Shown piece by piece: positions 1 to 64,000 of a stretch of DNA of 64,000 bases. The stretch spans positions 3,296,001 through 3,360,000 of the forward strand of contig CBDIID010000003.1 in NCBI GenBank assembly GCA_965279515.1. The letters are read 5' to 3'. The DNA comes from Turneriella sp. Its GTDB lineage: Bacteria > Spirochaetota > Leptospiria > Turneriellales > Turneriellaceae. Below the pieces are notes generated by a model that ran no database searches, was not told the origin of the DNA, and worked only from the letters and a program-made list of their open reading frames with translations. The position numbers were made by a program, and so were the translations under genes. How positions within the stretch are numbered: the first letter of the stretch is position 1; each line of letters starts with the position of its first letter.

Positions 1-1
1 A

Positions 2-343
2 CGGCTTGAACTCGTCAAAGACAAGCTAAAAAACCATGGCTACAAGGTTATTTTTTCAGCGCGGTTTATGCCGGGAGTGCGCTCACTCGTGTTCCTGTCT
101 TCCGGTGCGCTGGGCATTCCATTCCGAATTTTCCTGCTCTTCGACGGTATGGCAGCGCTCATTTCCGTGCCGGCGATCGTTTATTCCTGTTATTTTTTCG
201 GCAATCAAATCAATAAAGCGGTGGGAGTTATCAAGAATGTCGAGCACGGCATTCTCATCGTCATCGGCCTCGGAATTCTCTATTTCGTCGTGAAATATTT
301 TCTCAAAAAACGCCGCGAACGCAAAGAAGCCACAAGCGTCTGA
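2..343 (+). CDS. DedA/VTT family membrane protein (5'-truncated by window edge)
   Basis: Frame open from base 2: RLELVKDKLKNHGYKVIFSARFMPGVRSLVFLSSGALGIPFRIF; RF-x-PG-x-R DedA motif; hydrophobic C-terminus and basic tail. Confidence 0.85.
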   Translation, partial: RLELVKDKLKNHGYKVIFSARFMPGVRSLVFLSSGALGIPFRIFLLFDGMAALISVPAIVYSCYFFGNQINKAVGVIKNVEHGILIVIGLGILYFVVKYFLKKRRERKEATSV

Positions 344-346
344 AAA

Positions 347-1993
347 TCACAGGTCAATGTGCACGGCCTTTGACCACGGGCCGAACTCTTCGCCGACAAT
401 TGCCCGCACGCGGTAGGTGTTCGTGGCTTTTTTCAGCGGTAAAAGATCGTAACATTCGCTCTTGGTAATTGAACGTGAAACAGCAACCCAGTTGCTTCCG
501 GCATCGTCCCAGCGTTCCATCTGGTAGCCGAGCGCACCTGCAACATCTTCCCAGTCGGCCAGCACACGGCCGTTGACAAACTCGAGCTGGAAGCGTTCGA
601 TAATGGCATCAGCGGGATTGATGTTTTCGGGTGAGCGTTTTTCCTGGACGGATTTCTGCCTGCGTTCCTCTGCCATGACATGTACCTGACGGGCTACTTC
701 CGGAAATTTTGTCAGTACATTATCGAAGGTGAATTTATCGAGTGTATACAGGTCGCAATAATCGGCGGCGCGCACACTGGCCGTTCGCTCGCTGCTGAAA
801 AGAATAGCGATTTCCCCGAAAAAGCTGCCATCCGATAGCGTCGCGAACACAGTATTACCATCTTCAGACACGATTTCCACTTTGCCGCGACTGATGAAAT
901 ACATCTGATCGCCCATCTCACCCTTCCGGAAAATAAAATCTCCCGGCGTATAAAGTACGGGTTTTAAATTCAGTACGATCTGCCTTATCAGGTCATCGGG
1001 CGCGCCATTGAACATGGGCACTTTTTCGATGATTTCTTTATTGAGATGCAAGGCAACCTGCAATTTTAATGAAGAAGGTAGCTCATCGAGTACCGCAGAT
1101 TCGTCGAAACCGCGGCGATTGTTCCACAAGTAATCATAGTATGTGCGGATGCTATCCTGCAATTCGCCCGGAACATCGCGGTATTGCATGAAGGTCTGGA
1201 TTTTTTCCATTTTGGCGCGGAACTGCGTGCGCGCGAGATCGCTGTTTGCAAGCATACTCGCGAGATTACCAATGATGTAACCATACATGCCCGCACCCGT
1301 GAGCTGCACGAACATGGTGTAGATCATCTGCGGATTGGTCTTTGGCGTGATGTCCCCATAACCGATCGTTGTGATGGTCGTCATACACCAGTAGAGCGCC
1401 CTGATATAATGCGTCAGATCGCTGACGGGGTCTTTATTCGAGGGATCGATCTGAATTCCTAATGCCAGGCCACCGCAGGCAACCCAGTGTGCAATAATCA
1501 GTACGACAAAAATCGTAAACAGTAGCCGGACAATCCCCGGATTAATGAGCTCTTTCTTCCTTTTTGTCTCCAGGAAAGGAAAGATATGGTGCAGCCGAAG
1601 TAACTGCACCTGCAACAAGATCTGTATATAACGGGGAGAGAACAGACGCAGAGAACGCGCGGCATTAGAAGCCTCAGAAAGCCATCCGTCAGCAATCAGC
1701 AGATCGAACGGAATGGCGGTAATCAGGTCAACGATGAACCAGGATCGCAGGTATTTGATGGCTATGACCTTTTTCGAGGTGACTTCCTGGCCATCGACGG
1801 TTATCGTCGTGAAGAAGGTTACGAGGATATCGAGGCTGAAAATGATCGGATACGTGAAATGAATAAACCGGATCCATTGGGGCGTCGCATATTTCAGCGA
1901 AAGATGCAGTGGCACTTCGAGAGCAGCAAAAAGCGTTATGACAAGCAATACGGCATCGAAATAGCGCTTGTAACGGTTATCCTGCTTTATCAT
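347..1993 (-). CDS. Cyclic nucleotide-gated K+ channel (6TM, C-linker, CNBD) with extra C-terminal FN3-like domain
   Basis: TTIGYGD selectivity filter; FFGEIA...RTASVRA phosphate-binding cassette; about 85 aa beta-rich tail. Confidence 0.93.
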   Translation of the reverse strand: MIKQDNRYKRYFDAVLLVITLFAALEVPLHLSLKYATPQWIRFIHFTYPIIFSLDILVTFFTTITVDGQEVTSKKVIAIKYLRSWFIVDLITAIPFDLLIADGWLSEASNAARSLRLFSPRYIQILLQVQLLRLHHIFPFLETKRKKELINPGIVRLLFTIFVVLIIAHWVACGGLALGIQIDPSNKDPVSDLTHYIRALYWCMTTITTIGYGDITPKTNPQMIYTMFVQLTGAGMYGYIIGNLASMLANSDLARTQFRAKMEKIQTFMQYRDVPGELQDSIRTYYDYLWNNRRGFDESAVLDELPSSLKLQVALHLNKEIIEKVPMFNGAPDDLIRQIVLNLKPVLYTPGDFIFRKGEMGDQMYFISRGKVEIVSEDGNTVFATLSDGSFFGEIAILFSSERTASVRAADYCDLYTLDKFTFDNVLTKFPEVARQVHVMAEERRQKSVQEKRSPENINPADAIIERFQLEFVNGRVLADWEDVAGALGYQMERWDDAGSNWVAVSRSITKSECYDLLPLKKATNTYRVRAIVGEEFGPWSKAVHIDL

Positions 1994-2092
1994 AAATGCC
2001 CGCGGCTATCTTTGAATATCGGCCAGCAAGCATGTGGTGTTTAGGCCTGCCTGCCACGAAAGCGGAAATCTCCTGATTTTCTGCCCCGAAGG

Positions 2093-3211
2093 TTACTTCA
2101 GGTAGGTCAGCGCTTCAGGGATCGGATAGGTATAGAGCATCACCGGCGTGTCTTTGAGCTCGGCCAGCGCAGTGATGGCTTGCACTATCGGTTCAACCTG
2201 GTTAGGGCCGAGGCTCGCAAGAATGATTTCGCGCTCATCGCTTTTTTCGAGCGAATGCGCCTTTTGCTGCTGCGGATAGGCATTGGCATAGATGACCGAC
2301 GTGCCGCCGGCACCCGCTTCCATGGCTGCAAGCGAAACGGCGTCGCCCAACCCGCGCTTGACGATGACGTTGAGGCCCATGAGGTTAGTCAGCTTCTTTC
2401 TTTCTTTTTTCGTCGCAGTCTGCACGGTACCGCTGGCGCGCCAGTTGGTGTTACCCTGAATCTGGTCGATGGCTTTGATAATCTGCTCCATCGTCGCTGG
2501 GTAGGGCGTTGTGTTCTGCCAGCTGATTGTGTTGATGAGGCCCTTTTCTACGCGGTGCGTGGAGATAAAACCCATCGCCGGTTGATCGAGTTTGCCCTCT
2601 TCGACCATGATCTCGAAGATACGCTCAGCTTCGGCCGAACCAACAACAACTTCGAGCAGTTCCTTTTTGGGATTGATCGCCAGCTGCAGCATGAAGTTCA
2701 GCCGATCGCGTATGCCGTGGCCATAACCGAAACTGATTGTCGGCGAAGGACTACCGGCCACCATCGCGCCGCGCGCGATTTCTTCAGCCATACCGCGCTG
2801 GCTGATACAGGTGATGGCTACGAGGTCTTTGTGGAATTCATAACTCTCGCCTGCCGCGACGGGAGAACCCGCAAACGGATCGGTGCCCGAAATCCAGAAG
2901 TCGTGTATGCGGCTCGCATAGATTGCGCCACCACCGAAGTGGTCGAGCTTACCGGTTTTGATGAGGTTGGTCATCACCGTGTCGACATGGGCCGCCGGTA
3001 CCAGCAGGTAGAGAGTGTCGAGTGAGGGGGAGATCCCACCGAGTTTAAAGAAGCCGACCTTTTTGCCGTGCATGAGCCCGCGCGCATTGGTGACGAATGT
3101 GGGCTTTACACCCATATCGATCGCCGACTGTACGAGAGTCTTGCTCTTCGAGCGGTCAACGACACAGGTAACGAGGTAGTAGTCGGTGAAGTGTTGTAAT
3201 TTATCGATCAT
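2093..3211 (-). CDS. Protein with three tandem PII/GlnB-like domains
   Basis: Three ~100-aa units starting LVTCVVDRSK, VAITCISQRG, LNVIVKRG; units 1-2 end GKLDHFGGGAIY and GKLDQPAMGFIS; ATGA overlap with upstream DUF1538 gene. Confidence 0.75.
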   Translation of the reverse strand: MIDKLQHFTDYYLVTCVVDRSKSKTLVQSAIDMGVKPTFVTNARGLMHGKKVGFFKLGGISPSLDTLYLLVPAAHVDTVMTNLIKTGKLDHFGGGAIYASRIHDFWISGTDPFAGSPVAAGESYEFHKDLVAITCISQRGMAEEIARGAMVAGSPSPTISFGYGHGIRDRLNFMLQLAINPKKELLEVVVGSAEAERIFEIMVEEGKLDQPAMGFISTHRVEKGLINTISWQNTTPYPATMEQIIKAIDQIQGNTNWRASGTVQTATKKERKKLTNLMGLNVIVKRGLGDAVSLAAMEAGAGGTSVIYANAYPQQQKAHSLEKSDEREIILASLGPNQVEPIVQAITALAELKDTPVMLYTYPIPEALTYLK

Positions 3212-4824
3212 TGTGCGGCCGCCGTTTCACGCGGGGTTCTCAGGCGTATGTAAAGCCCAAGCAGCAGAATATTGAGAACCGGATATGCAGAAGCAAGGGC
3301 GAGTACGCCGAAACCTTCACCTGCACCGGTCGCCGAACTGAGCGAAAGGCCGATCGCAAGTTTCAGGGGCACGGTCACGGGGCCCGTGGTGACCGCGCCA
3401 CCGTCCCATGCGATGTTGACGTATTTCTCTTCGTTGAAAATCGTCAGTACCAGCAGGAGTCCGTACGGCGGCAAAAGCAGGTAAAGAAGATCAATGTTAT
3501 ACAGAAGTGAAATGATTCCGAGCCCTGCGCCAATACCCACGCCCAAAGCCACAGCCTGGCTGAATAAATTCTTTTTGAACGCACCCTGCGTCACGTCTTC
3601 GACCTGCTGCCCGAGGACGTTGAAGGCCGGTTCGGCAAGTGTCGCGCCATAACCCAAGATCACGGCGAAGATGACAACAATGACCTTTCCGAAGTTTGTG
3701 CCATAGAGCGGCGCCATCGCATCGATCGGCGGTTTCGCATCGGCAAGGAAGGCGTTGGGTAATGTGTCACCGACCTGGTTGCCGAGTTCACTTAAACCCA
3801 CTGCGAGGCCAAAGTTAAAAAGGAACAGGCCGATAATGGCGAAAAAGATCGCGAGCACGAGCTGCGGAGTGGGGATGCCTTTCTCTTTCAGGAAAAAGCG
3901 CATCACCACAAAAAGGAATGTGAAGATCGGCAGAATCGCCTGCACACCCAACAGCGCCGAATCTTTCACCATCATCAGCATTGAAGGGGCAACGACAACT
4001 TCCGCGGGGCCGTGAGCGACGGCAGCCGCGTGGCCCTGATCGAGAAAAGATAAAATGAAAGTCAAAATAACAACCATCGTAATCGGTATGATGGAAATAA
4101 GCGCAACCATGCCGAAGCCTGCCATGCCACCGTCACCCCGACCCGTGGCGCGGCAAACGCCGAGCCCAAGGGCAAGCACGAGCGGACAGAGCACGGGACC
4201 GACAATCACGGCTCCGGTATCCCATGCTAAACCGATGGCTTCTTTCAGATGCTGGTTGCGTGAGGCGACGAGTGTGAGGACAATACCGATACCGATGAGC
4301 GGCAGTACAATCGGCTTGAGGCTCCAGCCGTAGATGAACCGCATGGTGCCAATGACCACGGCGACGCCGACGCCGAAAGCCACCGTAAACACGAGGTAGA
4401 AGGGTTTGCCTTTTAAGAGTTTATAGAGCAGGGGCGAATGCGATTCCTGAAGGCTCGAGCCCGCCTGCTGCAGAGAACCGATCACAGGCTCGCCGAATGC
4501 CGCGAGTACGCCGAGTACGAAGGCAAATAACAGAATGGTTTTGCCGGAACTGCGCTTGGGCAGTGTGTTACCGACAGTCTCGCCGATCGGAACGAGGCCG
4601 ATCTTCACACCCTCGAGAAAAAACGCGAGGCCCATGATGACCATCGAGATGCCACCGACCATGCCACCGATTTTCTCGAGGCCAAAACGCAGAATGACGA
4701 TCTGGAATGCCACCAGGTAGAGGCACACCGGCGCCACAATCACGACCTGTTCTTTGATATTGTGGTACGCATACGGCAAAAGTATGCGCATCTGCTCGCC
4801 GAATGAGAGTTTAATCCGTTCCAT
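3208..4824 (-). CDS. DUF1538 family membrane protein (two fused repeats), putative transporter
   Basis: Two homologous hydrophobic halves with GEP/AEP and AWDTGAVIVGPV / AWDGGAVTTGPVTVP motifs, FGMVAL/FGVLALAS. Confidence 0.85.
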   Translation of the reverse strand: MERIKLSFGEQMRILLPYAYHNIKEQVVIVAPVCLYLVAFQIVILRFGLEKIGGMVGGISMVIMGLAFFLEGVKIGLVPIGETVGNTLPKRSSGKTILLFAFVLGVLAAFGEPVIGSLQQAGSSLQESHSPLLYKLLKGKPFYLVFTVAFGVGVAVVIGTMRFIYGWSLKPIVLPLIGIGIVLTLVASRNQHLKEAIGLAWDTGAVIVGPVLCPLVLALGLGVCRATGRGDGGMAGFGMVALISIIPITMVVILTFILSFLDQGHAAAVAHGPAEVVVAPSMLMMVKDSALLGVQAILPIFTFLFVVMRFFLKEKGIPTPQLVLAIFFAIIGLFLFNFGLAVGLSELGNQVGDTLPNAFLADAKPPIDAMAPLYGTNFGKVIVVIFAVILGYGATLAEPAFNVLGQQVEDVTQGAFKKNLFSQAVALGVGIGAGLGIISLLYNIDLLYLLLPPYGLLLVLTIFNEEKYVNIAWDGGAVTTGPVTVPLKLAIGLSLSSATGAGEGFGVLALASAYPVLNILLLGLYIRLRTPRETAAAQ

Positions 4825-4893
4825 AGACCGCCTGCTAAGGCCAGCCTTTCTTACGCGGTTGTAATTGGAATCATTTTTAACAGAATTTTAACA

Positions 4894-5511
4894 CTAGCCG
4901 GGCGGTTTTGTCGCAGCAATACTGGGGTTCGCGGCGTGAAAATCCAGGTAGGCCTTCAGCGTCGGGTCGCTCAGCACCGGGTACATCTCACGAAAGCGCA
5001 GCCAATCGAGAATACAATAGAATGTCAGCTCTGAGAGACCGATTTTTTTCTCGGCTGTGAAATAATTCTCTGTCAATTGGGTCTTGAGCCAGGTGAGGAT
5101 AGACTCTGTGCGGGCGCGCTGCTTCACGAGGTAAGCCACCTTATCGACTTCGACGCCGTCTTTGCGCAGATAGAAGACATTGATCGCCGATTCGACGCAG
5201 CCGTCGGCCGCCGTGACGAGATTTTTCTCCCGCCAGACTTCCGCGCCCTGCGGCTCACGCAGCAGTTTCGCATTCCCCTTGTGTTTTTTCGAAAGATATT
5301 CAATGATGGTGTGGCTATCCCACAGCACGATGCCATCGATTTCGACGCAAGGTACTTTCCAGATTGGGTTCTTCTTGCGCATTGCGGCCTGCCCGGCGTC
5401 GGTGAGTGAGTCGACGAGTTCAAAGGGGATATCCAGTTCGTGGCACAAATAACGCAGGCGCCGTACGAAGGGTGAGGTGACACTGCCGTAGAGGGTAATG
5501 GGGTTGGGCAT
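4894..5511 (-). CDS. Glutathione S-transferase family protein
   Basis: LYGSVTSPFVRR, NPIWKVP, WDSHTIIEYL GST N-terminal motifs. Confidence 0.88.
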   Translation of the reverse strand: MPNPITLYGSVTSPFVRRLRYLCHELDIPFELVDSLTDAGQAAMRKKNPIWKVPCVEIDGIVLWDSHTIIEYLSKKHKGNAKLLREPQGAEVWREKNLVTAADGCVESAINVFYLRKDGVEVDKVAYLVKQRARTESILTWLKTQLTENYFTAEKKIGLSELTFYCILDWLRFREMYPVLSDPTLKAYLDFHAANPSIAATKPPG

Positions 5512-5600
5512 AATTTAAACCCCGGTATATCGCGGAAAATAAGTCTTCGCAGCAATCGGAAAAATCTGCATGGTTTTGCCGCAGGAGGCAGCTTAGGGCC

Positions 5601-6407
5601 TTATCCCAGAATCCGGCCGAAAATAAATTCGTTCAGACCCTTGGGAATTAGCGCTGAGGCGAAACCCGCGGCGTGGCCAAGACCAATAGGGTAGCGCAAA
5701 TCTGGCTTATCCTTGCGGGCAACTTTCAGTATCAGCGCCGCGATATCTTCCGGCGCAGATGCTATGAAGCCGCTTCCGGATTCCAGGTTTTCAACCAGCC
5801 CGAATACACGTTGGTAATCGGGAATATTGTTCGGAGACTTTTCCAGGTTTTGGGTAATGTTTGTCCTGACCGGGCCCGGCTCGATCAGTGACACAAAGAC
5901 ATCAAACCGGATCATCTCATAGCGGAGCGCCTCGCAGAAGCCTTCAATGGCGTACTTTGAGGCACAATAGGCTGACAGCATGGGCGCGGCAAACCGTCCA
6001 AAGCCAGAGCTGATTTGGATGATTTTGCCCTTCCTCTGGATGCGCATTTGCGGCAATGCCATTTGAATCAGCCGGACGCTGGCAAAATAATTTATCTCAA
6101 ACTGCCGGCGCATCATGTCTGGCGATGCCTCTTCAGCCGGCCCGACGGCCATCGCTCCGGCGTTATTGATGAGGATATCCACACCACTCTTGATGAATTC
6201 GTGATCCCCCAGCTGCAATTCCAATGCTCGCGCATCTGCGAGGTCGACTCGTACGATCTGTATTTTCGGAAATTGCGACCGCAGCCGAAGTTCATCAGAC
6301 TCCTTTCTGACTGTCGCAAGGATCTCATACTCCTGTGTTGCGCTCATTGCGCTCAGTGTTTCGTATCCGATACCCGAGGATACTCCCGTGATAAGTACTT
6401 TATCCAT
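5601..6407 (-). CDS. Short-chain dehydrogenase/reductase
   Basis: TGVSSGIG, NNAG, YCASK; start moved to ATG 6407 (MDKVLITG). Confidence 0.9.
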   Translation of the reverse strand: MDKVLITGVSSGIGYETLSAMSATQEYEILATVRKESDELRLRSQFPKIQIVRVDLADARALELQLGDHEFIKSGVDILINNAGAMAVGPAEEASPDMMRRQFEINYFASVRLIQMALPQMRIQRKGKIIQISSGFGRFAAPMLSAYCASKYAIEGFCEALRYEMIRFDVFVSLIEPGPVRTNITQNLEKSPNNIPDYQRVFGLVENLESGSGFIASAPEDIAALILKVARKDKPDLRYPIGLGHAAGFASALIPKGLNEFIFGRILG

Positions 6408-6516
6408 GCGTACGTCAGAAATCAGGTGCAAACAAAGAGTAAACAACAAACCGGTAAACTGTGGTCCGCTGGGATTTAAAAGTGTCGATACGTCCTTCCT
6501 TCTGGAATTAGTCCGC

Positions 6517-7287
6517 ATGAAGCTTGAAAATAAGAACATTATTATTGTCGGCGGTTCCGATGGAATCGGCCAGGCCGTGGCTGTTGAGCTAAGCCGCGGG
6601 AATAATACCATTGCGATCATTGCGCGGAATCAAAAAACGCTCGAGGAGACTGCTGCGATGATTCGCCGAAACGGCAGCAAGGCTATCGTGAAAATCGCCG
6701 ACGCACTCGATACGGAAATCGCCGAAAAAACTGTGCAGGAACTGAGTGCAGAAATGGGCCGCATCGATATGGCGCTGCTGAACGTGGGCGGCGCCGGAAG
6801 CACTTTGGAGGTTTTGACGGGGAAACCCGGCGACGCAAATATGACAATGCGCCTGAATTTTGAAACGATGACAAATTATCTATTCCCGCTGGCGAAAATC
6901 ATGAAGGGACAGGCGGGCGGTGGCATTATTGCACATACGAATTCACTCGCGGGATTCATCGGCATGCCGCTTGCCATGCATTACAATGCCGGGAAAGCGG
7001 CGACCCGGATCTTCTTAGATGGCGCCCGGATTGAACTCGCCAGGCACGATATTCGTATCGTTAATCTCTGCCCGGGGTTTGTGGAAACCCGCCTGCAAGA
7101 AAACAATCCGTTACCGAAGCCATTTCTGATGAGCGCCGAGACCGCTGCAAAAGAGATGGTGCAGGCAATCGCCGATGAAAAGGCCGAGCATCTCTTCCCC
7201 TGGCAATTAGCGGTAGGTACCACATTGGGCCAAATGCAGCCCAAGTGGGTATTACAAAAATTCTTTGAGTTGGCTGTGCCTGAGTGA
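6517..7287 (+). CDS. Short-chain dehydrogenase/reductase
   Basis: GGSDGIG, YNAGK, CPGFVET; start moved to ATG 6517; divergent from the previous SDR. Confidence 0.9.
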   Translation: MKLENKNIIIVGGSDGIGQAVAVELSRGNNTIAIIARNQKTLEETAAMIRRNGSKAIVKIADALDTEIAEKTVQELSAEMGRIDMALLNVGGAGSTLEVLTGKPGDANMTMRLNFETMTNYLFPLAKIMKGQAGGGIIAHTNSLAGFIGMPLAMHYNAGKAATRIFLDGARIELARHDIRIVNLCPGFVETRLQENNPLPKPFLMSAETAAKEMVQAIADEKAEHLFPWQLAVGTTLGQMQPKWVLQKFFELAVPE

Positions 7288-7305
7288 CCTGGAAAAGTTT
7301 TTCGG

Positions 7306-8847
7306 CTAGTCTGCCCCGATGATCGGCTTTTTGTAGGAGTACAAACCGTGAACGCCGCCCTGCGCCTGCGCCGCAAGCGAACGGGGTTCAAAACGCAGCT
7401 TGCTGGTGTGCAGCGCCTGGTGCAGGCCAGAGATGTCTTTGCAACCCATGTCCTGTAATGCATGGCGTACACCCTGCATCAGGTAAGGTACGAACTCGAA
7501 TAAGCTGCCTTTGTCGACGACTGCGCCTGAAACCCCTTGAGCTACGCGGATCTTCTGGTCTTCGACGTTATAACGTTTGGCGCCGCCGCCTGAACCTTCC
7601 ATCGCTTCAATAGAAGCCATGCCGCGGAATTTTTTGAGCCGCACGCCGTTCTCGTAGTAGTAGTCGCCCGGTGCTTCTTTGCTGCCGGCAAGCAGCGAAC
7701 CGCACATGACTGCACTGCCGCCGACGGCGAGTGCCTTGGCAATATCGCCGATGTTGGCGATACCGCCGTCGGCGATTACGGGTATTTTATGTTTCGCAGC
7801 CATGAGCGCGGTGTAATAGACCGCCGTCGCCTGCGAACGGCCGCAGGCCATGGTGTCCTGCGTGATGCAGATCGAACCCGGACCCATGCCGATACGCAGT
7901 GCATCTGCGCCGGCTTTGATGAGTGCCTCGCCTTGTTCGCGTGTAACGACATTGCCGGCGACGACATCGACCTCGGGATGTTTTTTCTTGAGCTCCTTCA
8001 ACAGGTCGATCTGGAATTTCGAATAACCTTGCGCTGAATCGACGACGAGCAGGTCGACGCCGCGCGCGACCAGCATGTCGATGCGTTCGCGGTCATGCGG
8101 GTGCGTCGAGACTGCGGCGCCGACGCGCAGACGCTTCTGCGCATCTTTGGTTGCAAGCGGATATTCGCGGTTTTTCTGTAAGTCGGTGCGGCTCATGAGC
8201 GCCACAAGGCGGCCGTTCTTGTCGATGATTGGCAATTTGCCTTTTTTAGACTTACGCAGTATTTCATTCGCCTCGACGAGCGAGACACCTTTAAGTGCGG
8301 TGACGACGTCGGTGGTCATGACTTTGGAAAGCGGAATCGAACGGTTCTTCTCAAAATCGACATCACGGTTAGCGACGATACCGACAAGTTTTGTCATCAA
8401 TGTGCCGTCTTCGGTGATCGGTACACCATGGAAGCCATAACGCTCGGCGATGTTGTCGATGTCGGCGATGGTATTTTTCGGAGAGAGCACGATAGGTTCG
8501 GTAATGAAGCCGTTCTCAAAACGTTTCACGCGTTCGACCTGTGCGGCCTGCTCTTCGATCGAAAGGTTGTTGTGGATGATGCCGATGCCGCCCAATAGCG
8601 CCATGGTGATCGCCATGCGGCTTTCGGTAACGGTGTCCATGGGCGAACTGATGAGTGGCAGTTTGGTTTTGACATTGCGCGTGATGCGTGTCTCGAGGCT
8701 GACATCCTGCGGGGCGAAATCGATATAACCGGGAAGAATAAGAAAATCTTTATAGGTGATACCCTGGTCTTTTTCAAAAACCTGGGAAGCTGAAAAACCG
8801 TCGATGTATTTGCTTTTGGAAGTTTTAGAGGAAGTGCTGCGTGCCAT
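7306..8847 (-). CDS. guaB: IMP dehydrogenase with CBS pair (eukaryote-type signatures)
   Basis: [20 protein letters not shown] catalytic Cys, IADGG, RGMAS, VAQGVSG; start ATG 8847. Confidence 0.97.
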
Positions 8848-8852
8848 GTGAT

Positions 8853-8880
8853 AGTTTAAGGAAAAAAAACACGCGGTCAA
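8853..8880 (-). promoter_or_regulatory. Putative sigma70 promoter for guaB, near-leaderless
   Basis: Minus strand TTGACC-N16-TAAACT, then 5 nt to the ATG; no obvious SD. Confidence 0.45.
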
Positions 8881-8939
8881 GTTTAATTAAAAGTCTCGAC
8901 GGCGGGCAAAAAACCTGAAAAACGTTGCCGGAGGAGCGA

Positions 8940-9704
8940 ATGCGCGCGCCGAAAAAATATTTCACCCAGGTGCCTGTTTTTGCGCTAATCTGTATATTCG
9001 TTGGGTTTGCTTTTTCCTTATCGAGCCTTTCAGTACGCGATCAAAGGTTTCAGGCCCTTTTTTTCGAGAATACAATCTCAGCACTGTGCATCGGTCTTTG
9101 CGCTTTTACCAGCGGTTTTATAGCTTACCAACATCTCCGCCATCAACGTGTTCCCCAATTTTATCTGAAAAGCCTCGGGGCCTCCCTCTTGGGTGGTCTC
9201 ATGGGCCGAACACTTGCGGTATTATTACATAAATTCACCTCAGGAAGTTTGCCGATTGTGTGTTTAGATTTGATTCTTTCTTTCGTACCCGCGCTTATGA
9301 TGACATTTCTCATTGCAACGGGTTATATTTTCTACTGGCACCACGGAGAACCTGTCGCGAAAGCCGGTGATTTTCCGGAAACGATTGAGATCCGTTCAGA
9401 GGGTAAGCTCCGTTATCTGCCGGTCCGCTCGATCTGCTACCTCACCGCCAACGGCAAGAGGACCATTATTCACACCGAATCGGGTGACCACACGGTGAAC
9501 ATGCTGCTCAAGGAGTTTCTCCGCCGGTTTTCGATTCCCGGGCTCATGCGATCGCATAAAAAACATGCCGTGCAGACGCGCGCGATCCAGTCGCTGCGGC
9601 ATAACCATTCGGGTGAATATCTCGCCGCTCTTGCCGGCGAGGCGTTTATTGTGCCGGTTTCCCCGAAATTTCTGCCCCAGATACGCCGGGCAAAAACCGG
9701 TTGA
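8940..9704 (+). CDS. Membrane-anchored LytTR-domain transcriptional regulator
   Basis: About 4 TM helices then LytTR (ICYLTANGKRTIIHT, RSHKKHAV, VPVS); no receiver domain. Confidence 0.85.
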   Translation: MRAPKKYFTQVPVFALICIFVGFAFSLSSLSVRDQRFQALFFENTISALCIGLCAFTSGFIAYQHLRHQRVPQFYLKSLGASLLGGLMGRTLAVLLHKFTSGSLPIVCLDLILSFVPALMMTFLIATGYIFYWHHGEPVAKAGDFPETIEIRSEGKLRYLPVRSICYLTANGKRTIIHTESGDHTVNMLLKEFLRRFSIPGLMRSHKKHAVQTRAIQSLRHNHSGEYLAALAGEAFIVPVSPKFLPQIRRAKTG

Positions 9705-9705
9705 T

Positions 9706-9770
9706 TTTGTTCCAGTTTTTTCCGCTTTGTTCCATCCCCCATTGACAATGGTGCACCGGGGGATTATAAG
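9706..9770 (+). promoter_or_regulatory. Direct repeat TTTGTTCCA x2 followed by a sigma70 promoter
   Basis: TTTGTTCCA at 9706-9714 and 9726-9734; TTGACA 9742-9747, 17 nt spacer, TATAAG 9765-9770. Confidence 0.65.
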
Positions 9771-9806
9771 CGAGACTCAAAATCTGTTTCTAGTAAGGAA
9801 GGTTCA

Positions 9807-10349
9807 ATGAAAGTACTCAAAGTGATCGGAATTCTGCTGGGAGGCATTGTTGCTTTGTTTCTCGTGACGGCGGCGGTTACGAAAAAGAATTATGCCGTCG
9901 AAAGATCAGTGACGATAACGAAGCCCAAAACCGAAGTTTTCAGTTATGCGAAGCTCCTCAAAAATCAGGATAATTTCAGTGTCTGGGCGAAAATGGATCC
10001 GGAGATGAAAAAAACTTACCGCGGTACGGACGGCACCGTCGGCTTCGTTTCGGCCTGGGAGAGCAAGAAGGACGATGTCGGCACGGGAGAACAGGAGATA
10101 AAAAAAATCGACGAAGGTAACCGCATCGACTACGAGCTCCGTTTTCTGAAACCGTTTGAAGCGACCTCGCCGGCGTATCTGGCTTTTACTGATGCTGCTG
10201 ACGGCCAGACGAAGGTGAGCTGGGGCATGAGCGGGCGCATGCCTTATCCGATGAATATCATGCTGCTGTTCATGAATATGGAAGAGATGATCGGCAAGGA
10301 CTTTGACACCGGCCTTGCAAATCTCAAAAACATTCTCGAAAAAAAATAA
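9807..10349 (+). CDS. SRPBCC/polyketide cyclase-like family protein with N-terminal TM anchor
   Basis: VERSVTI, WAKMDP, GTDGTVG, GTGEQEI, GLANLKNILE; SD AAGGAAGG. Confidence 0.88.
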   Translation: MKVLKVIGILLGGIVALFLVTAAVTKKNYAVERSVTITKPKTEVFSYAKLLKNQDNFSVWAKMDPEMKKTYRGTDGTVGFVSAWESKKDDVGTGEQEIKKIDEGNRIDYELRFLKPFEATSPAYLAFTDAADGQTKVSWGMSGRMPYPMNIMLLFMNMEEMIGKDFDTGLANLKNILEKK

Positions 10350-10355
10350 TCGCCG

Positions 10356-10394
10356 AACGGGAATCCGCGTGAAAATCTGCCGGGTTCCCGTTTT
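10356..10394 (+). terminator. Probable intrinsic terminator
   Basis: AACGGGAATCCG...CGGGTTCCCGTT stem followed by T run, just after the stop at 10349. Confidence 0.6.
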
Positions 10395-10408
10395 GGTATT
10401 TTGCTTGT

Positions 10409-10445
10409 CATATTATGTCGCATCACCCTGATGTGACATAATATG
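10409..10445. repeat. 17-bp inverted repeat ending on the start codon of the DegT-like gene
   Basis: CATATTATGTCGCATCA-CCC-TGATGTGACATAATATG, one G-T mismatch. Confidence 0.8.
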
Positions 10446-11612
10446 GCAGTGGAACAAACAACCGAAGCCGGGTTAACTCCACCGAAACCGGGGTATCTCG
10501 CATCTGTTGCGACGTCTAAGTCGAAAAACCAGACGATCCAGTACATGCGGCCAACGCTCTCGCGCAACGAACTCAAGTCGGTGCTCGAGTCGCTGATTCT
10601 CGAAGAGGTTTCATTCGGCCAGGGCGTGCTGGATTTTGAAAAAACCTTCGCGCGCACTTTTGATTTCGGACACGCCGCCGCCGTCGACTCGTATACATCC
10701 GCCTTTCACCTGGCCCTGCTTGCAGCGGAGCTCGGCAAAGACGATGAAATCGTCATGCCGGTTACCGCGCCGCTCTGTCTCATCGATGCGGCGGGGTACA
10801 ATGGTGCCCGCGCTGTGCTGGTCGATCTTGCGAAAGATTCGTTCCACCCCGAAGTGGATGCCCTTTTGGGCGCGATCACGGATAAGACCAAGGTCATCTT
10901 CCTCCCTTATGTCTTTGGCTCGTACAAGGACTTCCGTTCCCTCTACGAAAAGCTCGAAGCAGCGGGCCTACGCAAAAGTAAAGAGCGTTATATCCGTGTG
11001 ATCGAAGATATCTCGCATGTGATCGGCCATGAGTTTAACGGCCGCCAGGCGGGGGCCGACGCCGACATTGCGATCGCCGGTCTCAACGAAGACCATCTCA
11101 TGACGATTGGCAAGGGCGGTGTGGTGCTCACCGATTCGCACAACCTTTTTGCCGTCATCAAAGACCTGCGCGTGCAGGGTGGTAACCGCCCCTACCGCAT
11201 GCGTTTTGACTATGCCATCACCGACTACCAGGCGGCGATGGGCCTTGAGCAGCTCGGTAACCTTTCGGCGATCATTGAACGCCGCCGTCGCATGGGTGTA
11301 CTCTATAACGAAGCGATTGCGCACAGCCGTTTGAAATCCTACTTCGCCATACCAGAGGCGGATGTCTGTGGTTCTTTCCCCGTGCTCAGCGATTCGAATA
11401 TCGAACACATGCAGAGATATTTTTCTTCGCTGCAGATTGAAACGCGCCGTGTATTTCCGAACGGCCCGTTGCACCAGGTCATGGGGCTGAATCCTTTGGA
11501 TTTCCCGAATGCCGAAAGACTTTACCAGCGCGGTGTGCTGTTGCCACTCTATCCGATGCTGAATAAAGCAGCGGTTGAAAAAATTACCGCGGCGATCCGC
11601 GGCTTTTATTGA
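10443..11612 (+). CDS. DegT/DnrJ/EryC1/StrS family sugar-aminotransferase-like protein (catalytic Lys apparently absent)
   Basis: FEKTFA, SYTSAFHLAL, IEDISH, AAMGLEQL, LPLYP; GLNEDHLMTIGKGG in place of SFxxxKxxTxGEGG. Confidence 0.85.
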   Translation: MAVEQTTEAGLTPPKPGYLASVATSKSKNQTIQYMRPTLSRNELKSVLESLILEEVSFGQGVLDFEKTFARTFDFGHAAAVDSYTSAFHLALLAAELGKDDEIVMPVTAPLCLIDAAGYNGARAVLVDLAKDSFHPEVDALLGAITDKTKVIFLPYVFGSYKDFRSLYEKLEAAGLRKSKERYIRVIEDISHVIGHEFNGRQAGADADIAIAGLNEDHLMTIGKGGVVLTDSHNLFAVIKDLRVQGGNRPYRMRFDYAITDYQAAMGLEQLGNLSAIIERRRRMGVLYNEAIAHSRLKSYFAIPEADVCGSFPVLSDSNIEHMQRYFSSLQIETRRVFPNGPLHQVMGLNPLDFPNAERLYQRGVLLPLYPMLNKAAVEKITAAIRGFY

Positions 11613-11804
11613 GCGCGGCGCTGATGCGACAATAATTCTTGAATTATGTCGGATGGCGGCGTGGTTGTACATTTTTTTGTGGAATGTTGTGCATAACTTT
11701 CGCAAAAGAAGAGACATAGTTTTAAAAAATATTTTTCGTTTTCCTGAATTTTTTTTGATTTCGTCTTTACGTTGCGTTCAGCCTACCGGATTCTCATCCG
11801 CTCG

Positions 11805-11972
11805 ATGGACAAGCAGCAGAAATTTTTTGAGTGCCCTGAATGCTCTACCATCGTGGAGCGTGTCTTCCAGAACGGCATCTGTAGAAATTGTCTCAACAAA
11901 AAACTGCAGGCCGTGCGTATCGTGATCGATAAGAACCACGCGTTGAAAGTTGCCCGCATGGCAACTGCGTGA
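11805..11972 (+). CDS. Small putative zinc-binding protein (55 aa)
   Basis: MDKQQKFFECPEC...CRNC; two CxxC pairs in an otherwise empty interval. Confidence 0.55.
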   Translation: MDKQQKFFECPECSTIVERVFQNGICRNCLNKKLQAVRIVIDKNHALKVARMATA

Positions 11973-12002
11973 CCTGTGCCGAGTAGCGACGCGTATCGAG
12001 GC

Positions 12003-13022
12003 ATGGTTAGCGTCTCTTCCTATTCTGTCATTCTCGACCGCGACAAAACCATCAATGCCGACCCCGGATACCTGAACGACCCCGCTAAGGTCGCCTTGTT
12101 GCCGCGCGCTGCCGACGGTATCCGACTCTTAAACCAATTCGGTATCAGGGTTTTTGTCGCCAGCAATCAATCCGGCGTTGCCCGCGGATTGATTTCACTG
12201 ACAGAACTGGCGGCCGTGAATGCGAAAATTTCCGCTCTTTTAGCCGCCGAAGGCGCGCATGTCGAAAAGATCTACGTCTGCCCGCACGGCGACGACGATG
12301 GCTGCGATTGCCGTAAGCCTAAACCGGGCCTTGTACAGCAAATCATCGATGAATACGCGATAGATCCCGCCAGGACCTTTATCGCCGGCGACCGCGCCCG
12401 CGACCTCGAGTGTGCAATCCCCTTCGATATCCGCGGTATTTTGGTGGGCCCCGACGAAACTGTAAAACCACCCAATATGGTTTTTCACGCGGAGAACCTG
12501 CATGAGGCCGCGGCTTTCATTCTCGAGACGGTTTTCGAAGAAGAATCGCACAGCAAGGTGTTCGCAACCGCAGAAGCATTTTTACCGCAACTCGAAAAGA
12601 CCAAAAATGCCGGTAAAAAAGTCATTTTTACAAATGGTTGTTTTGATCTCGTACACAGCGGGCATGTGCAATTGCTTGCCCAGGCGCGTGCGCTCGGCGA
12701 TTACCTGGTGCTGGGATTAAACTCAGACCGCAGCGTGCGTGCGCTGAAAGGTGAGTCACGCCCCGTGAACAACGAACAAGACCGCGCCCGCATTCTTGCG
12801 CAGTTGCCGTATATCGATGCGGTCGTGATCTTCGACGAAGATACTCCGGTTGAACTCATGCAAAGACTCAAGCCCGATATCCAGGTGAAGGGCGGCGACT
12901 ATATCAAGGAAAAATTGCCGGAATACCCGGTGATGAAAGAGATGGGAAAAGAAATTGTGATTCTACCTTTCCGCAAAGGCTATTCGACGACGGGCATTCT
13001 CGCCCGCAGCCACGCTAAATAA
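12003..13022 (+). CDS. gmhB: Fused heptose-1,7-bisphosphate phosphatase (GmhB) and heptose-1-P adenylyltransferase (RfaE2/HldC)
   Basis: DRDKTIN, SNQSG, CPH..CDCRKPKPG; then TNGCFDLVHSGH, GLNSDRSV, KGGDY, STT. Confidence 0.9.
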   Translation: MVSVSSYSVILDRDKTINADPGYLNDPAKVALLPRAADGIRLLNQFGIRVFVASNQSGVARGLISLTELAAVNAKISALLAAEGAHVEKIYVCPHGDDDGCDCRKPKPGLVQQIIDEYAIDPARTFIAGDRARDLECAIPFDIRGILVGPDETVKPPNMVFHAENLHEAAAFILETVFEEESHSKVFATAEAFLPQLEKTKNAGKKVIFTNGCFDLVHSGHVQLLAQARALGDYLVLGLNSDRSVRALKGESRPVNNEQDRARILAQLPYIDAVVIFDEDTPVELMQRLKPDIQVKGGDYIKEKLPEYPVMKEMGKEIVILPFRKGYSTTGILARSHAK

Positions 13023-14310
13023 TTTCGTCGACCGTTGCTTTCAGCTCGCCTTTCGCGAGGCGCACACGCACCTGTGAACCCTTCTCGACTTTTTTCGCAT
13101 CGGTCAGAATCTTATCGCCATCGTAAACGACAGAATAACCGCGCGACAGCGTTGCCAGCGGTGAATAAGCATCGAAGCGGCCGCCTGTGCTTTCAAATTC
13201 AGCGCGCGTCAGCTTCAGCTTTTGTGCCATCAGTACATCGAGCGGAGTGAGCTTGTTGAGAGCGTTGGCATTGCTGGTAACAATATTGCGGAAGGTGAAG
13301 CGCAGTTTCGATTCGAGCTCGTCGAGAAAGTGCGCCTGGTCTTTGACGAGCACATAGGGTTTTTCCCAGAATTCTTTTTCCGACGAACGTAAAAACCTTT
13401 CACGCAGTGTGCGCAACTGACCATCGAGCGTCGCCGCGTTGCGTTTTGCAAAACCATCCACCTTGAACAGCAGCTCTTCAACCGCGGGAAAAACCGCGCG
13501 CGCGGCATCGGTGGGTGTTGCCGCGGCATAGTCAGCGACATCGTCAGAGATCGGGTGGTCGATCTGGTGGCCGACCGCAGAGACAACGGGAATGCGGCAA
13601 GCGGCAATGATACGGCAGACGGCTTCGTCGTTGAAAGCCATCAGGTCTTCGGCCGAGCCGCCGCCGCGGCCGACAATGACGACCTCACACTGCCATTGCG
13701 GTTTTTGAATTTCTGTCAGCGCCGCAGCGATTGAAGCCGCCGCCGCCTCGCCCTGCACCTGGGCGGGTGCCAGCACGATTTCGGCATGAGGATACCGTTC
13801 CTGCACCTGTTTCAGCATATCGCGGTAGGCCGCGGTTCCGGCCCCTGTCACAATACCCACGCGTTTGGGAAGAGTTGGCAATTCACGCCGGGTCTCAGCG
13901 GTCTTTATCAATCCCTCTTTAAGAAGGCGTTCGCGGATCTGCTGCAGCTTCTGCAGAATGTCGCCCGCGCCGACCTTTTGCACGCGGCGGACCGTGAGGC
14001 TGTATGTCGATTGCGGCGCATAGATGCCCATCGAGCCGAACAGCTCGACTTCGAGGCCGGCCTTGAGCTCGAAATCCAGTGCGGTCTGGGCAAAACGGAA
14101 ATAGGTGCAACGGACGGTGGGGCGTGGGTTTGCACCCTTTTGGCTCATGTCTGAAAGCGTGATATAGATATGGCCAGAGGAGGAGTGTTTTTGGTACGAA
14201 GTAATTTCGCCGCGCACCCAGACATCCTGTAGTTCGGGCGTACTCTTGATTTTGGCTTCGATGATACGGCAGATTTCGGCGACGGAGAACTGTTGCGGCA
14301 CGGGTCGCAT
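13015..14310 (-). CDS. xseA: Exodeoxyribonuclease VII large subunit
   Basis: VWVRGEI, SGHIY, GRGGGSAEDLMAFN, SAVGHQID, TPTDAA, SPLATLSRGY. Confidence 0.95.
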   Translation of the reverse strand: MRPVPQQFSVAEICRIIEAKIKSTPELQDVWVRGEITSYQKHSSSGHIYITLSDMSQKGANPRPTVRCTYFRFAQTALDFELKAGLEVELFGSMGIYAPQSTYSLTVRRVQKVGAGDILQKLQQIRERLLKEGLIKTAETRRELPTLPKRVGIVTGAGTAAYRDMLKQVQERYPHAEIVLAPAQVQGEAAAASIAAALTEIQKPQWQCEVVIVGRGGGSAEDLMAFNDEAVCRIIAACRIPVVSAVGHQIDHPISDDVADYAAATPTDAARAVFPAVEELLFKVDGFAKRNAATLDGQLRTLRERFLRSSEKEFWEKPYVLVKDQAHFLDELESKLRFTFRNIVTSNANALNKLTPLDVLMAQKLKLTRAEFESTGGRFDAYSPLATLSRGYSVVYDGDKILTDAKKVEKGSQVRVRLAKGELKATVDEII

Positions 14311-14390
14311 CGAATGCAAAATCGGATCGCAGCCGCAAAGTGAAAATCGAAAAGGGCCCGGAGATGATTGTCGCGCCTGCAAAAAATTTC

Positions 14391-16034
14391 ATGCGCGCCA
14401 TCTGTATTTGTGCGCTCGCCGCCGCGCTTTCATGCAAATCATGGGGGAAGTTCTGGGAGGTTGGCACCGTAACGATCAGTGCCTTGGGCGGGCGCAGTAC
14501 CGGGGAGTTGTGGAGCAATACACTGATTGGCAGCTCAACAAGCTCTGTAGCGCGCATTGAAATCTCCATTGCCGGCGGTGCCTGGGGCATAGCAACCGGC
14601 ACGACGTCATGGCGCTATGCGATTCCTTTTTCGGCGAATCTGAAAGTCGGCAAAAAATATGCTTTTAGTGCGCGTGCGGTAGGTAGTGACGGGTCCGTGA
14701 TCGCGACGCAATCGGGGGATTTGCTGCGTCGGGAAAATCACGATATCAACGGAGACGGCTATGCCGACTTCATCGCGGCAGCTCCGGCACGTAATACCAG
14801 CACTGGTTCGATCTATATTTATTATGGCGCTGCGGCGCCGCAATACGCGGCTTCGGGCGCCGGCGCACCAACAATCATCACTGGCGGCGGTACCCAGCGC
14901 AGCTTCGGCTCAGCCTTGGCCCTGGGTGACATCAATGGCGATGGTTACGCCGATCTGGCCGTTGGGGGCGAGCAGTATGCCTCGGGCGCATACAACGGTG
15001 CGGTGTGGATCTATTTCGGCGGCAGTAATGGCATTCCCAGCCAGGCGGCGCTGGTAACGGCGCAATATGTCGGCATCGCCGCAAACGATTATTATGGCGG
15101 CGCGGTTGCGGTGGGCGATCTCAACGGCGACGGTTACCAGGATGTTGTGGTTGGCGCGCGTGAGCGCGTCGGTTCAACGGGTGAAATTTATGCGTACCTG
15201 GGTTCATCCTCCGGCTTGTCATTAGCAACGGCAACCGTGAAAACCGGTACCGGATCTGAAAGGTTCGGTTCTTCGCTGGCGGTGGTCGATGTCAACAGCG
15301 ACGGCATGGCAGATGTCATTGTCGGCGCACCGACAGCCACCCCAACTAGTCTAGCCTATGTTTTTCACGGCATTGCTTCGGGTTTTAATACCACTGCGGC
15401 CGCCACGATCACCGGAGAGGCCGCTGACCGTTTCGGTGACGGCTTCGCCACCGGCGATTTTAACAATGATGGCTATGTGGATATAGCGGTTCAAGCGCGC
15501 GATCACAATGCGGGTCTCGCAACACAGGGGAAGGTATACTTTTTTCCGGGAAGCGCGGCAGGGTTCTCTAATTTCACAGCCAACAGCGCAACGCATCTGA
15601 ATTTTTCGGGTGAGTTAGCCGGATCAACCCTTGGGCGCAGCATACGCATTACCGATGCCAACGGTGATGGTTTTGCCGATTTGCTCTTTTCTTCTTATCT
15701 GCCGGCGTCGATTCCCGGAAAAATTTATTTTCTTCCCGGTAACGCCAGCGGCTTTAGTTCAGCGAATGCGGCAACGATTGCGCAACAAATCACCGGCATC
15801 ACCAATGGCGACGGTCTTGGTGTCTGCATGAGCGTGAAAGATATCAATGGCGACGGCTTTCCCGATCTCATCGCAGGTGCCTATAACCGAAACGCGGGTG
15901 CCGGTGGCGGGCAGGGCACGGCCAGTGTCATTTTAGGGAGTAGAGCCGGCTTTTCGAGTCCATCGTCTGCCGCGGCTGCTTTTACCCTGAATGGTGAAGC
16001 GGGGGGCGACAACTTCGGTCTTGTTGTCTATTAA
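14391..16034 (+). CDS. Lipoprotein with Ig-like domain and FG-GAP (integrin-alpha-like) beta-propeller
   Basis: Signal ending ALSC; seven DxNxDGxxD Ca-binding repeats with FG..GA motifs. Confidence 0.88.
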   Translation: MRAICICALAAALSCKSWGKFWEVGTVTISALGGRSTGELWSNTLIGSSTSSVARIEISIAGGAWGIATGTTSWRYAIPFSANLKVGKKYAFSARAVGSDGSVIATQSGDLLRRENHDINGDGYADFIAAAPARNTSTGSIYIYYGAAAPQYAASGAGAPTIITGGGTQRSFGSALALGDINGDGYADLAVGGEQYASGAYNGAVWIYFGGSNGIPSQAALVTAQYVGIAANDYYGGAVAVGDLNGDGYQDVVVGARERVGSTGEIYAYLGSSSGLSLATATVKTGTGSERFGSSLAVVDVNSDGMADVIVGAPTATPTSLAYVFHGIASGFNTTAAATITGEAADRFGDGFATGDFNNDGYVDIAVQARDHNAGLATQGKVYFFPGSAAGFSNFTANSATHLNFSGELAGSTLGRSIRITDANGDGFADLLFSSYLPASIPGKIYFLPGNASGFSSANAATIAQQITGITNGDGLGVCMSVKDINGDGFPDLIAGAYNRNAGAGGGQGTASVILGSRAGFSSPSSAAAAFTLNGEAGGDNFGLVVY

Positions 16035-16040
16035 GGATAA

Positions 16041-18368
16041 ATGCCTAAAGCAATCTTAATCACACAATGCCTGCAGAACGACTTTGTGCGCCTGCTCGAC
16101 AGATATGATCCGCTGCCGAATTTTCTGCATATCGGTTATGACGAAGCCAACCGGCTTCTGGGCGAGCGCGTCGAAGAGGGGCCGGTCGCGCAAATCATAC
16201 GCTGGGCTTACGACCAGAAATCCGACGACCTGGGAATCATACATATCCGCGACTGGCACGACGAACACGATACCGAGCAACAAGGGCATCTGAACCAGTT
16301 CGGAAAACACAGTCTTAGGGGAACAGACGGCGCTGATTTTGTTTTTAGCAAGCAGATCAAAGAAGGTCGCCACCATGCGATCGTCGACGCGTCGGGCCTC
16401 AATGATTTTTACCAGACGGATTTAGCGGAGCATCTTAGCGATTGCAATGCTGCCGCCCTCAAAGTCGGGTTGATCGGCGTCTGGACCGAGGCTAAGATTA
16501 CGTATCTCGCCTATGAACTCCTAACCCGGTATCCTAAAATCGAACTTTCGACCTGCAGTGCGCTCACGGCGAGCTCATCCCGCAGCCAGCACTTTATTGC
16601 CCTCGATCATCTCAAAAAAATTCTCGGTGTGAAGATCTTTGATTCCGTCGCCAGCTTCGCCGAACACCTCGGCGGCGAAGGGCATGGGGTCACCCCTTCG
16701 GCTTATGCTGCCGCTAAGATGCTCGACGATGCCAAATTCCATTTTAATATTCCGTATACGCTTAAAGAAGCAGACAATAAAATATTGCATTATCTTTTCC
16801 GCGACAGTAAATCCGCCGATTTCATCTGTCTTGACGGCGGCTTTAGCGGCAACGTGGTCTTAAAGGCCGAATCGCGCGACCAGTATGACCAGAAGCAGAC
16901 GCCGACAGTCGTCAAGATCGGCGAACGCGACCCGATTTCGCGCGAACGTGCGGCATTTGAACGCGTGCAGGAAGTACTCGGTAACAGCGCACCGGCAATC
17001 GTCGATTTTGCCGAATTCGGCACGCGCGGCGGCATCAAATACCGTTACGCAGCCATGACCGATGGCAAAGTGAAGACGTTCCAGAAGTATTTTGCCGAAA
17101 GCGACGATGTGGAACTGCTCAGAAAATTTTTAAGTATCGTTTTCACCCGCCAGCTCGGGAAATTCTACGAGGCCGCGGTTCAGGAGAATCTGAATCTGCT
17201 TGAGTATTACGATTTCCGTCCCAAATATGCCGATTCGGTGAAACGTAAGTGTGCTGAACTGGCGGACCTGCAAGCCGATGGCACTCTCAAAATCACAGAG
17301 GGCTTGCACGTCGAAGACGTCGCCGCTTTTTACGCGCACGACCTGCTCACTTTGCGCGAGACCGTCGCCGTACCGCGCTACGTTTCCTGGCTGCATGGCG
17401 ACCTCAACGGCGCCAATATCATGATCGACGAGGCACATAATGTCTGGCTGATCGATTTCTTTCACACACACCGCGGCCATGCGCTGAAAGACTTAATCAA
17501 ACTCGAAAACGATATCCTGTTTATTTTTACGAAAATTGATGATGCGCATGATCTGTTTTTGGCGAAACAGGCAACAGACTGGCTGTTCGATATCCATGAT
17601 CTCGCGGTACCTCTCGGTGAGATTCCTGTTACACTGGCCGCCGATGCCCGCTTTCGGAAATCCCTGCTTGTCATTCAGTACCTGCGCGGACTTTATAAGA
17701 ATATTATCGATCTCGACCGCGACCCCTACCAGTTTTTCATCGCCGCTGCGCGTTATGCCATGCACACGCTCTCCTTCGACGAGTGCAATCTCTGGCAACG
17801 CAAATGGGCGCTCTATGCGGGAGCGACTGCGCTGGGGCGCGTACGCGCATCGCTGGCACAATCGGCGCAACTCAGAATCGATTTTATGGATCTGCAGGGC
17901 CATGCGTCGCCCCAGGGACTCATCGGGCTGACAATCTTGCCGGGTCGCAAGGACCGTGGCCGCGACCTGGCGACCGATATCGAACAATTAAAAAAATCCG
18001 GCGTCGGCGCCGTGGTGACCCTTATCAGTAATGCCGAATTTGGCGACTACGGCGTACCCGATCTGCTCGACAAATACCGCAGCGCCGGTTTCGAAGTACT
18101 GCACACGCCGATTAAAGACCAGGGTGTACCCACCGCCGATCAGGCCGATGAGCTTCTCGGCTTCATCCAGAAGAATGCGGATGCAAACCGGCGCACGGTT
18201 CTCCATTGTGTCGGCGGTCTCGGCCGCACGGGGGTTGCTGCGGCGCTGTTTCTGAAACACTTCGCAGGTATCGATGGCGATGAGGCAATTAACCGTATAC
18301 GCGCCGTCCGTTCGCCCCGTGCCGTAGAAAATCTCGATCAGGAAAATTACGTGAGAAATTATGCCTAA
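16041..18368 (+). CDS. Tri-domain protein: isochorismatase-like + APH/kinase-fold phosphotransferase + CDKN3-like Cx5R phosphatase
   Basis: CLQNDF, DWH, HSLRGTDGA; GGFSG, VVKIG, HGDLNGAN, LIDF; HCVGGLGRTG. Confidence 0.85.
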   Translation: MPKAILITQCLQNDFVRLLDRYDPLPNFLHIGYDEANRLLGERVEEGPVAQIIRWAYDQKSDDLGIIHIRDWHDEHDTEQQGHLNQFGKHSLRGTDGADFVFSKQIKEGRHHAIVDASGLNDFYQTDLAEHLSDCNAAALKVGLIGVWTEAKITYLAYELLTRYPKIELSTCSALTASSSRSQHFIALDHLKKILGVKIFDSVASFAEHLGGEGHGVTPSAYAAAKMLDDAKFHFNIPYTLKEADNKILHYLFRDSKSADFICLDGGFSGNVVLKAESRDQYDQKQTPTVVKIGERDPISRERAAFERVQEVLGNSAPAIVDFAEFGTRGGIKYRYAAMTDGKVKTFQKYFAESDDVELLRKFLSIVFTRQLGKFYEAAVQENLNLLEYYDFRPKYADSVKRKCAELADLQADGTLKITEGLHVEDVAAFYAHDLLTLRETVAVPRYVSWLHGDLNGANIMIDEAHNVWLIDFFHTHRGHALKDLIKLENDILFIFTKIDDAHDLFLAKQATDWLFDIHDLAVPLGEIPVTLAADARFRKSLLVIQYLRGLYKNIIDLDRDPYQFFIAAARYAMHTLSFDECNLWQRKWALYAGATALGRVRASLAQSAQLRIDFMDLQGHASPQGLIGLTILPGRKDRGRDLATDIEQLKKSGVGAVVTLISNAEFGDYGVPDLLDKYRSAGFEVLHTPIKDQGVPTADQADELLGFIQKNADANRRTVLHCVGGLGRTGVAAALFLKHFAGIDGDEAINRIRAVRSPRAVENLDQENYVRNYA

Positions 18369-19206
18369 GCGCTATAAAGTCCCGAAGGGGTATCCCGGTT
18401 ATTATCCGCCGCCGCCACACATCGATCTCGCCGAGCGGTCGAAGGCAATTCTCGAACTCAAGGCGCCCGACGCCGAGCCTGAAGATCAAAAGCCGGGTCT
18501 TAAAAAACGGATCTTACTTTTTCTCGGTTCGTATATTCTGAAATACTATATTCAACTGGCATTCCGCACGTCGAAGCTACTGCTCTTCGATGTGCATCCC
18601 GATACGGAGAAGCTGCTCGCAGACCCGAAGGGGCAGTTTATCATTGCCATCTGGCATAACCGGCTGATGTATACAGTCTACAGCCTCTCAGACCATGTTG
18701 CCGGCCGCGGCCATGACATACTTGCAATTATTTCGCAATCCTCTGACGGCGAACTGATCGCCCGGGCAACGAAGATGTGGGGAGCATACACTGCACGCGG
18801 CTCATCGTCGCGCGGCGGTACATCCGCCCTGAAAAAAATTCTCCGCTACACAAAACTGCATTTTCATCCGCTCATCACTCCCGACGGGCCGCGCGGGCCT
18901 GTGTATATCGTCAAAGAGGGGTTACCGGCGATGGCGCGGTTCACCAATCTGCCGGTCGTGCCGATGTGTTATGCCGCAGAGAAAAAGTGGGTAACACGAT
19001 CGTGGGATCGCTTCATTATCCCGAAACTTTTCTCGAAGACGGTGCTCTCTTACGGGGCGCCGATCTACCTGGCGCGTGACATGCCGGTAGCCGAAGCCTG
19101 CGCGTATCTGCAAAACGCGATGATGGCGCAGGTCGATTTTGTCGAAGGGGCGCTGGCAGACCTGCTGGCCGGGAAAAAAGTCAGGTCTTTGCCGGAAAAT
19201 CCTTAA
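18361..19206 (+). CDS. DUF374 / lysophospholipid acyltransferase family protein
   Basis: WHNR, ISQSSDGE, RGSSSRGG, TPDGPRGP, SWDRF..PK.FS. Confidence 0.9.
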   Translation: MPKRYKVPKGYPGYYPPPPHIDLAERSKAILELKAPDAEPEDQKPGLKKRILLFLGSYILKYYIQLAFRTSKLLLFDVHPDTEKLLADPKGQFIIAIWHNRLMYTVYSLSDHVAGRGHDILAIISQSSDGELIARATKMWGAYTARGSSSRGGTSALKKILRYTKLHFHPLITPDGPRGPVYIVKEGLPAMARFTNLPVVPMCYAAEKKWVTRSWDRFIIPKLFSKTVLSYGAPIYLARDMPVAEACAYLQNAMMAQVDFVEGALADLLAGKKVRSLPENP

Positions 19207-21508
19207 GAAAAAGCATCAGCTCGCGGAACGGCATGGGGCGGGCGAGCAAATAACCCTGCATCATGTCGCAGCCCTGTGTCTTGAGAAACTGCCGCTGCTC
19301 TTTTGTCTCTACACCCTCGGCGACCACACTCAGCCGCAGGTTGTGCGCGAGCCCGATGATCGTGCGCACAATGGCCGCGTCATCCGGATCATCTTCGACG
19401 TCGCGCACAAACGATTGGTCGATTTTCAGGTAATGGATCTTGAGCTGGCGCAGGTAACTCAGCGATGAATAACCGGTGCCGAAATCGTCGATAGAAAATT
19501 TTACACCGATTTCAGAAAGCTGTCTGATGGCCTTGCGCGACTTTTGTGTGTCTTGCATGATCATACTCTCGGTCACTTCGAGTTCCAGGCGATTCGGCGG
19601 GAAGCCATGCCGCAGAATCACTTCTTCGACACTGGCAGCAAAATCCGTACTCTGTATCTGCCGGGCGCTGGCGTTTACAGAAACGCGCAGATCGCCGTAG
19701 CCGTGTTCCTTTAGGAGGTTAAAGTCGCGGGCAACCTGATTTAAAACCCACATGCCAATCTCGATGATCTGGCCCGACTCTTCAGCGATCGGAATGAACT
19801 TACAGGGAGAAATCTGGCCCAGGCCCGGGCGGTTCCAGCGTAATAGGGCTTCGCACGATTCTATCTTGCCATTTTTAAAATTCAGCTGCGGCTGGTAGTG
19901 GACTTCGAGCTCGCCCCTGTGAATCGCTTCGCGCAGCGCTGCATCGAGTTCGATACGCTCATGCGTGACACGGTTCAGTTCGTCAGAGAAATACTGGAAC
20001 TGGTTGCGGCCGCTTGCCTTCGCGTGGTACATCGCGATGTCGGCATTTTTCAGCAGTGTCTCGGCCTCTTTGCCGTCGCGCGGAAATACAGCAATGCCTA
20101 TGCTGGCGCTGGCGTTTACCCTAAAACCATCTATCTCCATGGGCTCAGAAATCTTGTGGCATATTTTCTGCGCCAGCGATGCCGCTTCTTCTGGCCGGGT
20201 GTCTTCGGGCAGCAGAATGATAAATTCATCGCCGCCGCGACGGGAAACAGTGTCGATTGCCGTAACCGAACTCCGGAGTATTTCGCCGATCCTCTTCAGG
20301 AATAAATCGCCGCGGTGGTGACCCAATGAGTCGTTGATTTTCTTGAAGTGATCGATATCGAGGAATAAAAGCGCAAAGGCGGATTGATGGGCTTCGGCAA
20401 AGGCGATCGCCTGGTGCAGCCGGTCGCCGAACAAGCCACGGTTGGGTAATCCCGTCAGCGCATCATGCTGGCCGAGATAGTGGATCTCCGCCTCTGCTTC
20501 GGCGCGCTGTAGTTCAGCCGAGGCACGCGCCGCAAAAATCTCGAGAATCGTGCGGTTCACCTCTGCATGCCGCGGCGAATTTTCATGCAGAACGCGTATG
20601 GTGCCGATCTCCGCCGCATTCTTATCGAGTAAGGGTATGCCAAAATGGTTGCGCACATGCGAAAAGTGACCTGGCAAGCCCCGGGGTATTTCATCGCCCG
20701 CAAACCTGAAGTTTTCCGTGATTTCGCCGTCGGCCCAGACTGCGAGCGTCTCAAATTCCCGGTTCTCCGCTTTTACGCGTCTGCCGATGATGGCCGATTT
20801 AGCGTCAAACATATGCGCCAGTTCGCGAACAAAAGATTGGAAAAACTCATCCCCTGTGCCGGTAGTGCCCGCCGCGATGCGCGAAAGCAGCGTTTCCTTC
20901 CGTTTCAGATCGAGCAAGGAAAGAATGACCTGCGCGCTGACCGCGAGAAAAAAGACCAGGATGCCGATATGTATTGCCTGGACGTCCTCCTGCGGAGTGC
21001 GCATCGCCCGCAAAATGTCCCAAATTCCGGTGATACCCATGACGCTGCCGCCGAGAATGATCGTGAGATTTTCCCGGTGGTTTCGAATCGTTGGGACTAA
21101 CATGGCCATCCACAGGCCGATTGCCACGAGCAGGCTCAGCTGAAAGAGGCGCAGCACGGATTCGAGCGAATGTGACCAGAATAGAATATAACAGGAAGCC
21201 GCAATGGTGATCACGGCGAAGTACTGCGCTATGCGCTTCAGGAAATTCCGGTAACCACCGTCAAAGATTCTGTTGAAATACAGCGACAAACCCAAAGGCA
21301 TGATATAAAAGGAGATGAGTTCCAGCTGCCGCCACGACCCGCTGTAAATTACCGTATGAGCCGGCGTGACACTCAGGCTCCAAATACCAATCGCAACCGA
21401 GAACAGTGAATAATAAAACACGAGAGGTCTGAATCGCCCGATCGCAATTAAAACAAAACCTGCGAAACCCGAGGCGACATAAATAATTGACGTGACTAAA
21501 ATTTCCAC
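19181..21508 (-). CDS. Membrane (7TM-like) GAF-like/GGDEF/EAL c-di-GMP enzyme
   Basis: N-terminal TM helices; HDALTGLPNR, GGDEF, EALLRW, DDFGTGYSS, AEGVE. Confidence 0.92.
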   Translation of the reverse strand: MEILVTSIIYVASGFAGFVLIAIGRFRPLVFYYSLFSVAIGIWSLSVTPAHTVIYSGSWRQLELISFYIMPLGLSLYFNRIFDGGYRNFLKRIAQYFAVITIAASCYILFWSHSLESVLRLFQLSLLVAIGLWMAMLVPTIRNHRENLTIILGGSVMGITGIWDILRAMRTPQEDVQAIHIGILVFFLAVSAQVILSLLDLKRKETLLSRIAAGTTGTGDEFFQSFVRELAHMFDAKSAIIGRRVKAENREFETLAVWADGEITENFRFAGDEIPRGLPGHFSHVRNHFGIPLLDKNAAEIGTIRVLHENSPRHAEVNRTILEIFAARASAELQRAEAEAEIHYLGQHDALTGLPNRGLFGDRLHQAIAFAEAHQSAFALLFLDIDHFKKINDSLGHHRGDLFLKRIGEILRSSVTAIDTVSRRGGDEFIILLPEDTRPEEAASLAQKICHKISEPMEIDGFRVNASASIGIAVFPRDGKEAETLLKNADIAMYHAKASGRNQFQYFSDELNRVTHERIELDAALREAIHRGELEVHYQPQLNFKNGKIESCEALLRWNRPGLGQISPCKFIPIAEESGQIIEIGMWVLNQVARDFNLLKEHGYGDLRVSVNASARQIQSTDFAASVEEVILRHGFPPNRLELEVTESMIMQDTQKSRKAIRQLSEIGVKFSIDDFGTGYSSLSYLRQLKIHYLKIDQSFVRDVEDDPDDAAIVRTIIGLAHNLRLSVVAEGVETKEQRQFLKTQGCDMMQGYLLARPMPFRELMLFLKDFPAKT

Positions 21509-21595
21509 AGCGCGGCCTCGGGCCTTTGAGTGTTTGTGGTTTCTGCGACAAGAACTTTTACAGCATGAATTTAAATTTTACGAAAAAAAAATAAA

Positions 21596-22309
21596 TTATT
21601 TTGGCTCGTTAGCGACGCTGTGGCAATACCGGCAACGTGCTTCGTAAATATTTTCCGGAAAATCTGCTCTCTTTTCGGCAAAAAGTTTGCTCTGCGCGAT
21701 CTCTTGCGAGGTTCCGACGGTAACAACTTCACTATAAAAAGAAGCAGGAGTGTATTCAGGCTTTCCTTCAGAGTTAATACCAACCAGTGTCAATTTCTGA
21801 CTGTGGTGCGCTTCGCCGCCACAGACGACGCAGATCGCAGAAAGTTTTAAAGATTCGTGCGCGATTGCCAGGTAGTCACCGACAGTTCTCTCTGAGCCCG
21901 CAATCGGGAATGGCATACGGCGGTAATCCTGATCGAGCAGAGACATGATGACATCGATACCCGACCGGCTCAATCGCCTGACCGTGTCGAATAAACTGCC
22001 ATCGAGAAACTGCGCTTCTTCAATCGCGACAATATCGGTACCTTCTGCGATCAATGGAGAAATTTCGCGCGGATGTGATATGACGTGAGCCTCTTCGCCC
22101 ACCTGCACGCTTTCATCGCCGGCCTGCGCGAGGTAATGCGGCAGAATTTGCGTCGCATGGTAACGGTTATCGATCGCCGGTTTGAAGAGCTGCACTTTTT
22201 TGCGTGCAATTTTAGCGCGGCGCACGCGGCGCAGCAGCTCTTCTGTTTTGCCCGAAAACATCGGGCCATGAATGACAGTGATCTTGCCGACGGCGGATTG
22301 ATCTTTCAT
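21596..22309 (-). CDS. tdk: Thymidine kinase (type II)
   Basis: GPMFSGKTEEL, IEEAQF, AICVVC, YEARCRYC. Confidence 0.93.
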   Translation of the reverse strand: MKDQSAVGKITVIHGPMFSGKTEELLRRVRRAKIARKKVQLFKPAIDNRYHATQILPHYLAQAGDESVQVGEEAHVISHPREISPLIAEGTDIVAIEEAQFLDGSLFDTVRRLSRSGIDVIMSLLDQDYRRMPFPIAGSERTVGDYLAIAHESLKLSAICVVCGGEAHHSQKLTLVGINSEGKPEYTPASFYSEVVTVGTSQEIAQSKLFAEKRADFPENIYEARCRYCHSVANEPK

Positions 22310-22314
22310 GCGCG

Positions 22315-23103
22315 TCAGTTTCCGTAGAACCAGGTTCCCACAGCCTCACCGGCGATGAGCCGGCGGACAATCCGCATATTTTTTCCGGCGGCGATGCTCA
22401 TGACCTGCCCCGCGGCGAGAATTTTTTCCCCTGCCTGCAGTTTTGTGATCATGCCGCCTGTGCCGCCACCGCCTTCGAGGGCGTCACCCGCGTGGCGTTT
22501 CACATCAGCAGAAACCTTCGCGACGTGAGGCACGGGCTTGCCATCGCGGTAAAACGCGTCGACGGTTGTCAGCAGTATTAACAGGGATTTCGGATAAAGC
22601 AGGGCAATATCGGCCGAAAGATTGTCATTATCGCCGACCTTGATCTCTTCGCTGGCGATGGCGTCGTTTTCATTGATGACAGGTACCGCACCCCAGTCGA
22701 GCAGCTGGTTGAGCGTGGCCTTGAGGTTCTGGCGGTGCAGCTTATTGATAAAGTCAGTGCGTGTGACGAGAATCTGCGCCGCGGCGAGTTTTTCCTTCGC
22801 GAAGGCGTTGCGGTATGAATCGATAAGCAGGCTTTGGCCGAGCGAAGCCAATGCCTGCTTTTCGCTCACAGAAGCCTTGGGTAAGGTCAGTTTATTGCGT
22901 TCTTTAAGAATCGCCCGGCCAAAACCCACAGCCCCGCTCGAGACGATGATGACTTTTTTTCCCTGCTTCTGCAGCTCACGGCATTCGCGCGCCACCGAGC
23001 GAAAATAGCTGAGGCTGCGTTTCTCGATATGCTCGGTCAAAACACCCGTTCCGAATTTCAGAACAACGTGCGTTGCTGCTTGAAGGCGACTTTCCAGGTT
23101 CAT
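22315..23103 (-). CDS. proB: Glutamate 5-kinase (short form, no PUA domain)
   Basis: LKFGT, VSSGAV, KQALASLGQ, PVINEND, GDNDNLSA, GTGGMITK. Confidence 0.95.
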   Translation of the reverse strand: MNLESRLQAATHVVLKFGTGVLTEHIEKRSLSYFRSVARECRELQKQGKKVIIVSSGAVGFGRAILKERNKLTLPKASVSEKQALASLGQSLLIDSYRNAFAKEKLAAAQILVTRTDFINKLHRQNLKATLNQLLDWGAVPVINENDAIASEEIKVGDNDNLSADIALLYPKSLLILLTTVDAFYRDGKPVPHVAKVSADVKRHAGDALEGGGGTGGMITKLQAGEKILAAGQVMSIAAGKNMRIVRRLIAGEAVGTWFYGN

Positions 23104-23109
23104 CGGCTG

Positions 23110-24276
23110 TCAGACCTGCATTACCTGTTTTTGCACAACCGCGCGTGCCGCTTTGTCATAGTCCATGAGGCCTTCGATGGTATTAAAATCGCGCTTTTCG
23201 AATGTTGTGCTGAGGGCGCGTTCGATGAGTTCAGAGATCTCGCCAAAGCGGATATCCCCCGCAAGAAAAGCGGCGACCGCGGCTTCGTTGGCGGCGTTGA
23301 AGACCGCGGGAAAATATTTGCCCTGGGTACCCGCACTTCGCCCCAGCGCATACGAACGGAATTTTTTTTCATCCACCGGGAAAAATTCGAGCGCGGGGTA
23401 ATTGGCCGGCGCTTTCGCGGCTACGCAGACTTTAGATTCCTGCGGGTAATACATCGCATACGCTATCGGGTAACGCATATCGGGCTGGCTCACATGCTGT
23501 GTCACGGTACCGTCTGAATATTCAACCATCGCATGCACATAGCTCTGCGGATGGATTACCGCCTGAATTTTTTCGTAAGGCAGGTTGAAAAGATAATGTG
23601 CTTCTATCACTTCGAGCGCCTTATTGGTAAGGCCGGCGGAATCGACGGTGATTTTCTGTCCCATCACCCAGGTCGGGTGTTTCAACACAAGTTCTTTCGA
23701 GGCATTGTAAAAGTTATCGCCGTGGACATGCAGCAGGGGGCCGCCGCTGGCTGTGAGGTATGTGCAGCTAACCCCACCCCCGCCCCTCCCCTTATAGGGG
23801 AGGGGTGAAGACGAATCGCTCCCCCCTATAAGGGGGGAGCCGGAGGGGGGTTCTAAAAGCCGCCACAGGCTCGAGTGCTCTGAATCGATGGGCAGAAACT
23901 TTGCCCCGTTTTTGCGGGCGGCGGCGTTGACGACTTCGCCTGCAATGACGAGGCTTTCTTTGTTGGCGAGTAGAATGGTTTCGCCGCGGTTCGCCGCCTC
24001 GAGGGTGGTGGTGACGCCGGCCGCACCGACGATGGCAATGATGATAAAATCGTGCTCCAGGTCGAGTAGCGCGCGGGTTTTTTCCGCAGCGTCGGGTGAG
24101 GCTGTCGAAAACGATTGTCTGACGTTAAATTCGCGGGCAATCCCACTTGCTTTTTCTTCATTGTTGTGCCAGGTAAAGCCAACCAGCTCAAAGTCATCGC
24201 CGTGCTGGCGCAGAATATCAAGCGTCGAGTCGCCGATCGAACCTGTTGCACCGAAGAGAAGGAATTTCTTTTTCAT
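23110..24276 (-). CDS. dxr: 1-deoxy-D-xylulose-5-phosphate reductoisomerase (with repeat-encoded insertion)
   Basis: GATGSIG, LANKE, PIDSEH, TASGG, HPTWVMGQKITVDSA, NKALE, NAANE. Confidence 0.97.
   Translation of the reverse strand: MKKKFLLFGATGSIGDSTLDILRQHGDDFELVGFTWHNNEEKASGIAREFNVRQSFSTASPDAAEKTRALLDLEHDFIIIAIVGAAGVTTTLEAANRGETILLANKESLVIAGEVVNAAARKNGAKFLPIDSEHSSLWRLLEPPSGSPLIGGSDSSSPLPYKGRGGGGVSCTYLTASGGPLLHVHGDNFYNASKELVLKHPTWVMGQKITVDSAGLTNKALEVIEAHYLFNLPYEKIQAVIHPQSYVHAMVEYSDGTVTQHVSQPDMRYPIAYAMYYPQESKVCVAAKAPANYPALEFFPVDEKKFRSYALGRSAGTQGKYFPAVFNAANEAAVAAFLAGDIRFGEISELIERALSTTFEKRDFNTIEGLMDYDKAARAVVQKQVMQV
23770..23852. repeat. Inverted pair of family-1 (CCCCTCCCC) palindromic units inside dxr
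   Basis: CCCCTCCCC-TTATA-GGGGAGGGG (23783-23805) and GCTCCCCCC-TATAA-GGGGGGAGC (23818-23840); unit 1 near-identical to 38208-38244. Confidence 0.9.
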
Positions 24277-24341
24277 CTATATCTTGGTCGTCGGGCGGAA
24301 CCATCTATAAGTAACCACGGCGGCACGGCGAACACGGCGCA

Positions 24342-25259
24342 TTACAGCCGACGCAGTTCTTGCACGATATAGAAGTAGTAGTATGCCGCGGGGATCGTGA
24401 TGAGCATCGCATCGAGAAGATCGAGCACGCCACCGTGGCCGGGAATCAGGCCGCCTGAGTCTTTGATGCCCGCGTCGCGCTTGAGCAATGATTCAGAGAG
24501 ATCACCGAGAATGGAGGCAAAATAGATAATCACACCGAAGATCGACATTTCCAGATAGCTGTAAGCCGGGACGTTGAAATACTTGCGGGCAACATAATAG
24601 AACACGAGAACGAGGGCATTCTGCATAACCCCGCCGAGAATATAGCCCTCGTAGGTCTTGTTGGGGCTGACGGCAAAGCCGACTTTATGGCGGCCGAAAG
24701 CCTTGCCCATAAAATAGCCGCCGGTATCAGCCATGGCGGTAGCCCAGGTCACCATCCAGACATAGAAGAGGCCGTTATCGAGACTATAAAGAAGAAACAG
24801 GTGCGAGAAGGTAAAGGGCAGGTAAATGACCGACATCGCATAGACCGCGAGAATCAGCAGCGAGTTTTCGACGCGGTTCTTCAGCAGCTGTAGTTTTAGC
24901 AGCGAGAAAAGGAAGACAAAGGTCAATCCACCTAGCAGCGCATAGTTGAATTTAAGTAGATTCAGCGCCTTTTTAATGCCTTCATTATAGAGCGGCGCGC
25001 CGGGAACATAATAGTTCGCCTGCCAGGCAAGGTAGACCAGGGTCAACAGCAATATCGTACTGACGACACCCAAGGTCTTTGGTATTTTCTCCTTAATTTT
25101 GGCTTCCGCGAGCTCGTAGAATTCGCGGATACCCAAAACGGCGCAAAGCATCGTGAAAGCATAGAGCGGGAACATGTACATGCCCTGGTAGCAGATGCTG
25201 AAAATGAACGCCCCAGCGATGAGAAGGCCGCTAATCAAGCGTTTTGGTGTTTCGCCCAT
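24342..25259 (-). CDS. cdsA: Phosphatidate cytidylyltransferase
   Basis: DTGGYFMG, SPNKTYEG, GDLSESLLKR..IKDSG..IPGHGGVLD; start uncertain (25259 or 25280). Confidence 0.95.
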   Translation of the reverse strand: MGETPKRLISGLLIAGAFIFSICYQGMYMFPLYAFTMLCAVLGIREFYELAEAKIKEKIPKTLGVVSTILLLTLVYLAWQANYYVPGAPLYNEGIKKALNLLKFNYALLGGLTFVFLFSLLKLQLLKNRVENSLLILAVYAMSVIYLPFTFSHLFLLYSLDNGLFYVWMVTWATAMADTGGYFMGKAFGRHKVGFAVSPNKTYEGYILGGVMQNALVLVFYYVARKYFNVPAYSYLEMSIFGVIIYFASILGDLSESLLKRDAGIKDSGGLIPGHGGVLDLLDAMLITIPAAYYYFYIVQELRRL

Positions 25260-25301
25260 GTGCGAGGGCAGGTATTTCATTGAGGTTGTCAACGATACGC
25301 T

Positions 25302-28130
25302 ATGGGAATAGCGGTGACATGCGGAAAAACGGGATTTACACAGTGCTATCCGGTGCGTCCGCTACCGGCAGTGATCGCCCGCACGATTCTTTTGATTCTC
25401 GCGGCGACAGTGTTGCCGGCCGCACCCCTTCTGGCTAAGGTCGTTTCCCCAGAAGATACGGCGGTAATAACGGGAAATGAAAGCCGCGCGCGTCTTGTTG
25501 GCCGGCAAACCTATATCCTCGAAGACCAGGATGCCGCCATAACGATTACCGATATTCTTAAGCCTGAGCTGCAAAGCCGTTTCAGACGCAACGGACGCGA
25601 CACCATCATCCGTGGTCTCGGGAGCCGCCCGTTCTGGCTCAAGGTGTCGCTGCAGAATACTTCAGGTTTCAGAGCATGGCTGGAGTTAGCGAGTATCCAT
25701 CTCTGGTACGTGGACTTTTACGCCGAGGTGAAAGGTAAATACACGCGCATTTTTGAGGCGGGTTCGCTGCACAACCGCACTCTCAGAATCGGGCAGTCGA
25801 ATGTCGTCAATCTCCCCATACCTGTGGGTGCCGAAGTGCAGACGTTCTACATCCGCGCCGTGGCCCTGCCGGCAGTGCAGGTACCCATCTACGCCGGTAC
25901 GACGCAGCAGCTCGCGGAGAAAAAAGCCGTCGATGACTATTTTGTCGGCGGCTTTGTCGGCCTGATGCTGATTACGTTTCTCTTTAATCTTTTTCTGCTG
26001 TTTTCAACCCGCGATCGCACCTACATCTGGTATCTTGCCTACATTCCCGCGGCGGTACTCTCGATCACATTTCTCAAACATTATCCGATCGTCACGGCCC
26101 TCACACCCGCGAGCTGGCACGATTTTTTTTACACGCATCCGTCGTGGTGGAACCTGCCACTCATACTGGCCGGTTTTTTTGCCATCAGCCTTTTGAAGCT
26201 GAATCAGTTCAAAACCCTGAAGTATGCCATGCAGTTTGTTCTATTCTGTTTTATCGTGGTTCTGCCGCTACAGGATTTTTTCGGTCTGCTACCGCATGTG
26301 ACGATGCCGATGCTTTCGCGGCCTTTGCAGGCGGCGTATAACATCCTCATTGTTGGCGTTGCCGGCTACCTGTGGATTTTCCGCCGCCAGCGGATGGCCT
26401 TCTATTTTATTCTCGCATGGATAGGAGCACTCGGCGGTACAACAATACAGTTACTGACGGTGAGCGGCAGATTGCCATTTAATTTTTTCACCGACAATGC
26501 TCTCTATTTCGGCATCGCCTGGGAGATTATGCTCTTCTCGCTGGCTTTGACCGACAGGCTCAAACAGGCCAATCTCAAAAACCTCTCGCGCAGCAACGCC
26601 CTGCTGCAGCAAACCAGCAACATGGCGCGCATCGGCGGCTGGGAGTTTTTTCCGGATGAAGATCGTTTTTACTGGTCGGATATCACGCGTACCATGTATG
26701 ATGCGCCCGAGAGTTTTATTCCGCGCCCTGACAATGCCTTTCAGTTCTACGAGGATCGCAAAAGCCGGCTTATCATGGTGCGCGCCTTCACTGCCTGCCG
26801 CGAACATGGTATACCTTACGATATCGAGCTACAGGTTATCACCCTGAAGGGCAGGCAAATCTGGATCCGAACGATGGGTGAGGCGGAGTTCGAAAAAAAT
26901 GTCTGCGTGCGCGTTTTCGGCACCTGCCAGGATATCACCGGGCGCAAGCACGCAGAGTTCGAACTCATTCGGGCAAAGGAAGCCGCCGAAGTGGCGGCGC
27001 GCGCTAAATCTGATTTTCTTTCGACCATGAGCCATGAAATACGCACGCCGATGAGTGGCGTCATCGGCATGGCTTCGCTACTGGCCGACACTGAACTCGA
27101 CGAAAACCAGCGCAGTTATGTCGAAGTCTTGAACCGCAGTGGTGAAAATCTGCTGAACCTCATTAACGATATTCTCGATTTTTCGCGCATCGAGGCGGGC
27201 AAAACGGTGCTGGCGCATGAGCCCTTTGATCCTCTGGTTATTTCACGGCAGGTTGTCGATCTCATGACACCCAAAGGTGCCGAGCGGGGCAATGCCATCG
27301 AGACGTATTTCGATCCGGCGATCCGGTATCTCGTCGAGGGGGATGAATTCCGGCTGAAGCAGATACTTTCGAACCTCGTCGGTAACGCCGTGAAATTTAC
27401 GGAACAGGGCGCGATCCTTTTGAGCATCCGCGAACTTGTTCAAAAGGATGATCGTGTCGAACTCGAATTTTCAGTTTCAGATACCGGCATCGGCATACCC
27501 GCTGATAAGATCGACCTGCTCTTTAAGCCCTTCACCCAGGTCGATGGCTCGATCGCCCGCCGTTATGGCGGTACCGGCCTGGGGCTTTCCATCTGCCAGC
27601 GGCTCGTCGACCTGATGGGTGGCACCATCGCCATCGCGAGCACCGAAGGGCGCGGTACCAGGGTGACAGTGCGGCTCGCCTTCCCGCGCGTGGTGGCGCC
27701 AGAAAACCCACCGGATTCGCTGCCGGTGCCGGTTGATTTTTCGCGTCATTATGCAGCACTCGTTGTCGACGATGATCCTGTAATCCGCGAAATGCTTGCA
27801 ACAATGCTTGTGAAGTTGGGTTTCGATGTTGTGACTGCATCGGACGGTGACGAAGCAGTGCTGCGGTGCCGCGAGAAAAAATTCGATTTTATAACAATGG
27901 ACACGAACATGCCGCGCGTGAGTGGTTACGAAGCAATTGGCGAGATCCGCAAACTTTCGGGCTCCGAAGAGCATCCGGTAATTATCAGTGTCTCGGCGAC
28001 GGTTGGTCCTGCCGAAGCCATCCACGCCATGGAAACCGGTGCCAATGACGTTCTGACAAAACCGTTTACGTTCGAGTCAATCCGGAATTTGATGTTACGT
28101 TGGGACGCCGTATTGCGGCGTAGGGAGTAA
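25302..28130 (+). CDS. Hybrid sensor histidine kinase (7TMR-DISM extracellular + 7TM, PAS, HisKA, HATPase, REC)
   Basis: FWLKV..LE, 7 TM helices, [28 protein letters not shown]-terminal receiver; true start may be GTG 25371. Confidence 0.92.
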
Positions 28131-28132
28131 GC

Positions 28133-28879
28133 ATGCAGCAACAGCCGATCAAAAAGACCTACCGAATCTTGCTTGCCGAAGACGACCATGGCACGGTCGA
28201 GTTTGTGACGGCGGCGCTCGAACGTTATAATTTCACGGTTACACATGCAGGGGAAGGCCGTGCAGCGCTACGCCGTCTTTCTGAGGAATCCTTCGAGCTG
28301 ATGCTGTGCGACGTCATGATGCCGCATATCGACGGCTTTAAGGCACTTGAGAATGCGCGCGAAAACCGCGTGCCAATACCGCCGGTGATCATGCTGACCG
28401 CGCTGCACGATCAGGAATCTGTGCTGCGGGCGAAAAAGCTCGGTGCCGCCGGCTATCTCGCGAAACCCTGTACCGCAACGCAGCTTATCGCAAAAGTCAA
28501 GGCAACCTTGGAATTGGCGGACGAAGATTTGGTAGATAAGTCTGCATTGCCCTTCACTATCAAAACGAGCGTTACGGATAATACGCTGATGCTGTCATTG
28601 GTCGGTTGCCCGATGAAAAACCCTTTGGGCGATCTGATCAAAGCTATGGCCCGCGTGGCGACGCTGCAGTTAGCTTTCAAAGCCGCGGAAATTCAGGCTG
28701 GTACAGATTTTCTCTACGCGGCAGCTGCCTTTGAGTATCTCAAAGCCATGGCCGGTTACCTGCAGAAATCCTACCATATTTCCAGGCCGAATATACAATT
28801 TAGCGGGCCGTTTTTTTCTCACGCAGACAAGGTATCCCTTCATGCTTTTAAGGAAGATTTTAGCGTTATCGTATCCTGA
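28133..28879 (+). CDS. Response regulator with unrecognised C-terminal domain
   Basis: AEDD, CDVMMP..DG, MLTA, YLAKP; 2 nt after the kinase stop. Confidence 0.88.
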   Translation: MQQQPIKKTYRILLAEDDHGTVEFVTAALERYNFTVTHAGEGRAALRRLSEESFELMLCDVMMPHIDGFKALENARENRVPIPPVIMLTALHDQESVLRAKKLGAAGYLAKPCTATQLIAKVKATLELADEDLVDKSALPFTIKTSVTDNTLMLSLVGCPMKNPLGDLIKAMARVATLQLAFKAAEIQAGTDFLYAAAAFEYLKAMAGYLQKSYHISRPNIQFSGPFFSHADKVSLHAFKEDFSVIVS

Positions 28880-28974
28880 AGACGCCGACGTGTGCTGCCG
28901 ATAGATTTGTGTTTGACTTCGCGAATAAGGTTGCCATTTCTTAGCGTCACTCGTCTAAGTTGAGAGAAGCCTAA

Positions 28975-31590
28975 ATGTCGGTAAAGCGCGGTCATGCCCT
29001 GTTTCTTGGAGTTATGTGCCTGGCACTCGGTCGCTGCAATTCGCTGATCAGCGAAACCGAACGAATCCGCAAACTCTATGAACAGCAGCAAGCCGTCGTG
29101 CCTGTGGTAACGGCGACCGATCCCGCGGACAATAGTGTTGCGCCCTATAATCAAAGCTATATTGATATTACTTTCTCCAGCGAAATCGCTGCCTCGACAT
29201 TCACGCCGCAAACCACCTTCGGCGCCTGTACTGGTTCGGTGCAGATAAGTTATGACGGCTTTGTTAATTGTATCGGCGGTACGGTGGATGCCTCGCAGAA
29301 CCCGCGCCTGCGTTTTACGCCGGCCATTTTCCCGAAGGCCCTGGGGTTTCAGATTAGGGTTACAAATGCCGTCTTAAGCACAGCCGGAGTTCCCGTAACG
29401 CCTTACACCTCGCCCGTTGGGTTTAAGCTGGGCACTCCCTGCGGGACTTCCAATTGTTTCTTCAGCTACTCTACGCCGCTGATATACCCTGCGGGTGCAT
29501 ACTCGGGAATATTCCTGGTTCGGGGTGGCACGCATACGGGTAAGTACCTTGTCTATACATCTGGCATCACCACAACCACGCTTATTGATCCCGTTGCCAT
29601 CTCTTCACAGGCAGGCCCCGACATGGCCACCGGCGGTTGTGCGGCGCCGGGTAACAGCACGCATAATTTCCTGAACAATGCCGGTACTAAAGAAGTTATT
29701 GTCTTGGGAAACTCGACAACGGCGACCTGCCTCTTCGACCATGCACTCAACAATTTCGCCAACGGACCGACTTTCCTCGCAGCAACAGGGCTGGGGTCTT
29801 ATTCATTCAAACCGCAGAACCCGCTATCGGGCGAATATGGAAATGTGCTGATCACGACGGCGAATAACAGTGCCGGAGTTGTGCGTTTCGCAGCCGATGA
29901 TACCGGCAGCGGTTCCGTTTTTACACTGACTGGCGGCAACGCCAATCTCGGTGCGCATGCGATACGCTCAACCGCTGGCACTTATGCCGGAAAATGGATT
30001 CATTACAACAGTGGAGCTCAGACGACCCTGTTCACCGAAAATCCGCCCGGGATGAGCCTTGGGTATTCGCTCGGACTGGGCGTCAGTATTGGCGCGGCTT
30101 CGCTCGAGATCTTTTCCGGTACGCGCACCGGGCAAGTTATTACGGTCTTTGGCGGAAGTGCCAATACGATTTTTGCTTATGACATTGCCAATGATGCCAT
30201 AGTGCCGATGCAGCCCGCAGCGATGCCCGCGCTTGTCGGCGGGGGAGCCTTGCTGCTGCGGCAATCGGGCACTGCGACTTTCGATGCACCAGTTATGCTG
30301 CACGGGAATGGCTCGGCGACGACGGTGCACACAACCAGTGTGTATGATGCTGTGGCCGGAAATTTTACGTCGGGACCGTCGACAACCGGGGCGATCGCAG
30401 GCGGCTCGGCAAGTATCTTTGCCGGTTCGCCCAGTAACGGCGCGTTTCTGATCGTGAATGGCAATACGTTTCCGTCGACCTCGGTTTATTTTCCCTCTAC
30501 TAAATTGTTCAGTGGCACCCGTATGCCTCTCAGCGTGCCAAATCCAGGAGCACATGCGGTTCGTATATCCGGCGGATTTAACGACGGGCGTACACTGATC
30601 GTCGGTGCCGGCGGTACACGGCACTCCGCCGTTTACGATCCGCTGAGGCACACGATGGATGTGGGGCCTGACACACTCACGGCGATTTCTGCGTCGGGCT
30701 TCAGCATTCCACTCAGCCGCGGCGCACATGCGGGGAAAATCTTTACCTTCCATGGCGGCGGTTCCACGACCTTCAGCGTATATGATCCTGGTTCCACAGC
30801 ATATGTAAGTTCAGGGTCGCTTACCTTGCCTGCGATCACTGGCACATTTGCTGTGATGAATGCCGGTGCGAACGGCTTTCCTGTTGCGAATGACGATCGC
30901 CTGCTCGTGATGCACGGTGGGGGCAGCAATACCACACGCTACATCAACCAGATGACCGGTGTTGTCGGGGTGGGGCCGGGGTTGGGTGCCTGCGCCCTGA
31001 GCATCGGTACCAACATCCGGTATACCAAACCCACGGGCGGCGGATTGATGCAGTTTGTGATGTGCACCGCTAACTCCTTCATCGTATTCGATCATGCCCC
31101 GGCCATGCTGAGCTTCGCGGCCCCGCAAATTATGACTTCAACCGGAGCCGGTCGCCAATTGTACGTAATTCCTTCGGGGGCAGAGGCGGGCAACATCATG
31201 GTTATCCATGGTGGTGGCACCGGCACCAGCAGTGTCATCAATGCGGACACGCTCGTTGAAGGCGTTGGCCCCTCTATCGGTGGAGTTGGTGCGTGTGGAA
31301 ACTCCGTCATGGTTGATGCGGGGGCACAACTCATGCCGATACCCTTTGGACCCAATGCGGGTAAGGCTTTGCTCCTGGTGGGAGGCGCGGCAGGTTCGCC
31401 CGTCTCCTGTTTGTACGACCCGGCAACGAACAGTTTTAGTCCAGGACCCGTTGTCAGTTCAAATGGCTCGCCGGGGTTTGCAATCAGCAATGGTTCTGTT
31501 GCCTTCAGAACTTTTGGCGGTGCTTATCCGACTGCATTCATCGTTATCAGTGGTGCGAACAAAAATGTCTGGAATACCTACGTGCCCTAG
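28975..31590 (+). CDS. Large lipoprotein: SbsA/Big_5-like Ig domain plus kelch-like beta-propeller repeats
   Basis: Signal ending LGRC; PVVTATDPADN..ITFS; repeated G..GK.L..HGG.....YDP....F..GP units. Confidence 0.75.
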   Translation: MSVKRGHALFLGVMCLALGRCNSLISETERIRKLYEQQQAVVPVVTATDPADNSVAPYNQSYIDITFSSEIAASTFTPQTTFGACTGSVQISYDGFVNCIGGTVDASQNPRLRFTPAIFPKALGFQIRVTNAVLSTAGVPVTPYTSPVGFKLGTPCGTSNCFFSYSTPLIYPAGAYSGIFLVRGGTHTGKYLVYTSGITTTTLIDPVAISSQAGPDMATGGCAAPGNSTHNFLNNAGTKEVIVLGNSTTATCLFDHALNNFANGPTFLAATGLGSYSFKPQNPLSGEYGNVLITTANNSAGVVRFAADDTGSGSVFTLTGGNANLGAHAIRSTAGTYAGKWIHYNSGAQTTLFTENPPGMSLGYSLGLGVSIGAASLEIFSGTRTGQVITVFGGSANTIFAYDIANDAIVPMQPAAMPALVGGGALLLRQSGTATFDAPVMLHGNGSATTVHTTSVYDAVAGNFTSGPSTTGAIAGGSASIFAGSPSNGAFLIVNGNTFPSTSVYFPSTKLFSGTRMPLSVPNPGAHAVRISGGFNDGRTLIVGAGGTRHSAVYDPLRHTMDVGPDTLTAISASGFSIPLSRGAHAGKIFTFHGGGSTTFSVYDPGSTAYVSSGSLTLPAITGTFAVMNAGANGFPVANDDRLLVMHGGGSNTTRYINQMTGVVGVGPGLGACALSIGTNIRYTKPTGGGLMQFVMCTANSFIVFDHAPAMLSFAAPQIMTSTGAGRQLYVIPSGAEAGNIMVIHGGGTGTSSVINADTLVEGVGPSIGGVGACGNSVMVDAGAQLMPIPFGPNAGKALLLVGGAAGSPVSCLYDPATNSFSPGPVVSSNGSPGFAISNGSVAFRTFGGAYPTAFIVISGANKNVWNTYVP

Positions 31591-31612
31591 CCTGACTGGC
31601 GCCGGTTAGAAA

Positions 31613-32704
31613 TTGTCGCAACGATCGTTTGGTTTACTTTTGATTTTTGCTTTTTTCGCCCGCGCGACAATGTTTGTTTTGCCGTCGTTTTCTACCGACA
31701 CACGCCGTTTTCTCGCCGACGGGCTGAATGTCGCGGCGGGCAAAAATCCCTATACTGCACCCGCGCCGATTCCCATTGAATACGCGCACCTGCGTTCGTT
31801 CTATCCGCCGCTGCAAGAGGCGGTGTTTGGTGCGCTCGCTGCGGTGTGGCCGTCGCCGCTGGTGTTCCGTCTCTTGGGTGGCCTGTTTGAATTTGCTTTT
31901 GTGCTTTGGTATCTCTACCGCAAGCGCCGGCGGAATATTCCACGACCGCTGTTCCTGTTCCTGCTCTTTAATCCGCTGAGTCTTCACGAGGTCTGGCGCG
32001 AAGGCCATCTCGATCATATCGCGGCGATCTTTCTCTATCTCGCGATTCTGAATACGCGGGCGGGCAATACATTGCGGGCTTATGCCTTTACGTTCCTGAG
32101 TGCTGGCTGGAAATTTCTCGGCATCCTTGCCGTTGCGTTCCGCCTGAAACGCGCAGTCGCTTCGCCTTTGCAAGGTCTACTCAGGAAAGTCTTGTCTCCT
32201 TTCACTTGGCTGACGATATTATTTTTCGGCGCCCAGCTGATACCCGCCCTCATGGCAACGCCGTTTGCCGCGCAGGGACTCACCGTTTACCGCCAGTACT
32301 GGCACCACGGCAACGGCATTATCGAGATTTTTATCGCCTATGGTTTTGCGGCCGGCCATGGAATTTACATCGTGCAGTGGGTCATCGGGCTGCTATTTGC
32401 GGTGTTTTTGCTGCTGTACCTGATGCGCAAAATACGGCTCTACGATGCGGTCTGGTTAGCAGTGGGATCTCTCCTGGTGCTGTTTCCGGTACAGCATGCG
32501 TGGTATTATTTCCTGCTTTTGCCCGCGATTCTCACTTCGAAAAGATGGCGGTCTTTGATGATGCTGATCTGCTGCCTCACACCGCTCACCTATTTAGGCT
32601 ATCTGCAGAGCTATAAGGCTGCGGGTTTTTGGGTGATATTGGCCGCCTGGTGTGCCGGGTGCATAATTCATTTTACCCGGCAAAAGACCTATCGGCTAAG
32701 GTGA
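31613..32704 (+). CDS. GT-C fold membrane glycosyltransferase-like protein (GT87/DUF2029-like)
   Basis: STDTRRF..DG....G.NPY, YPPL, NPL..E...EGHLD, HAWY; many TM helices. Confidence 0.7.
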   Translation: MSQRSFGLLLIFAFFARATMFVLPSFSTDTRRFLADGLNVAAGKNPYTAPAPIPIEYAHLRSFYPPLQEAVFGALAAVWPSPLVFRLLGGLFEFAFVLWYLYRKRRRNIPRPLFLFLLFNPLSLHEVWREGHLDHIAAIFLYLAILNTRAGNTLRAYAFTFLSAGWKFLGILAVAFRLKRAVASPLQGLLRKVLSPFTWLTILFFGAQLIPALMATPFAAQGLTVYRQYWHHGNGIIEIFIAYGFAAGHGIYIVQWVIGLLFAVFLLLYLMRKIRLYDAVWLAVGSLLVLFPVQHAWYYFLLLPAILTSKRWRSLMMLICCLTPLTYLGYLQSYKAAGFWVILAAWCAGCIIHFTRQKTYRLR

Positions 32705-32710
32705 GCGCCG

Positions 32711-33634
32711 ATGCGTAAATTTTTGTCCATCCTCTTGCTGCTGGCTGGTTTTCTCCCGGCGCTGTTTGCAGAATCGACGGTGCCAGGCGACGGCTCCGCG
32801 CTGGCAGAACATCGTTATTTTTTCTACCGCGCCACCAAGGGCGATGTGCAGTTTTACCTGCTCGGTTCGATGCACATGGGCAAACCTGCCGATCCCGATT
32901 ATCCCGCGAAAGTTTACACAGCCCTCAATGGCAGCCGGCTTTTCATACTCGAAGGCGAAGTGCGTAAAGATAAGATCCGCATGCCCGATATGAAATACAC
33001 ATACCTGCCCGACGGAACGACGATTCAAAAACTGCTGACAAAAGAAGAGAATGCTCAACTCGAAAAAATCGGCAAGATTCTGGGAGTGCATATTCCCACA
33101 TTTGAGCGTTTCCAGCCTTGGTTTACGGAGTTCATGTTCGGCTACCGCATGGCTTTTAACCAGGGATTTGTGCTCGACTACGGAACAGAGCACCGTCTGC
33201 TCCGCTATATTGACAAAAAAATTCCCGCGAAGGATAAACCGCGTATTTTTGCACTCGAGGCCTCGGACGAAGTCCTGCGGCACATGCATAAATTGCCGAT
33301 GCCCGATCAGCTAAAACGCTTTCGGGCATTTCTCGCATACTCAGAAAGGACCGGCGAGAGTAATGCCCTCGAAATGCAGAAATTCTGGATCGATGGTGAC
33401 GATGCGAAAGTTCTCGAAATTTTTCATTATTACGCACGTGAGGGCACCGAAGAAGGCAGCCGTTTTGCCCGCGTGCTGCTCTACGACCGTAACCGGCGCA
33501 TGGCCGAACGTCTTGATCTTGTCGCACATTATCCCGGACAATATTTTGTCGTCACGGGTGCGCTGCACCTGATAGGCGACAAAAGTATCTTGTCGTACCT
33601 TAAGGAAGCGGGCTTTAAAATCGAGCGCCTATGA
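32711..33634 (+). CDS. TraB/GumN (Tiki) family metalloprotein
   Basis: Signal peptide; YLLGSMH, ALE, RNRRMAE, GALHL.G. Confidence 0.9.
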   Translation: MRKFLSILLLLAGFLPALFAESTVPGDGSALAEHRYFFYRATKGDVQFYLLGSMHMGKPADPDYPAKVYTALNGSRLFILEGEVRKDKIRMPDMKYTYLPDGTTIQKLLTKEENAQLEKIGKILGVHIPTFERFQPWFTEFMFGYRMAFNQGFVLDYGTEHRLLRYIDKKIPAKDKPRIFALEASDEVLRHMHKLPMPDQLKRFRAFLAYSERTGESNALEMQKFWIDGDDAKVLEIFHYYAREGTEEGSRFARVLLYDRNRRMAERLDLVAHYPGQYFVVTGALHLIGDKSILSYLKEAGFKIERL

Positions 33635-34533
33635 AAAAGTGGGGTTGTGACAAATGCGATGGCCTGGGTTACCGTACGGTGCCCCAAATGGCGCGCCGGC
33701 AGGCGGGTTTTGTGCTCGAGGCCTGCGAGTGCGTGGAAAATCTTTGCCGTTCTTGCCCCGGCGATAAGACGAACCCCTATGTCTATCTCGACGAAAAATC
33801 GGGAAAGATCCGCGCCTGCGAATGCAAGATACCGCGCGATAGTTTAGGGCGTGTGCGCGAACTTTTTGCGCAATCGAATATCCCGGCGAAGTATCGTTTT
33901 CATCGCCTGAGGGAATTCAACCTGCAGCCGCAGTATCCGAATCCGACAAAGTCCCCGGAACTCGAGGCCGCGAAACGCAGCGCACAGGTAGCGCTGACCG
34001 CCGCACAAGACAAGGCCGAACATTTCATCGCAGGACAAAAAAAACTCCAGACCACGCACGCACAAAGTGTCTCTGCCGCAGATCTCAAAGGCCTTTTTCT
34101 CATCGGTCCGCCCGGTACCGGTAAATCGCTTCTTGCGGCCATGATCCTCAACGAACTGATTCTCACCGCCCGGCTCTCATGCCGTTATATCAAAATCTCG
34201 CGCGACTTTTTCCAGCAGTTGCGTGCAACCTTCAACAGCGACTCGGGCAGCAAAACCGAAACCGTATTCAACGACATCGCCCGGCAGGATATCCTCGTGA
34301 TCGATGATTTCGGCATCCAGTCAGACAGCGAATGGGAGCAGCGTATGCTCTACGACCTCGTCGACGCGCGTTACGAGGCGGAGCTGCCTACAATTATCAC
34401 GTCGAATATCGACCTTGAGGCCGTGAAGAATCTGTTTAAAGGGCGAATCTATTCACGTTTTACCGAGATGCTGCATATCGTGGAATTTTTCAGCGTGCGC
34501 GATTACCGGCAAGACATGCAGGGTGTAACTTAA
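33631..34533 (+). CDS. DnaC/IstB-like AAA+ ATPase with Cys-rich N-terminus
   Basis: CDKCDG, ACEC, CRSC, ACEC; GPPGTGKS Walker A; LVIDDFG Walker B; RY..LPTIITSN; RIYSR. Confidence 0.88.
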   Translation: MKKWGCDKCDGLGYRTVPQMARRQAGFVLEACECVENLCRSCPGDKTNPYVYLDEKSGKIRACECKIPRDSLGRVRELFAQSNIPAKYRFHRLREFNLQPQYPNPTKSPELEAAKRSAQVALTAAQDKAEHFIAGQKKLQTTHAQSVSAADLKGLFLIGPPGTGKSLLAAMILNELILTARLSCRYIKISRDFFQQLRATFNSDSGSKTETVFNDIARQDILVIDDFGIQSDSEWEQRMLYDLVDARYEAELPTIITSNIDLEAVKNLFKGRIYSRFTEMLHIVEFFSVRDYRQDMQGVT

Positions 34534-34543
34534 AGGAAAATCT

Positions 34544-35989
34544 GTGCGCATTTGGCCGATCGTATTCGTCGTCTTAATATCGCCGGCCCTGGTATATGGC
34601 CGCAGCATGACCATCCTGGTGCATCCGCTGCAAAATGCCGGGGATGCACGCTATTCCTGGCTGCATGCCGGGTTGACAGCAACCGTCATTTCCGATCTGG
34701 CAAAAATAAAAGACATCAGCGTTATTTCCGAAGCCGACCGGAAAAAGGTGCTCAAAGAGATGGAGTTTTCCATGTCGGGATTAGTTGACGAAGAAAAAGT
34801 CGTCCGCGTCGGCAAGGTACTGGGCGCGAATCTGATTTTTACCGGTAGTTATCAGGTTATGGGCAGCCAGGTGCGTGTCAATGCGCAGTTGGTCGATGTC
34901 GAGAAAGCCCGCGTCGAAAATTCGGTCAAAATTGACGGGTCGCTTGAAAAGCTTTTTGACTTACAGGATCGTATTGTTTTGTCGCTTCTCGCAGAAACTG
35001 AAAAAATCCGCATCAGTGATATTGCCCCGGTGAGAATTACTAAAGAAGATCGCGAGAAGATACAGGCCCAGGTACGCCCCTCGCTGAGTTCGTACGAGCT
35101 CTACGCGCGCGGACTGGAAATACAAAAAAGCGATCCGCAGAAGGCTATGGAATTTTTCAGGCAAAGCCTGAAGGCTGACCCACAGTACCTGGATGCATTA
35201 CGCGAAGCGGGTTTGACTGCCGGCAAGATGTTAAATCGCTTCGACGAAGCTTTATCGTATCTCGCGAAAACAGAAAAAATACTGGTGAAGAAGACCGGTA
35301 AGTTGTCGCCCGCCTATGCGAGCCTGATGAACAGCATCGGTGTTGTCTATGATGAAAAAGGCGATTTGGAAAAGACAATCGATTATTATGGAAGGTCGCA
35401 GAAGACCTATGAGAAACTAAACCAGACCCAAACAGCCGGGTATGCCGTACTGATGAATAATCTGGGGATTGCCCACCGGAAAAAAGGTGATCTCAAGAAA
35501 GCCATTGGTTTTTATATCAGTTCTAAAAAAATCCGCGATAAACTGGGTCTGCAAAAGACGGCCGGGTATGCCGAACTCATGAATAATGCCGGCGTTGCGT
35601 TTCAGGAAAGCGGTGACCTCGAAGGCGCCATGAAGGGATTTACCCGCGCCAAAGAAACCTACGAGGCGATCGCCCTGCAAAAAACCGGGGGGTATGCAGG
35701 GCTGCTAAACAACATTGGCCTGGTGCATAAGGAAAATGGCGCTTTTCCCGAAGCCCTGCAGTTTCATCTGCAATCCAAGCAGTTTTTCGATGAGCTCGCT
35801 CTCGGAAAGACCACCGCGTATGCAAATGTGCTCTATAATATTGCCATCGTTTACGAAAAACTCGGCCAACGCGCTGAAGCGCACGCCTATTTCGGCAGTG
35901 CTTATTCCGCTTATGCAGGGCTGGGGCGTGAAAAAGATGCCGAAGATGCGCGCAAAAACGCCGAGCGGTTGCGCTTCGGCGCGCCTTAG
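34544..35989 (+). CDS. Secreted protein with CsgG/FlgO/TolB-N-like domain and TPR repeats
   Basis: Signal peptide; VGKVLGANLIFTGSYQ..G.QVRVNAQLVDVE; repeated YA.L.NN.G TPR units of about 42 aa. Confidence 0.82.
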   Translation: MRIWPIVFVVLISPALVYGRSMTILVHPLQNAGDARYSWLHAGLTATVISDLAKIKDISVISEADRKKVLKEMEFSMSGLVDEEKVVRVGKVLGANLIFTGSYQVMGSQVRVNAQLVDVEKARVENSVKIDGSLEKLFDLQDRIVLSLLAETEKIRISDIAPVRITKEDREKIQAQVRPSLSSYELYARGLEIQKSDPQKAMEFFRQSLKADPQYLDALREAGLTAGKMLNRFDEALSYLAKTEKILVKKTGKLSPAYASLMNSIGVVYDEKGDLEKTIDYYGRSQKTYEKLNQTQTAGYAVLMNNLGIAHRKKGDLKKAIGFYISSKKIRDKLGLQKTAGYAELMNNAGVAFQESGDLEGAMKGFTRAKETYEAIALQKTGGYAGLLNNIGLVHKENGAFPEALQFHLQSKQFFDELALGKTTAYANVLYNIAIVYEKLGQRAEAHAYFGSAYSAYAGLGREKDAEDARKNAERLRFGAP

Positions 35990-36017
35990 CACGGAAATGC
36001 GTAAACGCTTTACGGCC

Positions 36018-36045
36018 TGACGCGTCGATGATTATCGACGCGTTA
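36018..36045. repeat. 13-bp inverted repeat abutting the acyl-CoA dehydrogenase start codon
   Basis: TGACGCGTCGATG-AT-TATCGACGCGTTA, two G-T mismatches. Confidence 0.65.
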
Positions 36046-37226
36046 TGAAGCACGACCCCAGCCTTCTCGATTTTAATATTTCTCCCGATTTGCAGGAAAT
36101 GGCGGATTTACTCCACCAGGTCTGCCAGAATGAAATCATTCCCCGCCGCGCGGAGCTCGACGAGAAAGAAGAGTATCCCTTCGAAATCTTTAACAAATTC
36201 AAAGAGGCGGGCCTGCCCGGAATCATGTATGGTGAAGAGTATGGTGGCGCGGGCCTCGGCCTGTTTGCGGCGATCCTCTTTGCTGAAATTGTCAGCGAAT
36301 ACTGCCTCGGGGTAAACACGGCGATCTCTGCAACCAAACTCGGCGCCCTGCCGATCGAGCACGGCGGCACCGAAGAGCAAAAAAAGAAATATCTGAGCGC
36401 ATTTGCCTCAGGCGAAAAGATTGGCGCGTTCGGCCTCACCGAGCCCAACGCCGGTTCTGATGTGCCCAATCTTTCTACCACCGCCGTCAAAAAAGGCGAT
36501 CGTTATATTCTCAACGGCACCAAACAGTGGATCTCCAACTCGGGAGTCGCCGACGTTTATACCATTTTTGCCATCACCGACAAATCAAAGGGCCCGCGCG
36601 GCATGTCGTGTTTTATCGTTGAGAAGGGCACGAAGGGGCTCGAATACGGCAAGCTTGAGCAAAAGATGGGTATCCGCTGCTCGCATACCCGCCAGGTGAT
36701 TCTCGAAGATTGCGAAGTGCCCGAAGAAAACCTCGTGGGATTAAAACCGAACCGCGGGTTTATCCACGCGATTCAGACTTTGACTTCGTCGCGTCCAGCC
36801 GTGGCTGCTTCAGCGGTGGGTCTCGCTGTTGGCGCCTACAAAGAAGCCGTTAAATACGCGCGCCAGCGTGAACAGTTCGGCAAAAACATCATCAACTTCC
36901 AGGCAGTGCAGCACATGCTCGCCGACATGGCGACCAAGATCGAGTGCGCGCGCCTTATCACTTACCGCGCGGCAAAATACGCCATGGCGGGTCACCCTGA
37001 CACAGCAAAATATTCCGCAATGGCAAAATACACTGCTTCTGAAACGGCGGTATCTGTCGCGAACGACGCGCTGCAGCTGCACGGCGGTTATGGTTTCACC
37101 AAAGACTATCCGATTGAGAAAATGTACCGCGACGCAAAAATTCTGACGATCTACGAAGGCACGAGCCAGATTCAGAAGAATGAAATCGGCGCTTACATCA
37201 TCAAAGAATCAGCGACGTTGAAATAG
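36045..37226 (+). CDS. Acyl-CoA dehydrogenase
   Basis: FGLTEPNAGSD, NGTKQWISN, KMGIR, RxQFG, QLHGGYG, IYEGTSQIQ. Confidence 0.96.
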   Translation: MKHDPSLLDFNISPDLQEMADLLHQVCQNEIIPRRAELDEKEEYPFEIFNKFKEAGLPGIMYGEEYGGAGLGLFAAILFAEIVSEYCLGVNTAISATKLGALPIEHGGTEEQKKKYLSAFASGEKIGAFGLTEPNAGSDVPNLSTTAVKKGDRYILNGTKQWISNSGVADVYTIFAITDKSKGPRGMSCFIVEKGTKGLEYGKLEQKMGIRCSHTRQVILEDCEVPEENLVGLKPNRGFIHAIQTLTSSRPAVAASAVGLAVGAYKEAVKYARQREQFGKNIINFQAVQHMLADMATKIECARLITYRAAKYAMAGHPDTAKYSAMAKYTASETAVSVANDALQLHGGYGFTKDYPIEKMYRDAKILTIYEGTSQIQKNEIGAYIIKESATLK

Positions 37227-37228
37227 AT

Positions 37229-37258
37229 TTTTGCCCACGAATGAATTCGTGGGCAAAA
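37229..37258. terminator. Perfect 14-bp hairpin (terminator or REP-like element)
   Basis: TTTTGCCCACGAAT-GA-ATTCGTGGGCAAAA directly after the stop. Confidence 0.65.
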
Positions 37259-37277
37259 GATTGAAATTCGGATTTTT

Positions 37278-38234
37278 ATGAGATACATTCGATTAAGTTA
37301 TGTTTTCGTCCTGATTGTTTCAGCGGCGCTGTTTTGCAGCTCGACCCAACAGAAGCAGGCCACTGATACCGGTAAAAAAACTTACCTGCGCGGACTTTAC
37401 TTGCCCGTGCGCAAGGGAGCGGGTGACTCGCGCAATCTGGATTTCGTCAAATCTACCGTCGCACGCGGTAAGCCTCTCGGCATCAACGCATACGTGCTCG
37501 ATGTACAGGCATTCCAGGGAAATAAGAACAAGGTAAATCCGGAAGTTGTGGCCTACCTGAAGTCAGAGCAAATCTATACGGTCGCGCGCGTCGTTTGTTT
37601 CGAAGGCGGTATCAAGAAGTTCCCGGTACCACAACCTCATCTCGATAATTTAGCGGCTTTGGTAGAAGAGGTCTCGCAGCAGGGCTTCGACGAAGTGCAG
37701 CTCGATTACATCCGTTTTGCAGACGAAGGCGTGCGTGTGTCGCTCAGGAAAAAATACGAATTTCTCGACCAGTTCATTGCGAGTATGCGCGAAATCACGA
37801 AGCGTCGTAACGTGAAACTCTCCGCCGATATCTTTGGCCGTATTGTGTATAACAAAGACGACATGATTGGCCAGAAACTCGAGAATTTCGCGAAACACAC
37901 CGATGTCATCTATCCGATGCTCTACCCCAGCCATTTCACGGCTGATAAAAAACGCCTTTCAGATCCGGGCTTTACGGTGAAAGAGGGCACCGAAAACGCC
38001 ATCAACCGCCTTCAGGGAAAAAACACCGAAATCATGCCCTGGGTGCAATGTTTCGTCTACAATATCCAGCATGCGCGGGTGAACCTCACGCAGTATGTCG
38101 TTCTGCAGGTTGAAGGCGTCGAAAAGACCGGCGCGCGCGGTTGGGTGGCGTGGAATGCAAAAGGCGATTATAAAGAAGTCTTTCAGGCTCTCGAAAAAAT
38201 CAGCCAAACCCCACCCCTTCCCCTCCCCTTATAG
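37278..38234 (+). CDS. Putative glycoside hydrolase (DUF4015) lipoprotein
   Basis: Signal ending LFC; ARVVCF, GFDEVQLDYIRF, SADIFG, IGQ, PMLYPSHF, PWVQ, WNA. Confidence 0.82.
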   Translation: MRYIRLSYVFVLIVSAALFCSSTQQKQATDTGKKTYLRGLYLPVRKGAGDSRNLDFVKSTVARGKPLGINAYVLDVQAFQGNKNKVNPEVVAYLKSEQIYTVARVVCFEGGIKKFPVPQPHLDNLAALVEEVSQQGFDEVQLDYIRFADEGVRVSLRKKYEFLDQFIASMREITKRRNVKLSADIFGRIVYNKDDMIGQKLENFAKHTDVIYPMLYPSHFTADKKRLSDPGFTVKEGTENAINRLQGKNTEIMPWVQCFVYNIQHARVNLTQYVVLQVEGVEKTGARGWVAWNAKGDYKEVFQALEKISQTPPLPLPL

Positions 38235-38292
38235 GGGAGGGGTGCATATTCCCCCTCTCCCTATGAGGGAGAGGGGGCTAGGGGGTGAGGGT
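38208..38292. repeat. Inverted pair of family-1 palindromic units between convergent genes
   Basis: CCCCTCCCC-TTATA-GGGGAGGGG (38220-38242) and CCCCCTCTCCCT-ATG-AGGGAGAGGGGG (38251-38277); supplies the TPPLPLPL tail and TAG stop of the DUF4015 gene. Confidence 0.9.
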
Positions 38293-39482
38293 TAAAGCTC
38301 TATATTCTGCACCGCGGCCGATTTCTCGAGTGTCTTGAGGAAATCCTGCATGCCGACAAGGTCGGTCGTGGTGAAAAACACCTGCCCGACATTACCGCCG
38401 CCTAAGAAGTCGATAAAACTTGCGCGGCGGTTGAGGTCGAGTTCATTTAGAATATCATCGATGAGCAGTACGGGTGTTGTGCCGAGCTTCATACGCATAT
38501 AGCTGAACTGTGCCATTTTGAGCGCGAGTGCTGCCGTGCGTTTCTGTCCCTGCGAGCCGACACTGCGGATTTCGCGTTCGACGTCGCCCCCTTGGGTGAA
38601 AAAAATCCTGTCGCGGTGGATGCCGCTGGTAGTCTGTCTCAGGCGCAGGTCGTTTGCACGGCGGTCTTTCAGCATCGCCATGTAATCTTCAACAGTTCGT
38701 ACTTGTCCGGTATCTCCGCTGCTCGCCTCGACGCCATCCGTGGCGGCTCGCAGCCGAGTACTTCCTGTACTACCGCGATATTCAATCTGCCAGGCATCTT
38801 TACCCGACGAGATTTTAGCGACATTCTCGGCAAAGGGGGATGTAAACTCGGGAATAAACTGGCGTCGCTTTTCGAGTATTTCTACACCTGCGGTGGCGAG
38901 CTCGCGGTCGACGGCGGTGAGTACCCCTTCATCGGGGCGCGATTTCAGCGTCTGGCTTCTGAGTTTCAGCGCGCGGTGGTAATGCTGCAGCGCCGCAAAA
39001 TAGGCGGGGTAGAGCATCGAGAGTAAGAGGTCGAGAAAACGCCGGCGCTCTGAATGGTCGCCGGCGATGATGCGCATGTCGTCGGGCGATAGCACGACGC
39101 TGGGAATACGGCCGATGATGTTCGCCGCCTTCTCGTTCGGGCGGCCGTCGAAGGTGTATTTTTTCACCATCGCCGCTTTTGCATCGCCGGGGTTCTGGCC
39201 GTAGGCAATCGCGATTTTATGTTCTTCACCTGTTGAAACGAATGTTGCCTCTACCCGGTAAAAACTCGCGCCGAATTTGATCATTTCGCGGTCGAGCGCA
39301 AAGCGGAACGATTTGAGAAAAGAAACCAGGCCGATTGCTTCGAGAATCGTCGTTTTACCAGCACCGTTATTGCCGGTGATGAAGATCAGGCCGTCACTGA
39401 AAGTGTAGTCTGCTTTTTCGGCGTTGCGGAAATTTTTCAGCGAGAGACTGCGTATCTTGACTGGTTGCGAAATGGAATTCAT
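38292..39482 (-). CDS. recF: DNA replication and repair protein RecF
   Basis: NFRN, GNNGAGKT, RRRFLD, GIHRD, SQGQKR, LLIDDILNELD. Confidence 0.96.
   Translation of the reverse strand: MNSISQPVKIRSLSLKNFRNAEKADYTFSDGLIFITGNNGAGKTTILEAIGLVSFLKSFRFALDREMIKFGASFYRVEATFVSTGEEHKIAIAYGQNPGDAKAAMVKKYTFDGRPNEKAANIIGRIPSVVLSPDDMRIIAGDHSERRRFLDLLLSMLYPAYFAALQHYHRALKLRSQTLKSRPDEGVLTAVDRELATAGVEILEKRRQFIPEFTSPFAENVAKISSGKDAWQIEYRGSTGSTRLRAATDGVEASSGDTGQVRTVEDYMAMLKDRRANDLRLRQTTSGIHRDRIFFTQGGDVEREIRSVGSQGQKRTAALALKMAQFSYMRMKLGTTPVLLIDDILNELDLNRRASFIDFLGGGNVGQVFFTTTDLVGMQDFLKTLEKSAAVQNIEL
38732..38771 (-). repeat. Family-3 GGA-loop hairpin cluster inside recF
   Basis: Minus strand AGTAC-AGGAA-GTACT, CGGCT-GCG-AGCCG, CGCCA-CGGA-TGGCG. 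Confidence 0.7.
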
Positions 39483-39490
39483 CTAAATGT

Positions 39491-39528
39491 CCCCACCCCC
39501 GGCCCCTCCCCGCATGCGGGGAGGGGGG
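39491..39528. repeat. Family-1 palindromic unit between dnaN and recF
   Basis: CCCCACCCCCGG-CCCCTCCCCGC-AT-GCGGGGAGGGG. Confidence 0.88.
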
Positions 39529-39563
39529 CCTGGCAGGCAGGTGGGGATTGAGTTCGAGTCACA

Positions 39564-40706
39564 TTAAATTTTCATCGGCATTACAAGAGCGATAAAATCC
39601 GGATCGTCCACATCTTGCACCACAAGCGGCTTGTTCGCGTCATTCATACCGAGGCGCACGCGCGGGCAGCTTAGGGCTTTGAGGATGTCGATAAGGTAAG
39701 TGATGTTAAAACCGATTTCGAGACGTTCGCCCGAGTAGTCGGCTTCGAGCGCCACTTCGGCACGGCTGCCCTGGCCCGATGACTGGCCGGTGATGTGCAT
39801 CTTCTTGTTTTCAAGAGCCATACGGCATTGGTGTGAAGGCGGCTCGGTGACGGGGCGAATCTGCTGCAGCGCTTCGATGAGTTTGTCGCGGCTCATCTCG
39901 AGTTGTACGGGAGTTTCTGAAGGCAGTACGCGTTTGTAGTCGGGAAACTTGCCTTCGAGCAGGCGGCTCGACAGCTGTGCATCGCCGACGCGCACAAAGA
40001 GGTCGCGTTGTTCGACTCCGATGAGAACTTCGTCAGCGACATCGATGAGTTTCTGCATCTCGCGGATAGCCTTCGCGTGCACCACGACATCCCCGCCCTG
40101 GGGCAGGTTGACAGGAGAAGAAAGTTTGCGTGTGATCGCTGCGAGGCGGCGGCCGTCGGTGCCGACCAGCGTCAGTTGGTCACCCGAACCCTGGAAGCAG
40201 AGGCCGTTATAGATATAGCGGTTATCTTCTTGCGAGATTGCATACTGCGTCTTGCGGATCATCTCTTCGAGAATTGCGGATGAGATCGAAAAGAGTTTAT
40301 TGTCGCTGAGACGGTTGAGCGTCGGAAAGTGTTTCGCCGAGTTACCGGGCATGACGTATGCAGCCGAGGCTTCGCTGGTACCCCTGAGATTGACGCGGAA
40401 AGCCGCGGCGCCTTCGTCGGGGGTTTCTTCAGTCTCGACTTCAACGATGAGATCTTTGGAAACCAGAGAGCCGACATATTCCTGAAACTGTTTCGCGGGA
40501 ATGATGAATTCCCCCGGCTTGGCGCTCTCGACGGGGACCGTGATACGCGCGGTTGTCTCCATATCTGAGGCGGTGATCGAAACCTGTTTTGCCTCGACGG
40601 CGATCAGCAGGTTCGAGAGCATCGTACCCATGTCGCGGTGGGGAATGATTGCGTCGATGCGGCGCACGGCTTTATCGATCGCATCTTTGTTTGTTTGGAA
40701 TTTCAT
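39564..40706 (-). CDS. dnaN: DNA polymerase III beta clamp
   Basis: TASDME, R..YNG, GTDGRRLA, SRLLEGKFPDYKRV, IGFN..YL.D, VMPM; start ATG 40706. Confidence 0.96.
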   Translation of the reverse strand: MKFQTNKDAIDKAVRRIDAIIPHRDMGTMLSNLLIAVEAKQVSITASDMETTARITVPVESAKPGEFIIPAKQFQEYVGSLVSKDLIVEVETEETPDEGAAAFRVNLRGTSEASAAYVMPGNSAKHFPTLNRLSDNKLFSISSAILEEMIRKTQYAISQEDNRYIYNGLCFQGSGDQLTLVGTDGRRLAAITRKLSSPVNLPQGGDVVVHAKAIREMQKLIDVADEVLIGVEQRDLFVRVGDAQLSSRLLEGKFPDYKRVLPSETPVQLEMSRDKLIEALQQIRPVTEPPSHQCRMALENKKMHITGQSSGQGSRAEVALEADYSGERLEIGFNITYLIDILKALSCPRVRLGMNDANKPLVVQDVDDPDFIALVMPMKI

Positions 40707-40912
40707 GTGACCCTTTGGAGACGCACAACGATAAAGCCTTGATAAGACATAAAGCAAAATACCTATGGGGTCGCCTAAAAAATGCGTCTTGAAATAATAT
40801 ATTATTCGGGGAAAACCGGAAGCAGGCCTCCTGGCCGCTTTAGCAGCGATTTGCCGCGGCAAATCGCGAGGCTTCCGGTTTTCCTGCGCATTTTTTGGCG
40901 ACCTCAATTTAT

Positions 40913-41713
40913 ATGAGAACGGCGATGACGCTCGAGTATGACGGCGCCGGTTATTTCGGTTTCCAGCGGCAAAACGGGCAAAATTCCGTGCAGGCCGAAC
41001 TCGAACGTGTGCTCACCATCGTGCTGCGCCAGAAGACCAGGGTCTATTGTGCGGGTCGTACCGATACCGGTGTCAACGCCCTGGGGCAGGTCGTGCATTT
41101 TGCCGCCGAGTCACAGCCCGATGTGGGCCGGCTGGTCTATGCGCTCAACAGCATGCTCCCCAAAGACATTGCGGTCCGCCATGCCGCCCGGGTCCCCGAC
41201 GACTTCCACGCACGTTTTTCATGCCTCGGCCGCGAGTATGTCTATCTCATCTACAACCACCCGTACCGCCCCGGCACACAGGGGTTTAAGGCTTTGTGGG
41301 TGCGCGATAAGCTCGAGTGGGATCGCGTACGGGACGCAATTCCGCATTTGCTGGGGGAGAAAAATTTCGCCGCTTTTACCAAAGTCAGGCTGGTGAAAAG
41401 CGGTGAGATTACGATCCGCCGCATCGATGCCATCGACGTGGTTCAGGATGAACTCTTTACCTATATCTATTTCCGCGGTTCGGGATTTTTGCACAACATG
41501 ATACGCATTCTGGTGGGCACACTGATCGATGTTGCGCGCGGCAATATCGACCCCCTCATGGTCGCGGAGATTATCGCGTCGACCGACCGCCTCGCTGCGG
41601 GGGTGACGATGAAGCCGCATGGCCTGTACTTCTTACACGCGAACTATAAGCATTATGAACAAGGTGAAGCGCAACATGGTTTGCGCAAGATGTTACTCGC
41701 TAAAATTCAATAG
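40913..41713 (+). CDS. truA: tRNA pseudouridine(38-40) synthase
   Basis: YDG..YFGFQRQ, AGRTDTGV, FHARF, GFLHNMIRILVG, GLYF. Confidence 0.96.
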   Translation: MRTAMTLEYDGAGYFGFQRQNGQNSVQAELERVLTIVLRQKTRVYCAGRTDTGVNALGQVVHFAAESQPDVGRLVYALNSMLPKDIAVRHAARVPDDFHARFSCLGREYVYLIYNHPYRPGTQGFKALWVRDKLEWDRVRDAIPHLLGEKNFAAFTKVRLVKSGEITIRRIDAIDVVQDELFTYIYFRGSGFLHNMIRILVGTLIDVARGNIDPLMVAEIIASTDRLAAGVTMKPHGLYFLHANYKHYEQGEAQHGLRKMLLAKIQ

Positions 41714-41818
41714 TGACCTTCGCATTACCTGCGGACGGGAGGCCGGCGCAATGCTAAAGCTGATGGCGAAAAACGAAAGCGGCAAAGACACTGCCGGCAG
41801 GAAGAAATTTAAGTAAAA

Positions 41819-41847
41819 CCGTGTAATCCGGTTTTCGGACTACACGG
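41819..41847. terminator. Hairpin between convergent genes
   Basis: CCGTGTAATCCG-GTTTT-CGGACTACACGG. Confidence 0.55.
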
Positions 41848-41867
41848 CTTCGTTTGAGGTCAGGAAA

Positions 41868-42344
41868 TTATTCTTTACCTTTAAATTCAGCGGACATGTC
41901 GATTTTCCATTCGCCGCCTTCGTTAACGAGTTTCATTTTTGTGTGCTGGGCATCGTCGAGCTCGAGGTCGATTGTGTTACCTTCTTGCTTTTCTGATTTG
42001 ATTTTATCAGCGTTGTATTTTTCTTCTTTGCCTTCGCTGGCTTGTTGTTTCAGGCCAAACTCCATCAGTTTAGCGGGTGAACAGTTGGCTATCACGTCTT
42101 CAGGCATTTTGGATGCCTGCGCAACGGCAGCGACCTGGTCTTTGGGAATCGCTTTCAGCGGTTCGCAGGTTTTTTCCATGCCTGCCAGCGTGTTTTTAGA
42201 AAGTAATGCCGTAAATGCTGCATAATCCTTCTTGTTCATTGCGTCGGCCGCTTTTTTAACCAGCGCTTTACCTGGTGTTTGTTTGCAAGCAACTGCAGCG
42301 AGCGCGACGCAGGCTACAATACTAATCTTCATCATTTTTTTCAT
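41868..42344 (-). CDS. Hypothetical lipoprotein (NTF2-like/DUF4878-like)
   Basis: MKKMMK..AAVAC lipobox; C-terminal LVNEGGEWKID; SD AGGAG. Confidence 0.75.
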   Translation of the reverse strand: MKKMMKISIVACVALAAVACKQTPGKALVKKAADAMNKKDYAAFTALLSKNTLAGMEKTCEPLKAIPKDQVAAVAQASKMPEDVIANCSPAKLMEFGLKQQASEGKEEKYNADKIKSEKQEGNTIDLELDDAQHTKMKLVNEGGEWKIDMSAEFKGKE

Positions 42345-42482
42345 GAATTCTCCTGGGAAATTTTTGGCAGATTCTGCCATGTCATAACACCTGCGTCGGT
42401 CATCGCTCCGTAAAGCTGGTTTTAGGTTGTGTGCTCGCAGAAATGGGGCGACTAGGCGAATTATCCCATTGTGTATGGGGCT

Positions 42483-43583
42483 TCAAATAAAAAGTGGCAG
42501 CCACTCTGCCTTGAACGCTGCAAATCTTTTCTCTGTGATGGCCATCCGCATGCTTTTCATGAAGTGAAACATAAAATGCAGGTTGTGGTAGGTGCTGAGC
42601 ATCAGGCCCAGAATTTCGCCCTGCTTATGCAGGTGGCGGATGTATCCCACGGAATAGGTTTTGCAAACCCTGCAGGAACAATGGGCGTCGATGGGTTCGT
42701 GCGAACGCGCGTGTTTTTCATTGCGCAGATTCACCTTGCCGGTTGAAGTGAAAACCTGGCCGTTGCGCGCGTTGCGCGTCGGCAGCACGCAGTCGAACAT
42801 GTCGACGCCGAGCTCGACGCCGTTCAAAAGTTCTGGAATCGAACCCACACCCATCACATAGCGCGGTTTGAGCGTAGGCAGATGTTCGATGGCCGCGCCC
42901 AGCGCGGGCACAAAATGTTCGAGCGGTTCGCCGACGGAAAGACCGCCGACGGCGTAGCCCGGTAAATCGAGGTCGGCGACCGCCTTGGCGCTGTCGGCGC
43001 GCAGTACAGGGTTAATCCCCCCCTGGGAAATGCCGAACACAACCTGGTGCTTAGGCTCACGCAGCCAGTGCTCTTTGCATTCGGCGAGCCAGCGGTGTGT
43101 GCGCACGAGGCTTTCTTTGAGGCGTTTATCGTCGGCGGGGAAGGGGGCGCAGTCATCGATCGGCATGATGATATCGGCGCCGATTTCTCGTTCAATGCGT
43201 ATGGTATTTTCAGGGGTGAAGTGGTGCTCGCTGCCGTCGAGGTGCGAGCGGAATTTCACACCGGCGTCGCTGAGTTTGACATTTTTACTCAGCGAAAAAG
43301 CCTGATAGCCGCCCGAGTCTGTGAGTACCGCGTGCGGCCACGCCATGAACTTATGGATGCCGCCAAAGCTGTCGATAAGGCCGCTGCCGGGCCTGAGGTA
43401 GAGGTGGTAGGTATTGCCGAGAATCAGTTGGTAGCCAATTTCGACGAGGTCTTCCTGAGATATGGCTTTGACTGTCGCTTGCGTGCCGACAGGCATAAAG
43501 ACGGGGGTTTCAACGCTGGCGTTACGGAAGGTCAGTGTTCCTGAGCGGGCATTGCCATCCGTGGTTTGGATTTTAAACTCCAT
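42483..43583 (-). CDS. tgt: Queuine tRNA-ribosyltransferase
   Basis: TPVFMPVGT, NTYHL, TDSGGYQ, GGLSVGE, DCVLPTR, CSCRVC; start ATG 43583. Confidence 0.97.
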   Translation of the reverse strand: MEFKIQTTDGNARSGTLTFRNASVETPVFMPVGTQATVKAISQEDLVEIGYQLILGNTYHLYLRPGSGLIDSFGGIHKFMAWPHAVLTDSGGYQAFSLSKNVKLSDAGVKFRSHLDGSEHHFTPENTIRIEREIGADIIMPIDDCAPFPADDKRLKESLVRTHRWLAECKEHWLREPKHQVVFGISQGGINPVLRADSAKAVADLDLPGYAVGGLSVGEPLEHFVPALGAAIEHLPTLKPRYVMGVGSIPELLNGVELGVDMFDCVLPTRNARNGQVFTSTGKVNLRNEKHARSHEPIDAHCSCRVCKTYSVGYIRHLHKQGEILGLMLSTYHNLHFMFHFMKSMRMAITEKRFAAFKAEWLPLFI

Positions 43584-43706
43584 AACTCTGATCCGATTGT
43601 TTTGCTTTTGGAAACAGCGCGTAAACGTCTTAAGCGGCGCCTTGCCCAAAACATGGTTTACGCAGCGGACGCAGGGGAATGGGCTACGAACCATGGAGAA
43701 TAATTT

Positions 43707-44432
43707 ATGGTGAAATATCTTTCCCTGATTGTTATATTGCTGAGCCCCGTTCTGTCACAGCAACAGCAGAGGCAGGTGCTCGTCAAACCCGCGCTGGTTA
43801 TGCGTGATGCTCCCGATGTCAAAAGCAAGATGATAGGGAAGATTCCCTTCGGCCAACGGATTTCGCTTGAGGACGCGCGCGGCCCCGAGGTCTCGCTCAT
43901 GGGTATTTCAGGTTCGTGGGTAAAAGTCAACCATGGTGGGATGTCAGGCTGGGTGTTCGGCCCGTTTGTAGGTGAGGTTGATACGCAAAAATGGTACGAC
44001 ATCGTTGATGGCGTTGCCTATGAACGCAATCCTGAAGCCTGTCTGCAGATGCCGAAGAAACACTTTCCGCGTTTTTTCCTAGCGGGATGCCTGCAAAAAC
44101 CATGTAATCAAACCTGCGGCAACCTAACTCTTGAAGCAAACGGCACAGCGTATTATGTCAGCAGTTGCGACGGTACTGCGCAGGAAGACCGGGGTAAATG
44201 GCAGCGCAAAGGCCGATCTATAGTCATTAGCTATACCCAGAAAGATATGTCTCCCGAAGATGCCTGCAGTTACCGTGGCGTCACGCGGGAATGTATGGCC
44301 CCCATTGAAAAGGCAAATCAGGCAAAGTGCGGCAATAAAAACGGTTGCTCCGTTAAAGTTGTGCAGGAGCTGCATATGACTGCGGATAACCAGTTTACCC
44401 TCGCGGGAGAAAAGATTTGCGTCTATCCCTGA
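43707..44432 (+). CDS. Secreted SH3b-domain protein with Cys-rich C-terminus
   Basis: Signal peptide; LVMRDAP, WVKV..GWVFG; ten Cys downstream. Confidence 0.78.
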   Translation: MVKYLSLIVILLSPVLSQQQQRQVLVKPALVMRDAPDVKSKMIGKIPFGQRISLEDARGPEVSLMGISGSWVKVNHGGMSGWVFGPFVGEVDTQKWYDIVDGVAYERNPEACLQMPKKHFPRFFLAGCLQKPCNQTCGNLTLEANGTAYYVSSCDGTAQEDRGKWQRKGRSIVISYTQKDMSPEDACSYRGVTRECMAPIEKANQAKCGNKNGCSVKVVQELHMTADNQFTLAGEKICVYP

Positions 44433-44474
44433 AACAGTTTACGCAACACGTAAAGTTTCCGGAGCATGCCCTCT

Positions 44475-44861
44475 ATGAAAAAATTTCAACTCATTTTGAT
44501 CTCTTTGCTCGCGGTATCTGCGGCAGCTGCCGAGAAAACCGCCTCGGGCATTACCATCACGACAATCAAAGCGGGCACTGGTCGCCAGCCCACCGCTGAC
44601 AATGTCGTTAAAGTGCACTATCGTGGCACGCTGACCAATGGCCAGGAATTCGATAGCTCGTATAAGCGTGGTCAGCCGGCCTCATTTCCACTGCGCCAGG
44701 TGATCCCTTGCTGGACAGAAGGCGTTCAGAAAATCAAAGTCGGCGGCAAAGCGAAACTGGTTTGCCCTGCGAACCTGGCGTATGGTTCACAGGGACGCCC
44801 TGGTATTCCAGCCAACTCGACACTCATTTTCGAAGTTGAGCTGCTCGATATCGTCCGCTAA
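44475..44861 (+). CDS. FKBP-type peptidyl-prolyl isomerase
   Basis: VHYRGTL..G.EFDSS, VIPCWTEG, LAYG, IPANSTLIFEVELL. Confidence 0.95.
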   Translation: MKKFQLILISLLAVSAAAAEKTASGITITTIKAGTGRQPTADNVVKVHYRGTLTNGQEFDSSYKRGQPASFPLRQVIPCWTEGVQKIKVGGKAKLVCPANLAYGSQGRPGIPANSTLIFEVELLDIVR

Positions 44862-45877
44862 GTAGCGACGTCGACAACAACCTTGCCGAAATGCTTACCG
44901 TCGGCAAGGTATTGAATCGCTTTTTGCAGATCGGCAAAAGCGAAGGTTTGATCGATCGCGGGTTTGAGTTTGTTCTCGCCGATTGCGCGGCACATGGCCT
45001 CGAACCCCTCGCGGCCACCGACCAAGACACCCTGCATCCGCACATTTTGCATCAGAATCGGTAGCAGGTTGAGTTCTTTAGAGGAACCCGCGAGAATGCC
45101 GATGAGGCTGATGACGCCGTCCATGCGTACCGCGCGTATCGACTGCTCGAGCGTGCCAGCGCCGCCGACTTCGATAATGTGATCGGCGCCCTGCATTTTG
45201 GTAATCCGGCGCACCTCTTTGGCCCACTCGGTTTTTTCCCTGTAGTTGATCAGATAGTCGGCGCCCAAAGCTTCGGCCTGTTTCAGTTTGTCGTTCGAGC
45301 CCGAGGTGACGATCACCTTGCAGCCCATGAGTTTTGCGAACTGCAGCGCAAAGATCGAAACTCCCCCCGTGCCCAAAACAACGACATAGTCGCCGGGCTG
45401 CACATGGTTCAGCGTCACCAGCGCCGACCAGGCGGTGAGTGCCGCGCAGGGCAGTGTCGCCGCTTCGGCGTATGACAAATGTTCAGGGATCTCCACCGCT
45501 GCCCATTCTGGTACGTGCATGACTTCACGCGCCGTGCCGTCGAGCGGGCCGCCGAGGGTGGTCTTGCGCATATCGTCGCTGAGCGGCCGGCGGCCGATCC
45601 AGTTCTGTGAGAAGGCGGGCATGACGCGGTCGCCGGTTTTGAAGCGTGTCACAGCCTTGCCGACGGCGGTAACCTCGCCTGCACCGTCAGAGAGCGGCAC
45701 CATCGGCAGTTTGAGTTTCGGGTTATATTTACCCGTAACCATGAGATAGTCGCGGAAGTTGAGTGAAGCCGCCTTGACGGCGATGCCGATTTCGTGATCC
45801 GCGAGATCTGGCACCGGCGTTTCGCGCAGCCGGATGTTTTCTATGCCAAAAGAGTTTTCGAGAACGTGGGCCTTCAT
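44858..45877 (-). CDS. NAD(P)-dependent MDR-family alcohol dehydrogenase-like oxidoreductase
   Basis: SLNFRD, PLSDGAGEV, LPCAALTAW, GTGGVS, HFGKVV; start ATG 45877. Confidence 0.92.
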   Translation of the reverse strand: MKAHVLENSFGIENIRLRETPVPDLADHEIGIAVKAASLNFRDYLMVTGKYNPKLKLPMVPLSDGAGEVTAVGKAVTRFKTGDRVMPAFSQNWIGRRPLSDDMRKTTLGGPLDGTAREVMHVPEWAAVEIPEHLSYAEAATLPCAALTAWSALVTLNHVQPGDYVVVLGTGGVSIFALQFAKLMGCKVIVTSGSNDKLKQAEALGADYLINYREKTEWAKEVRRITKMQGADHIIEVGGAGTLEQSIRAVRMDGVISLIGILAGSSKELNLLPILMQNVRMQGVLVGGREGFEAMCRAIGENKLKPAIDQTFAFADLQKAIQYLADGKHFGKVVVDVAT

Positions 45878-45921
45878 ATCGGCGGAAGACACGTGAATTC
45901 CGACCCGGTGTCGATAAAAAT

Positions 45922-45972
45922 GCCCCCTCCGCCTACGGCTCCTCCCCGCATGCGGGGGAGGTTGGGAGGGGG
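45922..45972. repeat. Family-1 palindromic unit (intergenic)
   Basis: CCTCCCCGC-AT-GCGGGGGAGG followed by TTGGGAGGGGG; same GCATGC core as 39491-39528. Confidence 0.82.
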
Positions 45973-45982
45973 ACAACGCGGT

Positions 45983-47428
45983 TTATTCTTTGTGCACGAC
46001 TTTGATGGCGTAGGGGATAGATTTTTTCTCCCGCGCATTCACATCAGGAAAAAACCGGATCGTCGCCGCATCGACCTTCTCGAATTTAAAGGGGAGATTA
46101 GCAGGTTCGAAATTGCCCGGAAAGGTGCGTTCGATTTCGATACTCACCGGGCGCGATAGCGTATTTTCGATTTCGCTCTCATAGAAGTAGGTGTCGACCC
46201 ACTCTTTGACGAAGTGTGTCTTGTTGTACCGCGTATCGGTGACAAAATCAGTACGTTTGAAATCCCGCACGAAGGTGCGCAGAACTACCTCGCGCGTGGG
46301 CCCCGAATCGAGTTTGACCTTGTCGCCAGTTGCGGCATATTTCATGTAGATGCCAGAAGACATGGATGTCTGTGGTCCGCGCGGCACAGGACGTGCCTCT
46401 GTGCGCGAACCGCCTTGATAGGACAGATTGTTCTGCCCGTCTTCGGCAAAGATATGTACCTTGCCATCGGGCAGCGGTGAGACACCGAGGCTGGTTTTCG
46501 GATCCTGTCCCGCTTCCTTGACGTTGCGGAATTCGTAGAACTTATGAACTGCACCACCATTTTTTCGGTCTGTAGCACGGTAGATGACCTTCACGGGAAC
46601 ATCCCTGGCGCTAAAGGCGCGCAGGCGCTTTTGCCAGCCGTTGGGTATGCTTTCCCTGCCTTCGACAGTAAAAAGAAAATATTCAGAAAGACCCTCTTTA
46701 ATGATGTCCTTGGGTTTATCAAAATAACCCCTGCCGGTGCTTGCGGTCGTGACTTCGGGCGCGGGCGCGGGTTTGGCCGGAGCCCGCTCTTTTTCGGCGA
46801 GGCGTATCTTGCCGTAAAATTGATTGCGCACTTCGGCGCGCAGATTGTCGTTCAGGTCTCCGTACCGCCACGAACCGCGCGCGAGTTCTGCAATTTTTTC
46901 GACAAGATTGACCGTGCCGACGACGAGCCGCACTTCGGCGTTCAGGTAATCTTCCCCTGAATTATTGACGACGCGAACAAAGCCATCGACGCTCATCGAT
47001 TTTTCCGCACCCGTGGTGATCGCGGTGTAGTCGGCGTTCCAGGTGATGCCTGATGTGAAGTAGTTGATCTCGACGCGCGCCGGGCCTGAAAGTTCGCTTT
47101 CGATATGCCATTGCAGTGCGTCGGTGCGCCCGGGCGGAAATGCGGTATTGCTGAGCCTGAGTTTGCTCTTCTCGTTCAGAAAAGTAATGCGCAATGAGGT
47201 CGGGTCAATGAGCGTTCCGGCCCAGGAAAACTGTAAAGTGTTCATCCCCCTTTTGAAGGTCAGCTCGCGCGATTCGCGCACCATCGTGATGTCGGCGCTG
47301 TTGTAGATTGTCAGCTGCACCGACTGGCTTTTGGGCACGGTGACGAGTTCGATATGGGCGCCGACGTGGCCGAAAGCCATCATAACAGCCACGCAGATCG
47401 TAATGCGGATAGAATTGAACAATGGCAT
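45983..47428 (-). CDS. DUF4139 domain secreted protein
   Basis: LTIYN..VRE.R, IDPTSL, Y.TSGITWNADY, NNSGEDY..AEVRLV.G, PLPDGKV; start uncertain (47428 or 47464). Confidence 0.8.
   Translation of the reverse strand: MPLFNSIRITICVAVMMAFGHVGAHIELVTVPKSQSVQLTIYNSADITMVRESRELTFKRGMNTLQFSWAGTLIDPTSLRITFLNEKSKLRLSNTAFPPGRTDALQWHIESELSGPARVEINYFTSGITWNADYTAITTGAEKSMSVDGFVRVVNNSGEDYLNAEVRLVVGTVNLVEKIAELARGSWRYGDLNDNLRAEVRNQFYGKIRLAEKERAPAKPAPAPEVTTASTGRGYFDKPKDIIKEGLSEYFLFTVEGRESIPNGWQKRLRAFSARDVPVKVIYRATDRKNGGAVHKFYEFRNVKEAGQDPKTSLGVSPLPDGKVHIFAEDGQNNLSYQGGSRTEARPVPRGPQTSMSSGIYMKYAATGDKVKLDSGPTREVVLRTFVRDFKRTDFVTDTRYNKTHFVKEWVDTYFYESEIENTLSRPVSIEIERTFPGNFEPANLPFKFEKVDAATIRFFPDVNAREKKSIPYAIKVVHKE
46358..46397 (+). 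repeat. Family-3 GGA-loop hairpins inside the DUF4139 gene (antisense to it)
   Basis: AGACA-TGGA-TGTCT (46358-46371) and GGCAC-AGGAC-GTGCC (46383-46397). Confidence 0.68.
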
Positions 47429-47520
47429 TGAGTTATTGGACGCGGTCGGATAGTATAAGTTCATTTATCATGACGCTTGCGCGACTCCTGGACATTCCGG
47501 CTCGCATAAATCCTCGTTTA

Positions 47521-47576
47521 TTTTGGACTGATCGTTCTAAAATGATTAGTTTTGTTCTGGAACGATTATTCCAAAA
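47521..47576. promoter_or_regulatory. Two imperfect palindromes, probable operators of the downstream TetR
   Basis: TTTTGGACTGATCGTTCTAAAA and TTCTGGAACGATTATTCCAAAA upstream of the SDR-tetR pair. Confidence 0.6.
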
Positions 47577-47585
47577 AGAGGTAAA

Positions 47586-48344
47586 ATGCAGAATCTTAAA
47601 GGTAAGACGGCCGTCATCACAGGCGGCAACAGCGGCATCGGTTATGCCACTGCGAAACAGATGAAAGAGGCCGGGGCCGCGGTAGTGATTACAGGCAGGG
47701 ACGCCGGGAAGGTCAAAACAGCGGCGTCTGAGCTCGGTATCACCGGCATCGTCGCCGATACCGCCGATCTTGCGGCGATCGGCAAATTGGTTGAGGCGGT
47801 AAAAAGCCAGTTTGGCACAGTGGATATCCTGTTTGTCAACGCCGGCGTCTTTTACCCGACACCCGTGGGGCAGATCGACGAGGCGACTTTCGACAAACAA
47901 ATGGGGATTAATTTCAAGGGCGCAGTTTTTACGCTCGAAAAATTTCTGCCCTTGCTGAAAGACGGTGCGTCGGTAATTAACCTCTCGTCGGTCAATGCCT
48001 ACACGGGCATGGCCAACACCGCGGTCTATGCGGCGTCGAAGGCGGCGATGAATTCGTACACGCGCACGGCGGCGACGGAACTCGCGCCGCGTAAGATCCG
48101 CGTGAATGCGGTCAACCCGGGGCCAGTGGCGACGCCGATCTTCGGCAAGTCGGGGCTCGATGAAGCGAGTATCAGCGGTTTCGCCGCGGCGATACAGAAC
48201 CGCGTGCCGTTAAAGCGTGTCGGCCAGCCCGAAGAAGTGGCGAAGCTGGTGACGTTTCTTGCATCCGACGATGCGTCGTTTATCACCGGTGCCGAGTACA
48301 ACATCGACGGCGGCATCAACGTAAACTCGGTGCTCGCAGGTTAA
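47586..48344 (+). CDS. Short-chain dehydrogenase/reductase
   Basis: TGGNSGIG, YAASK, RVNAVNPG, FITG..IDGG. Confidence 0.95.
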   Translation: MQNLKGKTAVITGGNSGIGYATAKQMKEAGAAVVITGRDAGKVKTAASELGITGIVADTADLAAIGKLVEAVKSQFGTVDILFVNAGVFYPTPVGQIDEATFDKQMGINFKGAVFTLEKFLPLLKDGASVINLSSVNAYTGMANTAVYAASKAAMNSYTRTAATELAPRKIRVNAVNPGPVATPIFGKSGLDEASISGFAAAIQNRVPLKRVGQPEEVAKLVTFLASDDASFITGAEYNIDGGINVNSVLAG

Positions 48345-48403
48345 GCGTTATGCGGGATTTTGGTGGTCGCCCGGTTGCGCCCCTCAAAGTCCCGCATAAC
48401 CCC

Positions 48404-48985
48404 ATGGGTCGTCCGAAAAAGTTCACGCGTCCCGAAGTCCTGCAAAAAGCGACAGAGCTTTTCCGCAAGCAGGGTTACCATGCCACTTCGATCGACGACC
48501 TCGTCCATGCGCTCGGTATTAACCGCGCCAGCCTCTATGAAACCTTCGGCGGCAAACGCGAACTTTTCGGCGAAGTGCTGCGGCAGTACACCAGCCAGAG
48601 CCTGAATTCGGTGAAAGAATTTCTCGCGACGCAAAAGTCTGTGCGCGAGGGGTTCCGCAATCTCTTCCTTTACAATCTCGACGAAATGAAATCCGGCAAA
48701 GCCACAGTGGGATGTCTTGCGGTGAACACGACTACCGAACTGTTACCGGGCGATCGCACCGTGGTCGGTGATTTAGTCACGAACCGCCGCAATGCGGAAG
48801 CCACATTCCGGGCCTTTATTCAGGAAGGTATCGAGCGCGGTGAAATCTCCAGAGATAAGAATGCAGCGGCCGTCGCCGCCTTCCTATTCACATTCAACCA
48901 CGGCATCAGCGTGCTGGCCAAGTTGCAATCCGACCGCGAAGAACTCATCGCCTCGATCGATGTGGCCTTAAAAGTTCTGGATTAA
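48404..48985 (+). CDS. TetR/AcrR family regulator
   Basis: MGRPKKF, F..QGY.ATS..DL...GI.R.SLY..FGGK, GCL..N. Confidence 0.93.
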   Translation: MGRPKKFTRPEVLQKATELFRKQGYHATSIDDLVHALGINRASLYETFGGKRELFGEVLRQYTSQSLNSVKEFLATQKSVREGFRNLFLYNLDEMKSGKATVGCLAVNTTTELLPGDRTVVGDLVTNRRNAEATFRAFIQEGIERGEISRDKNAAAVAAFLFTFNHGISVLAKLQSDREELIASIDVALKVLD

Positions 48986-48987
48986 CC

Positions 48988-49980
48988 CTACTGAAAAAGC
49001 ATGCCCTTGCCGGCCTGGTAATGCCGCAGCACCTGCGCCGGTGTCAGTACACTGCCGAGGTAAATAGCCATTTCATCGACGACGGCATTGAGCGCTGCGC
49101 CTGGCGACCAGACATACTCGCCGATGCGAAAGCTCGTCGCCGAGGCATTGCCATAGGGAACGCCGCTGATCGAGGTGATTTCGACGCCATCCTTATACAT
49201 CACCCGGCGCTGCGTCGCGGCTTCGTATGTCATGGCATAGTGGTGGTAGTTTACGGTATCGGTTTCTGACGCCGTGGGCGAGTCGAGATCCTGAGCGCCC
49301 CCGCCATAAAGACTGAAGCGGATTACGTTCGTGTTTGTCAGCGCTAAATGCATGCCATTGCCTGGGGTATTCGTGCCGTGGCTGAACACCGTTTGGAAAG
49401 TGCCCGCGGCGTTTCTTTTTACCCAAACATCAAAAGAAACATTCTGGCCAGACAGGTTAAAGGAAGACGTTGTAGTAAAATATCCACCATTCAGCGATAT
49501 CGCCGTGTTACTGTCGCCATTGATCGCACCGGCTTGCGAGTAGGTGATCGTTGCTCCGCCGGCAATGGCTGTGTCAGCCACCGCGCTGCTCACGATATTC
49601 CCCGAAGCTTCTCCCATACGGCAATAGTAGGTGATGCCCGTTTCGGCAAGGGTCATGGCCGCATACGTCGTCACTTTCACCGTGTTCTCCTCAGTCTTAC
49701 CTGCCGCGTCCGTTGCTCGCAGCGTTGTTGTACCGGTAAAGGCTCCGGGGGCATAAACTCCGGTGCTGGTATTGAGCGAGCCGCCCCCTGAAATCAACTG
49801 GTAGGTGAGCGGGGCTGTCAGGTTGGGAAAAAGCGGGGTCAATGCAATCGACTGATTGCTGAGCATCGAATAACCCGTGGGGGTCGTTACTCCAGAGGAG
49901 GAAATCCCTGAGGACCAGAAGTTTCCCCAACTATTGCATCCCCCGAAAAAAATCAAGATAGGTCCGATAAGTAAGCGCAC
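48988..49980 (-). CDS. Lipoprotein with Ig-like and LamG/concanavalin-like domain
   Basis: Signal ending FGGC; YCRMGE, FDVWVK, YHHYAMTY, YKDG, VDEMAIY..LT..QV..HY. Confidence 0.85.
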   Translation of the reverse strand: MRLLIGPILIFFGGCNSWGNFWSSGISSSGVTTPTGYSMLSNQSIALTPLFPNLTAPLTYQLISGGGSLNTSTGVYAPGAFTGTTTLRATDAAGKTEENTVKVTTYAAMTLAETGITYYCRMGEASGNIVSSAVADTAIAGGATITYSQAGAINGDSNTAISLNGGYFTTTSSFNLSGQNVSFDVWVKRNAAGTFQTVFSHGTNTPGNGMHLALTNTNVIRFSLYGGGAQDLDSPTASETDTVNYHHYAMTYEAATQRRVMYKDGVEITSISGVPYGNASATSFRIGEYVWSPGAALNAVVDEMAIYLGSVLTPAQVLRHYQAGKGMLFQ

Positions 49981-50037
49981 TCCGTATCAGCGCGATTTTG
50001 AGTCTTGACGTCAACTGTCAGCCCACCGCCAAAAGAA

Positions 50038-50066
50038 TTGACGCGGCGTCAAAAATCATCTATCTT
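50038..50066 (+). promoter_or_regulatory. Putative sigma70 promoter of the feo operon overlapped by a palindrome
   Basis: TTGACG (50038-43), 17 nt, TATCTT (50061-66); TTGACGC-G-GCGTCAA inverted repeat. Confidence 0.55.
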
Positions 50067-50071
50067 CAAGT

Positions 50072-50206
50072 GTGCTCGATTACCTGATTGTCGCAGCGTT
50101 TGTCGTGGTGGCTGGCCTCTATCTCGTATTGCGCTATCGTAACCAGCGTTCCCAGGGCGCCTGCGATCATTGTGATTCGGGTGTCAAATCCAAGCCAGCG
50201 GCATGA
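50072..50206 (+). CDS. FeoB-associated Cys-rich membrane protein (44 aa; absent from the ORF track)
   Basis: GTG start; MLDYLIVAAFVVVAGLYLVLRYRNQRSQGACDHCDSGVKSKPAA; TM helix + CxxC; ATGA overlap with feoA. Confidence 0.8.
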   Translation: MLDYLIVAAFVVVAGLYLVLRYRNQRSQGACDHCDSGVKSKPAA

Positions 50207-50430
50207 AAAAAATCCCCCCGCGCCGCCTGAGCGAGCTGAAAGCCGGTGAAACGGCCACCATTCGGGAAACCCCCACGGGCAATGAGCGCCTCGCAGAAAT
50301 CGGCATGATCAAAGGCGAAAAAGTCACCTTCGTGAAGACGGCTCCCCTCGGCGACCCGGTGGTTTTGCGCATTTTGGATGCTCCCATCATCGTGCGCCGC
50401 GTCGACATTGAAATGGTTTTGGTCGATTGA
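50203..50430 (+). CDS. feoA: Ferrous iron transport protein A
   Basis: LSELKAGE, RLAEIGM..G, APLGDP. Confidence 0.93.
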   Translation: MKKIPPRRLSELKAGETATIRETPTGNERLAEIGMIKGEKVTFVKTAPLGDPVVLRILDAPIIVRRVDIEMVLVD

Positions 50431-52367
50431 TGCGAGTTGCGCTACTTGGAAATCCCAATGCAGGTAAGACGACGGTCTTCAACGCGCTCTGCGGCACGCA
50501 CCAGCAGACCGGTAACTATGCCGGTGTCACGGTTGAAAAGAAAACCGGCGAACTGAAAGGCCACGATGAAATCGAAATCATCGACCTGCCGGGTACGTAT
50601 AGCCTGAAGCCCAAATCGGCCGACGAAGAAATTACCGCGGCGGTTCTGGCTGGCGGCGCCGAAGAGAAAAAACCCGACCTCGTGGTCGCCGTTCTCGACG
50701 CCTCAAATCTCAAGCGCTCGCTCTATCTTTGTTTGCAGGCCAAAGAAACCGGCATACCCATGATTGCCGCAATGACCATGAGCGATATCGCCACGCGGCG
50801 CGGCATCAAAATCGATCTCGTCCAGTTGCAAAAACAATTGGGATTTCCCGTTGTGGAAGTGACTTTGGCAACCAAGGGGCAAATCTCACAGCTTTCTTCC
50901 GCAATTGCGGCTTCTGCCTCCAGCCCCCCTCCCCGTTTACAGGGAGGGGCGGGGGGTGGGGACATCGACCAACGCTACGCTGAAGTGGATCGCCTTTTGC
51001 GGAAATGCCTCTCTAAAGAGAAAACCGGTCGCTCGATTTCGGAAAAGATTGATGCCGTTCTGACGCACCGCCTGCTCGGTTTCGTGGCTTTTACCTTAAT
51101 CATCGGCGGCATGTTCTTCAGCATCTATGCGGGCGCGCGACCGGTTATGGATACCATCGACGCTGGTATGAAATCGCTCGGCGGTATGCTGCGCGGGGCT
51201 CTTGGGGCATACCCCGTGACCTCATCGCTGCTCTCCGATGGCGTGCTCGCTGGTGCGGGTTCTGTTTTTGTTTTTGTACCGCAGATTATGATTCTCTTTT
51301 TCTTTATCTCTGTACTCGAAGAAACCGGCTATCTCGCGCGCGCCGCCTTTCTCATGGATAAATTACTCGGCTGGACGGGACTCAACGGCCGGGCCTTTAT
51401 TCCGCTTTTATCGAGTTTTGCCTGCGCCGTACCCGGTATTCTTTCGGCCCGCGTGATGCCCAGCGACCGGGCACGTATGGCGACGATTCTCATCGCCCCC
51501 CTCATGTCATGCTCCGCCCGGCTGCCGGTCTATGTGCTCTTTATCGGTGCCTTTATCGAGCCGCGCTTTGGTGCGCTGTGGGCTGCCGTGACACTCTTTG
51601 GCATGCATCTCGTGGGCATTGTCGTGGCGATGCCGCTGGCCTGGCTACTCAACCGTAAGATTCTCAAAACCGGCACAAGCCCGTTTATTCTTGAACTGCC
51701 CGAATACCATGCACCGCACTGGCCCAATGTCATCCGCCGCGTTTACGATGCGGCGAAGAATTTTCTCACGCGCGTCGGCACGATCATTTTCGCGTTGTCG
51801 ATTGTCATCTGGGCGCTGGCCTATTTTCCGCATAAACAAACAACCTATGACAAAGAGCTGGATCGCTTTGCGAAAGAAGCGGGGGTTGGTAAGGGGGTGG
51901 TGTTAACCACCCCCTTAAATTCACAATTTGAGAACGATCTGCGGGCGGCTTACCTAAAGGATAGTTTTCTCGGGACCTTTGGCCGCGCGGTCGAGCCCAT
52001 ATTCCGCCCGTTGGGTTTTGACTGGAAAATCTCGGTGGCGATTCTTGCGGCGTTTCCCGCGCGCGAGGTCTTCGTCTCGACGCTGGGCATCATCTTCAGC
52101 GTCACTGAAGCCAAGGACGATCCGGCGCTCTTGGGCAAAAAACTCAGCGATGAAAAGAAACCGGACGGGAAGCCGGCTTACGGAACGCTTCTGGCGATTT
52201 CTATCATGATTTTCTTTGCCCTCTGCGCGCAGTGTATGAGTACGCTGGCAACAATCCGCCGGGAGCTCAACAGCACAGGCTGGGCAGTTGCGATCTTCTT
52301 TATTCTAACCGGTATCGCCTATATAATTTCGCTCGCCGTCTACCAGATAGGTTCGAAACTGGTATAG
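50430..52367 (+). CDS. feoB: Ferrous iron transport protein B
   Basis: GNPNAGKT, GNYAGVTVE, DLPGTYSL, GYLARAAF.MD, SCSARLPVY, FILELPEY, AREV. Confidence 0.97.
   Translation: MRVALLGNPNAGKTTVFNALCGTHQQTGNYAGVTVEKKTGELKGHDEIEIIDLPGTYSLKPKSADEEITAAVLAGGAEEKKPDLVVAVLDASNLKRSLYLCLQAKETGIPMIAAMTMSDIATRRGIKIDLVQLQKQLGFPVVEVTLATKGQISQLSSAIAASASSPPPRLQGGAGGGDIDQRYAEVDRLLRKCLSKEKTGRSISEKIDAVLTHRLLGFVAFTLIIGGMFFSIYAGARPVMDTIDAGMKSLGGMLRGALGAYPVTSSLLSDGVLAGAGSVFVFVPQIMILFFFISVLEETGYLARAAFLMDKLLGWTGLNGRAFIPLLSSFACAVPGILSARVMPSDRARMATILIAPLMSCSARLPVYVLFIGAFIEPRFGALWAAVTLFGMHLVGIVVAMPLAWLLNRKILKTGTSPFILELPEYHAPHWPNVIRRVYDAAKNFLTRVGTIIFALSIVIWALAYFPHKQTTYDKELDRFAKEAGVGKGVVLTTPLNSQFENDLRAAYLKDSFLGTFGRAVEPIFRPLGFDWKISVAILAAFPAREVFVSTLGIIFSVTEAKDDPALLGKKLSDEKKPDGKPAYGTLLAISIMIFFALCAQCMSTLATIRRELNSTGWAVAIFFILTGIAYIISLAVYQIGSKLV
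50924..50961. repeat. Family-1 palindromic unit inside feoB
   Basis: Minus strand CCCCACCCCCCGCCCCTCCCTGTAAACGGGGAGGGGGG; encodes PPPRLQGGAGGG. Confidence 0.82.
51879..51917 (+). repeat. Family-2 palindromic unit inside feoB
   Basis: GCGGGGG-TTGG-TAAGGGGGTGGT-GTTA-ACCACCCCCTTA, perfect 12-bp stem. Confidence 0.7.
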
Positions 52368-53641
52368 TGAATCCTTGGCACTATGTCTATCCGCGTTTTA
52401 CGGAGCGCGAACTCGAACACCGTTTTATCCTGGGTAACAACGCCAAGGCCGCGCAGCAGGCGCGCTGGGGGTTTCTGTTCGGCACCTTTGGGTATGCAAT
52501 ATTGGGCGGCATCTCGTTCTTTCTGCTGCCCGAGTTCTTCGAGAAGTCAAAATATTTCCTCTACGGCTTTATCGTGCCGACGCATTTCACGGCGGCTATT
52601 TCTGTAGGCTTCTTCGGCAGGTTCTTTTACCTGCAATGGATTCTGGTTTTTGCCAATGTTTTCAGCAATGCCTGTGCAATCATGCTCATGTACCTCTCGC
52701 CCGACGCCTTCTACCTGAAGTACGGCTATGGTCTGGTCATTTGTATTATTATCTATACCTTCGCCATGCTACGGCTGAGGACCTTTTTCGCGATTGCTGC
52801 ATCGGGGCTTGTACTGGCACAATACCTCGCCTTCCTTATATTCATCCGGCCGATGCCGATGATCGATATTGTCTATGCGCTGGCGATAATCCTGTTCGTA
52901 AATACAGCGGGCCTGGTTTCGGTATTCTTTTTTGAACTCAATGCCCGCACCGAGTTCATGCAGAATCGCACGATCGAAGAGCAGACGAGGCAGCTCGGCG
53001 AAGAGAAAAAGCGCTCCGAAGCCTTGCTGCGCAATATCTTACCTGAAACAGTAGCCAACCGCCTGCTTTCGGGCGAGCGCACCATTGCCGATTATTTCGA
53101 GAGTGTTTCGGTGCTGTTTGCAGATATCGAAGGTTTCACCAGTCTCGCCCGCCGGCTCAAGGCGCAGGAGCTCGTGCAGTTTCTGAACAGCATCTTCAGC
53201 AGTTTCGATTCGCTGGCCGAAGTTCTGGGCCTCGAGAAAATCAAGACCATCGGCGACGCTTATATGGTCGGTGCGGGCTTACCGGCCGCCAGCGAAGACC
53301 ATGCGCAGCGCTGCTTTGCCATGGCGCAGGGCATGCTGCGTATTCTCGAAGAAGAGAACAAAAACCTGTCAGAACCACTGCGCCTGAGAATCGGCATTGC
53401 CTCGGGGCCTGTGGTCGCTGGGGTAATCGGGCAGAATAAGTTCATCTATGATCTTTGGGGCGACACGGTCAATACCGCGAGCCGTATGGAATCTTCGGGC
53501 GTGCCGGGGGAGATCCACATCACGGAGACGACCATGACCGCGCTGGGTAACACTGCACAATTTGTCGACCGCGGCGAAATTGAGATCAAGGGCATCGGCA
53601 AGATGCGCACGTATTTGGCGCGGAGCGCAGAGGTTGCTTAG
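52367..53641 (+). CDS. Membrane-bound class III adenylate cyclase
   Basis: About 6 TM helices; LLRNILP, FADIEGFT, KIKTIGDAYM, YDLWGDTVNTASRME (Lys/Asp pair implies ATP); GTG overlaps the feoB stop. Confidence 0.9.
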   Translation: MNPWHYVYPRFTERELEHRFILGNNAKAAQQARWGFLFGTFGYAILGGISFFLLPEFFEKSKYFLYGFIVPTHFTAAISVGFFGRFFYLQWILVFANVFSNACAIMLMYLSPDAFYLKYGYGLVICIIIYTFAMLRLRTFFAIAASGLVLAQYLAFLIFIRPMPMIDIVYALAIILFVNTAGLVSVFFFELNARTEFMQNRTIEEQTRQLGEEKKRSEALLRNILPETVANRLLSGERTIADYFESVSVLFADIEGFTSLARRLKAQELVQFLNSIFSSFDSLAEVLGLEKIKTIGDAYMVGAGLPAASEDHAQRCFAMAQGMLRILEEENKNLSEPLRLRIGIASGPVVAGVIGQNKFIYDLWGDTVNTASRMESSGVPGEIHITETTMTALGNTAQFVDRGEIEIKGIGKMRTYLARSAEVA

Positions 53642-54836
53642 GGTTATACCGCTCTTCGTTTGTTTCGCTTACCTGGGGTGTGGGCAGAGTTGGGGCAAAT
53701 TCTGGGAAGTGGATGTTTGTGAGGTAAACGCCTCTTATACGGAAGCGATTCAGTCGAACCGCGCAGACCAGTTCTTGTACCATCTCAGGGCGCAGCGCGA
53801 TAAAGGCGAGACAGCGATTGCCTCTGCGAATAATACAACCCTCTCAGGTCTTTCCGGCGGATTAAAATGGGCGGGCGGTGTGCTTGCTCCGAATGGAAAA
53901 ATATACACAATTCCAAGGCAAAGCGACGTCGTGGCGATCATTGATCCCGCAACGGATAGTATCAACCTGACAAAAATCACGGGGCTGACGACGACTGCAA
54001 ATAAATGGGTCGGTGGTGTACTGGCGCCCAACGGGAAAATTTACGGAATTCCTTCGGGGAGCTCCAGCGTGCTCATCATTGATCCGGCAACCGACACAGC
54101 CGATACCACCACTATCACGGGGTTAACGGGCACGACTAAATGGTTTGGCGGTGTGTTGGCCCGTAACGGAAAAATCTACGGGATTCCCCGCGATAGTAAT
54201 TTTGTCCTGGTGATTGATCCCGCGACAAATACCGCCGATGCCACAACGATCAGCGTACCGGCCGGTACATCGAAATGGTTCGGCGGCGTTCTGGCTCCGA
54301 ATGGTAAAATCTATGCAATTCCCGCCGACGCGACCAGTGTACTGATTATCGATCCCGAAAAGAACTCTGCCGATACGACAACGATTGCTGGCCTCTCGTC
54401 GGGTACCGGTAAATGGTCGGGTGGTGTTCTGGCCCCCAACGGCAAGATTTACGCGATTCCGGGATCGGGTGACAATGTGCTCATCATCAACCCCGAGAAT
54501 AACTCGGTCGATACGACGACGATTACGGGCCTGGGGGCGACGACCGTCAAATGGCTGGGGGGCGTTTTGGCCCCCAACGGCAAAATCTACGGTATGCCCC
54601 ACAATATCGCCATTGGAAATCTGCTGATTATTGATCCGGCGATAAATACGGCGGATATAACCTCTGTGGGCGGTTTGACAGGCGGCACAGACAAGTGGTT
54701 CGGTGGAGTACTCGCGGGGAATAAGAAGATCTATGGCATGCCCTTCGACAGTACCGTGGGTTTGATTCTGGATACTAAGTCGAAGGGCGCCTTCTGCGAC
54801 GCGGTGCTCCAGTCGGCATACCTGAATAAATATTAA
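53634..54836 (+). CDS. Lipoprotein with seven near-identical ~46-aa repeats (7-bladed beta-propeller)
   Basis: TTG start; signal ending YLGC; 7x KWxGGVLAxNxKIYxxP. Confidence 0.85.
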   Translation: MLRVIPLFVCFAYLGCGQSWGKFWEVDVCEVNASYTEAIQSNRADQFLYHLRAQRDKGETAIASANNTTLSGLSGGLKWAGGVLAPNGKIYTIPRQSDVVAIIDPATDSINLTKITGLTTTANKWVGGVLAPNGKIYGIPSGSSSVLIIDPATDTADTTTITGLTGTTKWFGGVLARNGKIYGIPRDSNFVLVIDPATNTADATTISVPAGTSKWFGGVLAPNGKIYAIPADATSVLIIDPEKNSADTTTIAGLSSGTGKWSGGVLAPNGKIYAIPGSGDNVLIINPENNSVDTTTITGLGATTVKWLGGVLAPNGKIYGMPHNIAIGNLLIIDPAINTADITSVGGLTGGTDKWFGGVLAGNKKIYGMPFDSTVGLILDTKSKGAFCDAVLQSAYLNKY

Positions 54837-55174
54837 GAACCCAAGATTGCCCGCAGCAGGTCGCCGACCGTCTTATGGCGTTCGATGCCGTGGCGCAGGT
54901 GGGCATCGTTATGGATACGGTAGCGGTTGCGCCGCCCCTCTTTTTTGACCGATAAAACTTTTACAACCGTCAAATCTTTGACGATGGTCAGGACCGCCCG
55001 TTCCGTAATGCCCACCAGCGCCGCGACTTGCCTGAGGGTAATGCCGGGGTTAGCGGCGAGACAGATCAGCACATGCGTGTGGTTCGTCAGAAAGGTGAAG
55101 TCATGCGGTGGCAGCGCTCTTTTCGTGGGTCGGCGGCGGGTCAGCAAGGTGTTTGCGGAATCAGGAATGCACAC
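54833..55174 (-). CDS. Winged-helix regulator (ArsR/MarR/AsnC-like)
   Basis: FTFLTNHTHVL, LRQVAALVGITERAV, GRRNRY, LRH.IE. Confidence 0.88.
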   Translation of the reverse strand: MCIPDSANTLLTRRRPTKRALPPHDFTFLTNHTHVLICLAANPGITLRQVAALVGITERAVLTIVKDLTVVKVLSVKKEGRRNRYRIHNDAHLRHGIERHKTVGDLLRAILGS

Positions 55175-55219
55175 TTGCGCTCAACTGTTTTTCGCTTGTG
55201 GACGAGTCTGGACCTCAAA

Positions 55220-55241
55220 TACATGAATTAGTATTCATGTA
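55220..55241. promoter_or_regulatory. Perfect 9-4-9 inverted repeat, probable operator
   Basis: TACATGAAT-TAGT-ATTCATGTA between the wHTH regulator and the divergent GH18 gene. Confidence 0.7.
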
Positions 55242-55270
55242 AAAAAATACATGTAATCGGAGTGAGTTAA

Positions 55271-56749
55271 GTGAAAAAAGTGCAGAAAAAGACGGTCCAT
55301 AAGCAGGCGAAACCCCTATCGGCTTCGCGCCAGGGGTCCGATACTAAAAAGAAGACCATGTCACCCCGTAAAAATCCCCCTGTCCAGGAACCCGTAACTG
55401 AGGTCCAGGCGCCCGTAGAAGCTGCAACGGTTGAGCCGTCACGCCGTCGCAAGCTGGCCCTGCCACTGGGTATTACCGGCGCACTCTTGCTGATTGCGAC
55501 ACCTTTTGCCATACGCATGGCGAATCAGCCGCCGCAGGTGAAGATCGACAAACCGGCCAGCATGCCGGCAAGCGCTGAGGCTGGGTCAGTCAAACCTGTG
55601 GTACCAGCAGGGCCTCCGGGGCCGCTCAAGGCATCGAGCTGGTCGTTTGATTATAAGGTAATGCTGCAATATGCGCACCTCTACGACGAACTGCATCCCT
55701 TTATCTATTCGCTCAAAGGCCGCCACAACAATAACGGCGAACTTGTGTCATCGTGGGGCCATACGCAGAAGCTCGAGCGCGTGGCTGCGCTTCGCGCCAA
55801 GAATCCGAAACTCAAGATCATCCCCACGATTTTCCGTTGGGAGAACCCCGGCGAAAAAATCCAGGAGGCGATCGGCCTCGGCGGCCGTAATGACATCCGC
55901 GACAAACACATTGGTATTATCTTGAACGAAGTCATGACCTACGGTTATGATGGCATTGATATTGATTATGAAGGTATGAGCTGCGGCAAAAAAGAGAAAT
56001 TCGAAGAATTTATTGTTAAACTCTCGGGCGAACTGCATTCACGCAGCAAACTGCTTTCCGTCGCTGTGCATCCCAAAACGGGCACAGACAATGAAGAGAA
56101 CGATATCAAGAAATGCAAGGGCCTGAAAAATTCAATCACGATGGACTTTCGTGAGAACTGGCGCGGACCGCTGACGCATGACTATGCGTTTCTCGGCAAG
56201 CACGCTGACATGGTGAAGATTATGGCATACGAGCTGCACCCGCGTAAGTACCGCAACCCAGGCCCCGGCCCGCAGGCGCCGGGTGTCTGGCTTACGGAAA
56301 TCATTAACTACGCGCAGGATAAAATCCCTGCGGAAAAACTCTACATGGCGATACCGACCTATGGTTATGACTGGGGTCTCAACTGCAAGGCGCCGGTGAA
56401 GGCTGTCTATTACCACGACGTGCAACGTATCAAGGCGGGCGCGCACAAGGTGCAGCAGCCGACCGACATCAATAAGATTCTCGATACCGAGAAGGGCGCG
56501 CGCAGCTGGAGCAATTTGCGTAAGTTCCGCGACATCCATGACGAGAAGGTCTATGAAGACCCGTCGTTGTGGTACACATTGAATGGCTGCCAGCGGGTAG
56601 CGTTCTTTATGGATAAGGTTGCGTTTGCCGAAAAGATGGCGCTCTTGCAAAAACATCGCCTCGCGGGTTTTTCATTCTGGCAGCTCACAAAAGACAACGA
56701 TCCCGAGATCCATAACTATCTCGCGACGCTGCCACGGCCATCGAAATAG
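55271..56749 (+). CDS. Glycoside hydrolase family 18 protein with N-terminal membrane anchor
   Basis: DGIDIDYE catalytic motif, IMAYE, PGPQAP..W, IPTYGYDW, GFSFWQL. Confidence 0.88.
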   Translation: MKKVQKKTVHKQAKPLSASRQGSDTKKKTMSPRKNPPVQEPVTEVQAPVEAATVEPSRRRKLALPLGITGALLLIATPFAIRMANQPPQVKIDKPASMPASAEAGSVKPVVPAGPPGPLKASSWSFDYKVMLQYAHLYDELHPFIYSLKGRHNNNGELVSSWGHTQKLERVAALRAKNPKLKIIPTIFRWENPGEKIQEAIGLGGRNDIRDKHIGIILNEVMTYGYDGIDIDYEGMSCGKKEKFEEFIVKLSGELHSRSKLLSVAVHPKTGTDNEENDIKKCKGLKNSITMDFRENWRGPLTHDYAFLGKHADMVKIMAYELHPRKYRNPGPGPQAPGVWLTEIINYAQDKIPAEKLYMAIPTYGYDWGLNCKAPVKAVYYHDVQRIKAGAHKVQQPTDINKILDTEKGARSWSNLRKFRDIHDEKVYEDPSLWYTLNGCQRVAFFMDKVAFAEKMALLQKHRLAGFSFWQLTKDNDPEIHNYLATLPRPSK

Positions 56750-56784
56750 CTTTATCCCCTGTTTCGACAACCGGTTCTGCACCC

Positions 56785-58773
56785 ATGGCAATGGTGCAGG
56801 TAAAGATCGGTGATCAAAGCGGAGAGTTCTCTGCCGAGACGACATTCGCCGAAGTTGTTGAGAAAATTGCACCGACGCAGCGCAAGGCTGCACTGGGGAT
56901 TGAGGTCGAAAAGGTCAGTTATGACCTGAGCCGTCCGCTTTCAGCGATTGCTTCGTCGAATATTGTCGCGAAAATTCTGACCTTCGAAGACGAAGCCGGA
57001 AAAGAAATGTTTTGGCATTCGAGCGCGCACACACTCGCGCAGGCTCTGAAACGCCTTTATCCGCACATTCAGCTCGAAGACGGTCCGGTCGTCAAGAATG
57101 GTCCCGGTTTCTTTTTTTATGATGTTTTGCTCGAAGATAAGATAAACGAAGAAGCCTTCGAAAAAATCGAGGCAGAGATCCAGAAGGTTATCCGCGAGAA
57201 CCATCCCGTAAAACGCCATGTGATGACGCGCGCCGATGCCGTGGCAAAGTTCAAGGCGATGGGCGAACATCTCAAGGTCGGCATCATCGAACGCTTGCCG
57301 GAGAATGATGAAATACGCATCTACGAACAGGGCGAATTTGCAGATCTCTGCCGCGGGCCGCATGTACCTTCCACCGGCAAGCTCGGCGTTTTTAAACTCA
57401 CCACGGTTGCGGGTGCCTATATTGGCGGCAAGTCTGAGAACCAGATGTTGCAGCGCATCTATGCAGTCAGCTTTCCCGATAAACATCTGCTGAAAGAACA
57501 TTTTCGCCTGCTCGAAGAGGCGAAGAAGCGCGACCACCGTAAGCTTGGCGGCGAGCTCGAGCTCTTTGCGACCGAAGACAAAATCGGCCCGGGGTTAATT
57601 CTCTGGCTGCCGCGTGGCAATATCATTAAGGATGAACTCGAAAACTGGGCGAAAGAAACAGAAGCGAAAAACGGCTACCAGCGTGTGACAACGCCGATTG
57701 TCACCAAAGAAGACCTGTTTTACCAGAGCGAGCATCTGCCGCATTACATGGATCACATGTTTCCGCCGATGCAGATGGATAACCAGAATTATTATATCAA
57801 GCCGATGAACTGCCCGTTCCATCATACAATCTTCGGTCACAGGCCGCGCAGTTATCGTGAACTGCCGTTGCGTATGGCGGAATACGGTACCTGCCATCGC
57901 TTTGAAGATTCCGGTGCGCTGATGGGCCTGATGCGTGTGCGCGCGATGCAGATGAACGACGCGCACATCTATTGCAGCGAAGAGCAGGCGGTCGAAGAGT
58001 TTAAGGCGGTTATCAAGCTGCACGAGTACTACTACAAGACGCTGCACATCGCAGATTACCACATGGTGCTCTCGCTCAGAAATCCCAATAATAAAAAATA
58101 CCACGGTGAAGACGCAATGTGGGATAAAGCCGAGGCGCTGACGCGCCAGGCAATGGAAGAGTCGGGTGTGCAGTATGTCGTCGAGAACGACGGCGCAGCA
58201 TTCTATGGCCCCAAGATGGACTTCCAGATCAAGAGCTCCATTGGCCGCGAGTTCACTTCGTCGACCTGCCAGCTCGACCTCTTCATGCCGATGAAATTCG
58301 ATCTCAAGTATGTCGACAAAGACGGGACCATGAAGCGCCCTGTATGTATCCACCGCTCACCGCTGGGCACGCATGAGCGTTTTATCGGCTTTCTGATCGA
58401 ACACTTTGCCGGGGCATTCCCTATCTGGCTTGCTCCCGAGCAGGTGAGGATTCTGCCCGTAAACGCCGCGCATATGGAGTACGGCACCAATCTTGCTGCA
58501 GAATTCCGCGAGGCTGGCATCCGTGTTCATATCGAAGAACCCGAAGAGAGTTTGGGCAAGCGCATCCGCACTGCAGAGAAATTGAAAGTTCCCTATATGC
58601 TGGTTATCGGAGACAAAGAAGTTGCGGGCGGTATCATCAATGCGCGTAATTATTTTACAACAGAGCAAAAGGAATATGCCCGCGCGGATTTCCTGCGTCT
58701 CGTAAAAGAAGAAATTCGTACCAAACAAATCACCGAATTCGCGAACAAGGCGGGGGCCCCTAAGGGGGCGTAA
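56785..58773 (+). CDS. thrS: Threonyl-tRNA synthetase
   Basis: WHSSAH, DLCRGPH, RDHRKLG, KPMNCP, AFYGPK.D, ERFIG.LIE. Confidence 0.98.
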   Translation: MAMVQVKIGDQSGEFSAETTFAEVVEKIAPTQRKAALGIEVEKVSYDLSRPLSAIASSNIVAKILTFEDEAGKEMFWHSSAHTLAQALKRLYPHIQLEDGPVVKNGPGFFFYDVLLEDKINEEAFEKIEAEIQKVIRENHPVKRHVMTRADAVAKFKAMGEHLKVGIIERLPENDEIRIYEQGEFADLCRGPHVPSTGKLGVFKLTTVAGAYIGGKSENQMLQRIYAVSFPDKHLLKEHFRLLEEAKKRDHRKLGGELELFATEDKIGPGLILWLPRGNIIKDELENWAKETEAKNGYQRVTTPIVTKEDLFYQSEHLPHYMDHMFPPMQMDNQNYYIKPMNCPFHHTIFGHRPRSYRELPLRMAEYGTCHRFEDSGALMGLMRVRAMQMNDAHIYCSEEQAVEEFKAVIKLHEYYYKTLHIADYHMVLSLRNPNNKKYHGEDAMWDKAEALTRQAMEESGVQYVVENDGAAFYGPKMDFQIKSSIGREFTSSTCQLDLFMPMKFDLKYVDKDGTMKRPVCIHRSPLGTHERFIGFLIEHFAGAFPIWLAPEQVRILPVNAAHMEYGTNLAAEFREAGIRVHIEEPEESLGKRIRTAEKLKVPYMLVIGDKEVAGGIINARNYFTTEQKEYARADFLRLVKEEIRTKQITEFANKAGAPKGA

Positions 58774-58782
58774 GCCCCTTTA
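58750..58782 (+). repeat. Family-2 palindromic unit overlapping the thrS stop
   Basis: GCGGGGG-CCCC-TAAGGGGGC-GTAA-GCCCCTTTA; same layout as 51879-51917. Confidence 0.6.
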
Positions 58783-58792
58783 GCCCAGTTAC

Positions 58793-59890
58793 ATGGGCAT
58801 GGATATCAAAGATATCATACGGCACCACCAGTTGCCGAACCATGAGCCCTGCCGCGGTATCATCGACGAGCTGCGCCGCTCGCACATGGCGGCAATTACA
58901 CAGAACCTGAAACTCTTAAGTTATTTCGAGCTCGGAAAGTCGTTGCATTCATCCACGAAGCTGAGCAGCGTTTTCGAAGACGTCATTATCCAGATCAGGC
59001 TCATCACCAAAGCACAAAAGGGGTTCATTGTTCTGCACCAGGCGAACAGGGAACAGGAGCAGATTGTTTTCACGACGAACCGCGCAAACCGCATACGCGA
59101 GTTTCGCCTGTCACCGGAAAAGGCGCCGCGTTTTCTGGCCCTGACCGAAGGTCACCTGCCGGTGATCCGCTCGCTTGAGAATATGCGCCGCCTTTGGTAT
59201 GCGCAGCCACAGATCACCGATTCGGAATCACGCGACAAGATGCTGGTGCTGATTTGCCCGATTATCGTGCGCAAAAAAAGACTCGGGGATTTTCTACTGA
59301 TCGGAAATCGTTTTCTCGAAATTTTTGCGCAAAACGATATTTACCTGTTTTCGGGTTTTGCCGAGCAGCTCGGGCATGCGATTCTGAACAGCCAGTATTA
59401 CCAGTGGTCGTTCAAGGATTCACTGACAGGGCTGTATGTGCGGCGCCAACTCGATGAAAAATTTTCACAGCTCGTCGAGGAGTATCAACTCAAGAAAAGA
59501 CCGTTTAGCCTCATTCTCATTGATTTCGATTTTTTTAAGCAGATAAACGATGAATTTGGGCATAACGAAGGCGACCAGGTTCTGAAAGATTTCTCGAATT
59601 TTCTTCTGGGGCAGTTGCGCGAAAAGGACATCGCGATCCGTTATGGCGGCGAAGAATTTGCGGTATTGTTACCCGACGCCACAGAGTCGCTCGCGCAAAA
59701 AGTCGCCTCGCGGCTGTCGGAGAATCTCGCCAAATTCAAATTCTCCACCAGGAAGTCGCATACGATCTCGCAAGGCATTGCCGAATACGTGGGTGAGCAG
59801 CAGATCGAAGCCTTCGTTTCGCGGGCCGATAAAGCGCTGTACCGTGCCAAAAGCAGCGGACGCAATACGATTGTGACCGCGGACAAATAG
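58793..59890 (+). CDS. GAF-like + GGDEF diguanylate cyclase
   Basis: DSLTGL, DFDFFKQIND.FGH..GD, REKD I-site, RYGGEEF, AK..GRN. Confidence 0.92.
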   Translation: MGMDIKDIIRHHQLPNHEPCRGIIDELRRSHMAAITQNLKLLSYFELGKSLHSSTKLSSVFEDVIIQIRLITKAQKGFIVLHQANREQEQIVFTTNRANRIREFRLSPEKAPRFLALTEGHLPVIRSLENMRRLWYAQPQITDSESRDKMLVLICPIIVRKKRLGDFLLIGNRFLEIFAQNDIYLFSGFAEQLGHAILNSQYYQWSFKDSLTGLYVRRQLDEKFSQLVEEYQLKKRPFSLILIDFDFFKQINDEFGHNEGDQVLKDFSNFLLGQLREKDIAIRYGGEEFAVLLPDATESLAQKVASRLSENLAKFKFSTRKSHTISQGIAEYVGEQQIEAFVSRADKALYRAKSSGRNTIVTADK

Positions 59891-59896
59891 AATCAT

Positions 59897-60496
59897 ATGA
59901 ATAGTACATTTACCGAAGCGGAGTTACAGCATTATTACGACCTGCTCGATGAAAGCCTGACGCCGTACGATTGCGGCAAGCTCTGCTCACCGTCAAATGG
60001 CGGCGAACCGTTTTGTTGCAGTGTCGAAAACGCCGTGCCGATGCTCTACCGCGAAGAGTTCAAATACCTGCAGCACCGCTCGAGTCTCTGGGACCGCTGG
60101 AAGCCGAAGGTTGCCCGCGATAAGAAACAGAAAAAAGAAGACGAAACGCGGATTCTGATTTTTTGCGAATGTAAGGGAGTGCAGCACTGCGAAAGACCGA
60201 ATCGTTCGGTCGGCTGCCGCACCTTTCCCCTCGAGCCCTTCCTTGACGCGCAGGGTAATATCCTGGGCCTTATCTTCATGCGCGAATTCATCAACAAATG
60301 CCCGCTCATGGGTCGCCTCAAAGATATCAAGCAGAGCGCTGTGGATAAGCAATATGAATTCTGGAAGCTCATGCTGGCGAAAAAATCCGACGAGCTCGAG
60401 CTCTACATCTCGAGCTCTAAAGGCTGGCGCATTTCTGCCGCCAAACGGGGCGTAAAACTGCCCCTTCTGATTCCGAGTCAATTAAAGCCAAACTAA
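59897..60496 (+). CDS. Cys-cluster protein (YkgJ-like), function unknown
   Basis: DCGKLC..FCC, CECKG..HCER...CRTFP, CPL; TAATG overlap with uvrC. Confidence 0.7.
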   Translation: MNSTFTEAELQHYYDLLDESLTPYDCGKLCSPSNGGEPFCCSVENAVPMLYREEFKYLQHRSSLWDRWKPKVARDKKQKKEDETRILIFCECKGVQHCERPNRSVGCRTFPLEPFLDAQGNILGLIFMREFINKCPLMGRLKDIKQSAVDKQYEFWKLMLAKKSDELELYISSSKGWRISAAKRGVKLPLLIPSQLKPN

Positions 60497-62433
60497 TGTC
60501 AGAGATCACGCTTGCAGAACGCATCACGCATGCACCTGTAAGCTGTGGTGTATACCAGTGGTTTGAAAATCCCGACGACAAAACCCCGCTCTATGTCGGT
60601 AAAGCCAAAAATCTGCGCGTACGCCTGAGGCAATACCTCGTCTCAGACGACCTCAAGACCAGTTTCCTCATGAAGCGGGCGCACCATATCCAGTGGATCG
60701 CCACTGACAACGAGACCGAGGCGCTGCTGCTGGAGAATAATCTCATTAAAAAGCACCGGCCGGTCTACAATGTCAGGCTCAAGGATGATAAACAGTACCC
60801 CTATATCTGTGTTTCGATGAGCGAGCCTTTCCCGCGCATCTATCTCACGCGCCGTCGTTTGCCGGGCAATCTCTACTACGGGCCGTTTTCGAAGGCGCAG
60901 CTCGCACGCGAAAAGATACAGCTGACACTCGACCTGTTTCCGCTGCGGCGCCGACCGCTGAAACTGCCTTTGCCGAAACCTGCGAAACCCTGCCTCAACT
61001 ACCACCTCAAGAAATGCCACGCTCCCTGCGCTGAGAAAATCACGCGCGAAGAATATGCGAAGATCGTCGAACAGGCGATCGATTTTATTTCGGGTTCGGA
61101 TGCCGAGTCGCGCCAAAAAGTAGAAGCGCGCATGCAGGAACTTTCAGCGGCGATGAAATTCGAAGAGGCGGCGAAGCTGCGCGATGTCCTGGCGTATTTC
61201 AACGAGCGCAATATCAGGCCGCAGGTCGAAATGCGCGAATCTCGGCTCGACTTCGATATCGTCGGCGTGTATTCTGCCGATTTCTCGACGCTCAAGGCTG
61301 AGCTCTCACTGCGCGATGAGGATGTTACTCTGAAAAGTGCCTCTGACACACTGCGCTTCGCGCAAATTTGCCTGTTGAAATTCCGCGACGCCAAGCTCAT
61401 CGCTAAGGAAAATTTTTCCCTCACCGAAACCGATATGGCCGCTGCCGAGTTCAGCGATGCAGATTTTACCGAAACCTTTTTCCGCGATTATTACCTGAAT
61501 ATGCTCGATCTGCCGCCGTATATCGTGCTGCCCGACGGCATCGATTTATCTTACTGGCAAAAGGCATTGGCCGACCGCGAAGGCAATGCCGTGCGCGTGC
61601 AATCGCTGGGGGATTTCAGCCGTGCAGTGAAAGAAAACCACGTCGAGATCAATCCCCCTGCGTTGATGAGTATGGCGGTGAATAACGCACGGCTCACAAT
61701 GCGTGAACGCCTGCTGTCTGAAAACCTGCGTAACCAGCGTGTGGGCCTGCGGCAATTGCAGAAATTTTTAAATCTCAAAGAAGCGCCTGAGATCATCGAA
61801 TGTTACGATATTTCAAACATCCAAGGTACAGACCCGGTGGCGAGCGGGGTGATGCTTCGCGACGGTATGCCGTATAAGGCGGGATACCGCAAGTACCAGA
61901 TCAAGACCGTCGAAGGGGCGAACGACCCGGCGATGATCCATGAAGTCATCACGCGCCGCCTGGCGCGCATCAAAACCGGCGAGGTCAAACCGCCCGATCT
62001 CATCGTCATCGACGGCGGCAGCACGCAGCTGAATGCCGCGCTCAGGGCCCGCACCAACGCCGAGCTGAAGATTCCGATGATGGGGCTGGCAAAAAAACTG
62101 GAAGAGATCTATACCGAAGACGGGCGTATTCTGCATTTCGATAAAGAAAGCCCGGGGATGCACATTCTGCGTCGGGCACGCGACGAAGCCCACCGTTTTG
62201 CCGTGAGCTATCACCGCAACCGGCGCATGAAACGTAATCTCAAATCCCTGTTCGACGGTGTGGCCGGCATCGGGGAAAAGAAACGCGCTAAGGCGCTGCT
62301 GCTGCTGCGCAAGCTTGACCTTGCTGAAATAACTCCTGAAGATCTGGCGACGCGCATCGCGAAGGAAACCGGCATTTCGGCGGATCTATGCCTCAGGCTT
62401 TCTCAGAAAATTCTGAAACCCGTTTCGGATTGA
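60496..62433 (+). CDS. uvrC: Excinuclease ABC subunit C
   Basis: GVY..YVGKAKNLR.R, EALLLENNLIK, FEEAAKLRD, IECYDISN, DGG..QL, RDEAHRFA. Confidence 0.97.
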   Translation: MSEITLAERITHAPVSCGVYQWFENPDDKTPLYVGKAKNLRVRLRQYLVSDDLKTSFLMKRAHHIQWIATDNETEALLLENNLIKKHRPVYNVRLKDDKQYPYICVSMSEPFPRIYLTRRRLPGNLYYGPFSKAQLAREKIQLTLDLFPLRRRPLKLPLPKPAKPCLNYHLKKCHAPCAEKITREEYAKIVEQAIDFISGSDAESRQKVEARMQELSAAMKFEEAAKLRDVLAYFNERNIRPQVEMRESRLDFDIVGVYSADFSTLKAELSLRDEDVTLKSASDTLRFAQICLLKFRDAKLIAKENFSLTETDMAAAEFSDADFTETFFRDYYLNMLDLPPYIVLPDGIDLSYWQKALADREGNAVRVQSLGDFSRAVKENHVEINPPALMSMAVNNARLTMRERLLSENLRNQRVGLRQLQKFLNLKEAPEIIECYDISNIQGTDPVASGVMLRDGMPYKAGYRKYQIKTVEGANDPAMIHEVITRRLARIKTGEVKPPDLIVIDGGSTQLNAALRARTNAELKIPMMGLAKKLEEIYTEDGRILHFDKESPGMHILRRARDEAHRFAVSYHRNRRMKRNLKSLFDGVAGIGEKKRAKALLLLRKLDLAEITPEDLATRIAKETGISADLCLRLSQKILKPVSD

Positions 62434-62504
62434 AACTAACGCTCGACGCATGGGATTTACGCATGCGCGTCGTGCGACACCGTCGCGTTGTCAGTATCTG
62501 AAGG

Positions 62505-62900
62505 TTAACGCTTCAATTCGTTCAGTAAATTCTGGCAAGCCTGCCAGGGTAACAGGGCGCATTTGTAACGCGCAGGAAGTTTGTAAACTGCCTCCAGGCC
62601 CCCGTGACGGAAGGCATTTTCTTCGCTGAAGGATTTGCTGAAATCATCGATCAGGTGATACGTTTGTGCGATCGTATTATTTTCGAGTACCCGGGCCATG
62701 AATGCGGCACTGGCCCGCAAAATAGCACAGCCTTCCGCCTGCCAATGCACGCGTTGCAGGGTATCGTCGCCGAGAGTCAGGGCGATTCGTACCTTGTCGC
62801 CGCAAAGACGGTTGGCGAGTTCAGCAGAGGGCATCCCTTCCGGGATTTCTACCGGCGTAATCTCTGCGAGCCGCAGAATTTCTTCTGAATAAGTGGGCAT
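62505..62900 (-). CDS. SufU/IscU/NifU-N family Fe-S assembly protein
   Basis: NRLCGD, GCAILRASA, PARYKCALLPW. Confidence 0.88.
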   Translation of the reverse strand: MPTYSEEILRLAEITPVEIPEGMPSAELANRLCGDKVRIALTLGDDTLQRVHWQAEGCAILRASAAFMARVLENNTIAQTYHLIDDFSKSFSEENAFRHGGLEAVYKLPARYKCALLPWQACQNLLNELKR

Positions 62901-63448
62901 TACTGCGCGGCGGCCTGCCGTATGGCCGCCAGAATTTTATCTGTCGGGTCATCGTGACGGAGAAGATACTGAACCCTTCCTGACTGGTTCAGCACATAGA
63001 TATAGAGGGAGTGCGAAATTGTCTTCTCTTGGTTCTTTGAATATGCCCCGAATCTTTTCTCTAATTCTGTGATCTCGGTCTTACTGCCTGTAAAACCGCG
63101 CGCATAAGGGAAAGGTGTCAGAAATCTTTTCAGATCTTCCGGTTTCTCGTTCGGAACATCGACGCTGATAAACAGCAGCCGTGTTTTATCCCGCAACGCC
63201 GCGTCGCTGCGCAGCGCGGTATCGATCTTGTGCAGGGTCATCGGGCAGAAATCCGGGCAGCGGCTGAAACCGAAAAAAAGCAGCGTCGCCGGCCGAAAGC
63301 TCTGCGAAAGCTTCTCGCGGATGCCATCCTGCGAGACGAGCTCGGCATCACCCCCGAGCGGCATCTCCTGGAATTCGAGTCTCTCCCCTTTGCAGCAAAG
63401 GCCGGCAGCGATAAGGAATACGGCTCCGAAAAAAAAAATTCGCATCAT
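62900..63448 (-). CDS. SCO1/SenC family copper-binding lipoprotein
   Basis: FFGFSRCPDFCP, ISVD, ISHS. Confidence 0.92.
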   Translation of the reverse strand: MMRIFFFGAVFLIAAGLCCKGERLEFQEMPLGGDAELVSQDGIREKLSQSFRPATLLFFGFSRCPDFCPMTLHKIDTALRSDAALRDKTRLLFISVDVPNEKPEDLKRFLTPFPYARGFTGSKTEITELEKRFGAYSKNQEKTISHSLYIYVLNQSGRVQYLLRHDDPTDKILAAIRQAAAQ

Positions 63449-63904
63449 TTATTTTTCCCGTGGTTTAATCGGCACCTTGAAGCTCACGGCGGTTGCCCCA
63501 AACACAAGCTTTGCCTCACAAAATTCCTGGGCCTCGGGTTTCAGGGCACCCAGCATCACATGCTTATGGCCGGGTTCGAATGCCAGCAGCGCGCCGTCGG
63601 GGATTTCCGTTGCGGGTAAGGGCACCATGCTGACACGGTCGCCTGTGACGATAGTCTCATGCAGCGTCGTCGAAGCAGCACAGCTGAAATCCGCACCCGT
63701 CAGGGTTTTTGCCGCCCCCGATTTATTGCGGATTTCCCCGTATGCCACCGAACCCGCACCGGCCACGACTGGTTTTACAACAAACCAGCCCCTGAATTCC
63801 AGGCCTTGTTCTGTGTGCTTTTGCCCGCGGCAGGCGGTGCCCAGGAATAGGACGAGAAAACCTGCCGCGAGTGCTCCGGGGCACAATAAGGTCAACCTGG
63901 ACAT
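63449..63904 (-). CDS. PCu(A)C copper chaperone lipoprotein
   Basis: Signal ending GTAC; LHET...SM, PGHKHVML. Confidence 0.88.
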   Translation of the reverse strand: MSRLTLLCPGALAAGFLVLFLGTACRGQKHTEQGLEFRGWFVVKPVVAGAGSVAYGEIRNKSGAAKTLTGADFSCAASTTLHETIVTGDRVSMVPLPATEIPDGALLAFEPGHKHVMLGALKPEAQEFCEAKLVFGATAVSFKVPIKPREK

Positions 63905-64000
63905 CTTTTAGACCCGGCCTGTGACATGCCCCATCAAGCTTTTTTGACAAGGGGTCGAAAATAGAATATGGAAGATGAGTGGGCGCGCGTCGGCGAATAC

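Follow-up and report, generated by a model that had tools for sequence, protein, structure and literature searches.

An aromatic tag directly behind the predicted lipobox cysteine of unrelated extracellular-type lipoproteins in Turneriella

Why should three lipoproteins with unrelated mature domains begin, directly behind the lipobox cysteine, with almost the same aromatic peptide? The question is raised by a 64,000-nucleotide stretch of Turneriella sp. DNA (hereafter the window), in which an earlier note had read CKSWGKFWEV from position 14433 (+ strand), CNSWGNFWSS from 49938 (- strand) and CGQSWGKFWEV from 53679 (+ strand), and had proposed a lineage-specific sorting signal or Trp-rich membrane tether that marks adhesin- or lectin-like lipoproteins for surface display, possibly with a dedicated recogniser. 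All three peptides are present at these positions, each preceded by a basic and hydrophobic signal peptide, and their passengers (FG-GAP, Laminin_G_3 and repeat propeller) form three separate BLAST groups with no mutual similarity. The remaining lipoproteins of the window lack the motif, as had been reported, and the window holds just three of the genome's 24 copies. The relevant features are as follows.

14391..14432, + strand: signal peptide of the FG-GAP lipoprotein (ATG at 14391, with possible upstream starts at 14364 and 14340; heuristic lipoprotein call)
14433..14462, + strand: lipobox Cys (TGC at 14433) and aromatic tag CKSWGKFWEV of the FG-GAP lipoprotein, placed by AlphaFold2 outside the folded domain
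14463..16034, + strand: FG-GAP passenger, an all-beta N-terminal domain followed by an FG-GAP repeat propeller (PF01839, E 7e-48)
28975..31590, + strand: comparator, an extracellular-type lipoprotein with a different tether, homologous to four motif-bearing proteins (E 8e-17)
48988..49908, - strand: LamG passenger, a Ser/Thr linker, a small beta domain and Laminin_G_3 (ConA-like; PF13385, E 1e-17)
49909..49938, - strand: lipobox Cys and aromatic tag CNSWGNFWSS of the LamG lipoprotein, read from the sequence
49939..49980, - strand: signal peptide of the LamG lipoprotein (GTG at 49980; signal peptide and motif are present in the full-length relatives P0263 and P0264)
53634..53678, + strand: signal peptide of the repeat-propeller lipoprotein (TTG at 53634; 53562 possible)
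53679..53711, + strand: lipobox Cys and aromatic tag CGQSWGKFWEV (three-residue spacer) of the repeat-propeller lipoprotein, read from the sequence
53712..54836, + strand: repeat beta-propeller passenger with GGVLAPNGKIY repeats (PF16819, E 6e-14; TIGR02276, E 4e-13)

In the AlphaFold2 model of the FG-GAP protein (mean pLDDT 93.6) residues 1-10 lie outside the first domain with a pLDDT of 55, the full-length model leaving the tag as a low-confidence coil, and the tag thus stands apart from the fold of its passenger in this model; the N-terminal all-beta domain itself we infer to be Ig-like. In the database, the gene called for the LamG protein (292 residues, P0260; window 48988-49980, - strand) starts too far downstream and loses both signal peptide and tag, and three further relatives have the same short length. 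The gene caller used here also truncated many tagged members, so the motif is under-annotated. The gene after the FG-GAP lipoprotein (16041-18368, + strand) encodes 775 residues, with a C-terminal H-C-x-G-G-x-G-R-T phosphatase signature behind two other domains.

Across the genome, a six-frame scan returned 11 strict matches, and a pattern widened to C-x(2,3)-[WF]-[GNS]-x-F-W near the N terminus brought the count to 24 genes, all with C-x(2-4)-[WFY]-G-[KRNDH]-F-W starting from the lipobox cysteine. Every one of these genes encodes a signal peptide and 316-925 residues beyond the cysteine, and all 24 products pass a heuristic Sec/SPII filter (basic n-region, hydrophobic h-region, cleavage-site Cys), lipidation of the tag cysteine being predicted for each. 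The chance expectation at the 488 candidate (heuristic) lipobox positions is 0.003, a contrast with the 24 observed that is overstated by the pattern having been widened on seeing the data and that still leaves a margin of four orders; the core five residues occur five times in the 1.49 million residues of the other called genes, and looser pattern searches found no half-decayed copies on lipoproteins of this genome. The tagged genes are dispersed, and their passengers form 11 unrelated single-linkage groups, or 19 when the first 100 post-tag residues alone are compared. Of the 21 tagged members that lie elsewhere in the genome, 15 have Pfam labels (lactonase-type propellers, FG-GAP, Lcl_C, SBBP, DUF6923, FGE-sulfatase, TIG, Big and fn3; Lcl_C, or DUF1566, in two members) and six are without a family. 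A genome-wide scan of the kind suggested by the earlier note thus returns what the note had named as support for its proposal, many copies on diverse adhesin- and lectin-like domains.

The tag is conserved as a peptide and not as DNA. Its codons are scrambled among copies, Ser being encoded by TCN as well as AGY codons, and the identical-codon frequency at shared residues between unrelated passenger groups (0.445) matches that of a simulated null (0.448 +/- 0.027). BLASTN of the 5' regions matches essentially the motif codons alone, which, with synonymous identity at the null, leads us to reject recent DNA-level 5' shuffling. Given synonymous codons at chance identity and unrelated signal peptides, selection acts on the peptide. 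The 83 tagged proteins, drawn from 14 genomes, have a between-group identity of 0.13 over the last 12 signal-peptide residues, 0.68 over the seven-residue tag and 0.08 over the next 12, and 54 close pairs have identities of 0.22 in the signal peptide and 0.84 in the tag. Gly is found in 77/83 of these proteins, Ser in 62/83 and Glu after the tag in 40/83, in a set chosen by motif such that F and W are fixed by the selection and Gly partly so, with Ser and the post-tag Glu free to vary. The first aromatic residue lies at +4, +5 and +6 in 70, 9 and 4 of the 83, respectively, for a spacer of 2 to 4 residues. A whole-protein search, which is not motif-selected, finds S-W-G-[KR]-F-W in 12/12 relatives at least 49% identical to the FG-GAP protein, whose orthologue in Turneriella sp. 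is 79% identical; both full-length LamG relatives viewed (P0263 and P0264) retain the tag, and one propeller relative (P0140) has Leu for Phe in it.

Nor does the tag correspond to a described family. No named family matches two or more of the 24 tag N-termini (best E 0.017 in Pfam and 0.11 in NCBIfam); the best match in the PDB has an E of 0.37, and the best in the Atlas (0.80) is at chance level. No description of the tag was found in the main texts of the open literature, where the literal-motif matches were, by their listings, free of bacterial lipoprotein papers; no such motif appears in the excerpts of PMC7857515, PMC11784454, PMC13721041, PMC11358297, PMC5406399 and PMC7941034, nor in those of PMC13692018 and PMC13056109. 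The earlier remark that no named family is known therefore holds for Pfam, NCBIfam, the PDB and the literature, and two of the three outcomes that the earlier note had named as refuting its proposal, a few copies sharing DNA-level identity or a family already described, are contradicted by the 24 copies, codon identity at the null and the lack of any family match. The peptide is a real, unnamed and portable post-lipobox tag, with the function proposed below.

Its range is that of the genus. A profile search places the tag in 14/14 Turneriella genomes (this genome and all 13 others), and the DNA pattern has matches in 13/13 of the other genus genomes, where the reversed control has none; 59 of 64 candidate rows read from genus loci are genuine tagged lipoproteins, covering all 13 genomes, and five were dropped as non-matching. 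None of the loci returned and read from the class's 176 further genomes contains a genuine copy, and the lineage-specificity that had been proposed stands on this basis. A candidate presence in Leptospiraceae was rejected, the recurrent match in one genus of family f9 and the other out-of-genus matches read being either in the wrong frame or interrupted by a stop inside 60 codons (27 translated matches); the weak profile matches outside the genus (17 rows) are likewise ordinary lipoboxes, one of them (L164) with a faint Trp likeness. In a GTDB-wide scan, 13 of 112 stretches among the matches listed have a signal peptide and an open frame, 11 of these in records titled as spirochaete or Leptospiraceae MAGs and two in records without a title. 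All 21 proteins that a profile picked out of 1.84 billion representatives have the motif behind a signal peptide.

To ask what the tag marks, we ranked the 488 heuristic lipoproteins by the difference between their Ser/Thr/Gly/Asn and Lys/Glu/Arg contents, which serves as a proxy for an extracellular, beta-rich character. The tag is carried by 24/94 large lipoproteins of extracellular-type composition and by 0/117 others (large, below the lowest tagged value), with p 2e-7 by rank among the 211 large lipoproteins, for a threshold set post hoc and paralogues that are not independent. It is exclusive to the extracellular-type class, yet it cannot be a general surface signal or the sole route, since 70/94 members of that class lack it and homologous passengers use other tethers. 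The proposal that it marks adhesin- or lectin-like lipoproteins thus survives in the sense that the tag rides on diverse such domains and on this class alone, and fails in the sense of a general surface signal; the surface location of the tagged proteins is itself suggested by their domains and composition.

The untagged relatives are instructive in this respect. This genome has 19 motif-negative homologues of tagged passengers, nearly all of them lipoproteins: tagged L123 shares 55.5% identity with an untagged gene over 706 residues, with homology beginning just past the tether, and tagged L125 and L153 have untagged best matches at 49% and 54%, the 54%-identical homologue having a polar Ser/Asp tether. 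L123 with G000:C3:3016500 and L153 with G000:C3:3438251 are natural pairs of this sort. Judging from these alignments, tethers are swapped as blocks between homologous passengers, which makes the tag portable. When 47 FG-GAP passengers are placed on a quick tree after removal of their tethers (seven near-duplicate rows left out), the distribution of the tag needs four changes, at least two of them forced by well-supported branches. Homologous passengers in Leptospira and other spirochaetes often carry other aromatic or amphipathic post-Cys segments, in mutually related rows, hinting at a wider tether code; examples are C-D-F-L-L-N-T-P-F and C-S-x-[FY]-G-x-W-D (P0149-P0187, P0153, P0179, P0212, P0059, P0086, P0093, P0100, P0132). 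A second conserved tether, x-N-C-[LI]-N-x4-C-F, occurs in this genome on eight lipoproteins of 349-2110 residues, with D-x ahead in seven (G000:C3 645960+, 795769+, 1269939+, 2108497+, 2114681+, 2120891+, 3514632+, 4605619-). It likely carries a disulfide, its bearers are one homologous family, unlike those of the aromatic tag, and the pattern also occurs in 8/13 other genus genomes and one sister genus.

Physically, the tag is membrane-seeking by calculation. Its hydrophobic moment peaks at 100 degrees across the 83 tagged proteins, and its best five-residue interfacial partition energy has a median of -3.8 kcal/mol, the medians of the two remaining lipoprotein classes being +0.3 and +0.7; the mean net charge over +2 to +9 is +0.33 in the 24 tagged proteins. 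The 35-residue N terminus folded alone gave an uninformative model that supports a helix neither way. A general hydrophobic tether was not found among the extracellular-type lipoproteins of this genome, the untagged ones being no more membrane-seeking than controls.

The genome encodes machinery with which such a tag could work. The genes of its type II secretion system (T2SS) lie in at least four places (G000:C3 963500-968414, 1041285-1043011, 4587579-4591780, 4807413-4807848) and include a secretin gene next to gspE/F-like genes (gspDEF), four genes of pseudopilin type and a gspN cluster. GspN (TIGR04411, 67.6 bits against a cut-off of 50), the known candidate reader of sorting motifs behind the lipobox, is encoded by the last gene of a four-gene cluster whose other members are read, from their sequences, as gspK, L and M. 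There are two LolA-family genes, five Omp85-family matches and a single lspA. Two lnt genes score above the TIGR00546 cut-off, and a third candidate is weaker (lnt positions G000:C3 936352+, 1133145- and 2007364-2007999-). Slam (PF04575) has no match in this genome or in any control genome, and LptD has none to PF04453 or PF19838 in a genome 99.99% complete, which probably reflects a divergent copy rather than absence. In the two small contigs identical ORF starts recur, twice in one (G000:C1 13443, 36924) and three times in the other (G000:C2 5092, 11718, 18344), as they would in concatenated circular elements or through an assembly artefact. Excerpts of reviews give Slam, T2SS, Bam and a disputed LptD as surface routes in the Leptospirales group, none of them with a sequence signal for it. 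The dedicated recogniser suggested by the earlier note is possible and so far unsupported: no transporter family or neighbour gene recurs within three genes either side of the 24 tagged loci, and GspN, present in 13/13 of the other genus genomes, does not track the motif because it is also found in 31/34 genomes of the order, which mostly lack the motif. A complex prediction of the GspN periplasmic part with the tag scored 0.00, a value uninformative either way.

In light of these results, we tentatively propose that the tag is an aromatic tether which inserts into the membrane, tilts sorting in favour of T2SS export, surface retention or both, and serves as a second anchor, a reading to which we give a probability of about 45%. 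Sec export, lipidation and LspA cleavage would come first and leave the tag starting 3-5 residues from the acylated cysteine, where it would form one and a half turns of amphipathic helix and its three aromatic side chains (W/F, F and W) would enter the membrane interface beside the lipid chains. The extra membrane affinity would most likely block default Lol extraction, so that the protein stays in the inner membrane for the GspN-containing T2SS, and after export the tag would double as a second anchor holding the adhesin-like passenger on the outer surface. The spacer variation of 2 to 4 residues suits a membrane anchor, and the calculated interfacial energy, the hydrophobic moment, the aromatic or amphipathic segments of relatives in other spirochaetes, the T2SS and gspN genes and the InvL/PulA and Lcl precedents described below also speak for this reading. 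Weighing against the tether are the polar Ser/Asp tether on the 54%-identical homologue, the polar character of known T2SS motifs, the low-confidence coil in the model and the heuristic nature of the lipoprotein list; likewise, strong membrane affinity is evidently unneeded for the extracellular-type class, given that 70/94 are untagged and have tethers no more membrane-seeking than controls. The tag is also more exact than a generic amphipathic helix requires, with its frequent Gly and Ser and no decayed variants, which points to a shaped partner.

That exactness favours the main rival to the membrane tether, a sequence-specific export signal in which GspN, another T2SS part, a LolA paralogue or a genus-specific chaperone or translocon binds the lipid together with S-W-G-K-F-W, as the lipoprotein export signal (LES) is thought to work; we regard it as a serious if somewhat unlikely contender. 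In its favour F-W is near-invariant and Gly and Ser are strongly kept over unrelated passengers in 14 genomes, the boundary is sharp and free of intermediates in this genome, the motif is gained or lost as a block on the passenger tree, and the LolA- and Omp85-family genes supply candidate readers, but no neighbour recurs at the 24 loci, GspN is far wider than the motif, the spacing to the lipid varies, P0140 has Leu for Phe, and homologous passengers manage without the tag. The stronger form, in which a dedicated factor (a specialised GspN pocket or a Turneriella chaperone or translocon) reads the aromatic signal and the tag suffices to surface-display a foreign passenger, we consider unlikely. 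That homologues carry polar tethers on the same passenger is what would be expected if export were independent of the tag, and this, with the tag being found on only about a quarter of extracellular-type lipoproteins, speaks for a role after export: tagged and untagged proteins would share one route to the surface, and the tag would bind an outer-membrane partner (a beta-barrel or LPS) or other tags and so cluster these adhesins, or sort the protein into or out of outer-membrane vesicles. Vesicle sorting by a post-lipobox motif is reported in Bacteroides (PMC10319031, PMC6222051), but no partner gene is linked to the tagged loci, and we judge such docking quite improbable.

A maturation signal, directing N-acylation by one of the two Lnt paralogues, efficient LspA cleavage after an atypical -1 residue, aromatic modification or proteolytic shedding, is a long shot. 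Besides the two lnt genes over the cut-off, the -1 position gives it some support, with Ala in 1/24 tagged proteins as against 25/87 motif-negative extracellular-type and 75/256 other lipoproteins, and with R, H or E in 7/24; however, there is a single lspA, His at -1 is common in untagged proteins too (11/87 of the motif-negative extracellular-type set), no recurring modifying enzyme adjoins the tagged genes, and the restriction to the extracellular-type class would be left unexplained. Prepilin-type and RiPP-type modification were set aside, no enzyme recurring near the 24 tagged genes; DAG-RiPP Cys-modifying enzymes adjoin their precursors, according to the excerpt of PMC13056109. Finally, the tag could be the neutral remnant of an ancient N-terminal cassette that domain shuffling has spread, without a present role, as the observed cassette-like swaps might suggest, but this is scarcely credible when the peptide has been kept despite saturated synonymous sites and unrelated flanks, with signal peptides of the 54 close pairs far more diverged than their tags.

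An exact aromatic tag common to at least 11 unrelated passenger groups in a harmless, free-living genus offers a clean experimental handle, and it would let annotators predict the class and mend gene starts that callers often truncate, within the compass of one little-studied genus and about a quarter of its candidate surface lipoproteins. Were the dedicated-factor reading true, it would be the first strictly conserved lipoprotein export signal in a spirochaete, and the other tethers of this genome and of Leptospira homologues would be further words of a tether code.

How does the tag compare with known systems? To our knowledge, the known post-lipobox signals are polar or acidic. In E. coli Lol avoidance (the +2 rule), the residues after the cysteine decide sorting, with Asp at +2; Asp occupies +2 in 0/24 tagged proteins, and the information of the tag lies instead at +4 to +10. 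The LES of Bacteroidota, as given in the excerpt of PMC5080379, is an acidic, phylum-wide K-(D/E)2 or Q-A-(D/E)2 that was shown to be sufficient. Like the tag, which sits beside the cysteine of predicted lipoproteins, it is lineage-specific and position-dependent, and it occurs on glycan-binding surface lipoproteins; unlike it, the tag is aromatic, slightly basic and confined to one genus, and the LES pattern is found in 0/24 tagged proteins.

The excerpt of PMC12802150 describes a post-lipobox motif needed for GspN-dependent surface export, a low-complexity P2'-P8' segment rich in Gly/Ser or Asn/Asp in Acinetobacter InvL and Klebsiella PulA, with inner-membrane association proposed as its mode. 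The tag resembles it, as described there, in being short, directly post-Cys, borne by unrelated surface lipoproteins (candidate ones in Turneriella) and one of more than one motif class per genome, in a host with T2SS and GspN, and differs in being aromatic and sequence-exact, its own T2SS dependence being hypothetical. At least four G/S/N/D residues in +2 to +8 occur in 2/24 tagged, 21/87 motif-negative extracellular-type and 18/256 other lipoproteins; the motif-negative extracellular-type proteins may thus lean to the polar T2SS type, a tendency confounded by the class definition. An N-terminal amphipathic helix keeps the T2SS substrate Lcl on the surface (excerpt of PMC11162425), a membrane-binding segment of the sort proposed for the tag, and the Lcl_C domain is also among the tagged passengers; that segment is about 30 residues long, is confined to a single protein family and lacks a lipid anchor in the excerpted account, in contrast to a tag of 5-7 residues that is post-lipobox and cross-family. 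Closest in lineage are the tether peptides of Borrelia, which according to the excerpt of PMC2987989 govern surface localisation without primary sequence conservation: both are spirochaete N-terminal tethers, and whereas those of Borrelia are not conserved in sequence, the Turneriella tag is strictly so.

Follow-up and report, generated by a model that had tools for sequence, protein, structure and literature searches.

How does a palindromic repeat come to lie in frame inside the gene of a housekeeping enzyme, and what becomes of the enzyme? The question is raised by dxr, the gene for 1-deoxy-D-xylulose 5-phosphate reductoisomerase (DXR), in a nearly complete 4.9 Mb genome of Turneriella sp. 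(G000). The gene lies in a stretch of 64,000 nucleotides, referred to here as the window. An initial annotation of the window described a pair of palindromic repeats at 23770-23852, translated within dxr, and proposed that a recently active REP-like family adds peptide loops to housekeeping enzymes in this lineage. The features discussed below are collected in Table 1.

Table 1. The dxr gene, its repeat element and other copies of the repeat family in the window.
Feature	Positions	Strand	Remarks
dxr (1-deoxy-D-xylulose 5-phosphate reductoisomerase)	23110..24276	-	intact host gene, 388 aa, frame open
Two-unit repeat element	23770..23852		83 nt, AACCCC/GGGGTT ends; plus one base, codons for DXR E142-V169
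Unit 1 of the dxr element	23771..23807	+	C-rich third strand and hairpin 23783-23805; 10-nt class II intrastrand-triplex motif, 0 mismatches on minus strand
Unit 2 of the dxr element	23818..23852	-	inverted relative to unit 1; hairpin 23818-23840 and third strand; 9-nt triplex motif, 0 mismatches on plus strand
Second two-unit copy	38207..38291		gives last codons and stop to ORF 37401-38234
Intergenic copy	39488..39541		another subtype (GT ends, GCATGC loop)
One-unit copy	50919..50964	+	in frame in feoB (50430-52367), after the GTPase domain

The coordinates and the encoded peptide given for the repeat pair proved right, and of the six frames only that of dxr can be read through the element without a stop. 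Because this frame is open, bypassing of the insert by ribosomes was dropped as an explanation. The peptide ends needed correction: the repeat itself ends at V169, the S-C-T-Y that follows is host sequence, and T172 had been omitted. Unit 1 was recomputed to differ at 2 of 37 nt from the copy at 38208-38244, the same value as before. The stems of the element are perfect although the synonymous sites of dxr are saturated, and its folding z is -5.8 on the coding strand and -4.4 on the other.

The host gene is sound. DXR scores above the TIGR00243 cut-off, dxr has one match across the genome, and its dN of about 0.18-0.29 against a dS of 1.4-2.9 or saturation indicates purifying selection. The residues of the catalytic motif are present. 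An AlphaFold model has a mean pLDDT of 90 and superimposes on solved DXRs with TM 0.83-0.89; residues 143-166 fall below 50 and are flanked by helix 132-141 and strand 169-176. IspG was found in the genome, and a search of it for HMG-CoA reductase found none. Together with the single copy of dxr and the purifying selection on it, this makes it probable that the host needs the enzyme and, judging from the sequence, that the loop encoded by the repeat is translated. A single insertion of this kind in dxr is probably neutral.

The repeat was not simply inserted, as had been supposed. It replaced host DNA: 84 nt stand where congeners with a 19-residue linker have 24 nt, a net gain of 20 aa, with no target duplication. 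The TTAG found on both sides of the repeat was rejected as a duplication, for it overlaps the usual end of the family. In this genome, the linker that joins PIDSEH to LTASGG has 39 residues. Among the 13 congeners it measures 31 residues in G004 and G007, 27 in G001, 24 in G013, 23 in G012 and 19-20 in the rest (the dxr of G003 is frameshifted and that of G009 is cut by a contig end). The earlier view that this linker is normally short thus fits the 19-20 residues of 7 of 12 complete congener alleles, but not the range of 17-24 in other genera or the 28-29 residues of two solved gammaproteobacterial DXRs; the linker is variable rather than simply short.

Within the genus, this one loop occurs in four states: with a two-unit repeat, with a one-unit repeat, with a host palindrome, or unstructured. 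The one-unit subtype is found in G004 and G007, at junctions nearly those of the repeat studied here. With the loop removed, a dxr gene tree of 13 rows, from which G003 and G009 were omitted, rejects a single clade of G000, G004 and G007 (AU p 4.5e-7) and does not reject a G004+G007 clade (p 0.26). One insertion shared by the three genomes is thereby rejected, with the reservation that conversion of the loop only could mislead the test; the backbone of the species tree is weak (support 19-57). In a strict scan across 185,579 species genomes, 6 matches were obtained. Three of them are dxr loops, belonging to the two congeners and to a planctomycete, an Anatilimnocola MAG in which a related hairpin occupies this same DXR loop. 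For this loop, that makes two or more arrivals of the repeat family within the genus and one in a planctomycete. Subtypes also differ between congeners in the loops of fmt, feoB, hrpB and xdhB.

How widespread is the family in this genome? A core-pattern search, proposed by the initial annotation and carried out here, gave 3 matches in the window, where 100 shuffles gave 0, and 27 genome-wide. Hairpin scans (83 and 69 loci) missed bulged copies, and a profile built from the genome's own copies was used in their place; it found 216 units of at least 10 bits, against 0 in the reversed chromosome. These form 102 loci, of which, by a simple custom gene caller, 14 lie within genes, 34 over a gene end and 54 between genes. 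Since the chromosome is about 87% coding, yet so few loci are inside genes, the coding copies are tolerated survivors and not the main habit of the family. Copies are 35-120 bp long and encode varied, Pro/Gly-rich peptides on either strand. They have short terminal inverted repeats, i.e., C-run and G-run ends with subtype-specific dinucleotides: each loop sequence goes with an end dinucleotide, and AA/GA, GT or CG precede the C run. A 4-nt direct repeat flanks 5 of 47 elements (control 9%), so that target duplication is at chance level. One end falls at a stop codon in 33 of the 102 loci, compared with 3.6% of random intergenic positions. An Rfam search of the window at gathering scores matched no family, and ORF 37401-38234, which borrows its end from a copy, has no NCBIfam match.

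Host genes include fmt, hrpB, feoB, tilS, dsbD, xdhB and genes for RsmB-like and MnmC-like methyltransferases and allantoinase. All 13 hosts tested are colinear with their orthologues across the site, and in 12 of the 13 the repeat is absent from at least one homologue (a PDH E2 site, a weak match, was left out of these alignments). The addition of peptide loops to housekeeping enzymes was thus correctly recognised as in-frame, but host DNA is replaced, the tilS copy brings no net gain, and genes are the minor habitat. Two same-strand gene pairs around elements were considered as broken genes and rejected, being separate genes in G011. In most congeners (L087-L101), the feoB linker is occupied by a copy of the family, by a GTAG-type REP or by decayed forms.

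The label REP-like holds for a dispersed repeat; the family is not of the RAYT type, because the one Y1_Tnp gene of the genome is flanked by another palindrome family. An association of a RAYT/HUH gene with the dxr-type repeat had been anticipated, and RAYT as the partner was rejected on the same ground. This RAYT-like gene (G000:C3:2616100-2616560) has flanking palindromes with the core AATTAATT, copies of which also lie in frame within genes at C3:2617189 and 3638604.

The other partner envisaged, a small endonuclease gene with the repeat on its flanks, does exist. An intact DUF559 gene (C3:3620047-3620370) has a left unit of the repeat on one side and a right unit on the other, and an internally deleted one (C3:3433480-3433775) is enclosed by repeat halves. 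A second DUF559 gene (G000:C3:1444900-1445620) has a complete copy of a related two-hairpin repeat on each side, the two in direct orientation. A survey of 31 related genomes covered 27 DUF559 loci; at 18 of these a perfect C/G hairpin stands no more than 200 nt away, in 13 cases on both sides, as against 1 of 223 control windows, and the perfect-stem rule misses bulged hairpins. Among metagenome relatives, 60 of 80 have a hairpin, against 5 of 50 controls. The type of flank tracks the nuclease clade, with 5 changes, the minimum, compared with a shuffled mean of 13.2 (21 of the 27 loci were used and 6 partial ones left out; labels were assigned by eye, and several rows share a site). Congener cassette sites could be mapped to this genome in 9 of 21 cases: 6 are empty here, 1 is intact and 2, representing one site, are deleted. 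The cassette sites have no evident shared sequence. Cassettes with dxr-subtype halves occur at L052 (G007) and L056 (G005), whereas the nuclease subtype matching the dxr repeat was not found in this genome. Recent activity, as first suggested, therefore agrees with the perfect stems in a gene of saturated synonymous sites, but not with the absence of the matching nuclease here. Whole DUF559 cassettes are also fused in frame in long proteins, at L039 (G013:C8:23329-23649) and L033 (G015:C141:1491-1808), in frames of 1343 and 625 aa.

Palindromes unrelated to the repeat occupy some of the same sites. In the same DXR loop, G003, G005 and G008 have perfect palindromes of 18, 14 and 18 bp, made of host-like coding DNA. 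The G003 gene (L012) also has a one-base frameshift directly after its palindrome, either an error or real. Perfect palindromes stand at the repeat site of hrpB in 4 genomes (17-21 bp) and at that of allB in 2 (19 and 22 bp). Overall, a perfect stem of at least 12 bp is found in 9 of 89 congener site windows, compared with 2 of 1593 control windows, the 18-bp G003 dxr palindrome being counted in addition to the 9; these long palindromes are confined to 4 of the 12 genes, one of them is a known-type REP, and related genomes are not independent. The arms tested, from hrpB and dxr, each occur as a single copy, and another dispersed repeat was rejected as their source. In hrpB, G005 with its repeat falls among the palindrome-bearing G004 and G007, which implies that the palindrome came first there.

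Other tests of this association were weak or negative. At 18 mapped sites with a congener repeat and none here, no stem of at least 10 bp was found, and no outer arms were left over around 47 elements (mean 3.98 vs 4.04). The intergenic link to palindromes is weak (6 of 27 vs 46 of 643, p 0.014): half of the six cases belong to other REP families, and convergent gene ends are a confounding factor. Non-family coding palindromes of at least 11 bp number 25 in this genome, several of them from other REPs, against 13 and 17 in codon shuffles, and the idea that long coding palindromes are common in this genome was rejected on these counts. In the 2.0 of 4.38 Mb of G011 surveyed (C1:1-2000000, L211-L310), there are 164 perfect palindromes of at least 12 bp, 25 of them at least 20 bp and most of them single-copy; this genome holds 80 of at least 12 bp in 4.84 Mb. 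In G011 their GC content is 79% in the inner four pairs and 41% outside them; of 52 triloops, 21 belong to the GNA type, which the mini-hairpins of the repeat also show. They have GC-rich mini-hairpin cores with unique outer arms, and REP copies in G011 have unique inverted extensions of 5-10 bp. These features suggest a fold-back process that copies flanking DNA. Ten of the 164 lie in coding homologues, 8 of which are alignable, and 2 of these fall on repeat sites of this genome; since both were already in the earlier counts, they supply a denominator and no new support.

What, then, is the dxr insert? It probably represents a small mobile cassette that has no gene of its own; the full cassette consists of a left unit, a gene for a DUF559 Vsr-like nuclease, and a right unit. 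The whole reading is that a triplex-type repeat replaced dxr DNA, as the gene-less form of a cassette spread by hairpin cutting and repair copying. We believe and doubt this reading as a whole in equal measure; the cassette origin taken alone is quite probable, and hairpin targeting is the weak step. In the proposed mechanism, the putative DUF559 nuclease would cut hairpin DNA, with a pre-existing hairpin as its target, and repair would overwrite about 25-30 nt with the sequence of a family member. In tolerant loops, selection for an essential enzyme would then retain only outcomes that preserve the frame, and the 28 residues would be translated as a floppy, neutral loop. Hairpin targeting leaves the stop-codon ends of a third of the loci unexplained, which counts against it.

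The same DUF559 cassette origin can also be had without hairpin targeting, if tolerant loops and gene ends gather small repeats and the palindromes are scars or fold-back products formed after repeat loss. Other REP families do sit in the same loops (feoB in G004 and G009; allB in G001), the wealth of single-copy palindromes in G011, with cores resembling the repeat's mini-hairpins, speaks for such an origin, and so do the negative reverse-site and outer-arm tests. The palindrome alleles of dxr and hrpB, however, are homologous across separate clades, show paired changes and have the usual loop length, and for these reasons look older than the repeats nested among them; on balance we find this explanation rather unlikely. 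It is less plausible still that DUF559 genes are passengers inside repeats that spread or convert through host repair at triplex or cruciform DNA. Such an idea gains from the available excerpts of Holder et al. (PMC4666352), in which the motif is tied to local instability and no mobility genes are near it in E. coli, and from G011, which has 12 pattern matches and no DUF559 match. Against it, whole cassettes occupy sites that are empty in relatives, flank type follows nuclease clade, and the pairing recurs in most of the distant loci, making it improbable.

Two further readings concern the dxr locus itself. Any hairpin at this point of dxr might be selected as an mRNA or DNA control structure: a strong hairpin is present in 6 of 14 genus genomes, this one included, in three unrelated sequences whose stems are perfect despite saturated synonymous sites. 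Yet 8 of 13 congeners have neither the repeat nor a long palindrome in dxr, and all 16 outgroup loci read lack a strong hairpin at the loop (stems of at most 6 bp), so we regard selection of this kind as very improbable. Homopolymer-rich hairpins are hard to assemble, and an assembly artefact or a dead gene had to be considered; the former had been named at the outset as what could overturn the observation. Logan contigs of runs X1 and X4, from one sample that is possibly the source of this DNA, cross the dxr repeat with 0 differences (run X7, probably DNA, leaves the insert uncovered). Moreover, the family is found at the same place of dxr in two other genomes, and the frame is open in a single-copy gene under purifying selection. 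An artefact or dead gene is thus largely refuted and barely credible.

Comparison with known systems places the element between several classes; the following relies on the available excerpts of the cited papers. The BoxC/PIT/TM elements (TMECO; Holder et al. 2015, PMC4666352) are there described with a C-rich stem, a loop, a G-rich stem, a short linker and a G-rich third strand, as in the present units, and their pairs are inverted tandems, as in the dxr repeat. The two dxr units, with motifs of 10 and 9 nt and 0 mismatches, fall within the general class II motif of these authors (stem 6-15 nt, loops 1-6 nt, at most 1 mismatch). Exact TMECO membership was rejected: the genome has 0 matches at up to 1 substitution, and dxr unit 1 needs 4. 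Furthermore, TMECO is reported in the same excerpts as always intergenic in E. coli K-12 and without a mobility gene, whereas some loci of the present family are inside genes and its units bracket DUF559.

Rickettsia palindromic elements (RPEs; PMC10969869) and intragenic GTAG/CGTC REPs (PMC3733652), as excerpted, share with the family the presence of a palindromic repeat in frame in unrelated housekeeping genes. RPEs are given as about 150 bp with a conserved peptide, and the shorter, mostly extragenic copies studied here, with varied peptides on either strand and replacement of host DNA, are set apart by description. REPtrons, i.e., a RAYT with its REPs (PMC3733652), resemble the cassettes in having a small enzyme gene with its own flanking hairpin type and many gene-less copies elsewhere, and REP ends can supply stop codons, according to the excerpted text. 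Here the enzyme is a PD-(D/E)xK Vsr-like nuclease and not an HUH tyrosine transposase, and the GTAG/CGTC tag is absent.

DUF559 has been grouped with Vsr and a homing endonuclease (PMC3424549, in excerpt), and Vsr-like (EDxHD) homing endonucleases (PMC2677866, PMC3239194, likewise) belong to the same nuclease fold group. The latter spread by cutting and copy-repair and have hairpins upstream of the gene. The presence or absence of the nuclease gene at orthologous sites is a homing-type trait that the cassettes show. According to the same partial sources, however, homing endonucleases of this group have DNA-binding domains and a fixed cut sequence and reside in phage introns or split genes, whereas the DUF559 described here consists of a single domain of about 110 aa, is bracketed by two triplex-type units and occurs at many unrelated sites. 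Like MITEs, the elements have terminal inverted repeats, but they show no target-site duplication above the control and replace host DNA. Finally, coding palindromes of Nematomorpha mitochondria (PMC6649704, in excerpt) are perfect inverted repeats with both arms coding, like the congener dxr, hrpB and allB alleles; those palindromes reach 284 bp over conserved regions, while the present ones have stems of 14-22 bp in variable bacterial loops and are swapped with mobile repeats. The element thus works like a REPtron or a homing element and behaves in genes like an RPE, yet departs from defining features of each. In the main texts of the openly accessible literature, we found no report of DUF559 paired with these repeats and none of a swap between repeat and palindrome in one loop.

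The dxr loop is a well-controlled natural experiment: a single genus shows one and the same loop of an essential enzyme in four different states. If the reading given here holds, a long-unexplained class of bacterial repeats gets an enzyme, DUF559, a common domain of unknown function, gets a role, and new protein loops can arise through the replacement of hairpin DNA. More tentatively, and with doubt outweighing belief, DUF559 cassettes may constitute an undescribed class of selfish elements, in which a Vsr-like nuclease would respond to the structure of DNA and not to its sequence, cutting existing hairpins that are then overwritten with the cassette's own triplex-type ends. If this is true, a structure-recognising DUF559 would be the missing mobiliser of orphan BoxC/TM repeats, and it would explain the repeated rewriting of the same protein loops, such as that of DXR, across phyla.
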